This document shows positions 1 through 17,607 of a DNA stretch of 17,607 nt, one piece after another. Positions within the stretch are counted from its first letter, which is position 1; each line of letters begins with the position of its first letter. The notes beneath the pieces are model-generated. The model ran no database searches. It was not told the DNA's origin and saw only the letters and a program-made list of their open reading frames with translations. Made by a program: the position numbers and the translations under genes. The DNA is taken from positions 1 through 17,607 of the IMG/VR virus record IMGVR_UViG_2896607866_000008; one strand, written 5' to 3'. Origin of the DNA: a virus. Lineage: Duplodnaviria > Heunggongvirae > Uroviricota > Caudoviricetes.

Positions 1-163
1 CACAACATCCGAGGACAGCATCGTCCGCCAGCCTACAGAAGTCCGGAAAGCCATGGAAGGTCGTTGGGAGGAGGTACGAATTCTATCATGCAAAAAATAC
101 GTAAAATCGATAACGCCTAGAAATCATTCAATACTCGCACTATCGAAAGTTTACCAGCCAACC

Positions 164-192
164 GCGGCACGTTCCTGCATACGACGTGCCGC
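164..192. other. Perfect 9-bp inverted repeat (GCGGCACGT / ACGTGCCGC) with an 11-nt loop, just past the stop of the 201-824 gene; possible terminator or protein-binding palindrome
   Basis: Read directly: 164-172 is the reverse complement of 184-192. No strong U-tract on either strand. Confidence 0.3.
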
Positions 193-200
193 AGCTTCTG

Positions 201-824
201 TTATTCCACGATAAAATTCCTAACCGAATTCAAATCCTTCAGACTATTCAGCTCTTCCTTCAGCTCCCGCTGACGGCGATAAATCTCATCGTTGCGATCG
301 ACCTGCGCCTGCACCATTGCTGCCGCCAGTTCTTCCAGTTCCGGCATCGACAGTTTCACCTGCTGATTATCGGCATCGCTCCACGCCATATGTGTTTGTG
401 CTGTGACAGATTTTGCCAGCATGACTACCGGGGACAGGCGGCCCAGTGAGTCGGGACCAGCATTCCAGATACGACCGTTCCATTCAAACGTGAACGGCTT
501 CGCCTCCTGTTCTGCGCGCCATGCTTCAATTTCCTGACGTCTGGCCTCTCTGGCCGCTTCCAGCATTTCTGGTGTCACAGTGAATGGGGCTATCTCACCC
601 CATTTGCCGCTTTGCAGTTCCTGCCAGATTTGCTGACCCGTCGGAGCGACATCATCAGCGGTGGCTGTGTAGGGGACTGCCTGGTCCCTGTCGTCAAAAA
701 AAACGTCACAGTCTACTGCGCCACTTTCGGTATAACGGGGATTAATGATTTTTTTAATTTCCACGATGCATTCCTCACGATGTGCGAATAAAAAGCCCGG
801 GCATTGCGCCAGAGACATGTGCAT
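201..824 (-). CDS. Putative phage tail fibre assembly/chaperone-like protein (207 aa)
   Basis: Long ORF immediately downstream of a side-tail-fibre-like gene; acidic coiled C-terminal half typical of fibre chaperones. Not a clear lambda Tfa match, so the family is inferred mainly from position. Start could be M1 or M3. Confidence 0.45.
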   Translation of the reverse strand: MHMSLAQCPGFLFAHREECIVEIKKIINPRYTESGAVDCDVFFDDRDQAVPYTATADDVAPTGQQIWQELQSGKWGEIAPFTVTPEMLEAAREARRQEIEAWRAEQEAKPFTFEWNGRIWNAGPDSLGRLSPVVMLAKSVTAQTHMAWSDADNQQVKLSMPELEELAAAMVQAQVDRNDEIYRRQRELKEELNSLKDLNSVRNFIVE

Positions 825-1128
825 CCGGCACCCCGGACAGGGCGCAATATGACCCCGGTAATGAATGCTCTGAACATCCCGTAATGAAAAATTGTGGGGA
901 TGCTATATACGTTCCGGTGGGAGTACTGGGCACTGAAATCCCCACCGGTCCCAGTCGTGAGCCTCTGTATGACTGCCCCCTGACAAGTCTGATGACTTTA
1001 TCACCGTCAGCTTCTCCCTGGTACGCAACAATAATCAGCCCGCCAATGTCAGGGTCTCCCCATCTGTTGCGGACAGAGCTCGCCACGATTCTGTAAATAA
1101 TATCTTCTGTGGTTATATTTATTTTCAC
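775..1128 (-). CDS. Hypothetical 117-aa ORF with GTG start overlapping the stop of the upstream fibre gene; possibly the out-of-frame C-terminal remnant of a once-longer Stf
   Basis: The ORF begins at a GTG overlapping the TGA of ORF 1125-2039 and ends inside the start of ORF 201-824. No recognisable motif. Confidence 0.2.
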   Translation of the reverse strand: MKINITTEDIIYRIVASSVRNRWGDPDIGGLIIVAYQGEADGDKVIRLVRGQSYRGSRLGPVGISVPSTPTGTYIASPQFFITGCSEHSLPGSYCALSGVPDAHVSGAMPGLFIRTS

Positions 1129-2039
1129 CCAGTCAGTCTGGATATGGGCCAGTAGCAGTAGCGGGTGTGATAAATGGGGCCGTTAATGCCGTAAAAAGTA
1201 AGGGATTTGGCTCTGTACCGCGGTTCTGTTGTCTCAGGGCGTGCATCAGTCCACCGGATGCTGAGCCCCCCTTCAAACCGTGTGTCGGGTATGATGATGC
1301 CGTAGGGGCCAGCAACGGAATATTCACCTGGCAGCGCATTCCTTACCCAGGCCAGGAAATCACTCTTAGTGTCAAAACGGATAACATCTTCAGGCAGAAA
1401 AGCACACCCAAAGCCGAATGCGCCGGGTATCGCCAGACGGCCTTTTGTCCGGTCGTAAATGTCGCTCTGTGCTTCCATCGTGGCCGCACTTTTCAGCCCC
1501 AGATTATCCCGGGACTTCTGTTGTGCCTTTTCGCCTGCTGCTGCGATTTCAGACAGATGGTTAGCCGTTTTCAGGGTGCCGGTCAGCGCAGCATCAATGT
1601 CATTTTTGGCCTGTTCTGCTGCGCGGGCATAACCTGCGGCTGCCGCCACATCCTGCGCCGTCTGCTGTGCGTTTCCGGCTGCGGCCCCGGCGCTCTGCTG
1701 CGCCTGCGCCACCATTTCCTCAAAGCGTTTGACGACATCCGGTTTCAGGTCGCCCTCATCAGGAGCAATCAGAAAGTCATTCAGCGTGCCGGGCTTTGAG
1801 TCCTCATATACAGCAATGTCGCCAACGTTGTACTCGTTGCGCCAGTCCTGTTTCAGATACACACCATATTTTCCAGTCCGCGCATGGAAACAGTATTCAC
1901 CATCGTTTCCTGTCATCACATCAGCAACAGTGTTCATCACCACTTCCGGGGTGTTTACCCGGGATTTCAGAATAATATGGTATCCGGACATGGGGATACC
2001 TGCGCCATCAGTCAGCGCACCTGATATCACTACAAACAT
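1125..2039 (-). CDS. Side tail fibre protein, lambda Stf-type N-terminal domain (304 aa, much shorter than full-length Stf proteins)
   Basis: N-terminus MFVVISGALTDGAGIP...VYEDSKPGTLNDFL matches the conserved prophage tail-fibre N-terminal domain of lambda Stf / Rac StfR (MAVKISGVLKDGTGKP...VYEDSQPGTLNDFL), followed by an Ala/Gln-rich coiled region. Full-length Stf proteins are several hundred residues longer. Confidence 0.65.
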   Translation of the reverse strand: MFVVISGALTDGAGIPMSGYHIILKSRVNTPEVVMNTVADVMTGNDGEYCFHARTGKYGVYLKQDWRNEYNVGDIAVYEDSKPGTLNDFLIAPDEGDLKPDVVKRFEEMVAQAQQSAGAAAGNAQQTAQDVAAAAGYARAAEQAKNDIDAALTGTLKTANHLSEIAAAGEKAQQKSRDNLGLKSAATMEAQSDIYDRTKGRLAIPGAFGFGCAFLPEDVIRFDTKSDFLAWVRNALPGEYSVAGPYGIIIPDTRFEGGLSIRWTDARPETTEPRYRAKSLTFYGINGPIYHTRYCYWPISRLTG

Positions 2040-2062
2040 TGTTTTTCTCGCGATAAATTAAA

Positions 2063-2608
2063 TCAGGAAGAACCTTCCGGAGAGGCGGGCCATTCAATGG
2101 CGTTGTATGAGGATTTATCAGTGATGGTGCTGAAATCCATCGCCTGCAGCGATTTCGCGTAAATACGACAGGCTTTCAGCTTTTCTTTATCTTCGTCGCT
2201 GATTAACCCCAGCAGCAGGTCTTCTTCCCATTCCCCTGTCCGGGCACTGACCTGAGCCAGAAGGGCATCACGCTCATCTTCCGCTTTGAGTCTGTAGTCA
2301 AAGACAAATTCATCATTGCGGTAAAACCAGTAACCCGGCGCGGTAATCCGTCGGTTAGCGGTAATATCAGGAACTTCAATAACACTGGCATTGCGTGGCT
2401 CGATGCCTGTCACATCCTTACCGACCCACACCACGCGACCATCTCCGGTGTAAGCTATTTTTATTGTGTCGCTGGCGAAATTCTTCAGCTCTTCATACCA
2501 GTTTTTTCCGTCTTCTGAAAAAAGCCAGGAGACCGAATATCGTTTTGTCATCTGATATTGTTCTGCTGTTTTCGGATTACCCGCAGTAATATTTTTTAAA
2601 TGCAACAT
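2063..2608 (-). CDS. Tail fibre assembly protein (Tfa family chaperone, 181 aa)
   Basis: N-terminal MLHLKNITAGNPKT...WLFSEDGKNWYEE and C-terminal ...IEWPASP are characteristic of Tfa chaperones (lambda Tfa ends DIEWPALP). It sits directly downstream of the tail fibre gene. Confidence 0.75.
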   Translation of the reverse strand: MLHLKNITAGNPKTAEQYQMTKRYSVSWLFSEDGKNWYEELKNFASDTIKIAYTGDGRVVWVGKDVTGIEPRNASVIEVPDITANRRITAPGYWFYRNDEFVFDYRLKAEDERDALLAQVSARTGEWEEDLLLGLISDEDKEKLKACRIYAKSLQAMDFSTITDKSSYNAIEWPASPEGSS

Positions 2609-2610
2609 TG

Positions 2611-3996
2611 TTAAATACTCGCTACGTTATACCAGGTGCCATTAATCAGTTTTTGCAGTGGTCGGTAATACACACCGTCAACGTTATCCGCTGAGTTACG
2701 GCCGGTATCCGATATCGCCATCCCTGACAGCCCGTGTCCCGAAGGTGCGCAAAATCTCCACGAAACGGTGTTACTGCCGGGGCTGTAATACATTTCATGG
2801 CCATACCGTACATCCTGTACCCCCTCTGTTCGATATTTATAGCGGGCATCGAAGTTTCCGTAATTTAACGGAATTACCTGTCCGTTAACAGTGAACACTA
2901 TGCTGTTATCCGGGTTTCTCTGGCTGAAAAAATGCCAGCCTGAATCATCGCCAAGCTCTGCAACAACAGGCCTGGATGGATTACCCCACAAATAAAACGC
3001 TGCATTTTTCGTGGAGTTGTTGGCGCTGGATAACGTGAATTTTCTGGCAGTTCCGGCCTGAATATTCTTAAAAGCAATAGCCACTCCATTCTGAAAGCGG
3101 AATACACGCTGACTATTAGCATAAACATCCAGAATACCGTCTCCATTCTGTTTAAATCCGGTGTCATTATCACCAAGAACAATTGAATTCCCCCCCAGGG
3201 CGTTCTGAACGCCGATACCCAGCGCACCATTGACCTGCGAACCACCGCCAACAGACACTTTATGCGACATGGATATTTCACCCGTCCGCAAATTAATGGT
3301 GAACGGGCGCAGGGGACCAATATCGCCATTTTCCCCCTGACCTTCACTGGTGGGAATAAGGTGCAGGCACTCTTCCGAACGACGAAAAATCAGGCCAAAA
3401 GCTTCGTTGAAAATCCTCAGCGCATTAACACCACGGATTTTCAGCTCTCCGGTTATTTTATCGCCTTCCCGATGAACATAGCGTTGATCTGACTGCTCTT
3501 TACTGTAAACCTGAAGATTATCCCGTGCCGTCCCTTTATTCTGAAGGTCTGACAGATTGTTCTTCTGCCGCAGGAATATCCTTTTCGGATCCTCAAGAAG
3601 ATTTACCCAGCCCGCACTGTCGGAGCCTTCAGGATCGGTCAGGTTATCGTCTGTGGTATTCAGCCAGACCGCTGTTGTTGCGACTCCGGCGAGAATGGCT
3701 CCTTTTGCATATCCACCAATGGCCCCCGCAAAACCGGCATTATACGTGTACAAACCGCCAGCCTGGGCGAACCGTATTGCTGCGGTAATATCGTACATCA
3801 GACCGTTAAAATCCTTGCCGTGTGGCGGTATACCTCCCGCTGAGACCGCTGTCATGGTCACCGGAGGAAAACCTGAATCATACGCAGCATTACCGCTCTC
3901 TCTGGTCTGCTGTGTCGCCTTGTCCGGGATACGGTTTTTATCTCCGGTACTCGCAAAGGGGACCGCCAGCTGGCGGGGTTTATCACTGGCCTTCAT
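2611..3996 (-). CDS. Tail fibre protein with P2 gpH-like C-terminal receptor-binding region (461 aa)
   Basis: C-terminal block [50 protein letters not shown] ... [11 protein letters not shown] matches the conserved distal tail-fibre domain of P2 H-type fibres as I recall it. Its position between the baseplate I-like gene and Tfa fits. Confidence 0.7.
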
Positions 3997-4587
3997 TACG
4001 GGACTCCTTTAAAACTACTGAAACATAAACACCCGGCGGGGATGGCAGTGCACCCGACGACTGGATAATCGCCAGTTCTGCCAACGAGAGCGCGGACTCA
4101 AAGACGTAACTCATCCTCAGCCCACCATTATTCAGAACATAAGCCCGCCGTTTTTTTCCGAACATAAATCTCAGCATCCGGTTAATATCCGGAACGGAAC
4201 AGTCAGTAATGTTCGACATGGCTTTCATCAGTATCAGCCGCCGGTATACAGCATCAGACAGGTCAACAGTCCGGGTATCCGATTTTCCGTTGTAAAACGG
4301 TGCCTGATTAAACGGACAGGGATCATCCATTACCGGGGTGTCCATCCTGGACTCGCTGAAGCCAGGTAATTAAAATCGTCCTTTACCGTCAGCCGGCGAC
4401 TGACACCCACAATCTTTCCCCAGACATCAAGACCATACTTTTCTGCGGTATCGATGTTCCAGATAAGACCATAAAAATCACTGATAAAACTGTCGGGGGA
4501 AAGCGCTGCGTTAAAGCTGTTAATGAGGGCATTGAGTCGGGGGCTGGCAGCATACTGCGCAAGCACAGTGGCAGCCACATTCTGCAC
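3983..4587 (-). pseudogene. Baseplate/tail protein I-like (Mu gp48 / YmfQ-like), split into 85-aa and 120-aa ORFs by a frameshift near 4330-4345
   Basis: Two adjacent ORFs in different frames overlap by 16 nt; together about 200 aa, the size of YmfQ/gp48-type proteins, and located exactly between the J-like gene and the tail fibre. The upstream frame ends ...SPGWTPR-stop and the downstream frame starts MDTPVMDD. Confidence 0.5.
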
Positions 4588-4588
4588 G

Positions 4589-5830
4589 TTATGCCTCCTG
4601 GAGTTTCACACTGATATCCGACACATCCAGAACCGGAATCTCATCTATCCCGAAAGTGACAGCCGTTGTCCATGACGAACCGTCACGGCTCACAGTAAGG
4701 CCCAGAATATCAATATGTTCCGGATCGGTTTTGTAAATGCCGGCATAGTAGCGCCCGGCAGAGACAACAGAGGCAACCCTTGCCCGCAGACCACCATCTG
4801 TACCATTAAATGCGTCCAGCACGGATTGCTGTACCTGTCGGGTAATATCTGAAGGCAGGTAGTCACTTTTTTTCAGAGTCACACTGACATGCAGACTGAC
4901 GGGTTTGAGTGTCTGCCAGCTGATCACGTATTCAGGATACGGCGGATCGTACTCCTTATCTGCAACAGTGAACGTTGTGTTGCCATTCATATCAATACCC
5001 GGCGGAGCCTTACGCCAGATGGCCGCCGCGATATCTGCCGGGCTGCCGCCGTACACGCCAACATAAAGCGAACCGGGTGTTAATGGATACTGACTGACTC
5101 CGGCTTTTTGTTCTGTTTTTTTCGGATTATGGGTGACGTAAACATCCACCACGTTTTCCACCGTGGAGAGTATTTCACCCCGGATGGCTTCCAGAATATT
5201 CCGGGCATTACGGGCAACTGAATTACGTCGGCGGTTTTCAAAGTCCGCACGGGTTTCCTCATCGCTGCCCGGCACACCGGCACTGGCGTTAGTGACACCT
5301 GACCAGCCAGGTATTGCCTTATAAATTTTATTCAGCGTCCCCACAGGACAGCCGACGGGGCCGGTGGACAAATTCAGAAATACCGCATCAACCTGCCCTG
5401 ATGCGCCGATAGTGACGTCTGACTGACTGACATACTTATAACCGGCCTCATCCTGCGCCATACTGCCCGCCGGGATCAGCGTGCCAACCAGCCCGGTACA
5501 GGTCGCTGTTACTGTCGTACCTGTGGCCCCGCGGCGCTCCAGGAAATAAATCCTGCCTATTGCATCCTGAAAGCGACCACTGGAAAAGTCAGGGTTGATC
5601 TGGTTAACGATATACAGCAACTGATCGTTTTTATCCGCAATAATGGCGCTTTCGCTGGATGCAAGTTGTCCCTGCGGACTGCTCAGACTGGTACTCATGG
5701 CCCCGCCCAGCGCCGCCGAAAAATCAGCAAGCCTGCCGCTCAGAATATCCGCTTCATCCGGCACATTCAGCCCGCTATCCGAAATCTGTACAGCGGGCAC
5801 TGCGGTAGAAAAAGATTTATTTTCACTCAT
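4589..5830 (-). CDS. Baseplate J-like protein (Mu gp47 / P2 gpJ family, 413 aa)
   Basis: Size, position after a W/gp25-like gene and before the I-like gene, and overall resemblance to baseplate J family proteins. ATGA-type overlap with the upstream gene. Confidence 0.7.
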   Translation of the reverse strand: MSENKSFSTAVPAVQISDSGLNVPDEADILSGRLADFSAALGGAMSTSLSSPQGQLASSESAIIADKNDQLLYIVNQINPDFSSGRFQDAIGRIYFLERRGATGTTVTATCTGLVGTLIPAGSMAQDEAGYKYVSQSDVTIGASGQVDAVFLNLSTGPVGCPVGTLNKIYKAIPGWSGVTNASAGVPGSDEETRADFENRRRNSVARNARNILEAIRGEILSTVENVVDVYVTHNPKKTEQKAGVSQYPLTPGSLYVGVYGGSPADIAAAIWRKAPPGIDMNGNTTFTVADKEYDPPYPEYVISWQTLKPVSLHVSVTLKKSDYLPSDITRQVQQSVLDAFNGTDGGLRARVASVVSAGRYYAGIYKTDPEHIDILGLTVSRDGSSWTTAVTFGIDEIPVLDVSDISVKLQEA

Positions 5831-6183
5831 AGCAGTACCGTAAAAATGTCATTATTGGTATCTGTAATACGCAGCACACCTGTTACTGTCCGGGTTTGAT
5901 CAGCTGTGACCAGGCAGACAGCGGCGCTCACGGTCGGCAGTTTAAGTGCTTCCTGTTGCAGAGTGGCATTCACCAGTTGTTTGCCGGGCCAGTGTCCGAG
6001 GATGCGTGGCCAGTAAGGTATGCCAGCCGTTGAGTCGTACCAGCACTCCCCCAGAAAAGTACTGCACGCACACGCCACATCCTGAGCTACCGCATGGGGA
6101 TTATCAGTAATGGCAAGATTTCCGGTATCATCAAGCAGGATATCCCATGTCCCGGTGTCAAGAAGAAGTGATCGTGACTGCAT
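5827..6183 (-). CDS. Baseplate wedge protein (GPW/gp25-like, Mu gp46-like, 118 aa)
   Basis: Small ORF between the spike V-like and J-like genes, 4-nt overlap with the J-like gene; conserved gene order V-W-J-I-H-G. Confidence 0.55.
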   Translation of the reverse strand: MQSRSLLLDTGTWDILLDDTGNLAITDNPHAVAQDVACACSTFLGECWYDSTAGIPYWPRILGHWPGKQLVNATLQQEALKLPTVSAAVCLVTADQTRTVTGVLRITDTNNDIFTVLL

Positions 6184-6195
6184 GTTTTCTCCTGT

Positions 6196-6873
6196 TTACC
6201 GGGGTCCCTGCGTGGTTGAGCCGCCGGACTCAACGCCGCCGTGAACGTGGTTTCCAAAATCAATACCCCCGATGTTCGAACCGCCGGAAAGCCTGGACTG
6301 CCCGGTAACGTCAAGCCCCTTACTGACGGCGGTATCGCCGTTCAGCGCAATTTGTGGTGAATTAACGGTGAAGCTTTTCGGCGCATTAATCACACCCTCA
6401 GGCGCGGATATCTCCACTTTCCAGGGAGATACAATCCGTATCTGGTTGTCATCAAATACCACAAACTGGACGGGATCACCGTTGAGCACGCCACCCAGCC
6501 AGATGGCATCAGCATAATTATGGGTACGCTTTGATCCCGGCATCGCAGCCTGACGCGTGGCTTTTACCGCACTGATATCCCGATCGCAGATGGCAAGAAA
6601 ACCGATATCCCCCACATGTGGCGGCATAATCACCGCATTACCGCCCCCCTGTAGTCGCCATACGGGAATGTTATAAATCACCTCATGTTCAACCGGGGAA
6701 CCGTCTGCTGCAACGCCCATTACCATCGGTCGGGCCTCAATAAATCCCTCTTCCACGGCTACCACCCGTCCCAGAGTGATAAACGCATGACGTCCGAGAA
6801 ACTGCCGCAGCATAAAGTCCTGTGCATTGATTTCGCTGTTCACGTCTGTCGGGTTACTGAGTGGTTGTGCCAT
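6196..6873 (-). CDS. Baseplate spike / assembly protein V-like (Mu gp45-like, 225 aa)
   Basis: Gly-rich C-terminus with HxH motif (GIDFGNHVHGGVESGG) typical of phage central spike proteins; position upstream of the W-like gene. Confidence 0.65.
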   Translation of the reverse strand: MAQPLSNPTDVNSEINAQDFMLRQFLGRHAFITLGRVVAVEEGFIEARPMVMGVAADGSPVEHEVIYNIPVWRLQGGGNAVIMPPHVGDIGFLAICDRDISAVKATRQAAMPGSKRTHNYADAIWLGGVLNGDPVQFVVFDDNQIRIVSPWKVEISAPEGVINAPKSFTVNSPQIALNGDTAVSKGLDVTGQSRLSGGSNIGGIDFGNHVHGGVESGGSTTQGPR

Positions 6874-7723
6874 TTTCTTCAGCCCTCATCATGGTACAGT
6901 TGGAACTCCACGGACCGCCCACGGTTCGCGAAGTAATGGTGTGTATCACCCCTGTGATCGTATAATCGCCCGTCATATCAGGCAGTGACGATTCCAGATG
7001 CGCTGGCCTGCCAGTAAAGAGATCGGGGCAGAATATCGTGGTGGCGCTGAGTCCGGTCATGGTGTAAACCGGATAGCCAGTCAGTCCGTGATCCGGCGAA
7101 ATCAGTACCGGCGGAATATTCCGGTTCTGCCCTTTCGGCCAGATGGTGACTTTCTCCACATTCCCCAGATCAATGTTAATATCGGCGGCTGAAGCGACAT
7201 CCAGCATTTGTTGTACAACATTACCGGAAAAATGCGGGTCAGACAGACTGCGGCTGACCCCCTGGTTTTCAAATCCAAGCCCGACAGTTGACGCCAGCGC
7301 ACGGATAATATCTGCAACCGCAACATCGCCCTTTGCGCTGAAATCTGCCGCCGGCTGATTACGCAGATTAAAATGAATCTGTCCTGTCAGAATGAGCGGA
7401 ATATCCGGCGCCTGGTTGTAGTCGGCGTATGCATCAGTAATATCACCTTCAAAAATAAGCCGCCCGTCGGCCCACAGCCGCATTTTATTTGCGGTACTCT
7501 GCTCCTGTCGCCACACACCGCGCCAGCTTAAATTCGTCATATGCGCCGGTGACATTCCCCAGATATACAGCGTGATTTGTGTACCAGCCACCCCTCCATA
7601 TACGGCAATACTGGCAAAACAGCTTGCGTCGGTAATGGTCAGCATATTGCCCTGGCCATTACCAAACGTTCGTCCGTCTGAAAGAGTGAACTCCACCGTT
7701 ATTTTATGTTGTCTGTAGCTCAT
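6854..7723 (-). CDS. Phage tail/baseplate-associated protein (possible hub-like, 289 aa)
   Basis: Long ORF in the tail module immediately upstream of the spike gene, 20-nt overlap with it. No diagnostic motif recognised; assignment is by context. Confidence 0.4.
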
Positions 7724-8022
7724 ATCAGTTCCTCAGGTAACAGCCAGTAGAGCCGGTACCGGGATCCGAGCCCCCGCCAGTCAGGGTCACTATTCCCCTC
7801 CGTGTCGGTAAAAAACAGGTCCCCCTGAAACGGCAGGTATCCGTACCGGACAATCCGGTTATTATTCAGACACAGCACGCCATACAGGCACGGTTCACCA
7901 TTAACAATGATATCGATATACATCCCCGTAGTACGCTGATTCAGGCGAATGGTGCAGACCTGAGCGCCCAGTGTCACCGTAAACTGCTGGGCTTTAACGG
8001 GAGATAAAACAATTTCCAGCAT
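7720..8022 (-). CDS. Hypothetical phage protein (100 aa)
   Basis: ORF with a 4-nt ATGA-type overlap to the downstream 289-aa gene, suggesting translational coupling. Confidence 0.4.
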
Positions 8023-8288
8023 CAGGTGATCCCCCTGTTCGTGGCGCTTCGTCTGTCAGCGTCTGACGGTTGTGTCACCGACGCCGTAACTGGCTGCGTT
8101 TTAACCGATGCGGCCCCTTTTGCTTTATCGTTGTCCGTGGGAGACGACTTATCCGTACTTCCCACTGACACCTCTCCTGTATTCATTACGGTCTGAAATA
8201 CCGCAGTAACCGTCAGTAAGGTCGGACCACTCATCGTCTTTACGCGGATCGCTACGCCAGTGAAACGTAAACACCGGGATTTTTCCAC
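8022..8288 (-). CDS. Small hypothetical ORF with low-complexity Ser/Thr/Asp-rich tail; start uncertain (M1 8288, M19 8234 or M35 8186)
   Basis: ORF in a different frame overlapping the 3' end of the truncated terminase ORF. It may be a small YmfR-like gene or an out-of-frame remnant. Confidence 0.25.
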
Positions 8289-9018
8289 TGTGCCGCTTCT
8301 GTGCGAAGGGGTTGTTCATACCGTTAACCGATGAGAGATCGATACGACATCGGGTTGTCTGGGAAAGCGCGGCATCAATAAGTAATGGTCGCTGGAGAAA
8401 AGCAGCCTCATCCACAAAATAAAGGGTCGTACGGTCACCACGACCGATATTATCGCCAGCCTCACCTTTGATAACCGCGCCAGTTTCAGGAAACTCAACA
8501 CGCATATATGGCGCGTGCTTCTTCTCGCTCCACGAACCGCGAAACTCTACAGGTAGTGTTTCCACGAACTTGCGCGCCTTCCAGAACAATGCTTTCGGGT
8601 CACCGGTGCTGTCGACGTATTCCTCTTTACGGGAGCCGAAACCGATAACCATTTCTTTGTTGAAGAGACAAAGCGAGCAGGCCAGTCCGATCGCGGTCCA
8701 ACTGAGCCCCATTTCACGGGATTTTTCGGTAATACCATTCTCCCGATTGCTCCAGCGTTTCATAATCCAGTGGATCCACTCCTCCTGCTTAGGGAAGAGT
8801 AAAAACGGAATGGTCACCGGCAGGCCATAATCAATATTACGCGGGTCCGTTGTCATGCCCCAGTCGATAATGAACTGAGCCGGGTTGGTACGGTAAAACT
8901 GTTTTAGTGCAGGCAATATTTCAGGATTCTGGCGAATGCGCTGTAGGCGTTCCATCCGCCATTCAAAAACCATCTGGTAATCAGGATGTTTAAAATCGAA
9001 GGGGAATGGTAACGGCAT
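8149..9018 (-). CDS. Terminase large subunit, N-terminal ATPase domain only (289 aa; nuclease domain absent), likely a truncated remnant
   Basis: Walker-B-like LYFVDEAAF and downstream SSVNG motif typical of TerL ATPase domains. The ORF stops after 289 aa with no nuclease domain, and the next genes are baseplate genes rather than portal/capsid. Confidence 0.55.
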
Positions 9019-9020
9019 AC

Positions 9021-9253
9021 TTAGCCCATCATTTTTCTATACACCTCTGCGGCCTGCTCAGGCGTTAATTTGGTAATTTCTGTTCTGACTGGTCCTCCGT
9101 CAGCGCCAGTCACTTCATTTTTGACGTTGTCTTTAAACGCCTGAACAGAAACATGGCGCCCAAGCAACTCAAGGTTTTTAACCTTATCAGGCCATTTGAT
9201 TTTCTTCAGAAGTGCGGCGCTATCTGCGGATACCATCTCCACGACATCCATTC
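9021..9253 (-). pseudogene. 3' fragment (about 77 codons) of a phage gene upstream of terminase large subunit, 5'-truncated by IS911
   Basis: The reading frame runs from inside the IS911 left end (so the N-terminal 24 codons are IS-encoded) to a stop 3 nt before the TerL start. Identity unknown; a small-terminase or DNA-binding protein is a guess. Confidence 0.35.
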
Positions 9254-9325
9254 TGAAGTGGCACACTGAATTTGGCCACCTGAACAGAGGTGATATGCTC
9301 ACCTCAGAACAACACAGGTGCTCCA

Positions 9326-10494
<1,169 letters not shown>

Positions 10495-10669
10495 CCACTT
10501 CAATCCCCCATGTCACATAGCTTGAACTGAATCAGATCCTTCACAAGCTGCTCAGCCTTTTTAATGGCCTTCTTCTCTTTCTTCCGACGAGTCATGAGAG
10601 CGCTATGAGGTAGCCTGAGTTTAACGGACACTCCTTCCTGAAATAGAATGGCATCAGAAGGAGCTAATA

Positions 10670-10972
10670 ATGAGCAGAAAAACCCAACGTTACTCTAAAG
10701 AGTTCAAAGCCGAAGCTGTCAGAACGGTTCTTGAAAATCAACTTTCGATCAGTGAAGGCGCTTCCCGATTATCCCTTCCTGAAGGCACTTTAGGACAATG
10801 GGTTACCGCCGCCAGAAAAGGGCTCGGTACTCCTGGTTCCCGCACGGTGGCTGAACTGGAATCTGAAATTCTGCAACTGCGTAAGGCGTTAAATGAAGCT
10901 CGCCTTGAGCGAGATATATTAAAAAAAGCAACAGCGTATTTTGCACAGGAGTCGCTGAAAAATACGCGTTAA
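10670..10972 (+). CDS. IS600 transposase OrfA (100 aa)
   Basis: MSRKTQRYSKEFKAEAVRTVLENQLSISEGASRLSLPEGTLGQWV...; an A7G slippery run lies near its 3' end. Confidence 0.9.
   Translation: MSRKTQRYSKEFKAEAVRTVLENQLSISEGASRLSLPEGTLGQWVTAARKGLGTPGSRTVAELESEILQLRKALNEARLERDILKKATAYFAQESLKNTR
10921..10928 (+). promoter_or_regulatory. IS600 putative -1 frameshift slippery run (AAAAAAAG)
   Basis: Read directly near the end of orfA, with orfB in the -1 frame downstream; frameshifting is inferred by analogy with other IS3-family elements. Confidence 0.5.
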
Positions 10973-11007
10973 TCGAACAATGGCGACAACAATTTCCCAT
11001 TGAAGCG

Positions 11008-11826
11008 ATGTGTCAGGTATTTGGTGTATCCAGGAGCGGTTATTACAACTGGGTACAGCATGAACCCTCAGACAGAAAACAAAGTGATGAGCGGCTAAAA
11101 CTGGAGATTAAGGTGGCACATATCCGCACTCGCGAAACATATGGAACCCGGCGGCTCCAGACGGAGCTGGCAGAGAATGGCATCATCGTTGGTCGTGACC
11201 GACTGGCACGTCTTCGTAAGGAGCTAAGGCTACGCTGTAAGCAGAAACGCAAGTTCAGAGCGACTACGAACCCGAACCACAATCTGCCAGTTGCGCCAAA
11301 TCTGCTGAACCAGACGTTCGCTCCTACAGCACCAAATCAGGTCTGGGTGGCGGACCTGACGTATGTTGCCACACAGGAGGGATGGTTGTACCTCGCTGGC
11401 ATCAAAGATGTTTATACGTGCGAAATTGTCGGCTACGCCATGGGAGAGCGCATGACAAAAGAGCTGACAGGTAAAGCCCTGTTTATGGCGCTCAGGAGCC
11501 AGCGCCCACCTGCCGGGCTAATCCACCACTCTGATCGAGGTTCACAGTACTGCGCATACGATTACCGGGTCATACAGGAGCAGTCTGGTCTGAAAACATC
11601 AATGTCGCGTAAAGGTAACTGTTACGACAACGCTCCGATGGAAAGCTTCTGGGGAACGCTGAAAAATGAGAGCCTGAGCCACTATCGTTTTAATAACCGG
11701 GATGAAGCCATCTCAGTAATACGGGAATACATTGAGATTTTCTACAATCGTCAGCGTCGTCACTCTCGTCTGGGGAATATCTCCCCGGCAGCCTTCAGGG
11801 AAAAATATCATCAGATGGCTGCTTAA
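11008..11826 (+). CDS. IS600 transposase OrfB (DDE domain, 272 aa from first Met)
   Basis: ...NQVWVADLTYVATQEGWLYLAGIKDVYTCEIVGYAMG...HHSDRGSQYCA... typical IS3-family DDE transposase. Confidence 0.9.
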   Translation: MCQVFGVSRSGYYNWVQHEPSDRKQSDERLKLEIKVAHIRTRETYGTRRLQTELAENGIIVGRDRLARLRKELRLRCKQKRKFRATTNPNHNLPVAPNLLNQTFAPTAPNQVWVADLTYVATQEGWLYLAGIKDVYTCEIVGYAMGERMTKELTGKALFMALRSQRPPAGLIHHSDRGSQYCAYDYRVIQEQSGLKTSMSRKGNCYDNAPMESFWGTLKNESLSHYRFNNRDEAISVIREYIEIFYNRQRRHSRLGNISPAAFREKYHQMAA

Positions 11827-12142
11827 AAAAAGAACAAATGGTAGTGTCCGCTATTGCCAGTACACCTCAGTAATCCATTTCGACTATAACTGACAGGTCA
11901 TCACGACGTATGACTGCGTATTTGCTACTAAATAGTTTCTTTATTTTTTCCACGATGCCTCCAAGTTTATAAGTACAAACGGTTATATCCACATAGAGAC
12001 AAAAATATTAATCTGAAAAACATTTATTTCACGCCGTATATTTGATTGTTTAATGTGCAAGTACAATGACTTTTATTTTTTGTTGTGTATATAATCAAAT
12101 ATATGGTTATTTTTCACCCTGCGTATTCAGCACGCAACAAAA

Positions 12143-12162
12143 AACCCGCCGAAGCGGGTTTA
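12143..12162 (-). terminator. Rho-independent terminator at the 3' end of the hok mRNA
   Basis: AACCCGC-CGAA-GCGGGTT hairpin; on the minus strand it is followed by TTTTTTGTTG, on the plus strand only by TTT. Confidence 0.6.
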
Positions 12163-12228
12163 GTGCGGGTGCGTTGAGGATGCCTGACACATGAGAGGTG
12201 GCGAGGGATTTCTCCCCCGCCTGGTCTC

Positions 12229-12384
12229 TTACTCCTCAGGTTCGTAAGCTGTGAAGACAGCGACCTCCGTCTGGCCGGTTCGGATTCGTACCTCGCAGAG
12301 GTCTTTCCTCGTTACCAGTGCCGTCACTATGACGGTTAAACAGATGACGATCAGGGCGATTAACATCGCCTTTTGCTGCTTCAT
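12229..12384 (-). CDS. hokD: Hok/Gef family type I toxin (51 aa), HokD/RelF-like
   Basis: Translation MKQQKAMLIALIVICLTVIVTALVTRKDLCEVRIRTGQTEVAVFTAYEPEE read directly; matches the Hok/Gef consensus and, to my recollection, E. coli HokD (RelF) specifically. Strong SD (AGGAG) 8 nt upstream. Confidence 0.85.
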   Translation of the reverse strand: MKQQKAMLIALIVICLTVIVTALVTRKDLCEVRIRTGQTEVAVFTAYEPEE

Positions 12385-12441
12385 AGCCTGCTTCTCCTTG
12401 CCTTTCGGCACGTAAGAGGCTAACCTACATTTGTGAGACAT
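12229..12441 (-). CDS. Mok-like overlapping reading frame (70 aa, in-frame N-terminal extension of Hok)
   Basis: An in-frame ATG 19 codons upstream of the hok start (MSHKCRLASYVPKGKEKQA-) with a GAGG SD; the same architecture as mokC/hokC, which share a stop codon. Confidence 0.55.
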   Translation of the reverse strand: MSHKCRLASYVPKGKEKQAMKQQKAMLIALIVICLTVIVTALVTRKDLCEVRIRTGQTEVAVFTAYEPEE

Positions 12442-12723
12442 AGATTGGGCCTCAGATTAATGTTAAGCGTCTTGCAGGACGCGTAATGTTAACTGGGGCT
12501 TTTCTCTGTCTGCCTTACAGTGGCATGCCCGAGGCAGACAGCCTCAAGCACCCGCAGCAATCTTACCGATACCGATAAGAAAACGCTATTTTTTATTGCC
12601 AGCACCTTCTATCCAGGCTAATTTATCTGCGTCAGAACGGCGCAATGCGCTCGCCTGAGATACGTTTACTTGCCATGGTAACAACAGGTAACGGCAATTG
12701 CTGTTTCTGTTTTGTTTCCTTCA

Positions 12724-12757
12724 AAAACCCCGGACCATCAATCCGGGGTTTTTGTTT
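12724..12757. terminator. Bidirectional rho-independent terminator
   Basis: AAAACCCCGG-(9-nt loop)-CCGGGGTTTT flanked by A-runs and T-runs on both sides; it lies 2 nt downstream of the 27-aa ORF stop on the minus strand. Confidence 0.6.
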
Positions 12758-12758
12758 G

Positions 12759-12842
12759 TTAACCCCAACGGCAAATCGAATACACCACCAGCGCCACCGC
12801 CATCGCAATTCCTACCGTGGTGAATGCCTCAGGCCAGGTCAT
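12759..12842 (-). CDS. Small hydrophobic peptide (27 aa, MTWPEAFTTVGIAMAVALVVYSICRWG), translationally coupled to the DUF551 gene
   Basis: Not in the ORF track (too short). Its ATG overlaps the TGA of the upstream gene (AATCAATGACC), a GGAGGT SD sits 6 nt upstream, it has a single predicted transmembrane helix, and it is followed at once by a terminator. Confidence 0.35.
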   Translation of the reverse strand: MTWPEAFTTVGIAMAVALVVYSICRWG

Positions 12843-13204
12843 TGATTCACCTCCTGCGGTGGTTCCGGTAGCGGCATCCAGTGAGTTGAGCTCTCTACTT
12901 CAACGCCGTCTTTGTCCACAAAAGCCATCTTATTCCCGCCACGAGTGGGGCAAAAAACCTTATCCCAGGAACCGGGGAATACATTCCCGAGATCATCGAG
13001 AAGAATCACATCGCAATATTCAGCAGGAACTGCATCACTACAGCTTATCCAGCCAGCCAGAGTTACCGGAGAGTTGCCAGCCTTACGCATGGCCATTTCC
13101 ACGATTTCAACCATATCTCCTGGTGGAATTTTACAAAGTTGCCCAATACATTTCTGCTGCCTGGCATATTCGAGAATGTGCTCCAATTTGGTTCGATTAA
13201 TCAT
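12839..13204 (-). CDS. DUF551-family phage protein (121 aa)
   Basis: C-terminal ...THWMPLPEPP motif characteristic of DUF551 proteins of lambdoid prophage early regions; TAATG overlap with the upstream gene. Confidence 0.55.
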   Translation of the reverse strand: MINRTKLEHILEYARQQKCIGQLCKIPPGDMVEIVEMAMRKAGNSPVTLAGWISCSDAVPAEYCDVILLDDLGNVFPGSWDKVFCPTRGGNKMAFVDKDGVEVESSTHWMPLPEPPQEVNQ

Positions 13205-13869
13205 TATTTATCTCCCTTAAGCATGGCAGCGCGGCAGGCGTTCCAGCCATCAACATAATCAAACGTATTACTATCGTTTGGCCCGATTTCATCCGGCACT
13301 ATCGGCTCTGGTTGGATAGTGACGTTGGCAAAGGCAGCACGCAAACCGGTTTTAATTTCTTCGATTTCATCAGAGCCAAGCGATGAATCTGACAGTGCGT
13401 GATGGAATGCGTAAGCCATGTCGTCGTTTACTGCAACCGGCACTGCCGGCGCTGCGTAAAGCGGTGTTATATCTGCCCGAAAATCACATGCTTTATGCAG
13501 TCGTACCCAACGCTCAACTTCCGCTTTGTCAAAATATATAGCAGTGAACGTATTAGATTCCTGGTCAACTTGAGTAAACGTCACCTTCCACGCTACAGCT
13601 ACGGCTTTCCATCCATCAGGTTGTCGCATTCGCGGGGCAGCATAAAGCTCATGCATTCCATCAGGCAGCGAGTGACCCACATACTCACCGAACCCGTCAA
13701 TACACATGCCCCCATCTTCAACAATGCATTCCGCTACAGGCTCTGCTTCCAGTGATGCCAGAGCGATAAGCGCCAGTTCACGAATTTCACCGCCGTCTAT
13801 ATCGTCAATATCATCGCGGCCAGAAATGTTAGCCAGCCATTGCAGTCGCTCTTTGGTAATAGTGGTCAT
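13204..13869 (-). CDS. Hypothetical phage protein (221 aa, acidic, two LYAAP-containing segments)
   Basis: ORF tightly coupled on both sides (ATGA overlap with HNH upstream, TAATG with DUF551 downstream); SD GAAGGGG. No recognisable catalytic motif. Confidence 0.5.
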   Translation of the reverse strand: MTTITKERLQWLANISGRDDIDDIDGGEIRELALIALASLEAEPVAECIVEDGGMCIDGFGEYVGHSLPDGMHELYAAPRMRQPDGWKAVAVAWKVTFTQVDQESNTFTAIYFDKAEVERWVRLHKACDFRADITPLYAAPAVPVAVNDDMAYAFHHALSDSSLGSDEIEEIKTGLRAAFANVTIQPEPIVPDEIGPNDSNTFDYVDGWNACRAAMLKGDK

Positions 13870-14231
13870 GCCGTAGCCCCTTCTTGATATTTTTCAAACC
13901 AGAACACAACCGGGTCAGATTTCATTTCAACCAATCCCATACGAACCAGCGCTTTGCCTTTCCCGGACGCAAGGAATTCACGACGACCATCACTGATAAT
14001 TCGTCGATAATCTTCCAGGCTACTGCAATGCTTGTGCAGATTGCATGGGTGGCATTCTGGTACCATGTTGGATATATCGTCACGTTCCTGGTGAAGCATA
14101 TTTCCATCAAAACGAATGACCGGTTTTACATGGTCTGCATGCCACTTTTCGCCAAGTTCGCAGCCGCAATAAGCGCAGCGACCACCGAACTTCATGCGCA
14201 GTTCTGCACGTTGTTTTTTCGTCAGTGCCAT
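13866..14231 (-). CDS. HNH endonuclease (121 aa from MALTKK; the ORF track shows a longer 151-aa frame from 14321)
   Basis: CAYCGCELGEKWHADHVKPV....CHPCNLHK is an HNH motif with two Cys pairs. The start at 14231 is preferred because of an AAGGA SD and the immediately preceding stop of the 72-aa ORF. Confidence 0.75.
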   Translation of the reverse strand: MALTKKQRAELRMKFGGRCAYCGCELGEKWHADHVKPVIRFDGNMLHQERDDISNMVPECHPCNLHKHCSSLEDYRRIISDGRREFLASGKGKALVRMGLVEMKSDPVVFWFEKYQEGATA

Positions 14232-14232
14232 A

Positions 14233-14451
14233 TCAGCTTTCCTTATACGGATTAATTTTATTGTGCAGTGTGTTGAATGACGCCCATACCACGTCGTTAT
14301 ACAATTCAATAACTGGCTCAATTATTTTTCCGATTATCCAGACAAAAATTAGCGGGGATATCGGTGTCATCAACACGATAAACAGAATGAGAAACAGGAA
14401 TTCTGTTGTTCTACTCTTTCGCGGATATTTTTTTCTAAATAATGTAACCAT
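14233..14451 (-). CDS. Small predicted membrane protein (72 aa), coupled to the HNH gene
   Basis: Hydrophobic stretch FLFLILFIVLMTPISPLIFVWIIGKII; its stop is 1 nt before the HNH ATG. The SD is weak, so coding status is uncertain. Confidence 0.35.
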   Translation of the reverse strand: MVTLFRKKYPRKSRTTEFLFLILFIVLMTPISPLIFVWIIGKIIEPVIELYNDVVWASFNTLHNKINPYKES

Positions 14452-14457
14452 TCATTA

Positions 14458-14473
14458 CCGCCCTTTCGGGCGG
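14458..14473 (-). other. GC-rich stem-loop (CCGCCC-TTTC-GGGCGG) in the intergenic space between the truncated upstream gene and the 72-aa ORF
   Basis: Perfect 6-bp stem with 4-nt loop read directly; AU-rich but no clean U-tract after it on the minus strand. Confidence 0.3.
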
Positions 14474-14543
14474 TCTCCTGATGATTTGAGGGTGCAGAAA
14501 TCCCTCCGGTTAAGGATTAAATTTTTAACAGTGCTAAATTTAA

Positions 14544-14769
14544 TTATTCAGTTCTGGATTTTGTCGCCCTGCGTATCCGCGCTTTCGCATTACGCTCAAT
14601 CTGTATCAGCTTTTCTATATTTCTCCGCCTTTCCTGTTCCTCCTGGCGCAATAGTCTTACATCATCTGCCAGTCTGGTTTCTCTTTTTGCCACAGAGAGC
14701 ATCCAGTCAAACGGCTCCACAACCGCACCGCAGATTTTACAGCGGACCTGACGCTCTTTTTCGTCAACC
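14544..14769 (-). pseudogene. 3' fragment (75 codons) of an unknown gene, 5'-truncated by IS911 copy 2
   Basis: Open frame ...VDEKERQVRCKICGAVVEPFDWMLSVAKRETRLADDVRLLRQEEQERRRNIEKLIQIERNAKARIRRATKSRTE-stop runs directly out of the IS911 right end at 14770. Confidence 0.35.
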
Positions 14770-14777
14770 TGAAGTGG

Positions 14778-15931
<1,154 letters not shown>

Positions 15932-16000
15932 TGGAGCACCTGTGTTGTTCTGAGGTGAGCATATCACCTCTGTTCAGGTGGCCAAATTCAGTGTGCCACT

Positions 16001-16857
16001 TCAGGTATTTGGTGTATCCAGGAGCGGTTATTACAACTGGGTACAGCATGAACCCTCAGACAGAAAACAAAGTGATGAGCGGCTAAAACTGGAGATTAAG
16101 GTGGCACATATCCGCACTCGCGAAACATATGGAACCCGGCGGCTCCAGACGGAGCTGGCAGAGAATGGCATCATCGTTGGTCGTGACCGACTGGCACGTC
16201 TTCGTAAGGAGCTAAGGCTACGCTGTAAGCAGAAACGCAAGTTCAGAGCGACTACGAACCCGAACCACAATCTGCCAGTTGCGCCAAATCTGCTGAACCA
16301 GACGTTCGCTCCTACAGCACCAAATCAGGTCTGGGTGGCGGACCTGACGTATGTTGCCACACAGGAGGGATGGTTGTACCTCGCTGGCATCAAAGATGTT
16401 TATACGTGCGAAATTGTCGGCTACGCCATGGGAGAGCGCATGACAAAAGAGCTGACAGGTAAAGCCCTGTTTATGGCGCTCAGGAGCCAGCGCCCACCTG
16501 CCGGGCTAATCCACCACTCTGATCGAGGTTCACAGTACTGCGCATACGATTACCGGGTCATACAGGAGCAGTCTGGTCTGAAAACATCAATGTCGCGTAA
16601 AGGTAACTGTTACGACAACGCTCCGATGGAAAGCTTCTGGGGAACGCTGAAAAATGAGAGCCTGAGCCACTATCGTTTTAATAACCGGGATGAAGCCATC
16701 TCAGTAATACGGGAATACATTGAGATTTTCTACAATCGTCAGCGTCGTCACTCTCGTCTGGGGAATATCTCCCCGGCAGCCTTCAGGGAAAAATATCATC
16801 AGATGGCTGCTTAAAAAAAGAACAAATGGTAGTGTCCGCTATTGCCAGTACACCTCA
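16001..16857 (+). mobile_element. IS600, 5'-truncated partial copy (lacks about the first 408 bp including the left end and orfA); junction with the IS911 left end at about 16001-16003
   Basis: Sequence from GGTATTTGGTGTATCCAGGAGCGG onward is co-linear with copy 1 from 11013 onward; the right end ...GTACACCTCA is at 16857. Confidence 0.85.
16004..16814 (+). pseudogene. IS600 orfB lacking its orfA partner and frameshift context (the ORF-track protein MAKFSVPLQ... has an IS911-derived chimeric N-terminus)
   Basis: The OrfB sequence is identical to copy 1 from QVFGVSRSGYY onward; the upstream 26 nt of the ORF belong to the IS911 end. Confidence 0.7.
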
Positions 16858-17293
16858 GGACGCCTGCATCAAAACGTTCAGAAACGACATCGGTCAAACC
16901 ATAATCAATGGTAAGCTGAATATCAATTTCAGGATGCGATTTCAGGAATGTGCGCATGGCTGGTAACAATATCGTTTTTGCTGCATGTTCTACAGTAGTA
17001 ATACGTATTGTCCCGGATGGGCGGTTCTGCAGATCGCTCAGGGATGTCAGGGCAGAATCTATGTCATGCAATATAGGGCCAAGAACAGACAAAAGATGCT
17101 CGCCCGCTTCAGTGGGTACAACGCTGCGCGTGGTTCGCGTCAGAAGCCGCAATCCCAATCGTTCTTCTATACGGCGCACTATCTGGCTTAAAGCTGACTG
17201 CGCCATGCTCAGGCGGGCTGCTGCGCGAGTGAAGCTACGCTCCTCTGCAACGACGACAAACGCCATCAGATCAGCGATTTCTTCACGCTTCAT
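16858..17293 (-). pseudogene. LysR-family transcriptional regulator, 3'-truncated by the IS600 insertion (about 145 native codons remain)
   Basis: N-terminal HTH MKREEIADLMAFVVVAEERSFTRAAARLSMAQSALSQIVRRIEERLGLRLLTRTTRSV is the classic LysR signature; the frame runs into the IS600 right end at 16857, giving a chimeric tail. Confidence 0.75.
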
Positions 17294-17430
17294 TCAGTAT
17301 CTCCATACAATCTATTAATCATTTAAATGATAGGTCTAATCATGATTTAGGGTCTAATCAACTTAATGATCAATATCTATAGTGATATCACCAACCGTCA
17401 AAACGAACCGACAACTCCATGAGGAACTGA

Positions 17431-17566
17431 ATGATGAATAATAAAGTCAGCTTCACTAACAGCAATAATCCAACCATCTCTTTGTCTGCAGTGATCTATT
17501 TCCCTCCAAAATTTGATGAAACCCGTCAGTATCCGGCAATTGTGGTATCTCACCCAGGTGGGGGCG
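17431..17566 (+). pseudogene. Dienelactone hydrolase-like / alpha-beta hydrolase gene, 5' 45 codons only, interrupted by IS2
   Basis: MMNNKVSFTNSNNPTISLSAVIYFPPKFDETRQYPAIVVSHPGGGV, then the reading frame enters the IS2 terminal repeat. Divergent from the LysR gene. The hydrolase family assignment is from memory of similar N-termini. Confidence 0.5.
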
Positions 17567-17607
17567 TGGATTTGCCCCTATATTTCCAGACATCTGTTAT
17601 CACTTAA
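17567..17607 (-). mobile_element. IS2 terminal inverted repeat (right end, element continues beyond the window)
   Basis: TGGATTTGCCCCTATATTTCCAGACATCTGTTATCACTTAA matches the IS2 right inverted repeat as I recall it; only 41 bp fall in the window. Confidence 0.7.

Follow-up and report, generated by a model that had tools for sequence, protein, structure and literature searches.

The 17,607-nucleotide stretch of DNA that we analyzed (the window), which is 100% identical to Shigella flexneri CP024470.1, very probably carries the internally deleted late operon of a defective S. flexneri prophage, the phage part of the sit island, in which frameshifts have been accumulating since the deletion. 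Alignment to intact relatives showed one clean deletion of ~13.28 kb, which starts at TerL codon 265 and ends at codon 168 of the gene for a Dit-like baseplate protein. Our references were two full-length prophages of enteroinvasive E. coli (EIEC) CFSAN029787, both 99.3–99.7% identical to the window: L001, an intact full-length prophage from which we took the deletion coordinates, and a sit-carrying copy in the same genome (L014/L015), which spans intR/ttcA to sitABCD/uspF/ompN and is collinear with the window up to sitD at 97–99.5% identity. Such EIEC sisters (in CFSAN029787 at the ttcA/Rac site with sitABCD, and as copies with ipaH cargo in CFSAN029787 and FDAARGOS_943) share the window's gene order, and their nucleotide identity to it extends across the terS/TerL N-terminal region and the 4.8-kb baseplate block; unlike the window, they retain the 13.3-kb segment spanning the TerL nuclease domain through the tape measure, and they also have integrase genes and those for lysis, regulation and replication. 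Single frameshifts are already present in some of them: L001 has one in a head gene, L014 one in the tape measure. Measured against L001, L012, L014 and L015, the window lacks head, neck, sheath, tube, tape-measure, lysis, late-regulator, replication and integrase genes, and with these essential modules missing the element is, to all appearances, a defective (cryptic) prophage. Each gene of interest is encoded on the minus strand.

From 9253 to 8226 the window aligns to L001 20005–21032 at 99.6% identity (the 3′ end of terS and the first 264 TerL codons), and from 8229 to 3459 it aligns to L001 34313–39084 at 99.67%; the intervening 13,284 bp (L001 21029–34312) are absent. This synteny comparison with intact prophages, which the original prediction had proposed, bore out its claim that the head, sheath, tube and tape-measure genes are missing. 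Base-by-base comparison with L001 21029–21032 and 34313–34316 placed the junction at 8226..8229, where a 4-bp microhomology (TGGT) is present in both parents. The deleted stretch holds 15 whole genes, portal through tape measure. Its head side comprises the nuclease half of TerL, the portal, a head-morphogenesis protein, DUF2213, a Gp24 cement protein and the capsid protein; its tail side comprises head-tail connector genes, the tail terminator, the sheath (DUF3383 / E217_gp31), the tube (E217_gp32) and chaperones; and its 3′ part comprises an SLT-domain tape measure and codons 1–168 of the gene for the Dit-like baseplate protein. One illegitimate-recombination event at the TGGT microhomology excised the ~13.28 kb and, in doing so, joined the TerL ATPase domain to baseplate DNA in a different reading frame.

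Shigella genomes are IS-rich and prone to misassembly, and with four IS copies within the window one might suspect that the junction arose in assembly or is an accident private to one strain. However, no repeat or IS lies in the junction, and it was present in all ten of the independent S. flexneri loci that we compared (L002–L011), which comprise two complete chromosomes (one of them, L003, identical to the window), one draft assembly and seven independent Logan read-set assemblies. Because it recurs in 10 independent assemblies, we rejected an artefact, to which we would give practically no credence. None of the 5,426 complete E. coli genomes searched carried the junction; it is real and lineage-specific.

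On the 5′ side of the junction lies the remnant of TerL (codons 1–263, the ATPase domain, at 8230..9018), which is 99.6% identical to the 5′ half of a 539-aa TerL gene and differs from the intact relative by one nonsynonymous and two synonymous changes. With the TGGT overlap included, the remnant corresponds to residues 1–264 of 539. It forms part of a chimeric 289-aa ORF (8149–9018), the last 25 codons and stop of which (8149..8225) are baseplate-gene DNA read out of frame (9018 mod 3 = 0, 8288 mod 3 = 2). Neither this ORF nor the intact 539-aa TerL had a match in Pfam or NCBIfam, and we used PHROGs and PDB sequence searches in their place. The ORF matched the large-terminase profiles phrog_2 (2.3e-13) and phrog_5989 (8e-08), consistent with the original prediction that it contains only an ATPase-like domain. 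A PDB search with the N-terminal 264 residues returned only non-significant matches to T4 gp17 (pairwise E = 0.39), which we used solely for placing motifs: the remnant keeps a Walker A-like SREMGLS, a Walker B LYFVDE and a motif III LSS, corresponding to SRQLGKT, IYIDE and TTT in T4 gp17. Residues 267/294–528 of the intact protein align to terminase nuclease domains (8dkr at 1.8e-30; Sf6 gp2 residues 209–469 at 4e-21). Because the break follows residue 264 and the nuclease domain occupies residues 267–528, exactly the nuclease domain was removed; the TerL DNA stops after codon 264, and this RNase-H-like domain is absent from the window. The domain boundary, for which a homology check had been suggested, therefore coincides with the ATPase/nuclease border. 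By homology, the 289-aa ORF is a TerL fragment rather than a functional TerL, and not, as might have been the case, a complete small protein of another family.

Directly upstream of the TerL ORF lies a 3′ fragment of terS (9021..9253), the C-terminal ~77 codons of an intact 184-aa TerS; the portal gene is deleted. The fragment is 99.6% identical to L001 20005–20237 and covers Terminase_2 profile positions 108–139 (it also matches phrog_51), a profile that intact TerS matches at 1e-37. An orphan TerL ATPase-domain protein (264 residues plus the 25-residue tail) could conceivably be expressed in a new role, such as blocking packaging by superinfecting phages with related TerS/portal. Its ORF is open with its own start codon kept, the Walker A, Walker B and motif III residues are retained, and its sequence is identical across all strains examined. 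However, clonal descent accounts for this identity, the lid and nuclease parts are gone, and the upstream terS is interrupted by IS911 with no promoter-like site upstream; a promoter and terminator scan of 7600–9700 gave counts no higher than in shuffles. We consider the chance of such a role to be slim indeed.

On the other side of the junction, the Dit-like 'phage baseplate protein' gene, which encodes 236 aa when intact, survives as its last 68 codons (8022..8225). The remnant matches phrog_1830 positions 143–210 of 229 and is 99.67% identical to L001 34313–34520; the deleted part is the N-terminal 168 codons, and the intact protein matches Dit_like at residues 64–182. An ORF called at 8022–8288 was rejected as a gene, since it combines these C-terminal 68 codons with a spurious GTG start inside TerL DNA. 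The baseplate plug gene follows (7720..8022, 100 aa, intact; Pam3_gp18 at 1.7e-22 and phrog_349), starting 127 bp past the stop of the TerL ORF, in agreement with the claim that baseplate genes come within a few hundred bp of it. The intervening ORFs are accordingly a baseplate-gene fragment and the plug, and do not encode portal or capsid functions.

The genes that come next are intact: a baseplate hub (6854..7723, 289 aa; E217_GP41 at 6e-08, phrog_196 at 4.5e-63), a gpV-like central spike with an apex motif (6196..6873, 225 aa; PF18352 and the GpV Apex motif), a sheath-initiator or gpW-gp25-like wedge protein (5827..6183, 118 aa; phrog_120 at 1.2e-36, with PF10934 Sheath_initiator on an identical product) and a Baseplate J/gp47-like wedge protein (4589..5830, 413 aa; Baseplate_J at 5e-12). 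The last of these is intact in the window; strain 2850-71 (L004) has lost 1 bp at position 5122, which splits the gene. The DUF2612/Phage_Wedge1 gene (3983..4587) is frameshifted by a change of GGG to GG at 4364 into ORFs of 85 and 120 aa, which match PF11041 positions 1–73 and 79–180; in one S. flexneri locus, L011, the deletion junction is present and DUF2612 is unshifted.

The module then continues with a tail fibre (2611..3996, 461 aa, open; annotated as tail fiber in S. flexneri) and its assembly chaperone Tfa (2063..2608, 181 aa, open; Caudo_TAP at 7.9e-27). A second tail fibre (775..2039; phage_tail_N at 7e-70) encodes 422 aa when intact and is split here into ORFs of 304 and 117 aa. 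Comparison with the intact gene (L014 18077–19345) traced this frameshift to a 4-bp deletion of a CTGG repeat unit at ~1133, which is also present in another S. flexneri locus (L002). The last phage gene before sitD is a DUF4376 gene (201..824, 207 aa; DUF4376 at 1.2e-16). The original prediction of a largely intact V-W-J-I-H-Tfa module with one frameshift thus had the gene order right, and the frameshift count should be two (at 4364 and ~1133).

Its labels hold as functional analogies and misname the type of module. As in P2 V-W-J-I-H-G, the functional order is spike, W/gp25-like protein, J, a second wedge protein, fibre and fibre chaperone, and both a GpV apex motif and Baseplate_J are present. 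In contrast to P2, however, DUF2612/Phage_Wedge1 (PF11041) occupies the 'I' slot with no match to the P2 gpI family, plug and hub genes lie ahead of the spike, and DNA similarity to P2 H is limited to a 280-bp fibre segment at 82%. The module is instead of the E217/Pam3 type: Pfam families built on the baseplate structures of E217 (a Pseudomonas phage) and Pam3 (a cyanophage) match the plug and the hub, and further families of this origin match the sheath, tube and connector proteins of the full-length relatives. This relationship is distant, with no phage record matching the block at the DNA level (megablast against 50,697 records); by J protein, the closest sequenced phages, at 45–57% identity, are Pantoea PA-1 and Klebsiella temperate myophages.

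With head genes gone and baseplate, spike and fibre genes kept, the locus superficially resembles R-type pyocin loci, and one could imagine that the host has domesticated the module and that it works as a particle without a head, be it a tailocin, a device of the contractile-injection kind or a free adhesin complex of baseplate and fibres. Against this, the tail terminator and the Dit-like hub component are deleted, the lysis cassette and late-regulatory region are gone, and one wedge gene is frameshifted. Because the 13.3-kb deletion took the sheath, tube and tape-measure genes and no such ORFs occur elsewhere in the window, we rejected a tailocin; domestication of this kind seems exceedingly unlikely.

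Two frameshifts (DUF2612 and the second fibre) therefore mark the late module in the window, and a third (J) marks it in another S. flexneri strain. Because L011 carries the junction with an intact DUF2612, at least the DUF2612 frameshift is younger than the deletion, and the restriction of the J deletion to L004 indicates that this frameshift, too, followed it. The S. flexneri branches carried 6 nonsynonymous and 4 synonymous substitutions (omega ~0.5, not different from neutral, p = 0.27), with a ratio of 4:1 in the window's own lineage, as compared with 14:16 among the full-length relatives (omega ~0.28, p = 0.0008 versus neutral). Thus, the dN/dS analysis that had been suggested as a check fits neutrality, on counts too few to decide: Fisher tests against the intact relatives gave p = 0.34–0.72, 10 substitutions being too few to separate neutrality from moderate constraint. 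Donation to infecting phages and decay had both been offered as fates for the retained genes; with three frameshifts in S. flexneri and purifying selection not detectable, decay is the better supported, even though eight of the 11 late genes (or gene pairs) that follow the junction remain open (plug, hub, spike, W-like, J, fibre, Tfa and DUF4376).

The other proposed fate, in which baseplate and fibre genes are selectively kept as a recombination reservoir from which phages of the family, whether infecting or co-resident, acquire fibre, Tfa or wedge genes through homologous recombination and change host range, draws on the 461-aa fibre, Tfa and most baseplate ORFs being open and on the mosaic structure of the fibre. 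In the C-terminal half of that gene, identity to otherwise 99.7%-identical relatives falls to 79–93% past position 3459, and the fibre region shares 77–88% segments with phiP27, Rac-SA53, P2 gpH and Yersinia phages. Exchange partners also exist, since sister prophages of the same family were found twice in single EIEC genomes. Set against these points are the three frameshifts, the substitution ratio compatible with neutrality and the lack of any obvious host selection for keeping genes to the benefit of phages; moreover, a near-identical copy of neither the baseplate block nor the fibre region occurs in any of the 50,697 phage records, the best fibre-region matches reaching 83–88% over at most 57% of the query. 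We therefore regard a selectively maintained reservoir as very unlikely and favor decay.

The remaining upstream losses map to the ends of IS911 and IS600. IS911 (9254..10502, plus strand; 9254–9300 match the annotated IS911 of phage Sf6 at 100%, and the element has IS3-family orfA/orfB ORFs) adjoins and truncates terS at 9254, and the upstream limit of the original prediction, 9253, is exactly its edge. At this point ~0.68 kb of prophage (L001 19328–20004, the 5′ part of terS) is missing. IS911 and IS600 insertions and adjacent deletions, separate from the main deletion, removed the 5′ end of terS and most early genes, along with the DUF1133/1364/1367 genes, the tRNA genes and the lysis cassette; the lysis, regulatory and early regions were lost in this way.

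In the identical chromosome, sitD, sitC and sitB begin ~200 bp past window position 1, and sitABCD is thus flanked by phage genes and IS elements, both IS911 and IS600 lying in the window. The element is therefore the phage part of the already known S. flexneri sit island, a Rac-site prophage with sitABCD. As summarized in PMC7545054 from Fisher et al. 2009, S. flexneri is where the sit PAI was first described, and the island is reported to be phage-associated and unstable, rich in insertion sequences, deletions and rearrangements. The majority of phage regions in S. flexneri are described as cryptic prophages riddled with deletions (PMC6424224).

The orthologous full-length element sits between ttcA/intR and uspF/ompN, which is the Rac site, and it thus shares its ttcA-side integration site with K-12 Rac. 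K-12 Rac, e14, DLP12 and Qin are defective lambdoid remnants with tail-fibre and Tfa genes from which most morphogenesis genes are gone; e14 lies in icd and keeps int/xis and the pin invertase. Unlike in these cryptic prophages, the structural module here is of the contractile-tail E217/Pam3 type rather than lambda-type. The original comparison with e14 was correct as to a cryptic element and otherwise only a loose analogy: the element lies at the Rac site with sitABCD, and no integrase, excisionase or invertase was found among the window ORFs.

The ancestor of the element would have been a ~46-kb temperate phage whose Rac-type lambdoid early region was integrated beside ttcA, whose structural module was of the contractile-tail E217/Pam3 type, and which carried sitABCD as cargo behind the last tail gene. 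The surviving phage genes, which have lost their late-regulatory region, are probably functionless, and neither a virion nor a tailocin should be possible. Their persistence may reflect an evolutionarily recent deletion and adjacency to sitABCD, which is presumably under selection, as a large deletion of phage genes would risk taking sitABCD too.

It is very unlikely that the surviving genes are useful, whether through the TerL ATPase as a packaging-interference (superinfection-exclusion) factor or through fibre/Tfa as a host-range cassette recruited repeatedly by EIEC/Shigella prophages. The finding has little weight outside annotation, in which the proper label for both the chimeric 289-aa ORF and the 88-aa ORF is pseudogene fragment, not 'TerL protein' or 'hypothetical protein'. 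The TGGT junction, being free of IS, is a convenient marker for the S. flexneri lineage and a clean case of non-IS illegitimate recombination beside IS-mediated erosion in Shigella genome reduction. As context for the spread of virulence loci, one temperate myophage family brought either sitABCD or ipaH into EIEC/Shigella lineages.

The window matches the Shigella flexneri chromosome CP024470.1 at 100% identity over all 17,607 bases (positions 1412–19018 of L003, the locus in that chromosome), and all genes relevant to the finding lie on the minus strand. When we searched 5,426 complete E. coli genomes by megablast with window positions 7600–9300, the matches invariably ended at 8226, and no genome covered at least 80% of the query. 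The best match was L001, a near-identical full-length prophage of enteroinvasive E. coli (EIEC) CFSAN029787, in which TerL is followed by genes for the portal, head-morphogenesis, DUF2213, Gp24, capsid, connector, terminator, sheath, tube, chaperone and tape-measure proteins and then by the window's baseplate genes. Aligned by blastn, the window and L001 shared two collinear blocks, 9253–8226 (L001 20005–21032, 99.6%) and 8229–3459 (L001 34313–39084, 99.67%), which overlap by TGGT, a sequence found at both parental sites, so that 13,284 bp are absent from the window. This synteny comparison confirmed the original prediction that the head, sheath, tube and tape-measure genes are missing, as they lie within the absent segment of L001, and that baseplate genes closely follow a truncated TerL. 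The 4-bp microhomology at the junction, without an insertion sequence (IS), is a mark of illegitimate recombination. Searching with the exact chimeric protein yielded ten independent S. flexneri loci (in two complete chromosomes, one draft assembly and seven read-set assemblies), and because all ten contained the junction, the deletion is real and lineage-wide; the TerL–baseplate junction was found in 0 of the 5,426 complete E. coli genomes.

The TerL-flagged ORF (289 aa, 8149–9018) matched large-terminase PHROGs (phrog_2, 2.3e-13). Intact TerL in L001 has 539 aa, of which residues 267/294–528 aligned with solved terminase nuclease domains (8dkr, 1.8e-30; Sf6 gp2 residues 209–469, 4e-21). Since the window retains residues 1–264, the break falls at the ATPase/nuclease boundary, in agreement with the proposal that only an ATPase-like domain remains. 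Walker A-like (SREMGLS), Walker B (LYFVDE) and coupling (LSS) motifs are present in the retained part, and a weak alignment places them opposite those of T4 gp17; beyond residue 264 the ORF continues for 25 out-of-frame codons over baseplate DNA. An overlapping 88-aa ORF (8022–8288) was rejected as a gene: its GTG start falls within TerL DNA, and its last 68 codons are the C terminus of a Dit-like baseplate protein that has 236 aa when complete (phrog_1830 positions 143–210; the intact protein matches Dit_like). Counts of promoter-like and terminator-like sites around the TerL fragment were not above those in shuffled sequence.

Downstream lie genes for a baseplate plug (7720–8022), hub (6854–7723), gpV-like spike (6196–6873), W/gp25-like sheath initiator (5827–6183) and baseplate J (4589–5830), followed by a DUF2612 wedge gene in two pieces (3983–4587), a tail fibre (2611–3996), a Caudo_TAP chaperone (2063–2608), a second fibre gene in two pieces (775–2039) and a DUF4376 gene (201–824). 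A functional tailocin-like device is ruled out, as the required sheath, tube and tape measure all lie within the deletion.

The retained genes had been suggested either to be decaying or to persist as a recombination reservoir for infecting phages. The fibre region is mosaic, as is usual for fibre genes: past 3459, identity to relatives that are otherwise 99.7% identical drops to 79–93%, and segments of the fibre region match phiP27, Rac-SA53, P2 gpH and Yersinia phages at 77–88%. However, no near-identical fibre or baseplate copy was present among the sequenced phages searched, and the closest phage homologues of J were 45–57% identical, so that nothing speaks positively for a recent donation. 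The 4.8-kb baseplate block had no DNA match in 50,697 phage records and is rare in E. coli, being present in 9 of the 5,426 complete genomes (≥99.5% identity in each, apparently EIEC-type), whereas many E. coli genomes and vB_EcoM-606R2-like phages have the terS/TerL-N segment at ~93% identity, indicating a phage family strongly mosaic between packaging and tail modules.

Decay fared better. In place of the single frameshift originally reported in the module we found two: GGG to GG at 4364 in DUF2612, and loss of one CTGG unit near 1133 in the second fibre gene (422 aa split into 304 + 117). Because L011, another S. flexneri junction locus, has an unshifted DUF2612, and a 1-bp deletion in J occurs in strain 2850-71 (L004) alone, the DUF2612 and J frameshifts postdate the 13.3-kb deletion. 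We also ran the proposed dN/dS analysis over 3,633 nonsynonymous and 1,167 synonymous sites, with L001, L012 and L013, all of them full-length, as the relatives used to polarise substitutions. Nonsynonymous to synonymous counts were 4 : 1 on the window's own lineage (omega ~1.3, p vs neutral 1.0), 6 : 4 on all S. flexneri branches (omega ~0.5, p = 0.27) and 14 : 16 in the full-length relatives (omega ~0.28, p = 0.0008). The S. flexneri counts are compatible with neutrality, but their difference from the relatives' counts is not significant (Fisher p = 0.34–0.72); with this test underpowered, the case for decay rests on the frameshifts. L016, a sister ipaH-carrying prophage, has intact sheath, tube and tape-measure genes but a hub gene broken by an IS110-family element (L016 8369–10687), an independent inactivation route; contigs with this truncated hub protein bear the label S. 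sonnei. Erosion is thus independent and haphazard across lineages.

The early region is also eroded, with no integrase, repressor or replication genes in the window. An IS911 copy (9254–10502, plus strand) replaces the 5′ part of terS, leaving a small-terminase fragment (9021–9253; L001 19328–20004 absent). Just 104 bp (10502–10605) separate it from a complete IS600 (10606–11873, plus; orfA 100 aa, orfB 272 aa), beside which ~4.2 kb was lost, including DUF1367/1364/1133 genes, four tRNA genes, and holin, lysozyme and Rz genes. Nothing else of the early region survives beyond a hok/sok locus and a few ORFs. The hok/sok-type locus (12229–12553, minus) combines a Hok/Mok-frame ORF of 70 aa with a full-length match to the sok RNA (118 bits; gathering score 59), and could counter segment loss. 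Nearby on the minus strand are a DUF551 ORF (12839–13204), a 221-aa ORF without a family match (13204–13869) and a 151-aa HNH/NinG-like endonuclease ORF (13866–14321); EIEC reference prophages matched 12839–14321 in short stretches only (83–95% identity), making this early region a different mosaic variant. A second, inverted IS911 (14770–16004, minus; small internal deletion, orfB 274 aa vs 279 aa) closes off a 4.3-kb segment holding IS600 and the early-gene remnants. In two S. flexneri loci (L002 and L004) one IS911 links the 14769–17607 side straight to terS; the structure of this segment thus varies between S. flexneri strains. Adjoining IS911 at 16004, a 5′-truncated IS600 (16001–16858, plus) cuts a LysR-family regulator gene (16811–17293), of which the N-terminal half (160 aa) is left.

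Next after the DUF4376 gene in the source chromosome come sitD, sitC and sitB (window 1–200 and beyond, L003 19019–20870). EIEC CFSAN029787 has a second copy of the phage with sitABCD after its DUF4376, extending from intR/xisR beside ttcA to sitA beside uspF/ompN; on the K-12 map, this is where Rac is attached. There, sitABCD is terminal cargo of a full-length phage; the sister copies L001, L012 and L016 have ipaH genes at this position. The window is collinear throughout with the sit-carrying element (9253–8226, 99.3%; 8229–3459, 99.5%; 2889–1, 97.1%, as far as sitD; three small matching pieces in the early region), which identifies it as the phage part of the S. flexneri sit island. According to a review, the sit pathogenicity island was first found in S. 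flexneri and is unstable, being rich in rearrangements, deletions and insertion sequences (PMC7545054).

The observation is thus confirmed and its core interpretation supported, with three corrections. The reading as a cryptic element stands; the corrections concern the number of frameshifts, the likenesses drawn to e14 and P2, and what the element is, namely a prophage at the Rac site with sitABCD as cargo. This makes it a textbook example of a cryptic prophage, of a kind already well known from the S. flexneri genome, whose ~15 phage regions are mostly cryptic, deletion-ridden prophages (PMC6424224).

Follow-up and report, generated by a model that had tools for sequence, protein, structure and literature searches.

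A short island between IS911 and IS600 in a decaying Shigella prophage, very probably the relic of a Rha/antirepressor-like gene

Between a copy of IS911 and a copy of IS600 in a Shigella prophage lies a short stretch of DNA that belongs to neither element, and in which a minus-strand ATG opens a small reading frame. Is this island the beginning of a disrupted gene, an open frame arisen by chance, DNA imported by the insertion sequences, or a piece of a gene left in its place? We examined the question in a window of 17,607 nucleotides (the whole stretch of DNA that was analysed), which is 100% identical over all its bases to CP024470.1, from S. flexneri 3a strain 71-2783. The genome announcement of this strain flags the assembly as a draft with an unresolved collapsed repeat. 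We hold with high confidence that the island is a non-functional relic, still in situ, of codons 158-191 of a 198-codon Rha/antirepressor-like gene, between Rz and TerS of a decaying lambdoid prophage. The features of the window are collected in Table 1.

Table 1. Features of the island and of the surrounding prophage, in window coordinates
Feature	Position	Strand	Description
Tail-fibre and baseplate genes	~200-8000	-	Decayed prophage, left part
Large terminase gene, 5' part	8226-9018	-	92% identity to phage vB_EcoM-606R2 terminase genes; PHROG terminase large subunit
Small terminase gene, 3' part	9021-9253	-	Codons 109-184 of the L011 homologue, cut by IS911-A; PHROG terminase small subunit
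IS911 copy A	9254-10502	+	1249 bp; IRL TGAAGTGGCACACTG... at 9254, IRR ...GACCACTTCA ends at 10502
ORF of 31 codons from internal Met161	10500-10595	-	TGA supplied by the IS911 tip
Relic of the 198-aa Rha/antirepressor-like gene (very probable)	10503-10605	-	Last nt of codon 157 and codons 158-191 (SALMTRRKKEKKAIKKAEQLVKDLIQFKLCDMGD)
IS600 copy 1, full length	10606-11869	+	1264 bp; begins TGAGGTAGCCTGAGTTTAACGG...
Phage segment: hok/sok, DUF551, 221-aa gene, HNH-like gene, DUF4014	11870-14769	-	2.9 kb; match to L011
IS911 copy B	14770-16003	-	1234 bp, inverted with respect to A and 15 bp shorter; IRL side adjoins the IS600 remnant at about IS600 position 411
IS600 copy 2	16004-16857	+	Lacks the first ~410 bp; adjoins a truncated LysR-type gene

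Flanking elements and original place of the island

The two elements that enclose the island had been named correctly from the outset. IS911-A has the length (~1250 bp), the terminal TGAAGTGG... inverted repeats, both of which could be read, and the orfA and orfB (9290-9628 and 9655-10494) of its kind, and agrees from end to end with the IS911 annotated in phage Sf6 (99.7% identity). Its right inverted repeat, ...GTTGACCACTTCA (in a longer reading ...GGCCAGTTTTTGTTGACCACTTCA), ends at 10502. IS600-1 combines 1264 bp and TGAGGT... inverted repeats with an orfA of 100 aa (10670-10972) and an orfB of 272 aa (11008-11826), shows 99.9% identity to elements annotated as 'IS3-like element IS600', and starts (TGAGGTAGCCTGAG...) at 10606, 10 bp upstream of the ATG. 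What belongs to neither IS is thus 10503-10605, i.e. 103 bp and not the 101 bp first reported; base 10502 is common to the IS911 tip and the phage sequence, so its assignment is ambiguous.

Simple insertion of an IS3-family element leaves a 3-bp (occasionally 4-bp) duplication in an otherwise contiguous target, and neither element shows this: the flanks are TTC and AAT for IS911-A, and CTA and GTA for IS600-1, with no target-site duplication at either. The junctions therefore point to deletion or recombination instead of simple insertion. Two simple independent insertions are excluded, as the 3-bp duplication is missing at both elements and the gene is not resumed beyond either of them. Hence the initial annotation, which had proposed a relic of two independent insertions or of deletion, holds in that both insertion and deletion took part, and fails as to two simple insertions.

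The island was matched in 17 of 5,426 complete E. coli genomes, in 28 places and with 98-100% identity (megablast), and in all 17 genomes listed the CDS annotated beneath the match is a 'hypothetical protein' or a 'Rha family transcriptional regulator'. A plasmid collection searched with the island gave no match. In three prophage loci (L001, L002 and L011, the last being CP065611.1, a related and apparently intact prophage that served as reference) the island is identical over 103-104 nt to nucleotides 471-574 of a 597-nt gene (100%, BLAST). This stretch takes in codons 158-191, with one base of codon 157 (its last) before them and the ambiguous first base of codon 192 after them. The intact gene encodes 198 aa and lies at 5976-6572 on the minus strand in L001 and L002, and at 14665-15261 in L011. 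The rest of it (codons 1-157 and 192-198) is absent from the window, where the island is the sole match. We are thus looking at an in-frame match to the interior of a gene both ends of which are missing, that is, an internal, 3'-proximal relic. The proposal that a remnant of a disrupted gene is trapped between IS911 and IS600 is upheld by this intact homologue (104/104 nt).

Does this fragment still stand where the gene once stood? Three segments of the window align with L011 (BLAST): 8503-9253 with 16666-15916 (98.5% identity), 10502-10605 with 15238-15135 (100%), and 11869-14268 with 10004-7602 (98.75%). All three are on the same strand and in the same relative orientation, separated by gaps of 677 bp and 5130 bp. 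The order and strand of the fragment and of the flanking phage pieces are kept as in the intact relative, where a single strand carries, in this order, the HNH-like gene, the 221-aa gene, DUF551, hok, YbcO, the Q-like gene, ORF6N, holin, lysozyme, Rz, the 198-aa gene, a 67-aa gene, TerS, and TerL. In intact relatives the segment at 11870-14769 is found upstream of Q, and its orientation is that of the island. Where the window has IS911-A, L011 has 677 bp (15239-15915) with the final 7 codons of the gene, the 67-aa gene, a spacer, and codons 1-107 of TerS. Where the window has IS600-1, L011 has 5130 bp (10005-15134) with YbcO, Q, ORF6N, holin, lysozyme, Rz, and the beginning of the gene (codons 1-157), so that the loss reaches ~4.7 kb farther upstream than the gene. 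The sizes and contents of these deletions are read against one related prophage; lambdoid phages are mosaic, and the true ancestor may differ. From the collinearity of the three segments we conclude that the island is at its original place.

The alternative that survives best is that the island was passenger DNA, brought from elsewhere by IS911 or IS600 through aberrant or composite transposition. The lack of a target duplication at either IS and a region that has clearly been rearranged several times would be compatible with such an import. However, the island has the position and the strand expected between the hok/DUF551 segment and TerS, which would be a coincidence had it been imported, and every other occurrence that we found is inside an intact gene, none beside an IS. 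We therefore regard import as very improbable.

An in situ relic could have formed in two steps. Each IS would first have inserted nearby, and the adjacent DNA would then have been lost, either through IS-mediated adjacent deletion or through homologous recombination between two copies in the same orientation. The missing target-site duplications would be explained by this later loss of the DNA beside each inserted IS.

The remainder of the window is also in decay. Near 8226 the large terminase gene is interrupted and runs into fragments of downstream virion genes (~8022-8290). The junction holds no IS; this deletion, IS-free and distinct from the other two, took away most head genes. Two minus-strand ORFs of 289 and 100 aa at 6854-8022, considered as an IS3-family element, proved to be baseplate and virion genes. 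A hok/sok locus at 12229-12553 (minus strand) appears intact in the prophage remnant: its sok RNA reaches 118 bits with Rfam RF01794, and 12229-12441 holds a 70-aa ORF of mok/hok type. There is also a sub-threshold isrK-like Rfam match at 12139-12220 (30.6 bits). The tail-fibre end (window 1-200; 19019-20870 in L005/L006) adjoins genes of an ABC-3/FecCD-type metal transporter, and the opposite end of such prophages is next to ttcA and dbpA in relatives, a neighbourhood that we take to be the Rac attachment region.

The parent gene and its family

In the L001 and L002 prophages the 198-aa gene comes after a lysis gene and before the 67-aa gene and the packaging genes. This location between lysis and terminase genes is common to two E. 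coli prophages, CP065611.1, and Erwinia phage Midgardsormr38, with one or two small genes intervening between the 198-aa gene and the terminase in some relatives. The homologue in Midgardsormr38 is full-length, 77% identical, annotated as Rha family, and located just after Rz/Rz1 (tblastn against phages), and more distant, N-terminal phage matches fall in 'antirepressor Ant' genes (tblastn).

Residues 1-139 of the 198-aa protein are covered by PHROG matches to phrog_26415 (unknown function), phrog_4936 (transcriptional regulator), and phrog_63 (anti-repressor Ant), those to the regulator and Ant families reaching 1e-9 to 1e-10 over residues ~5-139. Pfam and NCBIfam returned no family at E <= 0.1 for the intact 198-aa E. 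coli/Shigella protein, nor any for the downstream 67-aa protein. PF09669 (Phage_pRha) was matched by 6 of the 13 rows of the family alignment, the best with an E value of 3.9e-5. Searched against PDB sequences, the family profile gave a chance-level match only (E 0.21).

A scan of species-representative genomes found 56 loci of the family, in Symbiopectobacterium, Edwardsiella, Xenorhabdus, Photorhabdus, Arsenophonus, Tatumella, Proteus, Providencia, and other genera, and homologues of full length exist in many Enterobacterales. The closer homologues keep the whole C-terminal module to which the island belongs (GSxLMTxRKKEKKAIKKAEQLVKDLIQFxLCDxGDFPxGxxA in the family alignment). Judging from these similarities, the parent gene is predicted to encode a divergent Rha/antirepressor-like protein present in prophages across Enterobacterales; its family is poorly characterised and common in such prophages.

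Two observations on the family stand apart from the island. The contigs of Candidatus Arsenophonus triatominarum (L037-L060) hold more than 20 copies of Rha-like genes with 56-59% identity in one symbiont genome, which suggests a massive amplification of a prophage or of a phage-derived element. In L013 (UGFN01000003.1, 15054-15500) the same 198-aa gene has decayed independently: an internal deletion from nucleotide 248 onwards has joined nucleotide 247 to the middle of the 67-aa gene, and just downstream, ahead of TerS, there is an IS600. We considered L013 as an intermediate with IS600 inside an otherwise intact gene and rejected it, as the deletion is a different one and the IS600 lies downstream of the 67-aa gene.

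The reading frame in the island

The minus-strand ATG is at 10595-10593, with IS600 10 bp upstream, as initially annotated, and opens the peptide MTRRKKEKKAIKKAEQLVKDLIQFKLCDMGD, followed by a stop (window reading and translation). The frame, first described as 30 codons running on into IS911, does exist, yet it has 31 sense codons and stops at once at the element's edge: its TGA (10502-10500) is the terminal TGA/TCA triplet of the IS911 right inverted repeat. At the point where the window ORF meets this TGA, the intact gene has seven further codons (FPDGKPA), the translation in L001 and L002 ending in ...FEMHGQAGSALMTRRKKEKKAIKKAEQLVKDLIQFKLCDMGDFPDGKPA before its own stop. The ATG corresponds to position 6092 of L001 and L002, and (6572-6092)/3 = 160, which makes it codon 161, in frame. 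It would thus be an internal methionine, start-like only since everything upstream of it has been removed, with a stop contributed by the IS911 tip. More generally, an internal methionine beside an IS tip can mimic a start codon, and the terminal TGA of an IS can close a frame.

Could the relic nevertheless have been co-opted, as an expressed basic peptide of 31 aa (or of 43 aa from a GTG at 10631), or as an RNA transcribed from an IS end? The frame is neatly closed by the IS911 TGA, and the right ends of IS3-family elements carry an outward -35 element, from which transcription might be imagined. But an outward promoter in the IS911 right repeat would read the antisense strand, and in a scan of 10350-10800 the single promoter-like site was that of IS600, on the plus strand, with no sigma-70-like site on the strand of the ORF and no terminator-like site. 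No Shine-Dalgarno (AGGAGG-like) motif is visible in the bases upstream of the ATG (GGCTACCTCATAGCGCTCTC), Rfam has no match on the island, and the whole segment that holds it is missing from two further genomes that carry this truncated prophage and are probably S. flexneri as well. The fragment (residues 158-191) also lies outside the region matched by the Rha/Ant profiles (~5-139), and therefore contains no Rha domain. Judging by the absent signals, it is not expected to be expressed or functional, and read-through from neighbouring transcripts is possible. We find co-option even harder to credit than import.

The initial annotation had taken the island for an orphan 5' fragment: the ATG was the true start, the protein had a very basic N-terminus, and IS600 occupied the promoter side. 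An ATG followed by an open frame invites this interpretation. In a 5' fragment, however, the ATG should be the start of the homologue and homology should stop upstream of it, while here the ATG is the in-frame codon 161 of 198 and homology reaches 470 nt further in the intact genes. In the DNA alignment, the 10 bp between the IS600 tip and the ATG (Ser-Ala-Leu) are identical as well. In 12 homologues, from several genera of Enterobacterales and one Erwinia phage, the island segment follows about 150 conserved residues in the same frame. The 198-aa CDS is moreover annotated by PGAP, and the missing Shine-Dalgarno motif speaks against a start at this ATG as well. The basic stretch lies inside the C-terminal tail, and IS600 sits in the body of the gene, where it replaces codons 1-157 together with upstream DNA. 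A 5' origin is thus refuted by the in-frame homology upstream, with almost no probability left.

A small ORF would not by itself speak for a gene, since the same 500 bp (10300-10800) are overlapped by ten ORFs of 25 aa or more, but the island is lifted above a chance frame in intergenic DNA by its identity (104/104 nt) to the coding sequence of an annotated and widely conserved gene; the search of related genomes did find the intact gene, and it is scarcely conceivable that there never was one.

Other states of the locus and comparison with known systems

Copies A and B of IS911 are inverted and identical save for a 15-bp indel near 10024-10031 of copy A. The short form is found in copy B and in L007, and the long one in L005, L012, and L015, a distribution that hints at several recombination outcomes. 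IS911-B is flanked by ACC and GGT, which are reverse complements and not a direct duplication, and IS600-2 is joined exactly to its left end. At the same LysR junction, L079 (ANAN01000163.1) carries a complete IS600 without any IS911.

The same truncated prophage is present in another state in L005 and L007 (UGYT01000001.1 and AKMV01000020.1 as a pair). These genomes have TerS, a single IS911 that is the counterpart of copy B, and the IS600 remnant, and lack window positions 9254-14769 (5.5 kb), which include IS911-A, the island, IS600-1, and the hok segment. The TerS nucleotide at 9253 meets the left end of IS911-A in the window, whereas in L005 and L007 it meets the right end of an IS911 of opposite orientation (compared L005 regions: 9700-9830 and 8470-8570). 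Both end points of the difference are thus IS911 tips, although A and B are inverted. Since the two copies are inverted, one homologous exchange cannot give the state of L005 and L007. None of the routes that we considered for this difference (simple homologous recombination, inversion plus recombination, and duplicative inversion) fits without extra steps.

It is possible, if rather doubtful, that L005 and L007 record an IS911 event in natural isolates that was aimed at the tip of another IS911 copy; the island would be a dead relic all the same. One option is a single-strand transfer of the right end of IS911-B to the IS911-A boundary, and another would be a third IS911 copy inserted next to A, followed by recombination with B. 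IS911 is reported to have a dual target specificity that includes its own inverted repeats (PMC9333248). Given this own-end targeting, a tip-directed event may be a reasonable explanation for L005 and L007.

A 32-mer across the IS911-island junction had no exact match in the GTDB species representatives, and a 171-bp query over both junctions found no place covering at least 80% of it in the 5,426 E. coli genomes. These searches thus gave no second, independent genome that would confirm the IS911-island-IS600 arrangement.

In annotations, the stretch is best described as a remnant from the interior of a Rha-like prophage gene, and not as a gene start or a small ORF; beyond this it has little further import. 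Since strains either carry or lack the 5.5-kb segment between the inverted IS911 copies, the locus could be used to mark lineages of S. flexneri, and it may show an IS911 end-targeted rearrangement in nature.

Three known systems can be set beside these findings. The parent gene resembles the Rha (PF09669) and Ant antirepressors: one allele is named 'Rha family transcriptional regulator' by PGAP, as is the homologue in the Erwinia phage, and its site in the late region, with lysis genes on one side and packaging genes on the other, is presumably that of rha in P22 too. It differs in that the E. coli/Shigella allele is without a Pfam or NCBIfam match at E <= 0.1, and in that the surviving fragment is the C-terminal tail only and lacks the domain that defines the family. 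We know of no experimental study of the 198-aa subfamily. With the rearrangements of IS911 (adjacent deletions, dimers, and targeting of IS ends) the locus shares junctions exactly at IS tips and the absence of duplications, and a mechanism of this kind may have acted here.

The closest likeness is with the IS-driven formation of pseudogenes and decay of prophages that is a general feature of Shigella genomes. As there, multiple copies of IS3-family elements (IS911 and IS600) lie inside a lambdoid prophage, truncated genes end at IS tips, target duplications are missing, indicating secondary deletion or recombination, and arrangements vary between strains. We see no substantive difference, other than that just 103 bp of the gene are left here between two different IS elements. 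The island is an instance of ordinary, textbook IS-driven prophage and gene decay in Shigella, of a kind already known.

What the first reader, a model, noticed from the sequence alone, without database searches (positions are those of the whole stretch)
11870..12140. Strongly AT-rich 270-bp non-coding tract between the IS600 right end and the hok terminator
The tract has long A/T runs (TTTATTTTTTCC, TTTTATTTTTTGTTGTGTATATAATC) and no convincing ORF. This composition is unlike the flanking coding DNA and is typical of horizontally acquired regulatory DNA, curved DNA or an integration/insertion hotspot; IS600 has inserted at its edge. It could hold a promoter for an unseen plus-strand transcript or a prophage boundary.
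Basis: seen in the sequence. Interest (0 to 1): 0.2.

Follow-up and report, generated by a model that had tools for sequence, protein, structure and literature searches.

The report
Orphaned promoter region of IS600-truncated prophage gene
The AT-rich stretch is the upstream control region and first 28 codons of a small prophage gene that IS600 cut off; this is an ordinary relic, though intact relatives of the gene sit where SOS-controlled prophage antirepressors normally sit.

Summary
The AT-richness is real. The tract 11870-12140 has 32% GC and its non-coding part 30%, against 50% for the window; it is the lowest-GC spot in 17.6 kb.

It is not all non-coding. On the minus strand, GGAGG-CATC-GTG (start at 11953) opens a conserved 70-aa prophage gene (PHROG 1813, "orf70"). 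IS600 cuts this gene after codon 28.

The tract is not a flank of hok. The hok 3' end occurs in 3592 of 5426 complete E. coli genomes. The tract occurs in only 173, always with orf70, and in some of them without hok. Homology breaks right after the hok terminator hairpin (12142-12161).

In intact relatives orf70 heads irsA(DUF1367)-ybcO-Q(DUF1133), the late-regulator block of Rac-like lambdoid prophages. Here those genes are gone and the left flank of IS600 is unrelated DNA.

The best reading is an orphaned promoter, leader and ribosome-binding region. The promoter positions are inferred only. A weak conserved minus-strand candidate and a stronger-looking plus-strand candidate both exist, and neither exceeds chance.

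Family members in other phages carry LexA boxes or follow dinI, which is the Gifsy antirepressor slot. The window's lineage has no LexA box. Interest is low.

The parts
11870..11953 (-). First 28 codons (GTG start at 11953) of a 70-aa prophage gene, 'orf70' (PHROG phrog_1813; RefSeq hypothetical proteins WP_000411314.1 / WP_308333848.1), truncated by IS600. The in-frame stop TGA (11869-11867) is supplied by the IS600 end.
   Evidence: Codon-position identity pattern against diverged homologues is 0.87/0.90/0.73 and 0.77/0.86/0.54.
11958..11962 (-). Shine-Dalgarno GGAGG, 4 nt upstream of the GTG start
   Evidence: Read from the sequence. Invariant in five diverged lineages.
11954..12140 (-). 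AT-rich (30% GC) intergenic 5' region of orf70: the proposed promoter and leader
   Evidence: Homologous upstream DNA accompanies orf70 in lineages with other upstream genes. Its identity to diverged relatives (0.86/0.75/0.62/0.59) is about that of third codon positions.
12005..12032 (-). Candidate orf70 promoter: GTGAAA (12032-12027), 16 nt, TAATAT (12010-12005). It matches only 8 of 12 consensus positions, so it is inferred, not shown.
   Evidence: At the aligned position L008 has GTGAAA-17-TATATT, L012 has ATGAAA-17-TATATT and L011 has CTGGTA-17-TATATT. In L016/L018 a LexA box lies in the same alignment columns.
12066..12095 (+). Plus-strand promoter-like match ATGACT-18-TATAAT (10 of 12), pointing towards the hok terminator
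   Evidence: Kept in L004. Kept as ATGACT-18-TACAAT in L012 and TGGACA-18-TCTAAT in L008, and lost in L011. The number of such matches is not above shuffled expectation.
12034..12106 (.). Inverted repeat with arms 12034-12052 and 12088-12106 (19 nt, 84% complementary, 35 nt apart). Core is ATATTTGATT / AATCAAATAT.
   Evidence: The 10-mer pair is found only in the window-type and L012-type tracts among the fetched loci, and not in the immunity region of a carrier prophage. Function unknown.
12142..12161 (-). hokD intrinsic terminator hairpin followed by TTTTTTGTTG. Homology with most hok-bearing prophages breaks just downstream of it, at about 12136-12137.
12229..12384 (-). hokD toxin gene (51 aa). 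mokD extends to 12441. The Rfam sok hit is at 12379-12553.
10606..11869 (+). IS600, complete copy. Its right end abuts codon 28 of orf70.
10503..10605 (.). 103-bp orphan fragment between IS911 and IS600. It is a piece of another prophage gene, not the remainder of orf70.
9254..10502 (+). IS911 copy

Best explanation
The tract is the 5' end of a transcription unit that IS600 beheaded. In intact Rac-like lambdoid prophages the minus-strand order is: hokD, its terminator, about 187 bp of AT-rich DNA, GGAGG-GTG, orf70 (70 aa), irsA (DUF1367), ybcO (DUF1364), then a Q-like antiterminator (DUF1133).

The AT-rich DNA is orf70's own upstream region. It holds the ribosome-binding site (shown). It most likely also holds a promoter about 45-80 nt upstream of the start codon that restarts rightward phage transcription after the hok terminator (inferred). 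orf70 and its upstream region together form a low-GC cassette of about 400 bp (30% and 38% GC against 48-51% for neighbours). The cassette is present in some prophages and absent from others that are otherwise syntenic.

In this window IS600 sits after codon 28. The rest of orf70 and the irsA-ybcO-Q genes, present in all intact relatives examined, are missing, and the other IS600 flank is unrelated DNA. So the tract is now a functionless relic. Any transcript it still starts would run antisense into IS600.
For: - Sequence: GGAGG-CATC-GTG followed by 28 in-frame codons, ending at the IS600 terminus.
- Intact counterparts at 96.7-99.6% identity carry a 70-aa CDS at exactly this place, followed by DUF1367, DUF1364 and DUF1133.
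- orf70 is a real gene. It matches phrog_1813 at E 4.5e-32, has a purifying-selection codon pattern, has 29 representative clusters, and gives an AlphaFold model with pLDDT 86.9 from a 24-sequence alignment.
- Linkage: the hok 3' end is in 3592 of 5426 genomes, but the tract is in 173, and tract plus hok together in 154. EC12 and Z142-4 have the tract and orf70 behind an ATPase/methylase pair with no hok. L012 has it behind an AAA/S8-peptidase pair.
- In phage Rac 442/2 the slot between hok and irsA holds rem instead, and its intergenic DNA is unrelated and not AT-rich.
- Upstream regions of 11 other family members are also AT-rich: 32-46% GC against 41-52% for their loci.
- The promoter position is conserved across lineages, and LexA boxes occupy the same columns in L016/L018.
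- No terminator was found between orf70 and irsA.
- Composition.
Against: - No transcription data exist for this locus.
- The minus-strand candidate promoter in the window's own lineage matches only 8 of 12 consensus positions, and the standard scan missed it.
- The upstream region as a whole evolves about as fast as synonymous sites, so most of it is weakly constrained.
- In lambdoid phages nin-region genes can be expressed purely by antiterminated read-through from pR. A local promoter is therefore not strictly required.
- The strongest consensus match lies on the opposite strand.
Confidence: 0.8

Rival explanations
1. The tract's main function lies on the plus strand. The promoter ATGACT-18-TATAAT (12066-12095) would fire away from orf70 into the back of the hok terminator. 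It would make a short RNA, or an RNA antisense to the 3' end of the upstream cargo transcript (here hok mRNA), for example to insulate or modulate that cargo.
For: It is the best sigma-70 match in the region, at 10 of 12. Its PWM score is 8.5 against about 4 for the sense strand. Both hexamers are retained in L004 and L012, and a variant (TGGACA-18-TCTAAT) in L008, while spacer bases change. The RNA from 12100 to 12175(+) folds better than shuffles, z = -2.1.
Against: The number of promoter-like hits is not above shuffles. The L008 variant lacks the key A at position 2 of the -10 hexamer, and L011 has no match. On the plus strand the hairpin is followed only by TTTAGTG, which makes a poor terminator. 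The DNA it would transcribe differs between lineages (hok, peptidase, ATPase), so no common target exists. The fold z-score mostly reflects the hok terminator hairpin. No Rfam family matches: P9 scores 16.5 bits against a cut-off of 43.
Confidence: 0.2
2. The tract is merely the conserved 3' flank of the hok/sok locus and has no role of its own.
For: It directly follows the hokD terminator in the window and in 154 E. coli genomes. Remnants of the hok 3' UTR and hairpin persist upstream of the tract in L008, L011 and L018, which suggests an old association.
Against: About 96% of genomes with this hok 3' end lack the tract. The tract and orf70 occur without hok. Homology with other hok prophages stops at about 12136.
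Confidence: 0.03
3. The tract is a structural or silencing element: AT-rich DNA bound by H-NS, intrinsically curved, and a preferred IS target or a prophage end.
For: At 30% GC it is the lowest-GC segment of the window. From established knowledge, H-NS binds AT-rich horizontally acquired DNA, so binding is plausible. An IS did land 84 bp away.
Against: There is no helical phasing of AA/TT; 1329-1734 of 2000 shuffles do as well. IS600 is inside the 36%-GC coding part, not in the tract. The tract query aligned full-length (>=80% coverage) in 173 of the 174 E. coli genomes that hold it, so it is not interrupted there. It is internal to the prophage, not at an end. H-NS binding would not exclude the promoter reading.
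Confidence: 0.1

Closest known systems
LexA-controlled dinI-antirepressor-irsA operon of Gifsy prophages (GftA/GfoA/GfhA; Lemire et al. 2011, PMC3121763)
   Same: A small gene of about 70-80 aa, often with a GTG start, lies immediately upstream of irsA (DUF1367) in the nin region and ahead of the Q gene. Members of the orf70 family occupy exactly the antirepressor position in Salmonella phage SPN3UB (LexA box, dinI, gp59, irsA-like, ninG, ylcG, Q) and in L020/L021. Other members have their own LexA box: L011, L016, L018, L022. A carrier prophage is Rac-like, with a short 139-aa HTH repressor.
   Different: The window's lineage has no LexA box within 1 kb, nor anywhere in the window, and no dinI. 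There is no detectable sequence similarity to GftA (STM2621.1n): BLASTP finds nothing and hhalign probability is <1%. Antirepressor activity of orf70 is untested.
Rem, antirepressor of DicA in the Qin prophage (Ragunathan et al. 2023, PMC10448788)
   Same: In phage Rac 442/2, rem sits between the hok terminator and irsA-ybcO-Q, the same slot that orf70 holds in its intact relatives. It is of similar size, and no LexA box lies upstream of it either. A collinear weak alignment spans nearly the full length.
   Different: Homology is not established: hhalign probability is 1.7% with E 0.03, and BLASTP gives E 0.046 for one subfamily member only. The two belong to different PHROGs, 340 and 1813. 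The rem upstream region is not AT-rich and is unrelated.
Phage 'morons' (extra gene with its own promoter and terminator and deviant composition, as defined for lambdoid phages; from established knowledge)
   Same: A low-GC cassette of about 400 bp is present in some prophages and absent from otherwise syntenic ones. It follows a terminator and has an AT-rich upstream region.
   Different: No terminator of its own was found before irsA, so it looks like the first gene of the late-regulator operon rather than an autonomous unit. Its promoter is not demonstrated.
IsrK sRNA locus of Gifsy-1 (Hershko-Shalev et al. 2016, PMC4825925)
   Same: A two-hairpin RNA ending in a terminator lies next to a small ORF near a Q-like gene. 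Rfam isrK gives a full-length sub-threshold match at 12139-12220(-). The paper also reports a start site 1.6 kb upstream of antQ, which shows that Q-like operons can have their own upstream start site.
   Different: The score is 30.6 bits against a gathering cut-off of 50. The match is the hokD 3' UTR and terminator, which lies outside the tract. In Gifsy-1, isrK lies downstream of antQ, not upstream of irsA. I judge this a generic resemblance.

Membership tests
5' region of the orf70 (phrog_1813) transcription unit | Contiguous with a conserved start codon and Shine-Dalgarno sequence of the gene | tested here: met
   GGAGG-CATC-GTG at 11962-11951, with 28 codons identical to intact homologues
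5' region of the orf70 (phrog_1813) transcription unit | Co-inherited with the gene regardless of the upstream neighbour | tested here: met
   The tract is homologous in lineages with hok, ATPase/methylase or AAA/S8-peptidase upstream
5' region of the orf70 (phrog_1813) transcription unit | Contains an active promoter for the gene | not testable with these tools
   Only consensus matches are available: 8 of 12 in the window lineage and 9 of 12 in L008, at the aligned position. No expression data.
hok/sok locus (3' flank) | Sequence is linked to hok across genomes | tested here: not met
   3592 genomes have the hok 3' end and 173 have the tract. The tract occurs without hok.
Gifsy-type LexA-controlled antirepressor operon | LexA box (CTGT-N8-ACAG) at the operon promoter | tested here: not met
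   None in the tract, in the 1 kb upstream, in the whole window, or in 21 kb of a carrier prophage. Present in the sister lineages L011, L016, L018, L020/21, L022 and SPN3UB.
Gifsy-type LexA-controlled antirepressor operon | Small gene placed immediately upstream of irsA (DUF1367) | tested here: met
   Intact relatives L001, L003, L004, L008, L011, L012, L016, L019 and L025. In the window itself irsA is deleted.
Gifsy-type LexA-controlled antirepressor operon | Sequence homology to GftA/GfoA or Rem | tested here: not met
   hhalign probability 0.2-1.7%, and BLASTP finds nothing or E 0.046
Gifsy-type LexA-controlled antirepressor operon | Protein binds and inactivates the prophage repressor | not testable with these tools
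   Needs genetics or biochemistry. Fold searches were uninformative: best PDB E 2.1, best BFVD E 0.056.
Moron | Deviant base composition and presence/absence polymorphism | tested here: met
   30% and 38% GC against 48-51%. Absent from DUF1367-YbcO-Q modules of other phages.
Moron | Own terminator downstream | tested here: not met
   No terminator-like site between orf70 and irsA in L003
IsrK sRNA (RF01394) | Score at or above the Rfam gathering threshold | tested here: not met
   30.6 bits against 50, and the match lies in the hokD 3' UTR outside the tract
Prophage end / attachment site | Prophage genes on one side only | tested here: not met
   Prophage genes lie on both sides in intact relatives, and the integrase is about 20 kb away in Z1323
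Intrinsically curved DNA | A/T tracts phased at 10-11 bp | tested here: not met
   The periodogram is not above shuffles

The most novel reading that the evidence does not exclude
The orf70 / phrog_1813 proteins may be an undescribed family of small prophage-induction factors. The likeliest role is antirepressor of short RacR/DicA/Gifsy-type repressors. They would be interchangeable with GftA/GfoA and Rem in the slot just upstream of irsA-Q.

Some lineages would be wired to the SOS response through LexA boxes or dinI. Others, including the window's lineage, would be wired through a LexA-independent AT-rich control region whose signal is unknown, as is also the case for Rem. On this reading the tract is the sensory promoter of a prophage induction switch, here disabled by IS600.
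Probability: 0.3. Interest if true: 0.5.

Novelty: new member of a known kind. Interest (0 to 1): 0.2.

Why it matters
For this window it matters little. It explains an odd-looking AT-rich patch as the leftover head of a gene destroyed by IS600. It also documents one more IS-mediated loss of prophage late regulation in what looks like a Shigella or enteroinvasive E. coli background (my inference from the IS600/IS911 load and the closest relatives; the source organism was not identified).

The wider value is a lead. A small, uncharacterised phage protein family sits in the position of known antirepressors, and in six of the 12 sampled lineages outside the window's own it is under LexA boxes. 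Testing it could add a third family to the repressor/antirepressor induction systems of Rac-, Qin- and Gifsy-type prophages. It could also show what controls induction where no LexA box is present.

Tried and rejected
- Rfam at gathering thresholds finds only sok. At relaxed thresholds it gives a sub-threshold isrK match on the hokD 3' UTR, which I judged generic, and negligible P9, istR and other matches.
- RNA folding of the 221-nt leader gives z = -0.01, so there is no sign of a structured leader or riboswitch.
- Curvature: no AA/TT phasing.
- LexA box search in the window and in the carrier prophage found nothing.
- Plus-strand ORF 12066-12194 (42 aa): it runs through the hok terminator into DNA that is replaced in EC12-type loci, so I did not pursue it as a gene.
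- The first structure prediction, with 11 sequences, was poor (pLDDT 57). The second, with 24 sequences, was good (pLDDT 87). Foldseek against PDB and BFVD then gave no significant match, and afdb50 was unavailable.
- Homology of orf70 to GftA or Rem by BLASTP and hhalign is not significant.
- Pfam gives no family for orf70, even at E 10.
- The inverted-repeat 10-mer ATATTTGATT was tested as an operator shared with the immunity region and was not found there.
- An exact search for the IS600/orf70 junction in viral contigs gave no match.
- The rest of orf70 was sought left of IS600. It is absent; the 103-bp fragment there belongs to another prophage gene.

Full report
**Observation.**
The composition claim holds.
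- GC is 0.317 over 11870-12140 and 0.299 over 11954-12140, against 0.502 for the window. Every 187-bp window with GC <= 0.33 starts between 11866 and 11979.
IS600 occupies 10606-11869: 99.9% identity over its full 1264 bp to annotated IS600, with ends TGAGGTAGCC... and ...ACACCTCA.
- hokD is 12229-12384(-). Its terminator hairpin is 12161-12142(-), followed by TTTTTTGTTG. Rfam finds sok at 12379-12553.

**What was missed.**
The tract is not all non-coding.
- On the minus strand, GGAGG (11962-11958), CATC and GTG (11953) open a reading frame of 28 codons (VEKIKKLFSSKYAVIRRDDLSVIVEMDY). It ends in a TGA contributed by the IS600 terminus.
- E. coli prophages that match the tract at 96.7-99.6% carry, at exactly this place, an annotated 70-aa hypothetical gene. 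It is followed by DUF1367, DUF1364 (YbcO) and DUF1133 genes, then (in FDAARGOS_944) tRNAs and a holin. Shigella flexneri SFBU1023 also has the intact gene.
- I call this gene orf70. It is a genuine gene. It matches phrog_1813 at E 4.5e-32. Identity to diverged homologues by codon position is 0.87/0.90/0.73 and 0.77/0.86/0.54. A profile search finds 29 representative clusters. A 24-sequence alignment gives a confident model, pLDDT 86.9, with four strands and a C-terminal helix.
- Homology to the intact gene begins at 11869/11870. The DNA left of IS600 (10503-10605) is a fragment of a different prophage gene, bounded by IS911 at 9254-10502. So this is more than a simple insertion. The remainder of orf70 and the irsA-ybcO-Q genes that follow it in all intact relatives examined are missing, and the window continues into baseplate and tail-fibre genes.

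**Whose DNA is the AT-rich part?**
- The hok 3' UTR and terminator are found in 3592 of 5426 complete E. coli genomes. The tract is in only 173, and both together in 154.
- In most phages and genomes, similarity to the query starts at query position 267 or later, which is window position about 12136, just past the terminator T-run.
- In strains EC12 and Z142-4 the tract and orf70 (91% identity) lie behind an ATPase and cytosine-methylase pair with no hok. Homology begins at the same point.
- More distant orf70 homologues (55-82% protein identity) keep a homologous upstream region. What lies before it varies: hok, an AAA/S8-peptidase pair, a HATPase/methyltransferase pair or a RelE-type toxin-antitoxin pair. 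L019 instead has other early-region genes upstream, a different N-terminus and a less AT-rich upstream region (45% GC).
- DUF1367-YbcO-Q modules also exist without orf70. In phage Rac 442/2 the slot after hok holds rem, with an unrelated, non-AT-rich spacer.
- The tract therefore belongs to orf70, not to hok. With orf70 it forms a low-GC cassette: 30% and 38% GC against 48-51% for its neighbours.

**How it most likely works.**
A gene that follows a strong terminator needs either read-through or its own promoter.
- Across five lineages the alignment keeps GGAGG, a TTATATT/TAATATT block and an nTGAAA block 16-17 nt upstream of it. These are GTGAAA-16-TAATAT at 12032-12005 in the window, GTGAAA-17-TATATT in L008, and ATGAAA-17-TATATT in L012.
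- In the L016/L018 lineage a LexA box fills the same alignment columns. This argues that the family's promoter sits there.
- The window's version matches only 8 of 12 consensus positions, and the standard scan did not list it. The exact promoter is therefore an inference.
- The rest of the tract diverges about as fast as synonymous sites. The leader has no unusual RNA structure, z = -0.01.
- No terminator separates orf70 from irsA. orf70 thus looks like the first gene of the late-regulator operon.

**Rival on the other strand.**
- ATGACT-18-TATAAT (12066-12095, plus strand) is the best consensus match, and it is partly conserved.
- The number of such matches equals the shuffled expectation.
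- The L008 version lacks the critical A at position 2 of the -10 hexamer, and L011 has no match.
- The DNA it would transcribe differs between lineages.
- I keep this reading at about 0.2. It is not exclusive of the main reading.

**Comparison with known systems.**
- Lemire et al. (PMC3121763) showed that Gifsy prophages are induced by small antirepressors encoded in a LexA-controlled operon, dinI-antirepressor-irsA.
- Ragunathan et al. (PMC10448788) showed that Rem of the Qin prophage is an antirepressor of DicA. In phage Rac 442/2, rem lies between hok and irsA.
- orf70 occupies this same slot in its intact relatives.
- Family members elsewhere follow the Gifsy pattern exactly. Examples are LexA box (2 mismatches from consensus)-dinI-gp59-irsA-like-ninG-ylcG-Q in Salmonella phage SPN3UB, LexA box-dinI-P0026-rusA, and a LexA box directly upstream in L011, L016, L018 and L022.
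- Boxes with perfect cores and at most 4 mismatches did not occur in 20,000 random AT-rich 400-mers.
- A carrier prophage is Rac-like, with a short 139-aa HTH repressor and ydaS/ydaT.
- Against membership: the window's lineage has no LexA box anywhere sampled. orf70 shows no significant similarity to GftA or Rem: hhalign probability is at most 1.7%, although the alignment with Rem is collinear over 67 columns. Fold searches are uninformative.
- 'Works like an antirepressor gene' is therefore a positional hypothesis, not a finding.
- The isrK similarity (30.6 bits against a cut-off of 50) lies on the hokD 3' UTR and is generic.

**Verdict.**
- The tract is an ordinary, now orphaned, upstream region of an IS600-truncated prophage gene. 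It is not a prophage boundary, not curved DNA by the test used, and not a hok flank.
- Interest for the finding itself is low (0.2).
- The one lead worth carrying forward is the orf70 family as a candidate third family of prophage antirepressor-slot proteins.

Noticed in passing
L002 (PP818812.1, 'Actinobacillus phage vB_Apl-pPE4') 3360-5572: This phage, deposited with Actinobacillus pleuropneumoniae as host, is about 97% identical at the DNA level to E. coli Rac-like prophages across hok-orf70-DUF1367-YbcO-DUF1133. The host assignment looks doubtful; an E. coli prophage or contamination seems more likely.
   Followed up: no
window 12139-12220 (-): The hokD 3' UTR and terminator give a full-length but sub-threshold match to the Rfam isrK model (30.6 bits against a cut-off of 50), and also to rsmX (26 bits). 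This is probably a generic two-hairpin-plus-terminator resemblance.
   Followed up: partly
loci L004/L005, L008-L010, L012/L013, L016, L018 (region just upstream of the orf70 tract): The position immediately upstream of the tract is a variable cargo slot. It holds hokD, a RelE/HTH toxin-antitoxin pair, HATPase_c_3 with Methyltransf_35 and a cytosine methylase, or an AAA ATPase with an S8 peptidase. Remnants of the hok 3' UTR and hairpin persist in some of these. It looks like a toxin/defence-gene hotspot of Rac-like prophages.
   Followed up: partly
window 9254-11869: IS911 and IS600 lie 103 bp apart. The 103-bp piece between them (10503-10605) is a fragment of a prophage gene that is annotated as hypothetical or Rha-family regulator in E. 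coli. The prophage's late-regulator genes (irsA-ybcO-Q) are absent between hok and the baseplate/tail genes at 1-9000, which implies IS-mediated deletion or rearrangement.
   Followed up: partly
window 3983-4587 (-): The DUF2612 baseplate-cluster gene is split into two overlapping ORFs, 4330-4587 (profile positions 1-73) and 3983-4345 (positions 79-180). This suggests a frameshift or pseudogene.
   Followed up: no
window 14778-17293: A second cluster of IS3-family transposase ORFs (14778-15602 and 15629-15967 on the minus strand; 15978-16814 on the plus strand) abuts a LysR-family gene that keeps only its N-terminal 160 aa (16811-17293, minus strand). Other low-GC patches lie at 14251-14564 and 17253-17523.
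   Followed up: no
window 12034-12052 / 12088-12106: A 19-nt inverted repeat (84% complementary; core ATATTTGATT/AATCAAATAT) brackets the region between the two candidate promoters. It is a perfect 12-mer pair in the L012 lineage and absent in L008/L011. It was not found in the immunity region of a carrier prophage. It may be an operator for an unknown regulator.
   Followed up: partly
L027 (Salmonella phage SPN3UB) 2164-2737; L020 1021-1587; L022 2465-2722: Distant members of the orf70 family sit directly behind LexA boxes or dinI in functional Salmonella and enterobacterial phages, at the position of the Gifsy antirepressor gene. They show no detectable similarity to GftA.
   Followed up: partly
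P0016/P0017 (45-aa proteins, E. coli): Some database entries annotate the C-terminal 45 residues of orf70 (starting at MDYFPE) as 'bacteriocin'. I saw no basis for this name.
   Followed up: no

Follow-up and report, generated by a model that had tools for sequence, protein, structure and literature searches.

A prophage-borne hok/mok/sok locus of the hokD/hokW subfamily, probably complete in sequence, on a lambdoid remnant

A hok toxin gene on a prophage fragment raises the question whether it belongs to a complete type I toxin-antitoxin module or is what remains of one. The gene considered here lies in a stretch of 17,607 nucleotides of viral DNA (the window; IMG/VR record IMGVR_UViG_2896607866_000008, Caudoviricetes). 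The original prediction described an apparently intact HokD/RelF-like hok/mok locus on a prophage fragment at 12143-12650 and made its function depend on an intact antisense Sok RNA on the plus strand. The HokD/RelF-like locus and its prophage setting are supported by the present analysis. Very probably, the locus (12565-12136, minus strand) is complete in sequence and represents the prophage-borne form of the hokD/hokW subfamily of hok/mok/sok type I toxin-antitoxin modules. Every element is present, in order and complementary; the toxin is identical to HokD and the predicted sok promoter to that of sokW. The predicted span holds the functional unit, taken here from the hok -10 hexamer to the end of the terminator (12565..12136), but misses the last bases of the terminator T-run (12142..12136).

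The hok coding sequence (12229..12384, minus strand) comprises 51 amino acids and a stop codon, and the Shine-Dalgarno (SD) sequence AAGGAG (12399-12394) is located 9 nt before the ATG. The product is a toxin of the Pfam family HOK_GEF (81.6 bits, cut-off 22, E 3e-23). It is 100% identical to HokD of K-12 and 42% identical to the R1-type Hok. In a survey of hok genes, the HokD peptide served as a toxicity control, being one of the homologues whose toxicity had been demonstrated earlier (bioRxiv 10.1101/2025.08.07.668861). The codon of Tyr47 (UAC, 12246-12244) sits in a UACG motif, and the UACG at Tyr47 of hokD is a reported TadA editing site (PMC12214031).

The mok frame (12229..12441, minus strand) overlaps hok and extends upstream of it. 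It encodes 70 amino acids in frame with hok, so that Mok is an N-terminally extended Hok, and has an SD sequence of its own (GAGG, 12453-12450) 8 nt upstream of its ATG at 12441. Translational coupling of mok and hok would be expected. Mok shares 90% identity with MokW of phage 933W and 71% with MokC of K-12, which are likewise in frame with their hok genes. The two frames are in register in most alleles; in some, a 1-nt indel shifts mok out of the hok frame. At the 3' end, a terminator scan of an 800-bp region (three sites found, 0.8 expected) reports an intrinsic terminator at 12136..12161 (minus strand). Its 8-bp stem (12161..12142) contains five G-C pairs, encloses a loop of 4 nt and is followed by a T-run to 12136. 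Thus, the complete Hok frame with its SD sequence, the in-frame Mok-like extension and the 3' terminator are all as originally described.

The leader upstream of hok is recognised by the Rfam family RF01794 (sok/hok-leader) at 118.1 bits, above its gathering score of 59 (E 8e-27 in a search of the whole window). The match covers 12553..12379 (minus strand) and model positions 1-157 of 157. Together with the HOK_GEF score, this excludes a chance resemblance to hok/sok. The locus was aligned with the loci of 933W and a Rac-type phage, with hokC/mokC/sokC of K-12 and with an R1-type plasmid locus that is 100% identical to the R1 hok sequence. As suggested by the RF01794 coverage, the alignment just described and the minimum free energy (MFE) fold, the full-length hok mRNA would comprise about 415 nt (12136..12553, minus strand), with its 3' end in the T-run of the terminator. 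The elements that the original prediction proposed to locate by alignment to the R1, hokC and hokD loci (sok promoter, tac, ucb and fbi) are all present in the window.

The MFE fold of this mRNA (-178.4 kcal/mol) closes the molecule end to end. The tac element (GGGUGCUUGAGG; 12542..12553, minus strand) would form its 5' end and pairs with the fbi element (CCUCAACGCACCC; 12167..12179, minus strand), nt 1-12 being joined to nt 375-387 by 12 bp with one bulge. In the same fold the mok SD sequence is paired with the ucb or anti-SD element (AAGCCCC; 12495..12501, minus strand), whose place matches positions A70-C75 of R1 (PMC9841398). Applied to the R1-type locus as a control, the same folding procedure reproduces its documented tac/fbi pairing. 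The fbi element is nearly invariant (diversity 0.017 among 71 homologues). The tac block GG.GCUUGAGGCU is invariant in all five aligned loci, as is the longer block GG.GCUUGAGGCU.UCUG.CUC, which spans tac and the beginning of the 5' hairpin. AGCCCC of ucb, GAGGC of the mok SD, CAAGGAGAAG of the hok SD and the hok start are also invariant among the aligned loci.

All complementary boxes for the alternative pairings (metastable hairpin, tac/ucb and mok SD/dcb) are present. Folds of the 3'-shortened mRNA predict a metastable 5' hairpin in which tac is paired with CCUCGGGCAU (12525..12534, minus strand; nt 3-12 with nt 20-29). Among six trial 3' ends, the MFE fold contains this hairpin at four and the tac/ucb pairing at only two. 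R1 is described as adopting three alternative states (PMC9841398), and these correspond to the tac/fbi pairing, the tac/ucb pairing and the metastable hairpin predicted here. A stable 3' hairpin is predicted at 12200..12221 (minus strand), where 3' trimming would be expected to stop and to leave the end of the truncated mRNA; it is positioned like the last stem-loop of the truncated R1 mRNA (PMC9841398).

The Sok-target hairpin (12416..12453, minus strand) appears in the Rfam consensus structure and in folds of 21 allelic variants. Its base is formed by GAGGC of the mok SD (12453-12449) and GCCUC of dcb (12420-12416), followed by an inner stem of 9 bp and a loop of 7 nt. Among 19 distinct variants 83% of the cells are paired, as against 26–60% in slid controls; compensatory double changes number zero in these 19 variants, a result no better than in shuffles. 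The hairpin is thus supported by conservation and by the Rfam model rather than by covariation, which gives no independent support within the hokD/hokW subfamily.

A separate match concerned the hok 3' UTR as a relative of isrK (IsrK of Gifsy-1, from a hok 3' end). It stays below the Rfam threshold (30.6 bits, threshold 50) and was dismissed because the alignment rests on the generic shape of a hairpin followed by a terminator. A blastn search of the 3' UTR against phages gave no Gifsy or Salmonella record among the 30 matches listed; two Salmonella-named records are outside that list.

The predicted antisense gene lies on the plus strand. Its predicted promoter (TTGCCT, 17 nt, TAACCT; 12398..12426) has the -35 hexamer at 12398-12403 and the -10 hexamer at 12421-12426 and is identical to that of sokW of 933W in this stretch. 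Mutation of the sokW -10 hexamer abolished antitoxin activity (PMC8621323). Coordinates transferred from sokW of 933W, sokC of K-12 and R1 Sok agree on an RNA of 71–77 nt at 12433..12509, starting at 12433/12434 and ending at 12503-12509. It would consist, from its 5' end, of a tail that can pair with the mok start and the target loop, then a long hairpin and finally a tail rich in U. The predicted 77-nt RNA has an MFE of -33 kcal/mol (z -5.8), and none of 200 shuffled sequences folds as well. With its promoter inside mok and its complementarity to the mok initiation region, the putative Sok would be a cis-antisense RNA. The intact plus-strand Sok on which the original prediction hinged is therefore present by homology, as all three references transfer.

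Comparison with known systems places the locus closest to hokW/mokW/sokW of the Stx2 phages 933W and Sp5 (VT2-Sakai), which belong to the same subfamily and have the same gene order. The 933W locus is 92.6% identical to that of the window over 392 nt. It agrees with the window in every base of the sok -35, spacer and -10, has an equally extended Sok hairpin and occupies the same lambdoid prophage position downstream of a conserved 27-aa ORF. The two loci differ in the C-terminus of Hok (TAYEPEE in the window, VDYESEK in HokW), in Mok codons 2–4 (MSHKC versus MLNTC) and in the Sok 5' tail (GUGAGACAUAG... in the window, GUUCAGCAUGG... in 933W). The hok promoter is TAAGAT with no -35 in the window and TAGAAT with TTTGCG in 933W. 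The terminator hairpin of the window has no homology in the 933W copy. For Sp5, Takada et al. 2021 demonstrated that hokW-sokW works as a type I system, in which SokW is active from a promoter of its own and depends in part on RNase III and Hfq (PMC8621323). Upon mitomycin C treatment, sokW falls and HokW rises in a RecA-dependent manner, and phage release is halved when the locus is missing (PMC8621323).

The K-12 loci are related but damaged. In hokD of the Qin prophage, the coding sequence, 3' UTR, fbi and terminator are 98% identical to the window, the toxin itself being the same. Homology begins only about 17 nt upstream of the ATG, so that tac, ucb, the mok start, the Sok gene and the sok promoter are absent and relBE stands in their place; the window has all of these elements. 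Judged from this alignment, K-12 hokD (relF) is a 5'-truncated remnant of a prophage-borne locus of the hokD/hokW type. The hokC/mokC/sokC locus (gef) has the same architecture with an in-frame mok and a preserved tac block, and sokC maps onto the predicted Sok. However, IS186 is inserted 19 bp after the hokC stop codon and removes the 3' elements, the sokC hairpin is 18 nt shorter than that of the window, and hokC is chromosomal rather than prophage-borne. The same account of damaged K-12 hok loci has been given elsewhere (PMC12214031). The contrast with K-12 drawn in the original prediction is thus confirmed.

The hok/sok module of R1 (parB) displays the same order of elements, namely tac, metastable hairpin, ucb, mok SD, dcb and fbi, and its Sok is antisense to the mok start like that of the window. 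Differences concern mok, which is out of frame with hok in R1 and in frame in the window, and fbi, which forms the extreme 3' end in R1 whereas the window has a separate terminator hairpin behind it. The R1 module resides on a plasmid, and its post-segregational killing is proven.

The locus would be expected to work by the canonical mechanism of plasmid R1. A weak promoter would give rise to the hok mRNA of about 415 nt, and in the nascent transcript the 5' tac would be held in the metastable hairpin. In the full-length RNA, tac would be locked to the 3' fbi and ucb would cover the mok SD, because of which this RNA would be neither translated nor bound by Sok. Slow trimming from the 3' end would then remove the terminator and fbi. 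After that, tac would re-pair with ucb, and the mok SD would form the target hairpin with dcb. Abundant, unstable Sok (plus strand, 12433 to about 12509) would pair with the target hairpin through its 5' tail, followed by cleavage of the duplex. Once the supply of Sok stops, mok would be translated, hok would follow by coupling and the 51-aa Hok would depolarise the inner membrane. For 3' processing, duplex cleavage by RNase III and membrane killing, the evidence comes from the relatives hokW-sokW (PMC8621323) and R1 (PMC9841398). By analogy with these, the window copy would have the corresponding transcript ends, processing step, expression levels and killing. The term functional is used here with reserve because the window allele lacks the usual hok -35 region and because the structurally intact chromosomal hokA, hokB and hokC are reported to have shown no activity when assayed for post-segregational killing or with rifampicin (bioRxiv 10.1101/2025.08.07.668861).

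Complete modules of this kind are common. Of 5426 complete E. coli genomes, 4006 contain at least 80% of the 411-nt locus (the mRNA region). Where a genome has any match, the number of matching places is two in the median and nine at most. Furthermore, 63 phage records carry the locus. In IMG/VR, more than 576 stretches encode Hok relatives, and the best 80 of these encode an identical Hok. In RefSeq the locus is named hokD, and 933W has been annotated with mokW, hokW and sokW since deposition of its genome. The rarity implied by the original prediction is therefore wrong; outside K-12 intact copies are the norm, and they have been named hokW/mokW/sokW and tested (PMC8621323). The window locus is an already-known, abundant element. 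It is correctly identified but ordinary, since roughly three of every four complete E. coli genomes contain the module.

The hok promoter is the doubtful feature of the window allele. The predicted -10 hexamer TAAGAT (12560..12565, minus strand) is separated from the inferred +1 by 6 nt and occupies the register of TAGAAT in 933W and Rac, TATAAT in K-12 hokC and TATGAT in the R1 type. It retains the critical T, A and final T. The best -35 match reaches only 2/6, and the total of 6/12 is the lowest of 16 variants (7–10/12 in the others). A promoter of the 933W type consists of TTGnnn, 17 nt and TAGAAT and scores 8–10/12. A standard promoter scan requires 4/6 per hexamer and therefore missed the hok promoter as well as that of sok; the scores given here come from a laxer custom scheme. 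An alternative site at 12615-12588 (8/12) would yield a 5'-extended RNA.

Alignment with 933W and with L017 traces the weak match to an allele-specific insert of about 190 bp (12566..12757, minus strand). In loci of the 933W type, the 27-aa ORF ends about 45 nt before the hok +1. In the window, the insert sits between this ORF and the hok -10 hexamer, replaces the usual -35 region and contains a bidirectional terminator (12754-12722); 933W has no such insert. Only 30 of the 5426 complete E. coli genomes have the insert; it is also present in all eight of the Shigella-like related chromosomes. A repeated mobile element is ruled out, as the insert is single-copy, occurs in these 30 genomes, is unannotated and matches no Rfam family significantly. 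The terminator may insulate hok from phage early transcription.

The locus is carried by a lambdoid (nin-region) remnant of 2.9 kb (11869..14769, minus strand), delimited by its match to fuller prophages and by insertion sequences on both sides. IS600 (10606-11868; 99.8% identical to annotated IS600) ends at about 11868, some 270 bp past the terminator. As originally stated, this nearest insertion sequence lies outside the locus; it interrupts a small 70-aa ORF that follows hok in related genomes. Another IS3-family element bounds the far side from about 14770. The remnant is 99.7% identical over 2901 bp to more complete lambdoid prophages in L009 and L011 and 99.6–99.8% identical to the IS-rich chromosomes L007–L014, which lack the IS600 insertion of the window. 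Its ORFs include DUF551 and HNH/NinG-like genes. Upstream of hok, the neighbours are the DUF551 gene and the 27-aa hydrophobic ORF, together with the bidirectional terminator; relBE is missing, in agreement with the predicted absence of relE. Positions 1 to about 9250 of the window form a contractile-tail module unrelated to the lambdoid remnant.

In intact Stx phages, the closest homologue aids lysis and phage release after induction. A role of this kind for the window locus is possible but tentative: as in hokW-sokW of Sp5, induction would lower Sok and raise Hok, and the membrane damage would aid lysis. The mitomycin C response and the halved phage release described above speak for it (PMC8621323). 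Moreover, complete prophages consistently have the locus between the nin-region genes and the Q antiterminator, and alleles of the 933W type have no terminator between the upstream early genes and hok. On the other hand, the effect in Sp5 is just two-fold, the window allele carries the terminator insert upstream, and no Q, lysis cassette or repressor is found within the 2.9-kb fragment. Lysis assistance would be the selected function of the family, orphaned in the window because the remnant is without lysis or late genes. Most likely, the locus persists in this IS-bounded remnant as a selfish or neutral passenger.

Another possibility is that the locus is a relic that is intact in sequence but silent. 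Sok would be made, the hok mRNA would be too weak or never activated, the locus would neither kill nor stabilise, and its decay would be pending. The lowest promoter score of the 16 variants with the usual -35 replaced, the terminator just upstream, which blocks read-through, and the reduction of the prophage to 2.9 kb between insertion sequences all point in this direction. So do the reported inactivity of intact hokA, hokB and hokC and the damage to all K-12 hok loci, which shows that loss is tolerated. Nevertheless, silence of the locus is doubtful. The -10 hexamer keeps its critical bases in register, and the allele is retained in the eight related chromosomes and the 30 E. coli genomes. 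The R1 hok promoter is likewise weak by design. Positions 12136-12620 are identical to seven of the eight related chromosomes, and no private mutation is found: at every variable site the base of the window recurs in others among 73 distinct homologues. This absence of private mutations in 485 nt, while the flanks differ at 8–12 sites per 2.9 kb, is not significant because only about 1–2 differences are expected.

An abortive-infection defence by analogy, in which a superinfecting phage would shut down host transcription, deplete Sok and release Hok, is improbable: R1 hok/sok is reported to exclude T4, and hok genes are enriched about four-fold in prophages, but they show no enrichment near defence systems (for both, bioRxiv 10.1101/2025.08.07.668861) and weak hok transcription is expected from the window allele.

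A side observation concerns the predicted Sok recognition segment. Among the homologues, a sharp hotspot of diversity covers 12449-12424, which comprises the spacer between SD and ATG and mok codons 2–5. This segment corresponds to the loop and upper stem of the target hairpin and, on the antisense side, to the Sok 5' tail. In 71 distinct full-length homologues, the pairwise diversity is 0.28 in the hotspot and 0.36 at 12438-12430, compared with 0.017 in fbi, 0.028 in the sok promoter, 0.07–0.10 in the rest of the leader and 0.12 in the terminator. At least ten hotspot alleles exist. The target hairpin folds in all 21 variants, 20 of them with -11.5 to -15.5 kcal/mol and the exception with -9.6 kcal/mol. 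Only two pairs of Sok alleles come from the same genome; one pair is different and the other identical. The latest hok survey explicitly left out Sok and Mok. Tentatively, and by analogy with plasmid incompatibility determinants, the hotspot could mean that prophage hok/sok loci have diversified into mutually orthogonal classes of antisense specificity.

The damaged hokD of K-12 is the exception, and the complete hokD/hokW-type module is the ancestral form and standard cargo of lambdoid prophages and their remnants. Automatic annotation tags such loci as hokD only and leaves out mok and Sok. As annotation, the instance in the window, which sits in an IS-rich, Shigella-like genome, matters little. 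Its allele, with a naturally occurring replacement of the hok -35 region, could be used to ask how much hok transcription is needed. If the hotspot reflects specificity classes, co-resident hok/sok copies would not cross-protect, which would bear on the coexistence of several type I copies in one genome.

The segment between the conserved 27-aa ORF and the -10 element of hok is occupied by an allele-specific insert of ~190 bp (12566-12757). It displaces the usual -35 region of hok and contains a strong bidirectional terminator (12722-12754). The insert is single-copy, no family match was found for it, and of the 5426 complete E. coli genomes only 30 contain it. The adjoining 27-aa ORF (12759-12842, minus strand; MTWPEAFTTVGIAMAVALVVYSICRWG) is hydrophobic, conserved and unannotated, and the stop codon of the DUF551 gene overlaps with it. 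In phages of the type of 933W, the Stx2 phage with annotated mokW/hokW/sokW, ~45 nt separate its end from the start of the hok mRNA. The exact motif is found in 24 of the 95 loci compared and a diverged form is present in 933W. The ORF may encode a small membrane protein carried along with hok.

Within hok itself, the Tyr47 codon UAC (12244-12246, minus strand) lies in a UACG motif (GCUUACGAA). It corresponds to the site in the K-12 hokD mRNA at which A-to-I editing by TadA is reported to change Tyr to Cys at a level of ~6% (PMC12214031). The 3' UTR (12139-12220, minus strand) comprises a stable hairpin, fbi and the terminator. The Rfam model of isrK, an Hfq-binding sRNA of Gifsy-1, matches this region with 30.6 bits, below the gathering score of 50, and Gifsy or Salmonella records are absent among the 30 matches listed by blastn of the 3' UTR against phages. 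The isrK match is probably a mere consequence of the common hairpin-plus-terminator shape.

A full-length E. coli-type hok locus with 97% identity is also present in PP818812.1, deposited as 'Actinobacillus phage vB_Apl-pPE4', and the match includes the downstream flank. This host label is unexpected for a lambdoid enterobacterial module.

Downstream of hok, a 70-aa ORF is split by IS600 (10606-11868), leaving a chimeric ORF of 41 aa (11867-11992, minus strand), whereas in related Shigella-like chromosomes the 70-aa ORF is uninterrupted and an IS1 is located farther downstream. On the other side, an IS3-family element (within 14770-16858; orfA 15967-15629, orfB 15602-14778) directly adjoins a second, partial copy of IS600 (16001-16858), and together they separate the lambdoid remnant from the gene of a LysR-type regulator. 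The IS junctions at 14770-16858 are nested, which indicates heavy IS-driven erosion of this region.

Comparison of the window with the homologous loci L004, L005 and L007-L094 revealed that hokD/hokW-type loci, although nearly identical elsewhere, have a sharp diversity hotspot at 12424-12449 (minus strand). The hotspot comprises codons 2-5 of mok and the spacer that precedes its ATG, and the same segment doubles as the 5' tail of the antisense RNA Sok and the loop of the Sok target hairpin. Its pairwise diversity is 0.28-0.36, compared with 0.02-0.10 in most other non-coding segments and 0.12 in the terminator. At least ten alleles occur, including MSHKC (window), MLNTC (933W), MLYTR, MLDTC and MNGKS. 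The stability of the target hairpin is about equal in all but one of 21 variants. The diversity of the hotspot may represent antisense specificity classes.

Follow-up and report, generated by a model that had tools for sequence, protein, structure and literature searches.

The window analysed here, the whole 17,607-nucleotide stretch of IMG/VR record IMGVR_UViG_2896607866_000008, carries five consecutive minus-strand ORFs of 72, 121, 221, 121 and 27 aa, as read from the ORF list and the sequence. They lie within a prophage remnant of 2.9 kb (11869-14769) that is bounded by IS600 and an ISEc52-like element. From upstream to downstream, the features of the locus are:

14770-16003, minus strand: ISEc52-like IS3-family element, 93.7% identical to the ISEc52 of the intact relative L001, with rve and HTH_Tnp_1 domains
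14544-14720, minus strand: C-terminal remnant (58 codons) of an upstream phage gene of the PHROG 1621 family, truncated by the IS starting at 14770
14457-14478, minus strand: GGAG followed by a 7-bp GC-rich hairpin with a GAAA tetraloop, seen in the fold, directly upstream of the DUF4014 ATG
14233-14451, minus strand: DUF4014 small membrane protein, 72 aa (PF13198; phrog_1832)
13866-14231, minus strand: predicted stand-alone HNH (beta-beta-alpha-Me) nuclease, 121 aa (PF01844; phrog_2118)
13204-13869, minus strand: 221-aa acidic modular protein, with four shuffled segments delimited by piecewise matches
12839-13204, minus strand: DUF551 protein, 121 aa, whose N-terminus is helical and variable and whose conserved C-terminal beta domain ends in HWMPLPEPP
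12759-12842, minus strand: conserved single-pass membrane peptide, 27 aa (MTWPEAFTTVGIAMAVALVVYSICRWG)
12722-12754, no strand assigned: intrinsic terminator hairpin, bidirectional-looking from its fold and its A-run and T-run, closing the block
12229-12553, minus strand: complete hok/mok/sok toxin-antitoxin locus (PF01848; Rfam sok RF01794, 118 bits)

Direct reading of the sequence bore out the five abutting or overlapping minus-strand ORFs described in a first-pass annotation (TGAnATG, ATGA, TAATG and ATGA). The junctions are ctGAtATGg between the DUF4014 and HNH genes, gcATGAcc between the HNH and 221-aa genes, aaaTAATGatt between the 221-aa and DUF551 genes, and caATGAcc between the DUF551 gene and the 27-aa ORF. 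For HNH, the start given by the ORF lister (TTG 14321) was rejected in favour of ATG 14231, since all homologues begin MALTKKQR. Start/stop overlap is not distinctive of the five-gene block, because nearly all gene junctions overlap across the whole nin region of related prophages, with 15 successive overlapping junctions in that of a related Klebsiella prophage (locus L316).

The block had also been described as bracketed by a stem-loop upstream and a bidirectional terminator downstream. The downstream element stands: the hairpin AAAAACCCCGG-n7-CCGGGGTTTTT folds at -25.5 kcal/mol (z = -3.1) and looks bidirectional because it has an A-run on one flank and a T-run on the other. Upstream, a stem-loop is present (ACCGCCC-GAAA-GGGCGGT, 14474-14457, between GGAG and the DUF4014 ATG), but it has no U-tail and was rejected as a terminator; it was also rejected as a nut-like boxB, as it is not at the nut position. 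The GGAG-hairpin-ATG unit travels with DUF4014 even where the sequence farther upstream differs, and it is missing where DUF4014 couples directly to the upstream gene (GAGTGATGTG). Because it travels with the DUF4014 start, we read this hairpin as a putative translation-initiation or RNA-stability feature, which may place the Shine-Dalgarno sequence near the start codon.

Homology to L001 stops at position 14769. The upstream gene, intact in L001 (357 nt, 118 aa), is reduced here to a piece matching positions 64-121 of the 134 in the phrog_1621 profile. The ISEc52-like element cuts the block off from the replication genes of the prophage and from its promoter; the window has lost Q, the promoter and the canonical nin genes to the IS elements. 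A crude consensus scan of the minus strand between 12100 and 14900 found no sigma-70-like promoter. Since the block appears to have no promoter of its own in the window, it would need read-through to be expressed at all, coming from the ISEc52-like element, whose transposase ORFs are co-directional with the cluster. At the other end, the hok/mok/sok locus is a downstream neighbour and not a member of the cluster.

The first-pass annotation had seen in the five genes a single co-translated unit and its best candidate for an undescribed system, and proposed following their co-occurrence across prophages. One functional system is not supported, as the five genes are not passed on together. Of 5,426 complete E. 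coli genomes, 2 carry the block in full, against 246 to 1,301 with single genes or pieces: the 27-aa ORF is present in 1,301 (about a quarter), DUF4014 in 1,012 (80-100% nucleotide identity), HNH matches in 703, DUF551 pieces in 654, and the 221-aa gene in 2 as a whole and in 246 as pieces. Likewise, the picture of a nuclease flanked by two small membrane proteins holds in this rare arrangement and fails elsewhere. In IMG/VR, HNH is present in 47% of DUF4014 loci and 6% of DUF551 loci, and 74% of the loci centred on HNH have DUF4014 directly upstream. Near-identical E. coli prophages abound in the IMG/VR and RefSeq samples, so these percentages are not phylogenetically independent. Gene neighbours of the block families vary among loci. 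A DUF4014-like neighbour is absent beside the HNH orthologues of Klebsiella and Comamonas and in one out of three Yersinia loci, and in the other two Yersinia loci a 70-aa ORF without family assignment lies upstream of the orthologue. Some pairwise functional coupling may exist, for instance between DUF4014 and HNH, given the 74%, or between HNH and DUF551, as in Klebsiella, where the product encoded after an HNH orthologue of 60% identity is once more a DUF551 protein.

The exchange of genes can be seen behind DUF4014. This protein matches PF13198 over profile positions 1-71 of 72 (90 bits against a cutoff of 23.2, E = 1.3e-25) and is not mentioned in the literature searched. The junction after it (...AAGGAAAnCTGAnATG...) is conserved, and at least five different genes begin at exactly that ATG. 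The gene that follows the same DUF4014 stop can be HNH, a member of the 221-aa family beginning MTTIT..., or one beginning MATLTKKE... or MATLQEL.... We regard the DUF4014 protein as an independent mosaic unit, a small membrane protein.

In intact relatives, the block genes are part of the long rightward operon and occupy its nin position, with the replication genes on one side and the Q antiterminator on the other. HNH, DUF551 or the 27-aa ORF lie between O/P-type replication genes and NinG/RusA/Q in FDAARGOS_944, A8, W12-1, Sakai Sp11, Klebsiella and Yersinia. Sub-blocks (DUF4014-HNH) are also found in Stx phages, within the exo-xis region, and beside yfdPQRS in a CPS-53-type prophage; in ArgO145 the neighbours are ead/Ea22-like genes. 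No link between exo-xis and this HNH was found in the literature searched, and a lambdoid-phage co-transfer study does not mention the block's genes. Between the two readings offered initially, a defence or exclusion system and an ordinary lambdoid early-region cluster of exo-xis type, the evidence favours the second, with its location corrected to the nin position.

Lambdoid phages carry a nin region between the replication genes and Q (ren-ninA..I in lambda, ninA..Z in P22). The block resembles it in its position in intact relatives, in being a co-directional run of small genes, most of them non-essential, whose stop and start codons overlap, and in the exchange of alternative genes at gene boundaries between related phages. 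It differs in that no named Nin protein of lambda or P22 is among the five, in the replacement of its flanks by IS elements, and in that the same sub-blocks recur in Stx phages, in their leftward exo-xis region. Given the nin position, the region-wide overlaps and the conserved junction with alternative genes, it is highly probable that the five ORFs represent the last part of a nin-type accessory segment from a Rac/Qin/Sakai-Sp-type lambdoid prophage, made of independent mosaic units and not a dedicated system. Each gene junction may both provide the ribosome-binding site of the following gene and offer a short stretch of homology at which alternative genes would be swapped. Overlapping genes, a nuclease and small membrane proteins resemble a 'system', yet here they reflect the way in which a lambdoid accessory region is normally composed, with genes that reassort freely, and the result matters chiefly as a negative.

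Judging from its piecewise matches, the 221-aa protein is a chain of four short modules from a pool that also builds YfdT-like, Ead/Ea22-like, DUF550 and DUF551 proteins. The segments are A (residues 1-46, a YfdT-like N-terminus), B (47-79), C (80-140) and D (141-221). Its relatives recombine them and fuse them to DUF551, Ead_Ea22 or DUF550: a single 347-aa ORF in A8 holds module D and the DUF551 domain, and the relatives P0043 and P0054, which carry an Ead_Ea22 domain, have modules B and D in common with it. The protein had been called uncharacterised and proposed for profile searches; it has no Pfam match. Its AF2 model (45-sequence alignment), too poor to support a fold search, has a mean pLDDT of 51, with only residues ~90-140 reaching ~70, a low confidence consistent with linked short modules. 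The DUF551 protein, in turn, matches PF04448 over profile positions 1-68 of 68 (69.9 bits against a cutoff of 22). Neither protein has a significant PDB sequence match.

The only relatives that have been studied, two groups of prophage proteins, help to place this pair. DUF551 is a portable domain, C-terminal in YfdS and in Ea22 variant 2 (PMC10834534, PMC4776307). Ea22 is pro-lysogenic (PMC10834534), and DnaA-dependent initiation is inhibited upon overexpression when YfdQR is accompanied by either YfdS or YfdT, one of which is required (PMC4776307). The window resembles yfdQ-yfdR-yfdS-yfdT of CPS-53 in E. coli K-12 (PMC4776307) in that YfdS scores as a DUF551 protein of the same size as its own and the YfdT N-terminus aligns with module A (37% identity over 49 residues, E = 1e-4); moreover, the HNH of UTI89, identical to ours, comes after yfdS-like and yfdT-like genes. 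However, the window lacks YfdQ (DUF2303) and YfdR (HD domain; the DnaA-binding component), its gene order differs, and its DUF551 protein has no BLAST-level similarity to YfdS. The likeness to Ea22/Ead (PF13935; PMC10834534) consists of the shared modules B and D and the DUF551 C-terminal domain of Ea22 variant 2, both sides being acidic, mosaic and multi-segment, whereas the 221-aa protein has neither a PF13935 match nor the Ead/Ea22 coiled-coil region. By analogy, the 221-aa and DUF551 proteins may be early host-modulating proteins that bind host factors, and we do not think of them as parts of a nuclease-based defence machine; it is by analogy that functions are suggested for proteins throughout the block. 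The assembly of YfdT, Ea22, DUF550 and DUF551 proteins from a common pool of short modules, as seen in these two proteins, helps to interpret the many prophage proteins called 'hypothetical' in E. coli and Shigella.

As initially claimed, HNH is the only one of the five with a recognisable, if predicted, function. It scores above the gathering cutoff of PF01844 (23.3 against 21.4 bits), matches phrog_2118 with an E value of 4e-55 and has ten residues (C19, C22, H31, D33, H34, N55, C60, C63, N64 and K67), covering the putative catalytic and zinc sites, that are invariant in 55 homologues down to 49% identity. Its two CxxC pairs fit a four-Cys zinc site, and Pfam detected no further domain in the 121 aa. 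It is predicted to be a self-contained nuclease and is far less diverged than its neighbours. It has in common with other small phage HNH nucleases (PF01844; PHROG 2118, 1035 and 2914) the beta-beta-alpha-Me type, the two CxxC pairs, the invariant D-H...N...N and a size of ~120 aa; it has no significant sequence match to a solved structure in the PDB. HNH proteins of the HK97 gp74 type have a role in cos cleavage. This HNH is not beside a terminase, which makes such a role unlikely.

The HNH protein may act in DNA processing or recombination, or may have a selfish, homing-like lifestyle. A phage recombination or replication accessory nuclease, working with nin-region recombination functions like Rap/NinG, RusA or T4 endonuclease VII, is a possibility that we hold only tentatively. 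The matches to the PHROG 'endonuclease VII' families 1035 and 2914 (E = 2e-11 and 1.5e-7), the homologues that score as PF05766 NinG, and the location of HNH among NinB (DUF1367)/NinX/NinG genes in Yersinia prophages point in this direction. Its own match to Pfam NinG, however, is weak, with 18.8 bits where the cutoff is 25.4, a structure-specific DNA-binding element could not be demonstrated in it, and it would be redundant, because the same prophages carry a separate NinG or RusA. We consider it rather unlikely that HNH is a selfish homing-type endonuclease, which would cut HNH-less alleles near the boundary between DUF4014 and the next gene and be copied in during repair, promoting mosaicism. 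Such behaviour is consistent with an optional insert present or absent exactly at the conserved DUF4014 junction, with its uniformity (at least 95% nucleotide identity in 701 out of 704 records, whereas the flanking DUF4014 spans 80-99%), with the identical protein in the nin region, the exo-xis region and the yfdPQRS cluster, and with the invariant catalytic residues. On the other hand, a domain for sequence-specific DNA binding is not recognisable in the 121 aa, a target site was not found, and orthologues with 47-73% identity keep the same size at differing positions in nin or early-left regions, which equally fits a conserved phage gene under purifying selection. Near-invariant itself, yet gained or lost exactly where one gene ends and the next begins, this small gene is a candidate for driving the local mosaicism.

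Less probable still, and in our view very unlikely, is a prophage exclusion or abortive-infection module of DUF4014 and HNH, with or without the 27-aa peptide, in which a membrane sensor or anchor would control a nuclease degrading incoming or host DNA. The frequent position of DUF4014 directly upstream of HNH speaks for it, as do the other prophage accessory loci adjoining the block (hok/sok here, relE/parE-type pairs in relatives) and weak HNH similarity to PtuB and retron HNH effectors. If true, DUF4014-HNH would be a movable cassette of lambdoid prophages in either early operon, absent from current defence catalogues. Yet fewer than half of the DUF4014 loci have HNH, UTI89 carries the identical HNH protein (WP_001229296.1) after a YfdT-like gene and without DUF4014, and DUF4014-like neighbours are missing in Klebsiella, in Comamonas and in one of the three Yersinia loci, as noted above. 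In addition, the genes are inside an antitermination-dependent lytic operon, where expression in the lysogen, the state in which defence acts, is not expected. A PADLOC search (2023 version, without anti-defence families) gave only partial, weak HNH matches below any system definition, the best to PtuB (28 bits, 74 residues of a 227-position profile), and a chance-level JetA match for the 221-aa protein (E = 0.015, 12 bits); DUF4014, DUF551 and the 27-aa peptide matched nothing, and no partner such as the PtuA ATPase was found in the locus. The NCBIfam matches of HNH to IscB and retron-HNH were sub-threshold. Known defence systems (Septu PtuAB, retron PtuB-type effectors and PDC-M01) were rejected on these partial, weak matches and the missing partners.

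The last ORF of the block, before the terminator and hok/sok, encodes the 27-aa membrane peptide and is annotated in none of the four records checked (FDAARGOS_944, ArgO145, W12-1 and Sakai Sp11). Its substitution pattern argues for a conserved small gene: of the distinct substitutions, 43 are synonymous and 52 are not, where 25.6% would be expected to be synonymous (p about 3e-5), and an identical product is encoded by 15 distinct nucleotide variants.

The five consecutive minus-strand ORFs at 12759-14451, with coupled junctions, that the first-pass annotation had described were borne out. Read in the window sequence, the junctions are, in order, TGAtATG, ATGA, TAATG and ATGA, as it gave them.

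Genes of the five-gene block
14451-14233, minus strand: DUF4014, 72 aa, Pfam-confirmed
14231-13866, minus strand: HNH, 121 aa, Pfam-confirmed
13869-13204, minus strand: 221-aa acidic protein, without a Pfam match
13204-12839, minus strand: DUF551, 121 aa, Pfam-confirmed
12842-12759, minus strand: ORF of a 27-aa hydrophobic peptide, last in the block

The HNH start was placed at the ATG at 14231 because all homologues begin MALTKKQR; the upstream TTG at 14321, proposed in the mechanical ORF list, was rejected. The hairpins claimed on both sides were also found. Downstream, the block is closed by a strong hairpin at 12722-12754 with an A-run and a T-run (-25.5 kcal/mol, z = -3.1). Upstream, at 14457-14478 on the minus strand, a 7-bp GC-rich hairpin with a GAAA tetraloop comes after a GGAG and ends 5 nt before the DUF4014 ATG. 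This GGAG-hairpin unit moves with DUF4014 among differing upstream contexts, and the hairpin may place the Shine-Dalgarno sequence beside the start codon. Tight coupling had been taken as the sign of a single unit, for which it is uninformative: stop/start overlap is a trait of the whole region, not of these five genes, as 15 successive junctions between the replication genes and Q overlap by 1-11 nt in a Klebsiella relative, with a similar pattern in Yersinia loci.

Lambdoid prophage DNA is restricted to 11869-14769 of the window, a segment 98.9% identical to the Rac-like lambdoid prophage of E. coli FDAARGOS_944. The order in this intact relative is repressor/cro-like, YdaT, YdaU, ATP-binding protein, DUF977, an IS, a hypothetical gene, DUF4014, HNH, 221-aa, DUF551, hok, DUF1367, DUF1364, DUF1133, ORF6N, tRNAs, holin and lysozyme. 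We read its DUF1133 as a putative Q-like antiterminator, because the Pfam Q family co-matches DUF1133 in Yersinia prophages. The block there sits where the nin region lies in lambda, in the accessory segment between the replication genes and Q; HNH, DUF551 or the 27-aa ORF have this position in E. coli A8, W12-1, O157 Sakai Sp11, a Klebsiella prophage and Yersinia prophages. A scan of the minus strand from 12100 to 14900 gave no sigma-70-like promoter. In this genome the block has therefore been deprived of its native promoter, and we infer that any expression would need read-through from the co-directional IS. The remainder of the window holds a contractile-tail and baseplate module and a LysR fragment.

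Features surrounding the block
1-9000: contractile-tail prophage module (baseplate J, hub, spike, tail fibres, lytic transglycosylase), from the RefSeq annotation of near-identical E. coli loci
9254-10502, plus strand: ISEc52-like copy, left of the IS600-type ORFs
10670-11826: IS600-type ORFs, left of the remnant
12229-12553, minus strand: complete hok/mok/sok toxin-antitoxin locus (Rfam sok, 118 bits; Pfam HOK_GEF)
14770-16003, minus strand: second, inverted ISEc52-like copy, right of the remnant
16811-17293, minus strand: LysR-family regulator ORF, 160 aa (HTH_1 and the beginning of the substrate domain), probably truncated

The right-hand ISEc52-like copy cuts the upstream phage gene down to 58 codons. 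The inverted pair (~94% identical to ISEc52) encloses the IS600 copy, hok/sok and the five-gene block, an arrangement like that of a composite transposon. The hok/mok/sok locus lies directly downstream of the terminator, likewise in Sakai Sp11 and other relatives. The tail module is IS-interrupted and has no relation to the lambdoid remnant. An origin in Shigella or E. coli is suggested by the IS600 and by the nearest protein matches.

A megablast search of 5426 complete E. coli genomes matched the whole block (80% or more of 12600-14600) in 2 genomes, against 246 to 1301 for its parts: DUF4014 in 1012, HNH in 703 (385 near full length), pieces of the 221-aa gene in 246 (whole in 2), pieces of the DUF551 gene in 654 (whole in 2) and the 27-aa ORF in 1301. 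This is, in spirit, the scattered occurrence that the first-pass annotation had named as telling against a dedicated system. Among IMG/VR loci with enough flank, HNH-centred loci had DUF4014 in 74%, any DUF551 in 39% and the full 221-aa gene in 14%; HNH occurred in 47% of DUF4014-centred, 6% of DUF551-centred and 33% of 221-aa-gene-centred loci, the last with any DUF551 in 67%. Both samples are redundant, and their figures are descriptive only. The five families have a neighbourhood in common but are not inherited as a set.

A conserved junction, AAGGAAAnCTGAnATG, spans the final codons of DUF4014 and the start of the following gene, and different genes begin at its ATG: HNH (MALTKKQR...) in some loci, a 221-aa family member (MTTITRE...) in others, and several unrelated genes (MATLTKKE..., MATLQEL..., MTELTKEQ..., MTITTKEQ...) in further ones. 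This makes HNH an optional insert, placed precisely between DUF4014 and a 221-aa-family gene. It is much the more uniform of the two neighbours: of 704 HNH records, 701 show 95% identity or more, whereas DUF4014 spans 80-99%. An identical protein (WP_001229296.1) occurs in UTI89 after yfdP-yfdQ-yfdR-yfdS-like-yfdT-like genes, and Stx2a phage ArgO145 has a 99%-identical copy in its exo-xis region, adjoining ead/Ea22-like genes. In UTI89, the stretch of ~350 nt that separates the HNH gene from a DUF551 pseudogene (4001-4351 of locus L312), without an annotated CDS, matches 221-aa modules A and D. A 194-aa Shigella sonnei protein (P0242) carries the DUF4014 and HNH Pfam domains in one ORF, probably because the TGA of the TGAtATG junction was lost, illustrating the ease of fusion between neighbouring genes in the array.

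HNH belongs to a stand-alone family of ~120-aa proteins that occurs throughout Enterobacterales and more widely. C19, C22, H31, D33, H34, N55, C60, C63, N64 and K67 do not vary among 55 homologues with identities as low as 49%, which we read as a probable intact beta-beta-alpha-Me nuclease with a four-Cys zinc site, under selection. Profile matches were strong to PHROG 2118, moderate to 'endonuclease VII' PHROGs and below threshold to NinG; sequence search matched no solved structure. The protein is predicted to be a small active nuclease, recombination-associated or selfish.

The first-pass annotation had offered an undescribed defence or exclusion system, or an ordinary lambdoid, exo-xis-like early cluster. 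Regarding the former, PADLOC gave only partial, weak HNH matches on the block (best PtuB, 28 bits), without a partner, and NCBIfam matches fell far below their own cutoffs. The block genes sit in an antitermination-dependent lytic operon, which is not the usual site of lysogen-expressed defence genes. A DUF4014-HNH exclusion pair or an abortive-infection role, with or without the 27-aa peptide, is, even taken jointly, highly improbable, and nothing specific in the evidence favours the pair. The second alternative is the better supported, with its position corrected from exo-xis to nin-type as seen in intact relatives; DUF4014-HNH sub-blocks are also present in the exo-xis region of Stx phages. 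We consider it very likely that the block is a real but ordinary IS-stranded remnant of a mosaic nin-type lambdoid accessory region with independently exchangeable genes. Mechanistically, the five may best be read as translationally coupled passengers of the delayed-early operon. Confidence in any single protein function is much lower than in this architectural conclusion.

The 221-aa protein has no match in a Pfam profile search and piecewise matches to six PHROGs. Four segments (A 1-46, B 47-79, C 80-140, D 141-221) are recombined among its relatives, ending in ...EAEPVA or ...LYAAP linkers and fused to DUF551, Ead_Ea22 (PF13935) or DUF550 domains; in E. coli A8, module D and a DUF551 domain share a single 347-aa ORF after HNH. 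Module A aligns with the K-12 YfdT N-terminus (E 1e-4), and the low-confidence AF2 model (pLDDT 51) consists of linked short elements. The DUF551 protein has a variable helical N-terminus and a C-terminal beta domain, confidently predicted by structure prediction, with no significant structural neighbours. DUF551 is a portable domain, present in YfdS and in Ea22 variant 2 of Stx phages (PMC10834534); Pfam likewise assigns YfdS to DUF551. Inhibition of replication initiation on overexpression requires YfdQR plus YfdS or YfdT (PMC4776307). The 221-aa and DUF551 proteins may be early host-modulating proteins drawn from the shuffled YfdT/YfdS/Ea22 pool.

The 27-aa ORF is unannotated in all four records inspected (FDAARGOS_944, ArgO145, W12-1 and Sakai Sp11). 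Fifteen distinct nucleotide variants encode the same peptide, synonymous substitutions are enriched (43/95 vs 25.6% expected; p about 3e-5), and diverged variants are still hydrophobic and retain the WPEAF and CRWG ends. We conclude that it is a real gene for a small membrane protein. It is usually last in the block, often after the DUF551 gene and before hok/sok.

Follow-up and report, generated by a model that had tools for sequence, protein, structure and literature searches.

An unnamed, predicted transmembrane microprotein of phages and prophages with a portable start/stop junction

The window, by which we mean the whole stretch of 17,607 nucleotides of viral DNA analysed here, very probably contains a real gene of only 27 codons for a tiny membrane protein with a single predicted helix. 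That this ORF is more than a chance reading frame follows from the conservation of its family and not from the sequence of the window alone. Judged by sequence comparison, it appears to represent an unnamed transmembrane microprotein of phages and prophages that has been missed by annotation, and that stands out mainly by its prevalence and by a portable reinitiation junction. The explanation that we favour, and consider probable, is that the ORF is a genuine gene, translated into a 27-residue microprotein that crosses the inner membrane once; it would be coupled to the preceding gene by termination-reinitiation, belong to a phage-borne family, and act via helix packing.

The ORF and its setting in the window

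The microprotein ORF and the features around it are the following:

12759..12842, minus strand: microprotein coding sequence of 27 codons, stop TAA included in the coordinates, ATG to TAA read from the sequence, product MTWPEAFTTVGIAMAVALVVYSICRWG
12849..12854, minus strand: Shine-Dalgarno sequence GGAGGT inside the last codons of the upstream gene, spacer GAATCA, 6 nt to the ATG
12839..12842, minus strand: ATGA start/stop overlap, the putative termination-reinitiation junction (DUF551 TGA at 12839-12841, microprotein ATG at 12840-12842)
12839..13204, minus strand: upstream DUF551 gene, 121 aa (Pfam PF04448, E=3.4e-19; also DUF551 in RefSeq)
12722..12754, minus strand: terminator-like hairpin, CCCCGGA-N7-UCCGGGG core between an A-run and a U-run
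12229..12553, minus strand: hok/mok/sok type I toxin-antitoxin locus, a neighbour only, outside the microprotein gene
12229-12441: mok/hok ORF of this locus, 318 nt past the microprotein stop
12379-12553: sok of this locus (Rfam RF01794, 118 bits)

The sequence confirms what the initial annotation had described at the start of the gene, namely a GGAGGT six nucleotides upstream of the ORF and an ATG that overlaps the stop of the DUF551 gene, and the hok locus lies at the distance given there (about 320 bp). A strong terminator had in addition been placed 2 nt after the stop codon. A hairpin is indeed present, with a folding energy of -23.7 kcal/mol compared to -11.8 +/- 2.5 kcal/mol for shuffled sequences (z=-4.8), but it follows the stop at 4 nt if the extended A/U stem is counted and at 10 nt if the distance is taken to the G+C core. 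It was detected on the plus strand, its U5 run is read on the minus strand, and it possibly terminates in both directions. The hairpin belongs to the context of the window and is not a feature of the family, because a terminator-like hairpin within 90 nt was found at only 22 of 162 family sites. Promoter-like sites were not found between 12100 and 13300, and the geometry of the locus suggests that the microprotein gene has no promoter of its own. Rfam gave no gathering match over the ORF, the only one in the window being that of sok.

The microprotein gene is part of a block that spans about 12229-14321 and comprises an HNH gene, a 221-aa ORF, the DUF551 gene, the microprotein, and hok. IS3-family transposase genes are located on either side (9655-11826 and 14778-16814), and a myovirus-type tail/baseplate cluster (201-9628) adjoins. 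The block is a remnant of about 3 kb of the early region of a prophage, boxed in by IS3-family elements in an IS-rich genome. The genome looks Shigella-like, given that proteins identical to the DUF551 protein of the window are labelled Shigella in the databases and that the pattern scan of one genome per species matched Shigella flexneri. The microprotein copy is intact but may be silent now, because the remnant is enclosed by these elements; with no promoter-like site nearby and IS elements on both flanks, its expression in the window is uncertain.

Conservation of the reading frame and of the predicted helix

Related sites were collected from IMG/VR with two independent degenerate DNA patterns, each of which fixed only one end of the peptide (M-x-WPEAF-xx-VG for the N-terminus, VYSICRWG for the C-terminus). 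The N-terminal pattern matched 125 sites, nearly all in ORFs of 23-29 codons and most in ORFs of exactly 27, and these sites show the C-terminal YSICRWG although it was not specified in the pattern. With the C-terminal pattern 131 sites were found, about 125 of which have an ATG or GTG exactly 19 codons upstream as well as the W-P-E/D-A-F/L/I motif. About six of the 131 copies are degraded: a stop interrupts one of them, and the others have lost the start or contain an indel. Taken together, about 95% of the roughly 180 IMG/VR sites preserve the start and stop as well as the frame and length of the ORF, the other 5% or so being degraded. On those parts of the ORF that were unconstrained by the respective search pattern, pN/pS was 0.42 in the microprotein frame in both pattern sets, whereas the other two sense frames yielded 0.90-0.93 and 1.77-1.96; these values are pooled pairwise counts on related sequences that ignore kinship, 0.42 is only moderate, and part of the peptide is already presupposed in the patterns by which both sets were gathered. 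Conservation of the reading frame, on which the initial annotation had made the standing of the gene depend, is thus borne out by the intact sites as well as by the pN/pS of 0.42 against 0.9-2.0. Of 86 unique sequences, 85 are open in the sense frame but only 1 and 3 in the +1 and +2 frames, respectively. Differences between subfamilies are mostly at third codon positions (3/2/13, 5/3/16, and 6/3/13), and the replacements are conservative (I/V, A/V, L/F, M/I). In-frame hexanucleotide expansions yield variants of 29-35 aa, and the length of the helix is therefore only loosely constrained. From these comparisons we conclude that the sense ORF appears to be under purifying selection at the protein level. 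The searchable part of the supplements of the Sakai Ribo-seq study, which covers uninduced cultures, contains no occurrence of the peptide (PMC5597208).

The family consensus starts with M-[T/S/N]-W-P-E-A-F-x-x-V-G, continues with a hydrophobic helix, and ends with Y-S-I-C-R-W-G. The single transmembrane helix proposed in the initial annotation is recovered in the prediction, which places it at residues 6-24 with a summed dGapp on the Hessa scale of about +0.2 kcal/mol. Among the relatives tested, the corresponding values range from -1.1 to +1.0 in closer family members and are less favourable in two distant ones. Among 52 peptides, E5 is conserved in 49, G11 in 50, A13 in 43, A15 in 49, A17 in 49, and R25 in 50. 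The small residues at positions 11, 13, 15, and 17 form two small-xxx-small motifs (G11/A15 and A13/A17), and such motifs are typical of helix-helix packing. Together with the W-P-E-A-F cap, these small residues are the conserved features that go beyond a generic membrane helix. W3 and Y21/W26 are found at positions that are usual for interfacial aromatic residues. By the positive-inside rule, the peptide would be oriented N-out and C-in, with the end carrying Glu5 in the periplasm and the end carrying Arg25 in the cytoplasm. With 27 residues, one hydrophobic segment of spanning length and an asymmetric charge, and with a conserved frame, conserved ends, and a synonymous excess, the ORF has both the sequence and the coding characteristics of a membrane microprotein.

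No match above threshold was obtained in Pfam, NCBIfam, PHROGs, PADLOC, or PDB. The best matches below threshold were phrog_4612 (E=0.019), DUF7512 (E=0.007), and DUF883_C (E=0.04). KdpF (TIGR02115) scored 14.7 bits (E=0.02) against a curated cutoff of 26.85, and the glycine-zipper anchor of DUF883_C (PF19029) reached 14.0 and 13.4 bits, its cutoff being 27. The weak similarity to the DUF883_C glycine zipper and to KdpF reflects the same small-residue character. A function as phage holin or pinholin was considered and rejected, as the ORF is never next to holin and lysozyme genes in the contexts inspected.

Start/stop junction, spread and annotation of the family

In all 117 complete contexts, the stop codon of the upstream gene is located between -7 and +1 of the microprotein start. 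The junction is ATGA in 92 of them and TGATG or TAATG in 24, so that start and stop overlap in 116; in the remaining one the stop is at -7. Of 63 unique upstream contexts, 59 carry a Shine-Dalgarno core of at least 4 nt (GGAG/GAGG, at -16 to -4), and the overlap is also retained in distant members from phages with 40-65% GC. These constraints are visible in the proteins on both sides of the junction. Residue 2 of the microprotein is nearly always T, S, or N because the overlap demands a codon starting with A, and the otherwise unrelated upstream proteins end with ...E-V-x-x or ...E-D-x-x-x because the Shine-Dalgarno sequence is read as Glu-Val or Glu-Asp. A start that overlaps or abuts the upstream stop and a Shine-Dalgarno sequence within the upstream coding sequence constitute the geometry of termination-reinitiation, and the microprotein is likely to be translated by this kind of coupling.

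The initial annotation had regarded the microprotein as coupled to the DUF551 gene. The geometry of the junction agrees with coupling in every complete context, but it is not specific to DUF551, as the upstream gene varies, and the coupling would thus be to whichever gene precedes the microprotein. The upstream genes are mutually unrelated and include DUF551, Ea22/EaA-like, 933W L0139, DUF669, and DHH/DHHA1 phosphoesterase genes as well as several unknowns. At the 170 sites with enough flanking sequence, 28 upstream and 28 downstream sequence classes occur in 70 combinations, and many blastn matches in E. coli begin at the first base of the ORF and end at most 3 nt from its stop codon (from position 29 to positions 110-115 of the query). 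The ORF therefore reassorts as a self-contained module. Gene pairs coupled by termination-reinitiation were reportedly treated by Huber et al. in 2019, and the microprotein resembles those pairs in its ATGA or TGATG overlap and in having the Shine-Dalgarno sequence inside the upstream gene. In contrast to them, the microprotein cistron keeps the junction while it swaps its upstream partners (28 classes), which means that the junction behaves as part of the module of the small gene itself. On the downstream side, the next gene, either DUF4222 or a gene beginning with MGKITFVVEF, follows 2-4 nt after the microprotein stop or overlaps it in dozens of contexts. Other downstream contexts comprise ParDE/RelE-type toxin-antitoxin modules, DUF4222 genes, xis/int, and terminators. 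The simplest reading of these varied neighbours is that the ORF often sits at the point where an operon segment ends and morons insert.

The family is present in many prophages of E. coli, Shigella, and Salmonella. Of 5426 complete E. coli genomes, 1721 gave a blastn match when queried with the ORF segment and short flanking sequences, with up to seven places per genome. In addition, 94 phage records match, including the 933W, VT2-Sakai, VT1-Sakai, Min27, BP-4795, ArgO145, and PhiR12 phages, and 181 plasmid records. Most of these plasmids are non-mobilizable, and many among those listed have a size of 90-102 kb, which we read as phage-plasmids. The plasmid matches are from E. coli, Salmonella, and one Klebsiella, with E. 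albertii and E. fergusonii among the matches listed. Divergent members that all keep the start/stop overlap are found in IMG/VR contigs of 40-65% G+C (MNWPEAFAYVGIAFAIAWALRNI, MGWPEAFASVGGGICFVAFAYVLCRYF, MTWPEAFCSVGWAAALASTAWALAWWAKR). A pattern scan of one genome per species gave 19 matches compared to about 17 expected by chance (a rough estimate), and matches were accepted only if they gave short transmembrane ORFs. The accepted ones are from Escherichia, Shigella (including Shigella flexneri), and Izhakiella. Matches in Sphingobium and in a MAG of the Pseudobdellovibrionaceae are provisionally assigned to the family, and the remaining ones look like chance. For the search for protein homologues, a natural 40-aa read-through variant was used as query. 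A profile search of 1.84 billion representative proteins resulted in 53 matches at E<=0.001, and the 22 of these that were examined are all either short peptides or calls of fusions that arise by read-through or frameshift. The motif is absent from the four lambdoid cryptic prophages of K-12 that were scanned (Rac, Qin, DLP12, and e14), and this would explain why small-protein screens in K-12 and the corresponding literature did not meet the microprotein.

The location of the gene differs between phages. In E. coli FDAARGOS_944 it is an early-region gene located between the replication genes and a Q-like antiterminator gene, and this copy and that of the window would both belong to the PR-side early region. 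In VT1-Sakai and PhiR12_1 it follows ea22/DUF551-type genes in the distal leftward block just before xis/int, and in 933W, where it occupies complement 58829-58909 of AF125520, it is located beside hokW, immediately upstream of it, near attR.

The gene had been called unannotated, and this holds for every RefSeq/PGAP and phage record that was inspected. PGAP/RefSeq left the ORF uncalled in the near-identical locus of FDAARGOS_944 and in three further E. coli records, and it is also uncalled in the phage records ArgO145, Min27, TH18, 933W, VT1-Sakai, and PhiR12_1. It does not hold for GenBank, where the exact 27-aa peptide is found as 'hypothetical protein' or 'bacteriophage protein' (e.g. AOM45384.1) and a close variant, MSWPEAFSNVG..., as BAI35516.1. 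The microprotein is thus called occasionally in GenBank, but it has never been named or studied. None of the papers available for full-text search contains the peptide strings, and the searchable portion of the supplements of 'The Cryptic Bacterial Microproteome', which deals with Enterobacteriaceae, has no occurrence of the peptide string (Fesenko et al., PMC11188072). Fragments of the microprotein carry the name 'DUF551 domain-containing protein, partial' at NCBI, which is an annotation artefact.

Possible roles of the peptide

According to the favoured explanation, the microprotein gene would ride in the accessory early operons of temperate phages and be expressed only together with its host operon. 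A ribosome that ends the upstream gene at the UGA would restart at the overlapping AUG, aided by the GGAGG in the last codons of that gene, and in the window it would be the terminating ribosome of the DUF551 gene that feeds the microprotein start. The peptide would then insert as a single helix with residues 6-24 spanning the inner membrane. The W-P-E-A-F cap together with G11, A13, A15, and A17 suggests packing against another transmembrane helix, which could be provided by a host or phage membrane protein or by further copies of the microprotein. As to the function, we tentatively suggest, with rather less confidence than for the gene itself, that the peptide modulates an inner-membrane protein in an accessory role while the phage develops lytically, and that it is not an addiction toxin of the Hok type. 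An accessory role is preferred to a killer role because the ORF has none of the regulatory hallmarks of type I toxins and because it is intact in many decayed prophages that do not have an antidote.

E. coli has several small single-pass inner-membrane proteins with regulatory functions, namely AcrZ, MgrB, MgtS, KdpF, CydX, and PmrR. The microprotein is like these in having at most 50 residues, essentially one predicted transmembrane helix, interfacial aromatic residues, and a basic, presumably cytoplasmic end, and also in having been missed by annotation pipelines while being under purifying selection. Unlike them, it is borne by phages, is modular, and is always start/stop-overlapped with the preceding gene, and there is no sequence relationship. 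Families of predicted hydrophobic microproteins have been catalogued from Enterobacteriaceae and microbiomes (Fesenko et al., PMC11188072; Sberro et al., bioRxiv 10.1101/494179; GMSC, PMC11364881). The microprotein shares with this class that the smORF is intergenic by RefSeq, is hydrophobic with a predicted transmembrane segment, is under purifying selection, and has no known domain, but the obligatory start/stop overlap, the WPEAF motif, and the behaviour as a phage module are not known to be described in these catalogues. The third comparison is with the Hok/Gef toxins, such as hokW of 933W/Sp5, which are also small, hydrophobic, prophage-borne single helices, and the microprotein gene often adjoins hok. 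In contrast to these toxins, it is about half their length and lacks a mok-like leader, a fold-back mRNA, an antisense RNA of the Sok type, and a promoter of its own. None of five family members scanned against Pfam (E<=10) matched Hok/Gef (PF01848), and the only database match that bears PF01848 is the chimeric read-through P0099. The characteristics of a Hok-type locus (cis antisense RNA, own promoter, leader ORF) are accordingly missing at the microprotein gene, as sok is located outside the ORF and promoter-like sites were not found. The initial annotation had left it open whether the peptide is a small membrane-active toxin or a regulatory microprotein. The toxin half of this proposal is unsupported, given the absence of a Hok match in Pfam, of an antisense RNA, and of an own promoter, and the regulatory or accessory half appears to fit better.

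The closeness to hok pointed out in the initial annotation is a real pattern, which is recurrent but not obligatory: hok is found within 900 nt downstream at 70 of 162 family sites, and 57% of the sites have no hok nearby. One conserved junction between the ORF and hok occurs behind at least ten different upstream classes, and in this junction, inspection by eye places the beginning of the hok promoter about 7 nt beyond the microprotein stop. In Sp5, HokW is produced when the prophage is induced in a RecA-dependent manner, and it contributes to phage release (PMC8621323). It could be imagined that the WPEAF microprotein acts together with Hok as a two-peptide membrane module of Stx/lambdoid prophages that is co-transcribed on induction, the microprotein tuning the timing, insertion, or neutralisation of Hok during phage release, and more broadly that WPEAF peptides are a phage microprotein family across several proteobacterial groups with one conserved inner-membrane target. 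Such a module would explain why the smORF-hok junction is carried behind at least ten different upstream genes, and the role of HokW in Sp5 release leaves it a small chance, but we regard this extended proposal as very unlikely.

One alternative is a killer peptide that damages membranes in the manner of a type I toxin, Kil, or a viroporin, and that would oligomerise via its small-xxx-small face and depolarise or permeabilise the inner membrane on induction, possibly together with Hok. Size, hydrophobicity, and the aromatic and basic C-terminus would be compatible with this, and so would the glycine-zipper-like pairs G11/A15 and A13/A17, the weak Pfam similarity to the glycine-zipper region of DUF883_C (E=0.04), the 70 of 162 sites with hok in the downstream 900 nt, and the position directly upstream of hokW in 933W, given that HokW aids release in Sp5 (PMC8621323). 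Against a killer peptide speak not only the missing Hok/Gef match, antisense RNA family, and own promoter, and the majority of sites (57%) without hok, but also its putatively operon-coupled expression, which would be unlike that of known type I toxins, and its intactness in a third of the E. coli genomes, decayed remnants included, with no dedicated antidote nearby. We therefore consider a killer peptide unlikely.

It is also conceivable that only the act of translation matters and not the peptide, if the ORF relays ribosomes to the downstream gene or serves as a leader that modulates the hairpin 4 nt downstream. The window, where the stop codon precedes the hairpin by 4-10 nt, and the dozens of contexts in which DUF4222 or the MGKITFVVEF gene follows after 2-4 nt or overlaps would suit such a role. 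Conservation of the amino-acid sequence with a synonymous excess, the persistence of the WPEAF..VG motif in phages of 40-65% GC, the rarity of a hairpin within 90 nt (22 of 162 sites), and the 28 unrelated classes of downstream partners make it highly improbable; as a general explanation, a leader-peptide or attenuator role was rejected on the rarity of the hairpin. Finally, the ORF could be fortuitous, and the block would then be a non-coding DNA or RNA element, for example a junction of lambdoid mosaic recombination or the upstream part of the hok locus, or would contain a real gene on the antisense strand. Of 86 sequences, 70 and 81 indeed have antisense frames that are open over all 84 nt, a pN/pS of 0.36 is obtained for the wobble-aligned antisense frame, and the block often abuts the hok promoter region. 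However, a low pN/pS is an expected artefact, because the wobble-aligned frame of any coding region scores low. The ends of the antisense ORFs drift with the context (-240 to 0 and +60 to +420), and in the window the antisense ORF at 12817-13200 is a shadow cast by the DUF551 gene, which Pfam supports. An antisense gene was rejected for this reason, its boundaries shifting by hundreds of bases between contexts. The third-position bias, the ATG and stop positions that are fixed despite differing stop codons and flanks, the closed other sense frames, the insertion of a stop at codon 3 in only 1 of 131 natural copies, the absence of an Rfam family over the ORF, and the 57% of sites where the block is without hok all argue against a fortuitous ORF, which we find scarcely credible.

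If the gene of the favoured explanation is real, a protein of about one third of the complete E. coli genomes is missing from RefSeq annotation. It would be carried by the medically important Shiga-toxin phages 933W, Sp5/VT2-Sakai, VT1-Sakai, and BP-4795, and in addition by many phage-plasmids. The phages PhiR12 and MG1655-Sp5 grow on K-12, whose four lambdoid prophages lack the motif, and this makes the microprotein a tractable test case, both for the roles of phage-encoded transmembrane microproteins and for a gene that may carry its own termination-reinitiation junction while its upstream partners change.

Genomic setting of the microprotein

The microprotein, a 27-codon reading frame with a predicted transmembrane (TM) helix, belongs to a block of about 3 kb comprising the HNH, DUF551, microprotein, and hok genes. 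Based on the domain annotation of the window, this block is enclosed by four IS3-family transposase gene sets, over which the domains HTH_Tnp_1, HTH_21, and rve are distributed.

Further genes in the window, by domain matches
201-9628, minus strand: myovirus-type tail and baseplate gene run
9655-10494, plus strand: IS3-family transposase gene set
10670-10972 and 11008-11826, plus strand: IS3-family transposase gene set
14778-15602, minus strand: IS3-family transposase gene set
15978-16814, plus strand: IS3-family transposase gene set
16811-17293, minus strand: 160-aa reading frame with LysR HTH domain

Because it is boxed in by these four gene sets, the block is an isolated remnant of a lambdoid early region, and the surrounding genome is IS-rich and Shigella-like. 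The remnant and the tail/baseplate run are separate prophage modules. The latter encodes a tail fibre N-terminal domain, Caudo_TAP, DUF2612, and Baseplate_J as well as the gpV apex, an E217 gp41-like hub, and a Pam3 gp18-like plug. The 160-aa reading frame covers only the first ~60 of the 209 positions of the substrate-binding domain and looks like a LysR-type regulator gene that has been cut off at the neighbouring IS element.

Downstream of the microprotein, a hairpin at 12722-12754, which the scan for terminator-like hairpins reported for the plus strand only, could terminate transcription in both directions because it has an A-run at one flank and a U-run at the other. Toxin-antitoxin modules are repeatedly found directly 3' of the microprotein, both in the IMG/VR sites of the family and at L003 2709-3220, L213 1409-1971, and L210 2937-3211. 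In 70 of the 162 family sites this is hok/sok on the same strand, and in ArgO145 and pSTEC411_1 it is ParD/ParE-RelE on the opposite strand.

Doubtful database records

Very short contigs from non-enteric assemblies, labelled Xanthomonas pisi (site L136, 431 bp) and Acinetobacter idrijaensis (L143, 369 bp) encode variants identical to those from E. coli Stx phages and Escherichia, and the "Actinobacillus phage" PP818812.1 encodes a peptide identical to that of the window; all three occurrences are probably due to E. coli contamination or mislabelling. Fragments of 25-28 aa that actually represent the microprotein (the NCBI records behind the public proteins P0042, P0044, P0046, P0052, P0070, and P0086) are named "DUF551 domain-containing protein, partial", which appears to be a propagated naming artefact. 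Clustering at 90% identity groups the microprotein together with genuine DUF551 proteins.

Helix length, fusions, and the start/stop overlap

Repeat slippage varies the length of the TM helix. In-frame GCGATG/GCGGTG hexanucleotide expansions within the helix (...GIAMAMAMAMAMAVALVV...) result in variants of 29, 31, 33, and 35 aa (P0067, P0074-P0078, P0080, P0082, P0083, and P0085). In P0115 (143 aa), P0119 (206 aa), P0102, P0103, and P0114 the microprotein forms the C-terminal tail of an Ea22-like or other upstream protein; possible origins are a natural in-frame fusion, a frameshift, or an extension made by the gene caller.

The overlap with the upstream gene constrains both proteins reciprocally. 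Across the family, residue 2 of the microprotein (window codon 12837-12839) is almost without exception T, S, or N, because the ATGA overlap needs a second codon beginning with A. Conversely, the C-termini of the upstream proteins, which are not related to one another, invariably read ...E-V-x-x or ...E-D-x-x-x (window 12843-12857), because the GGAGG Shine-Dalgarno sequence translates as Glu-Val or Glu-Asp.
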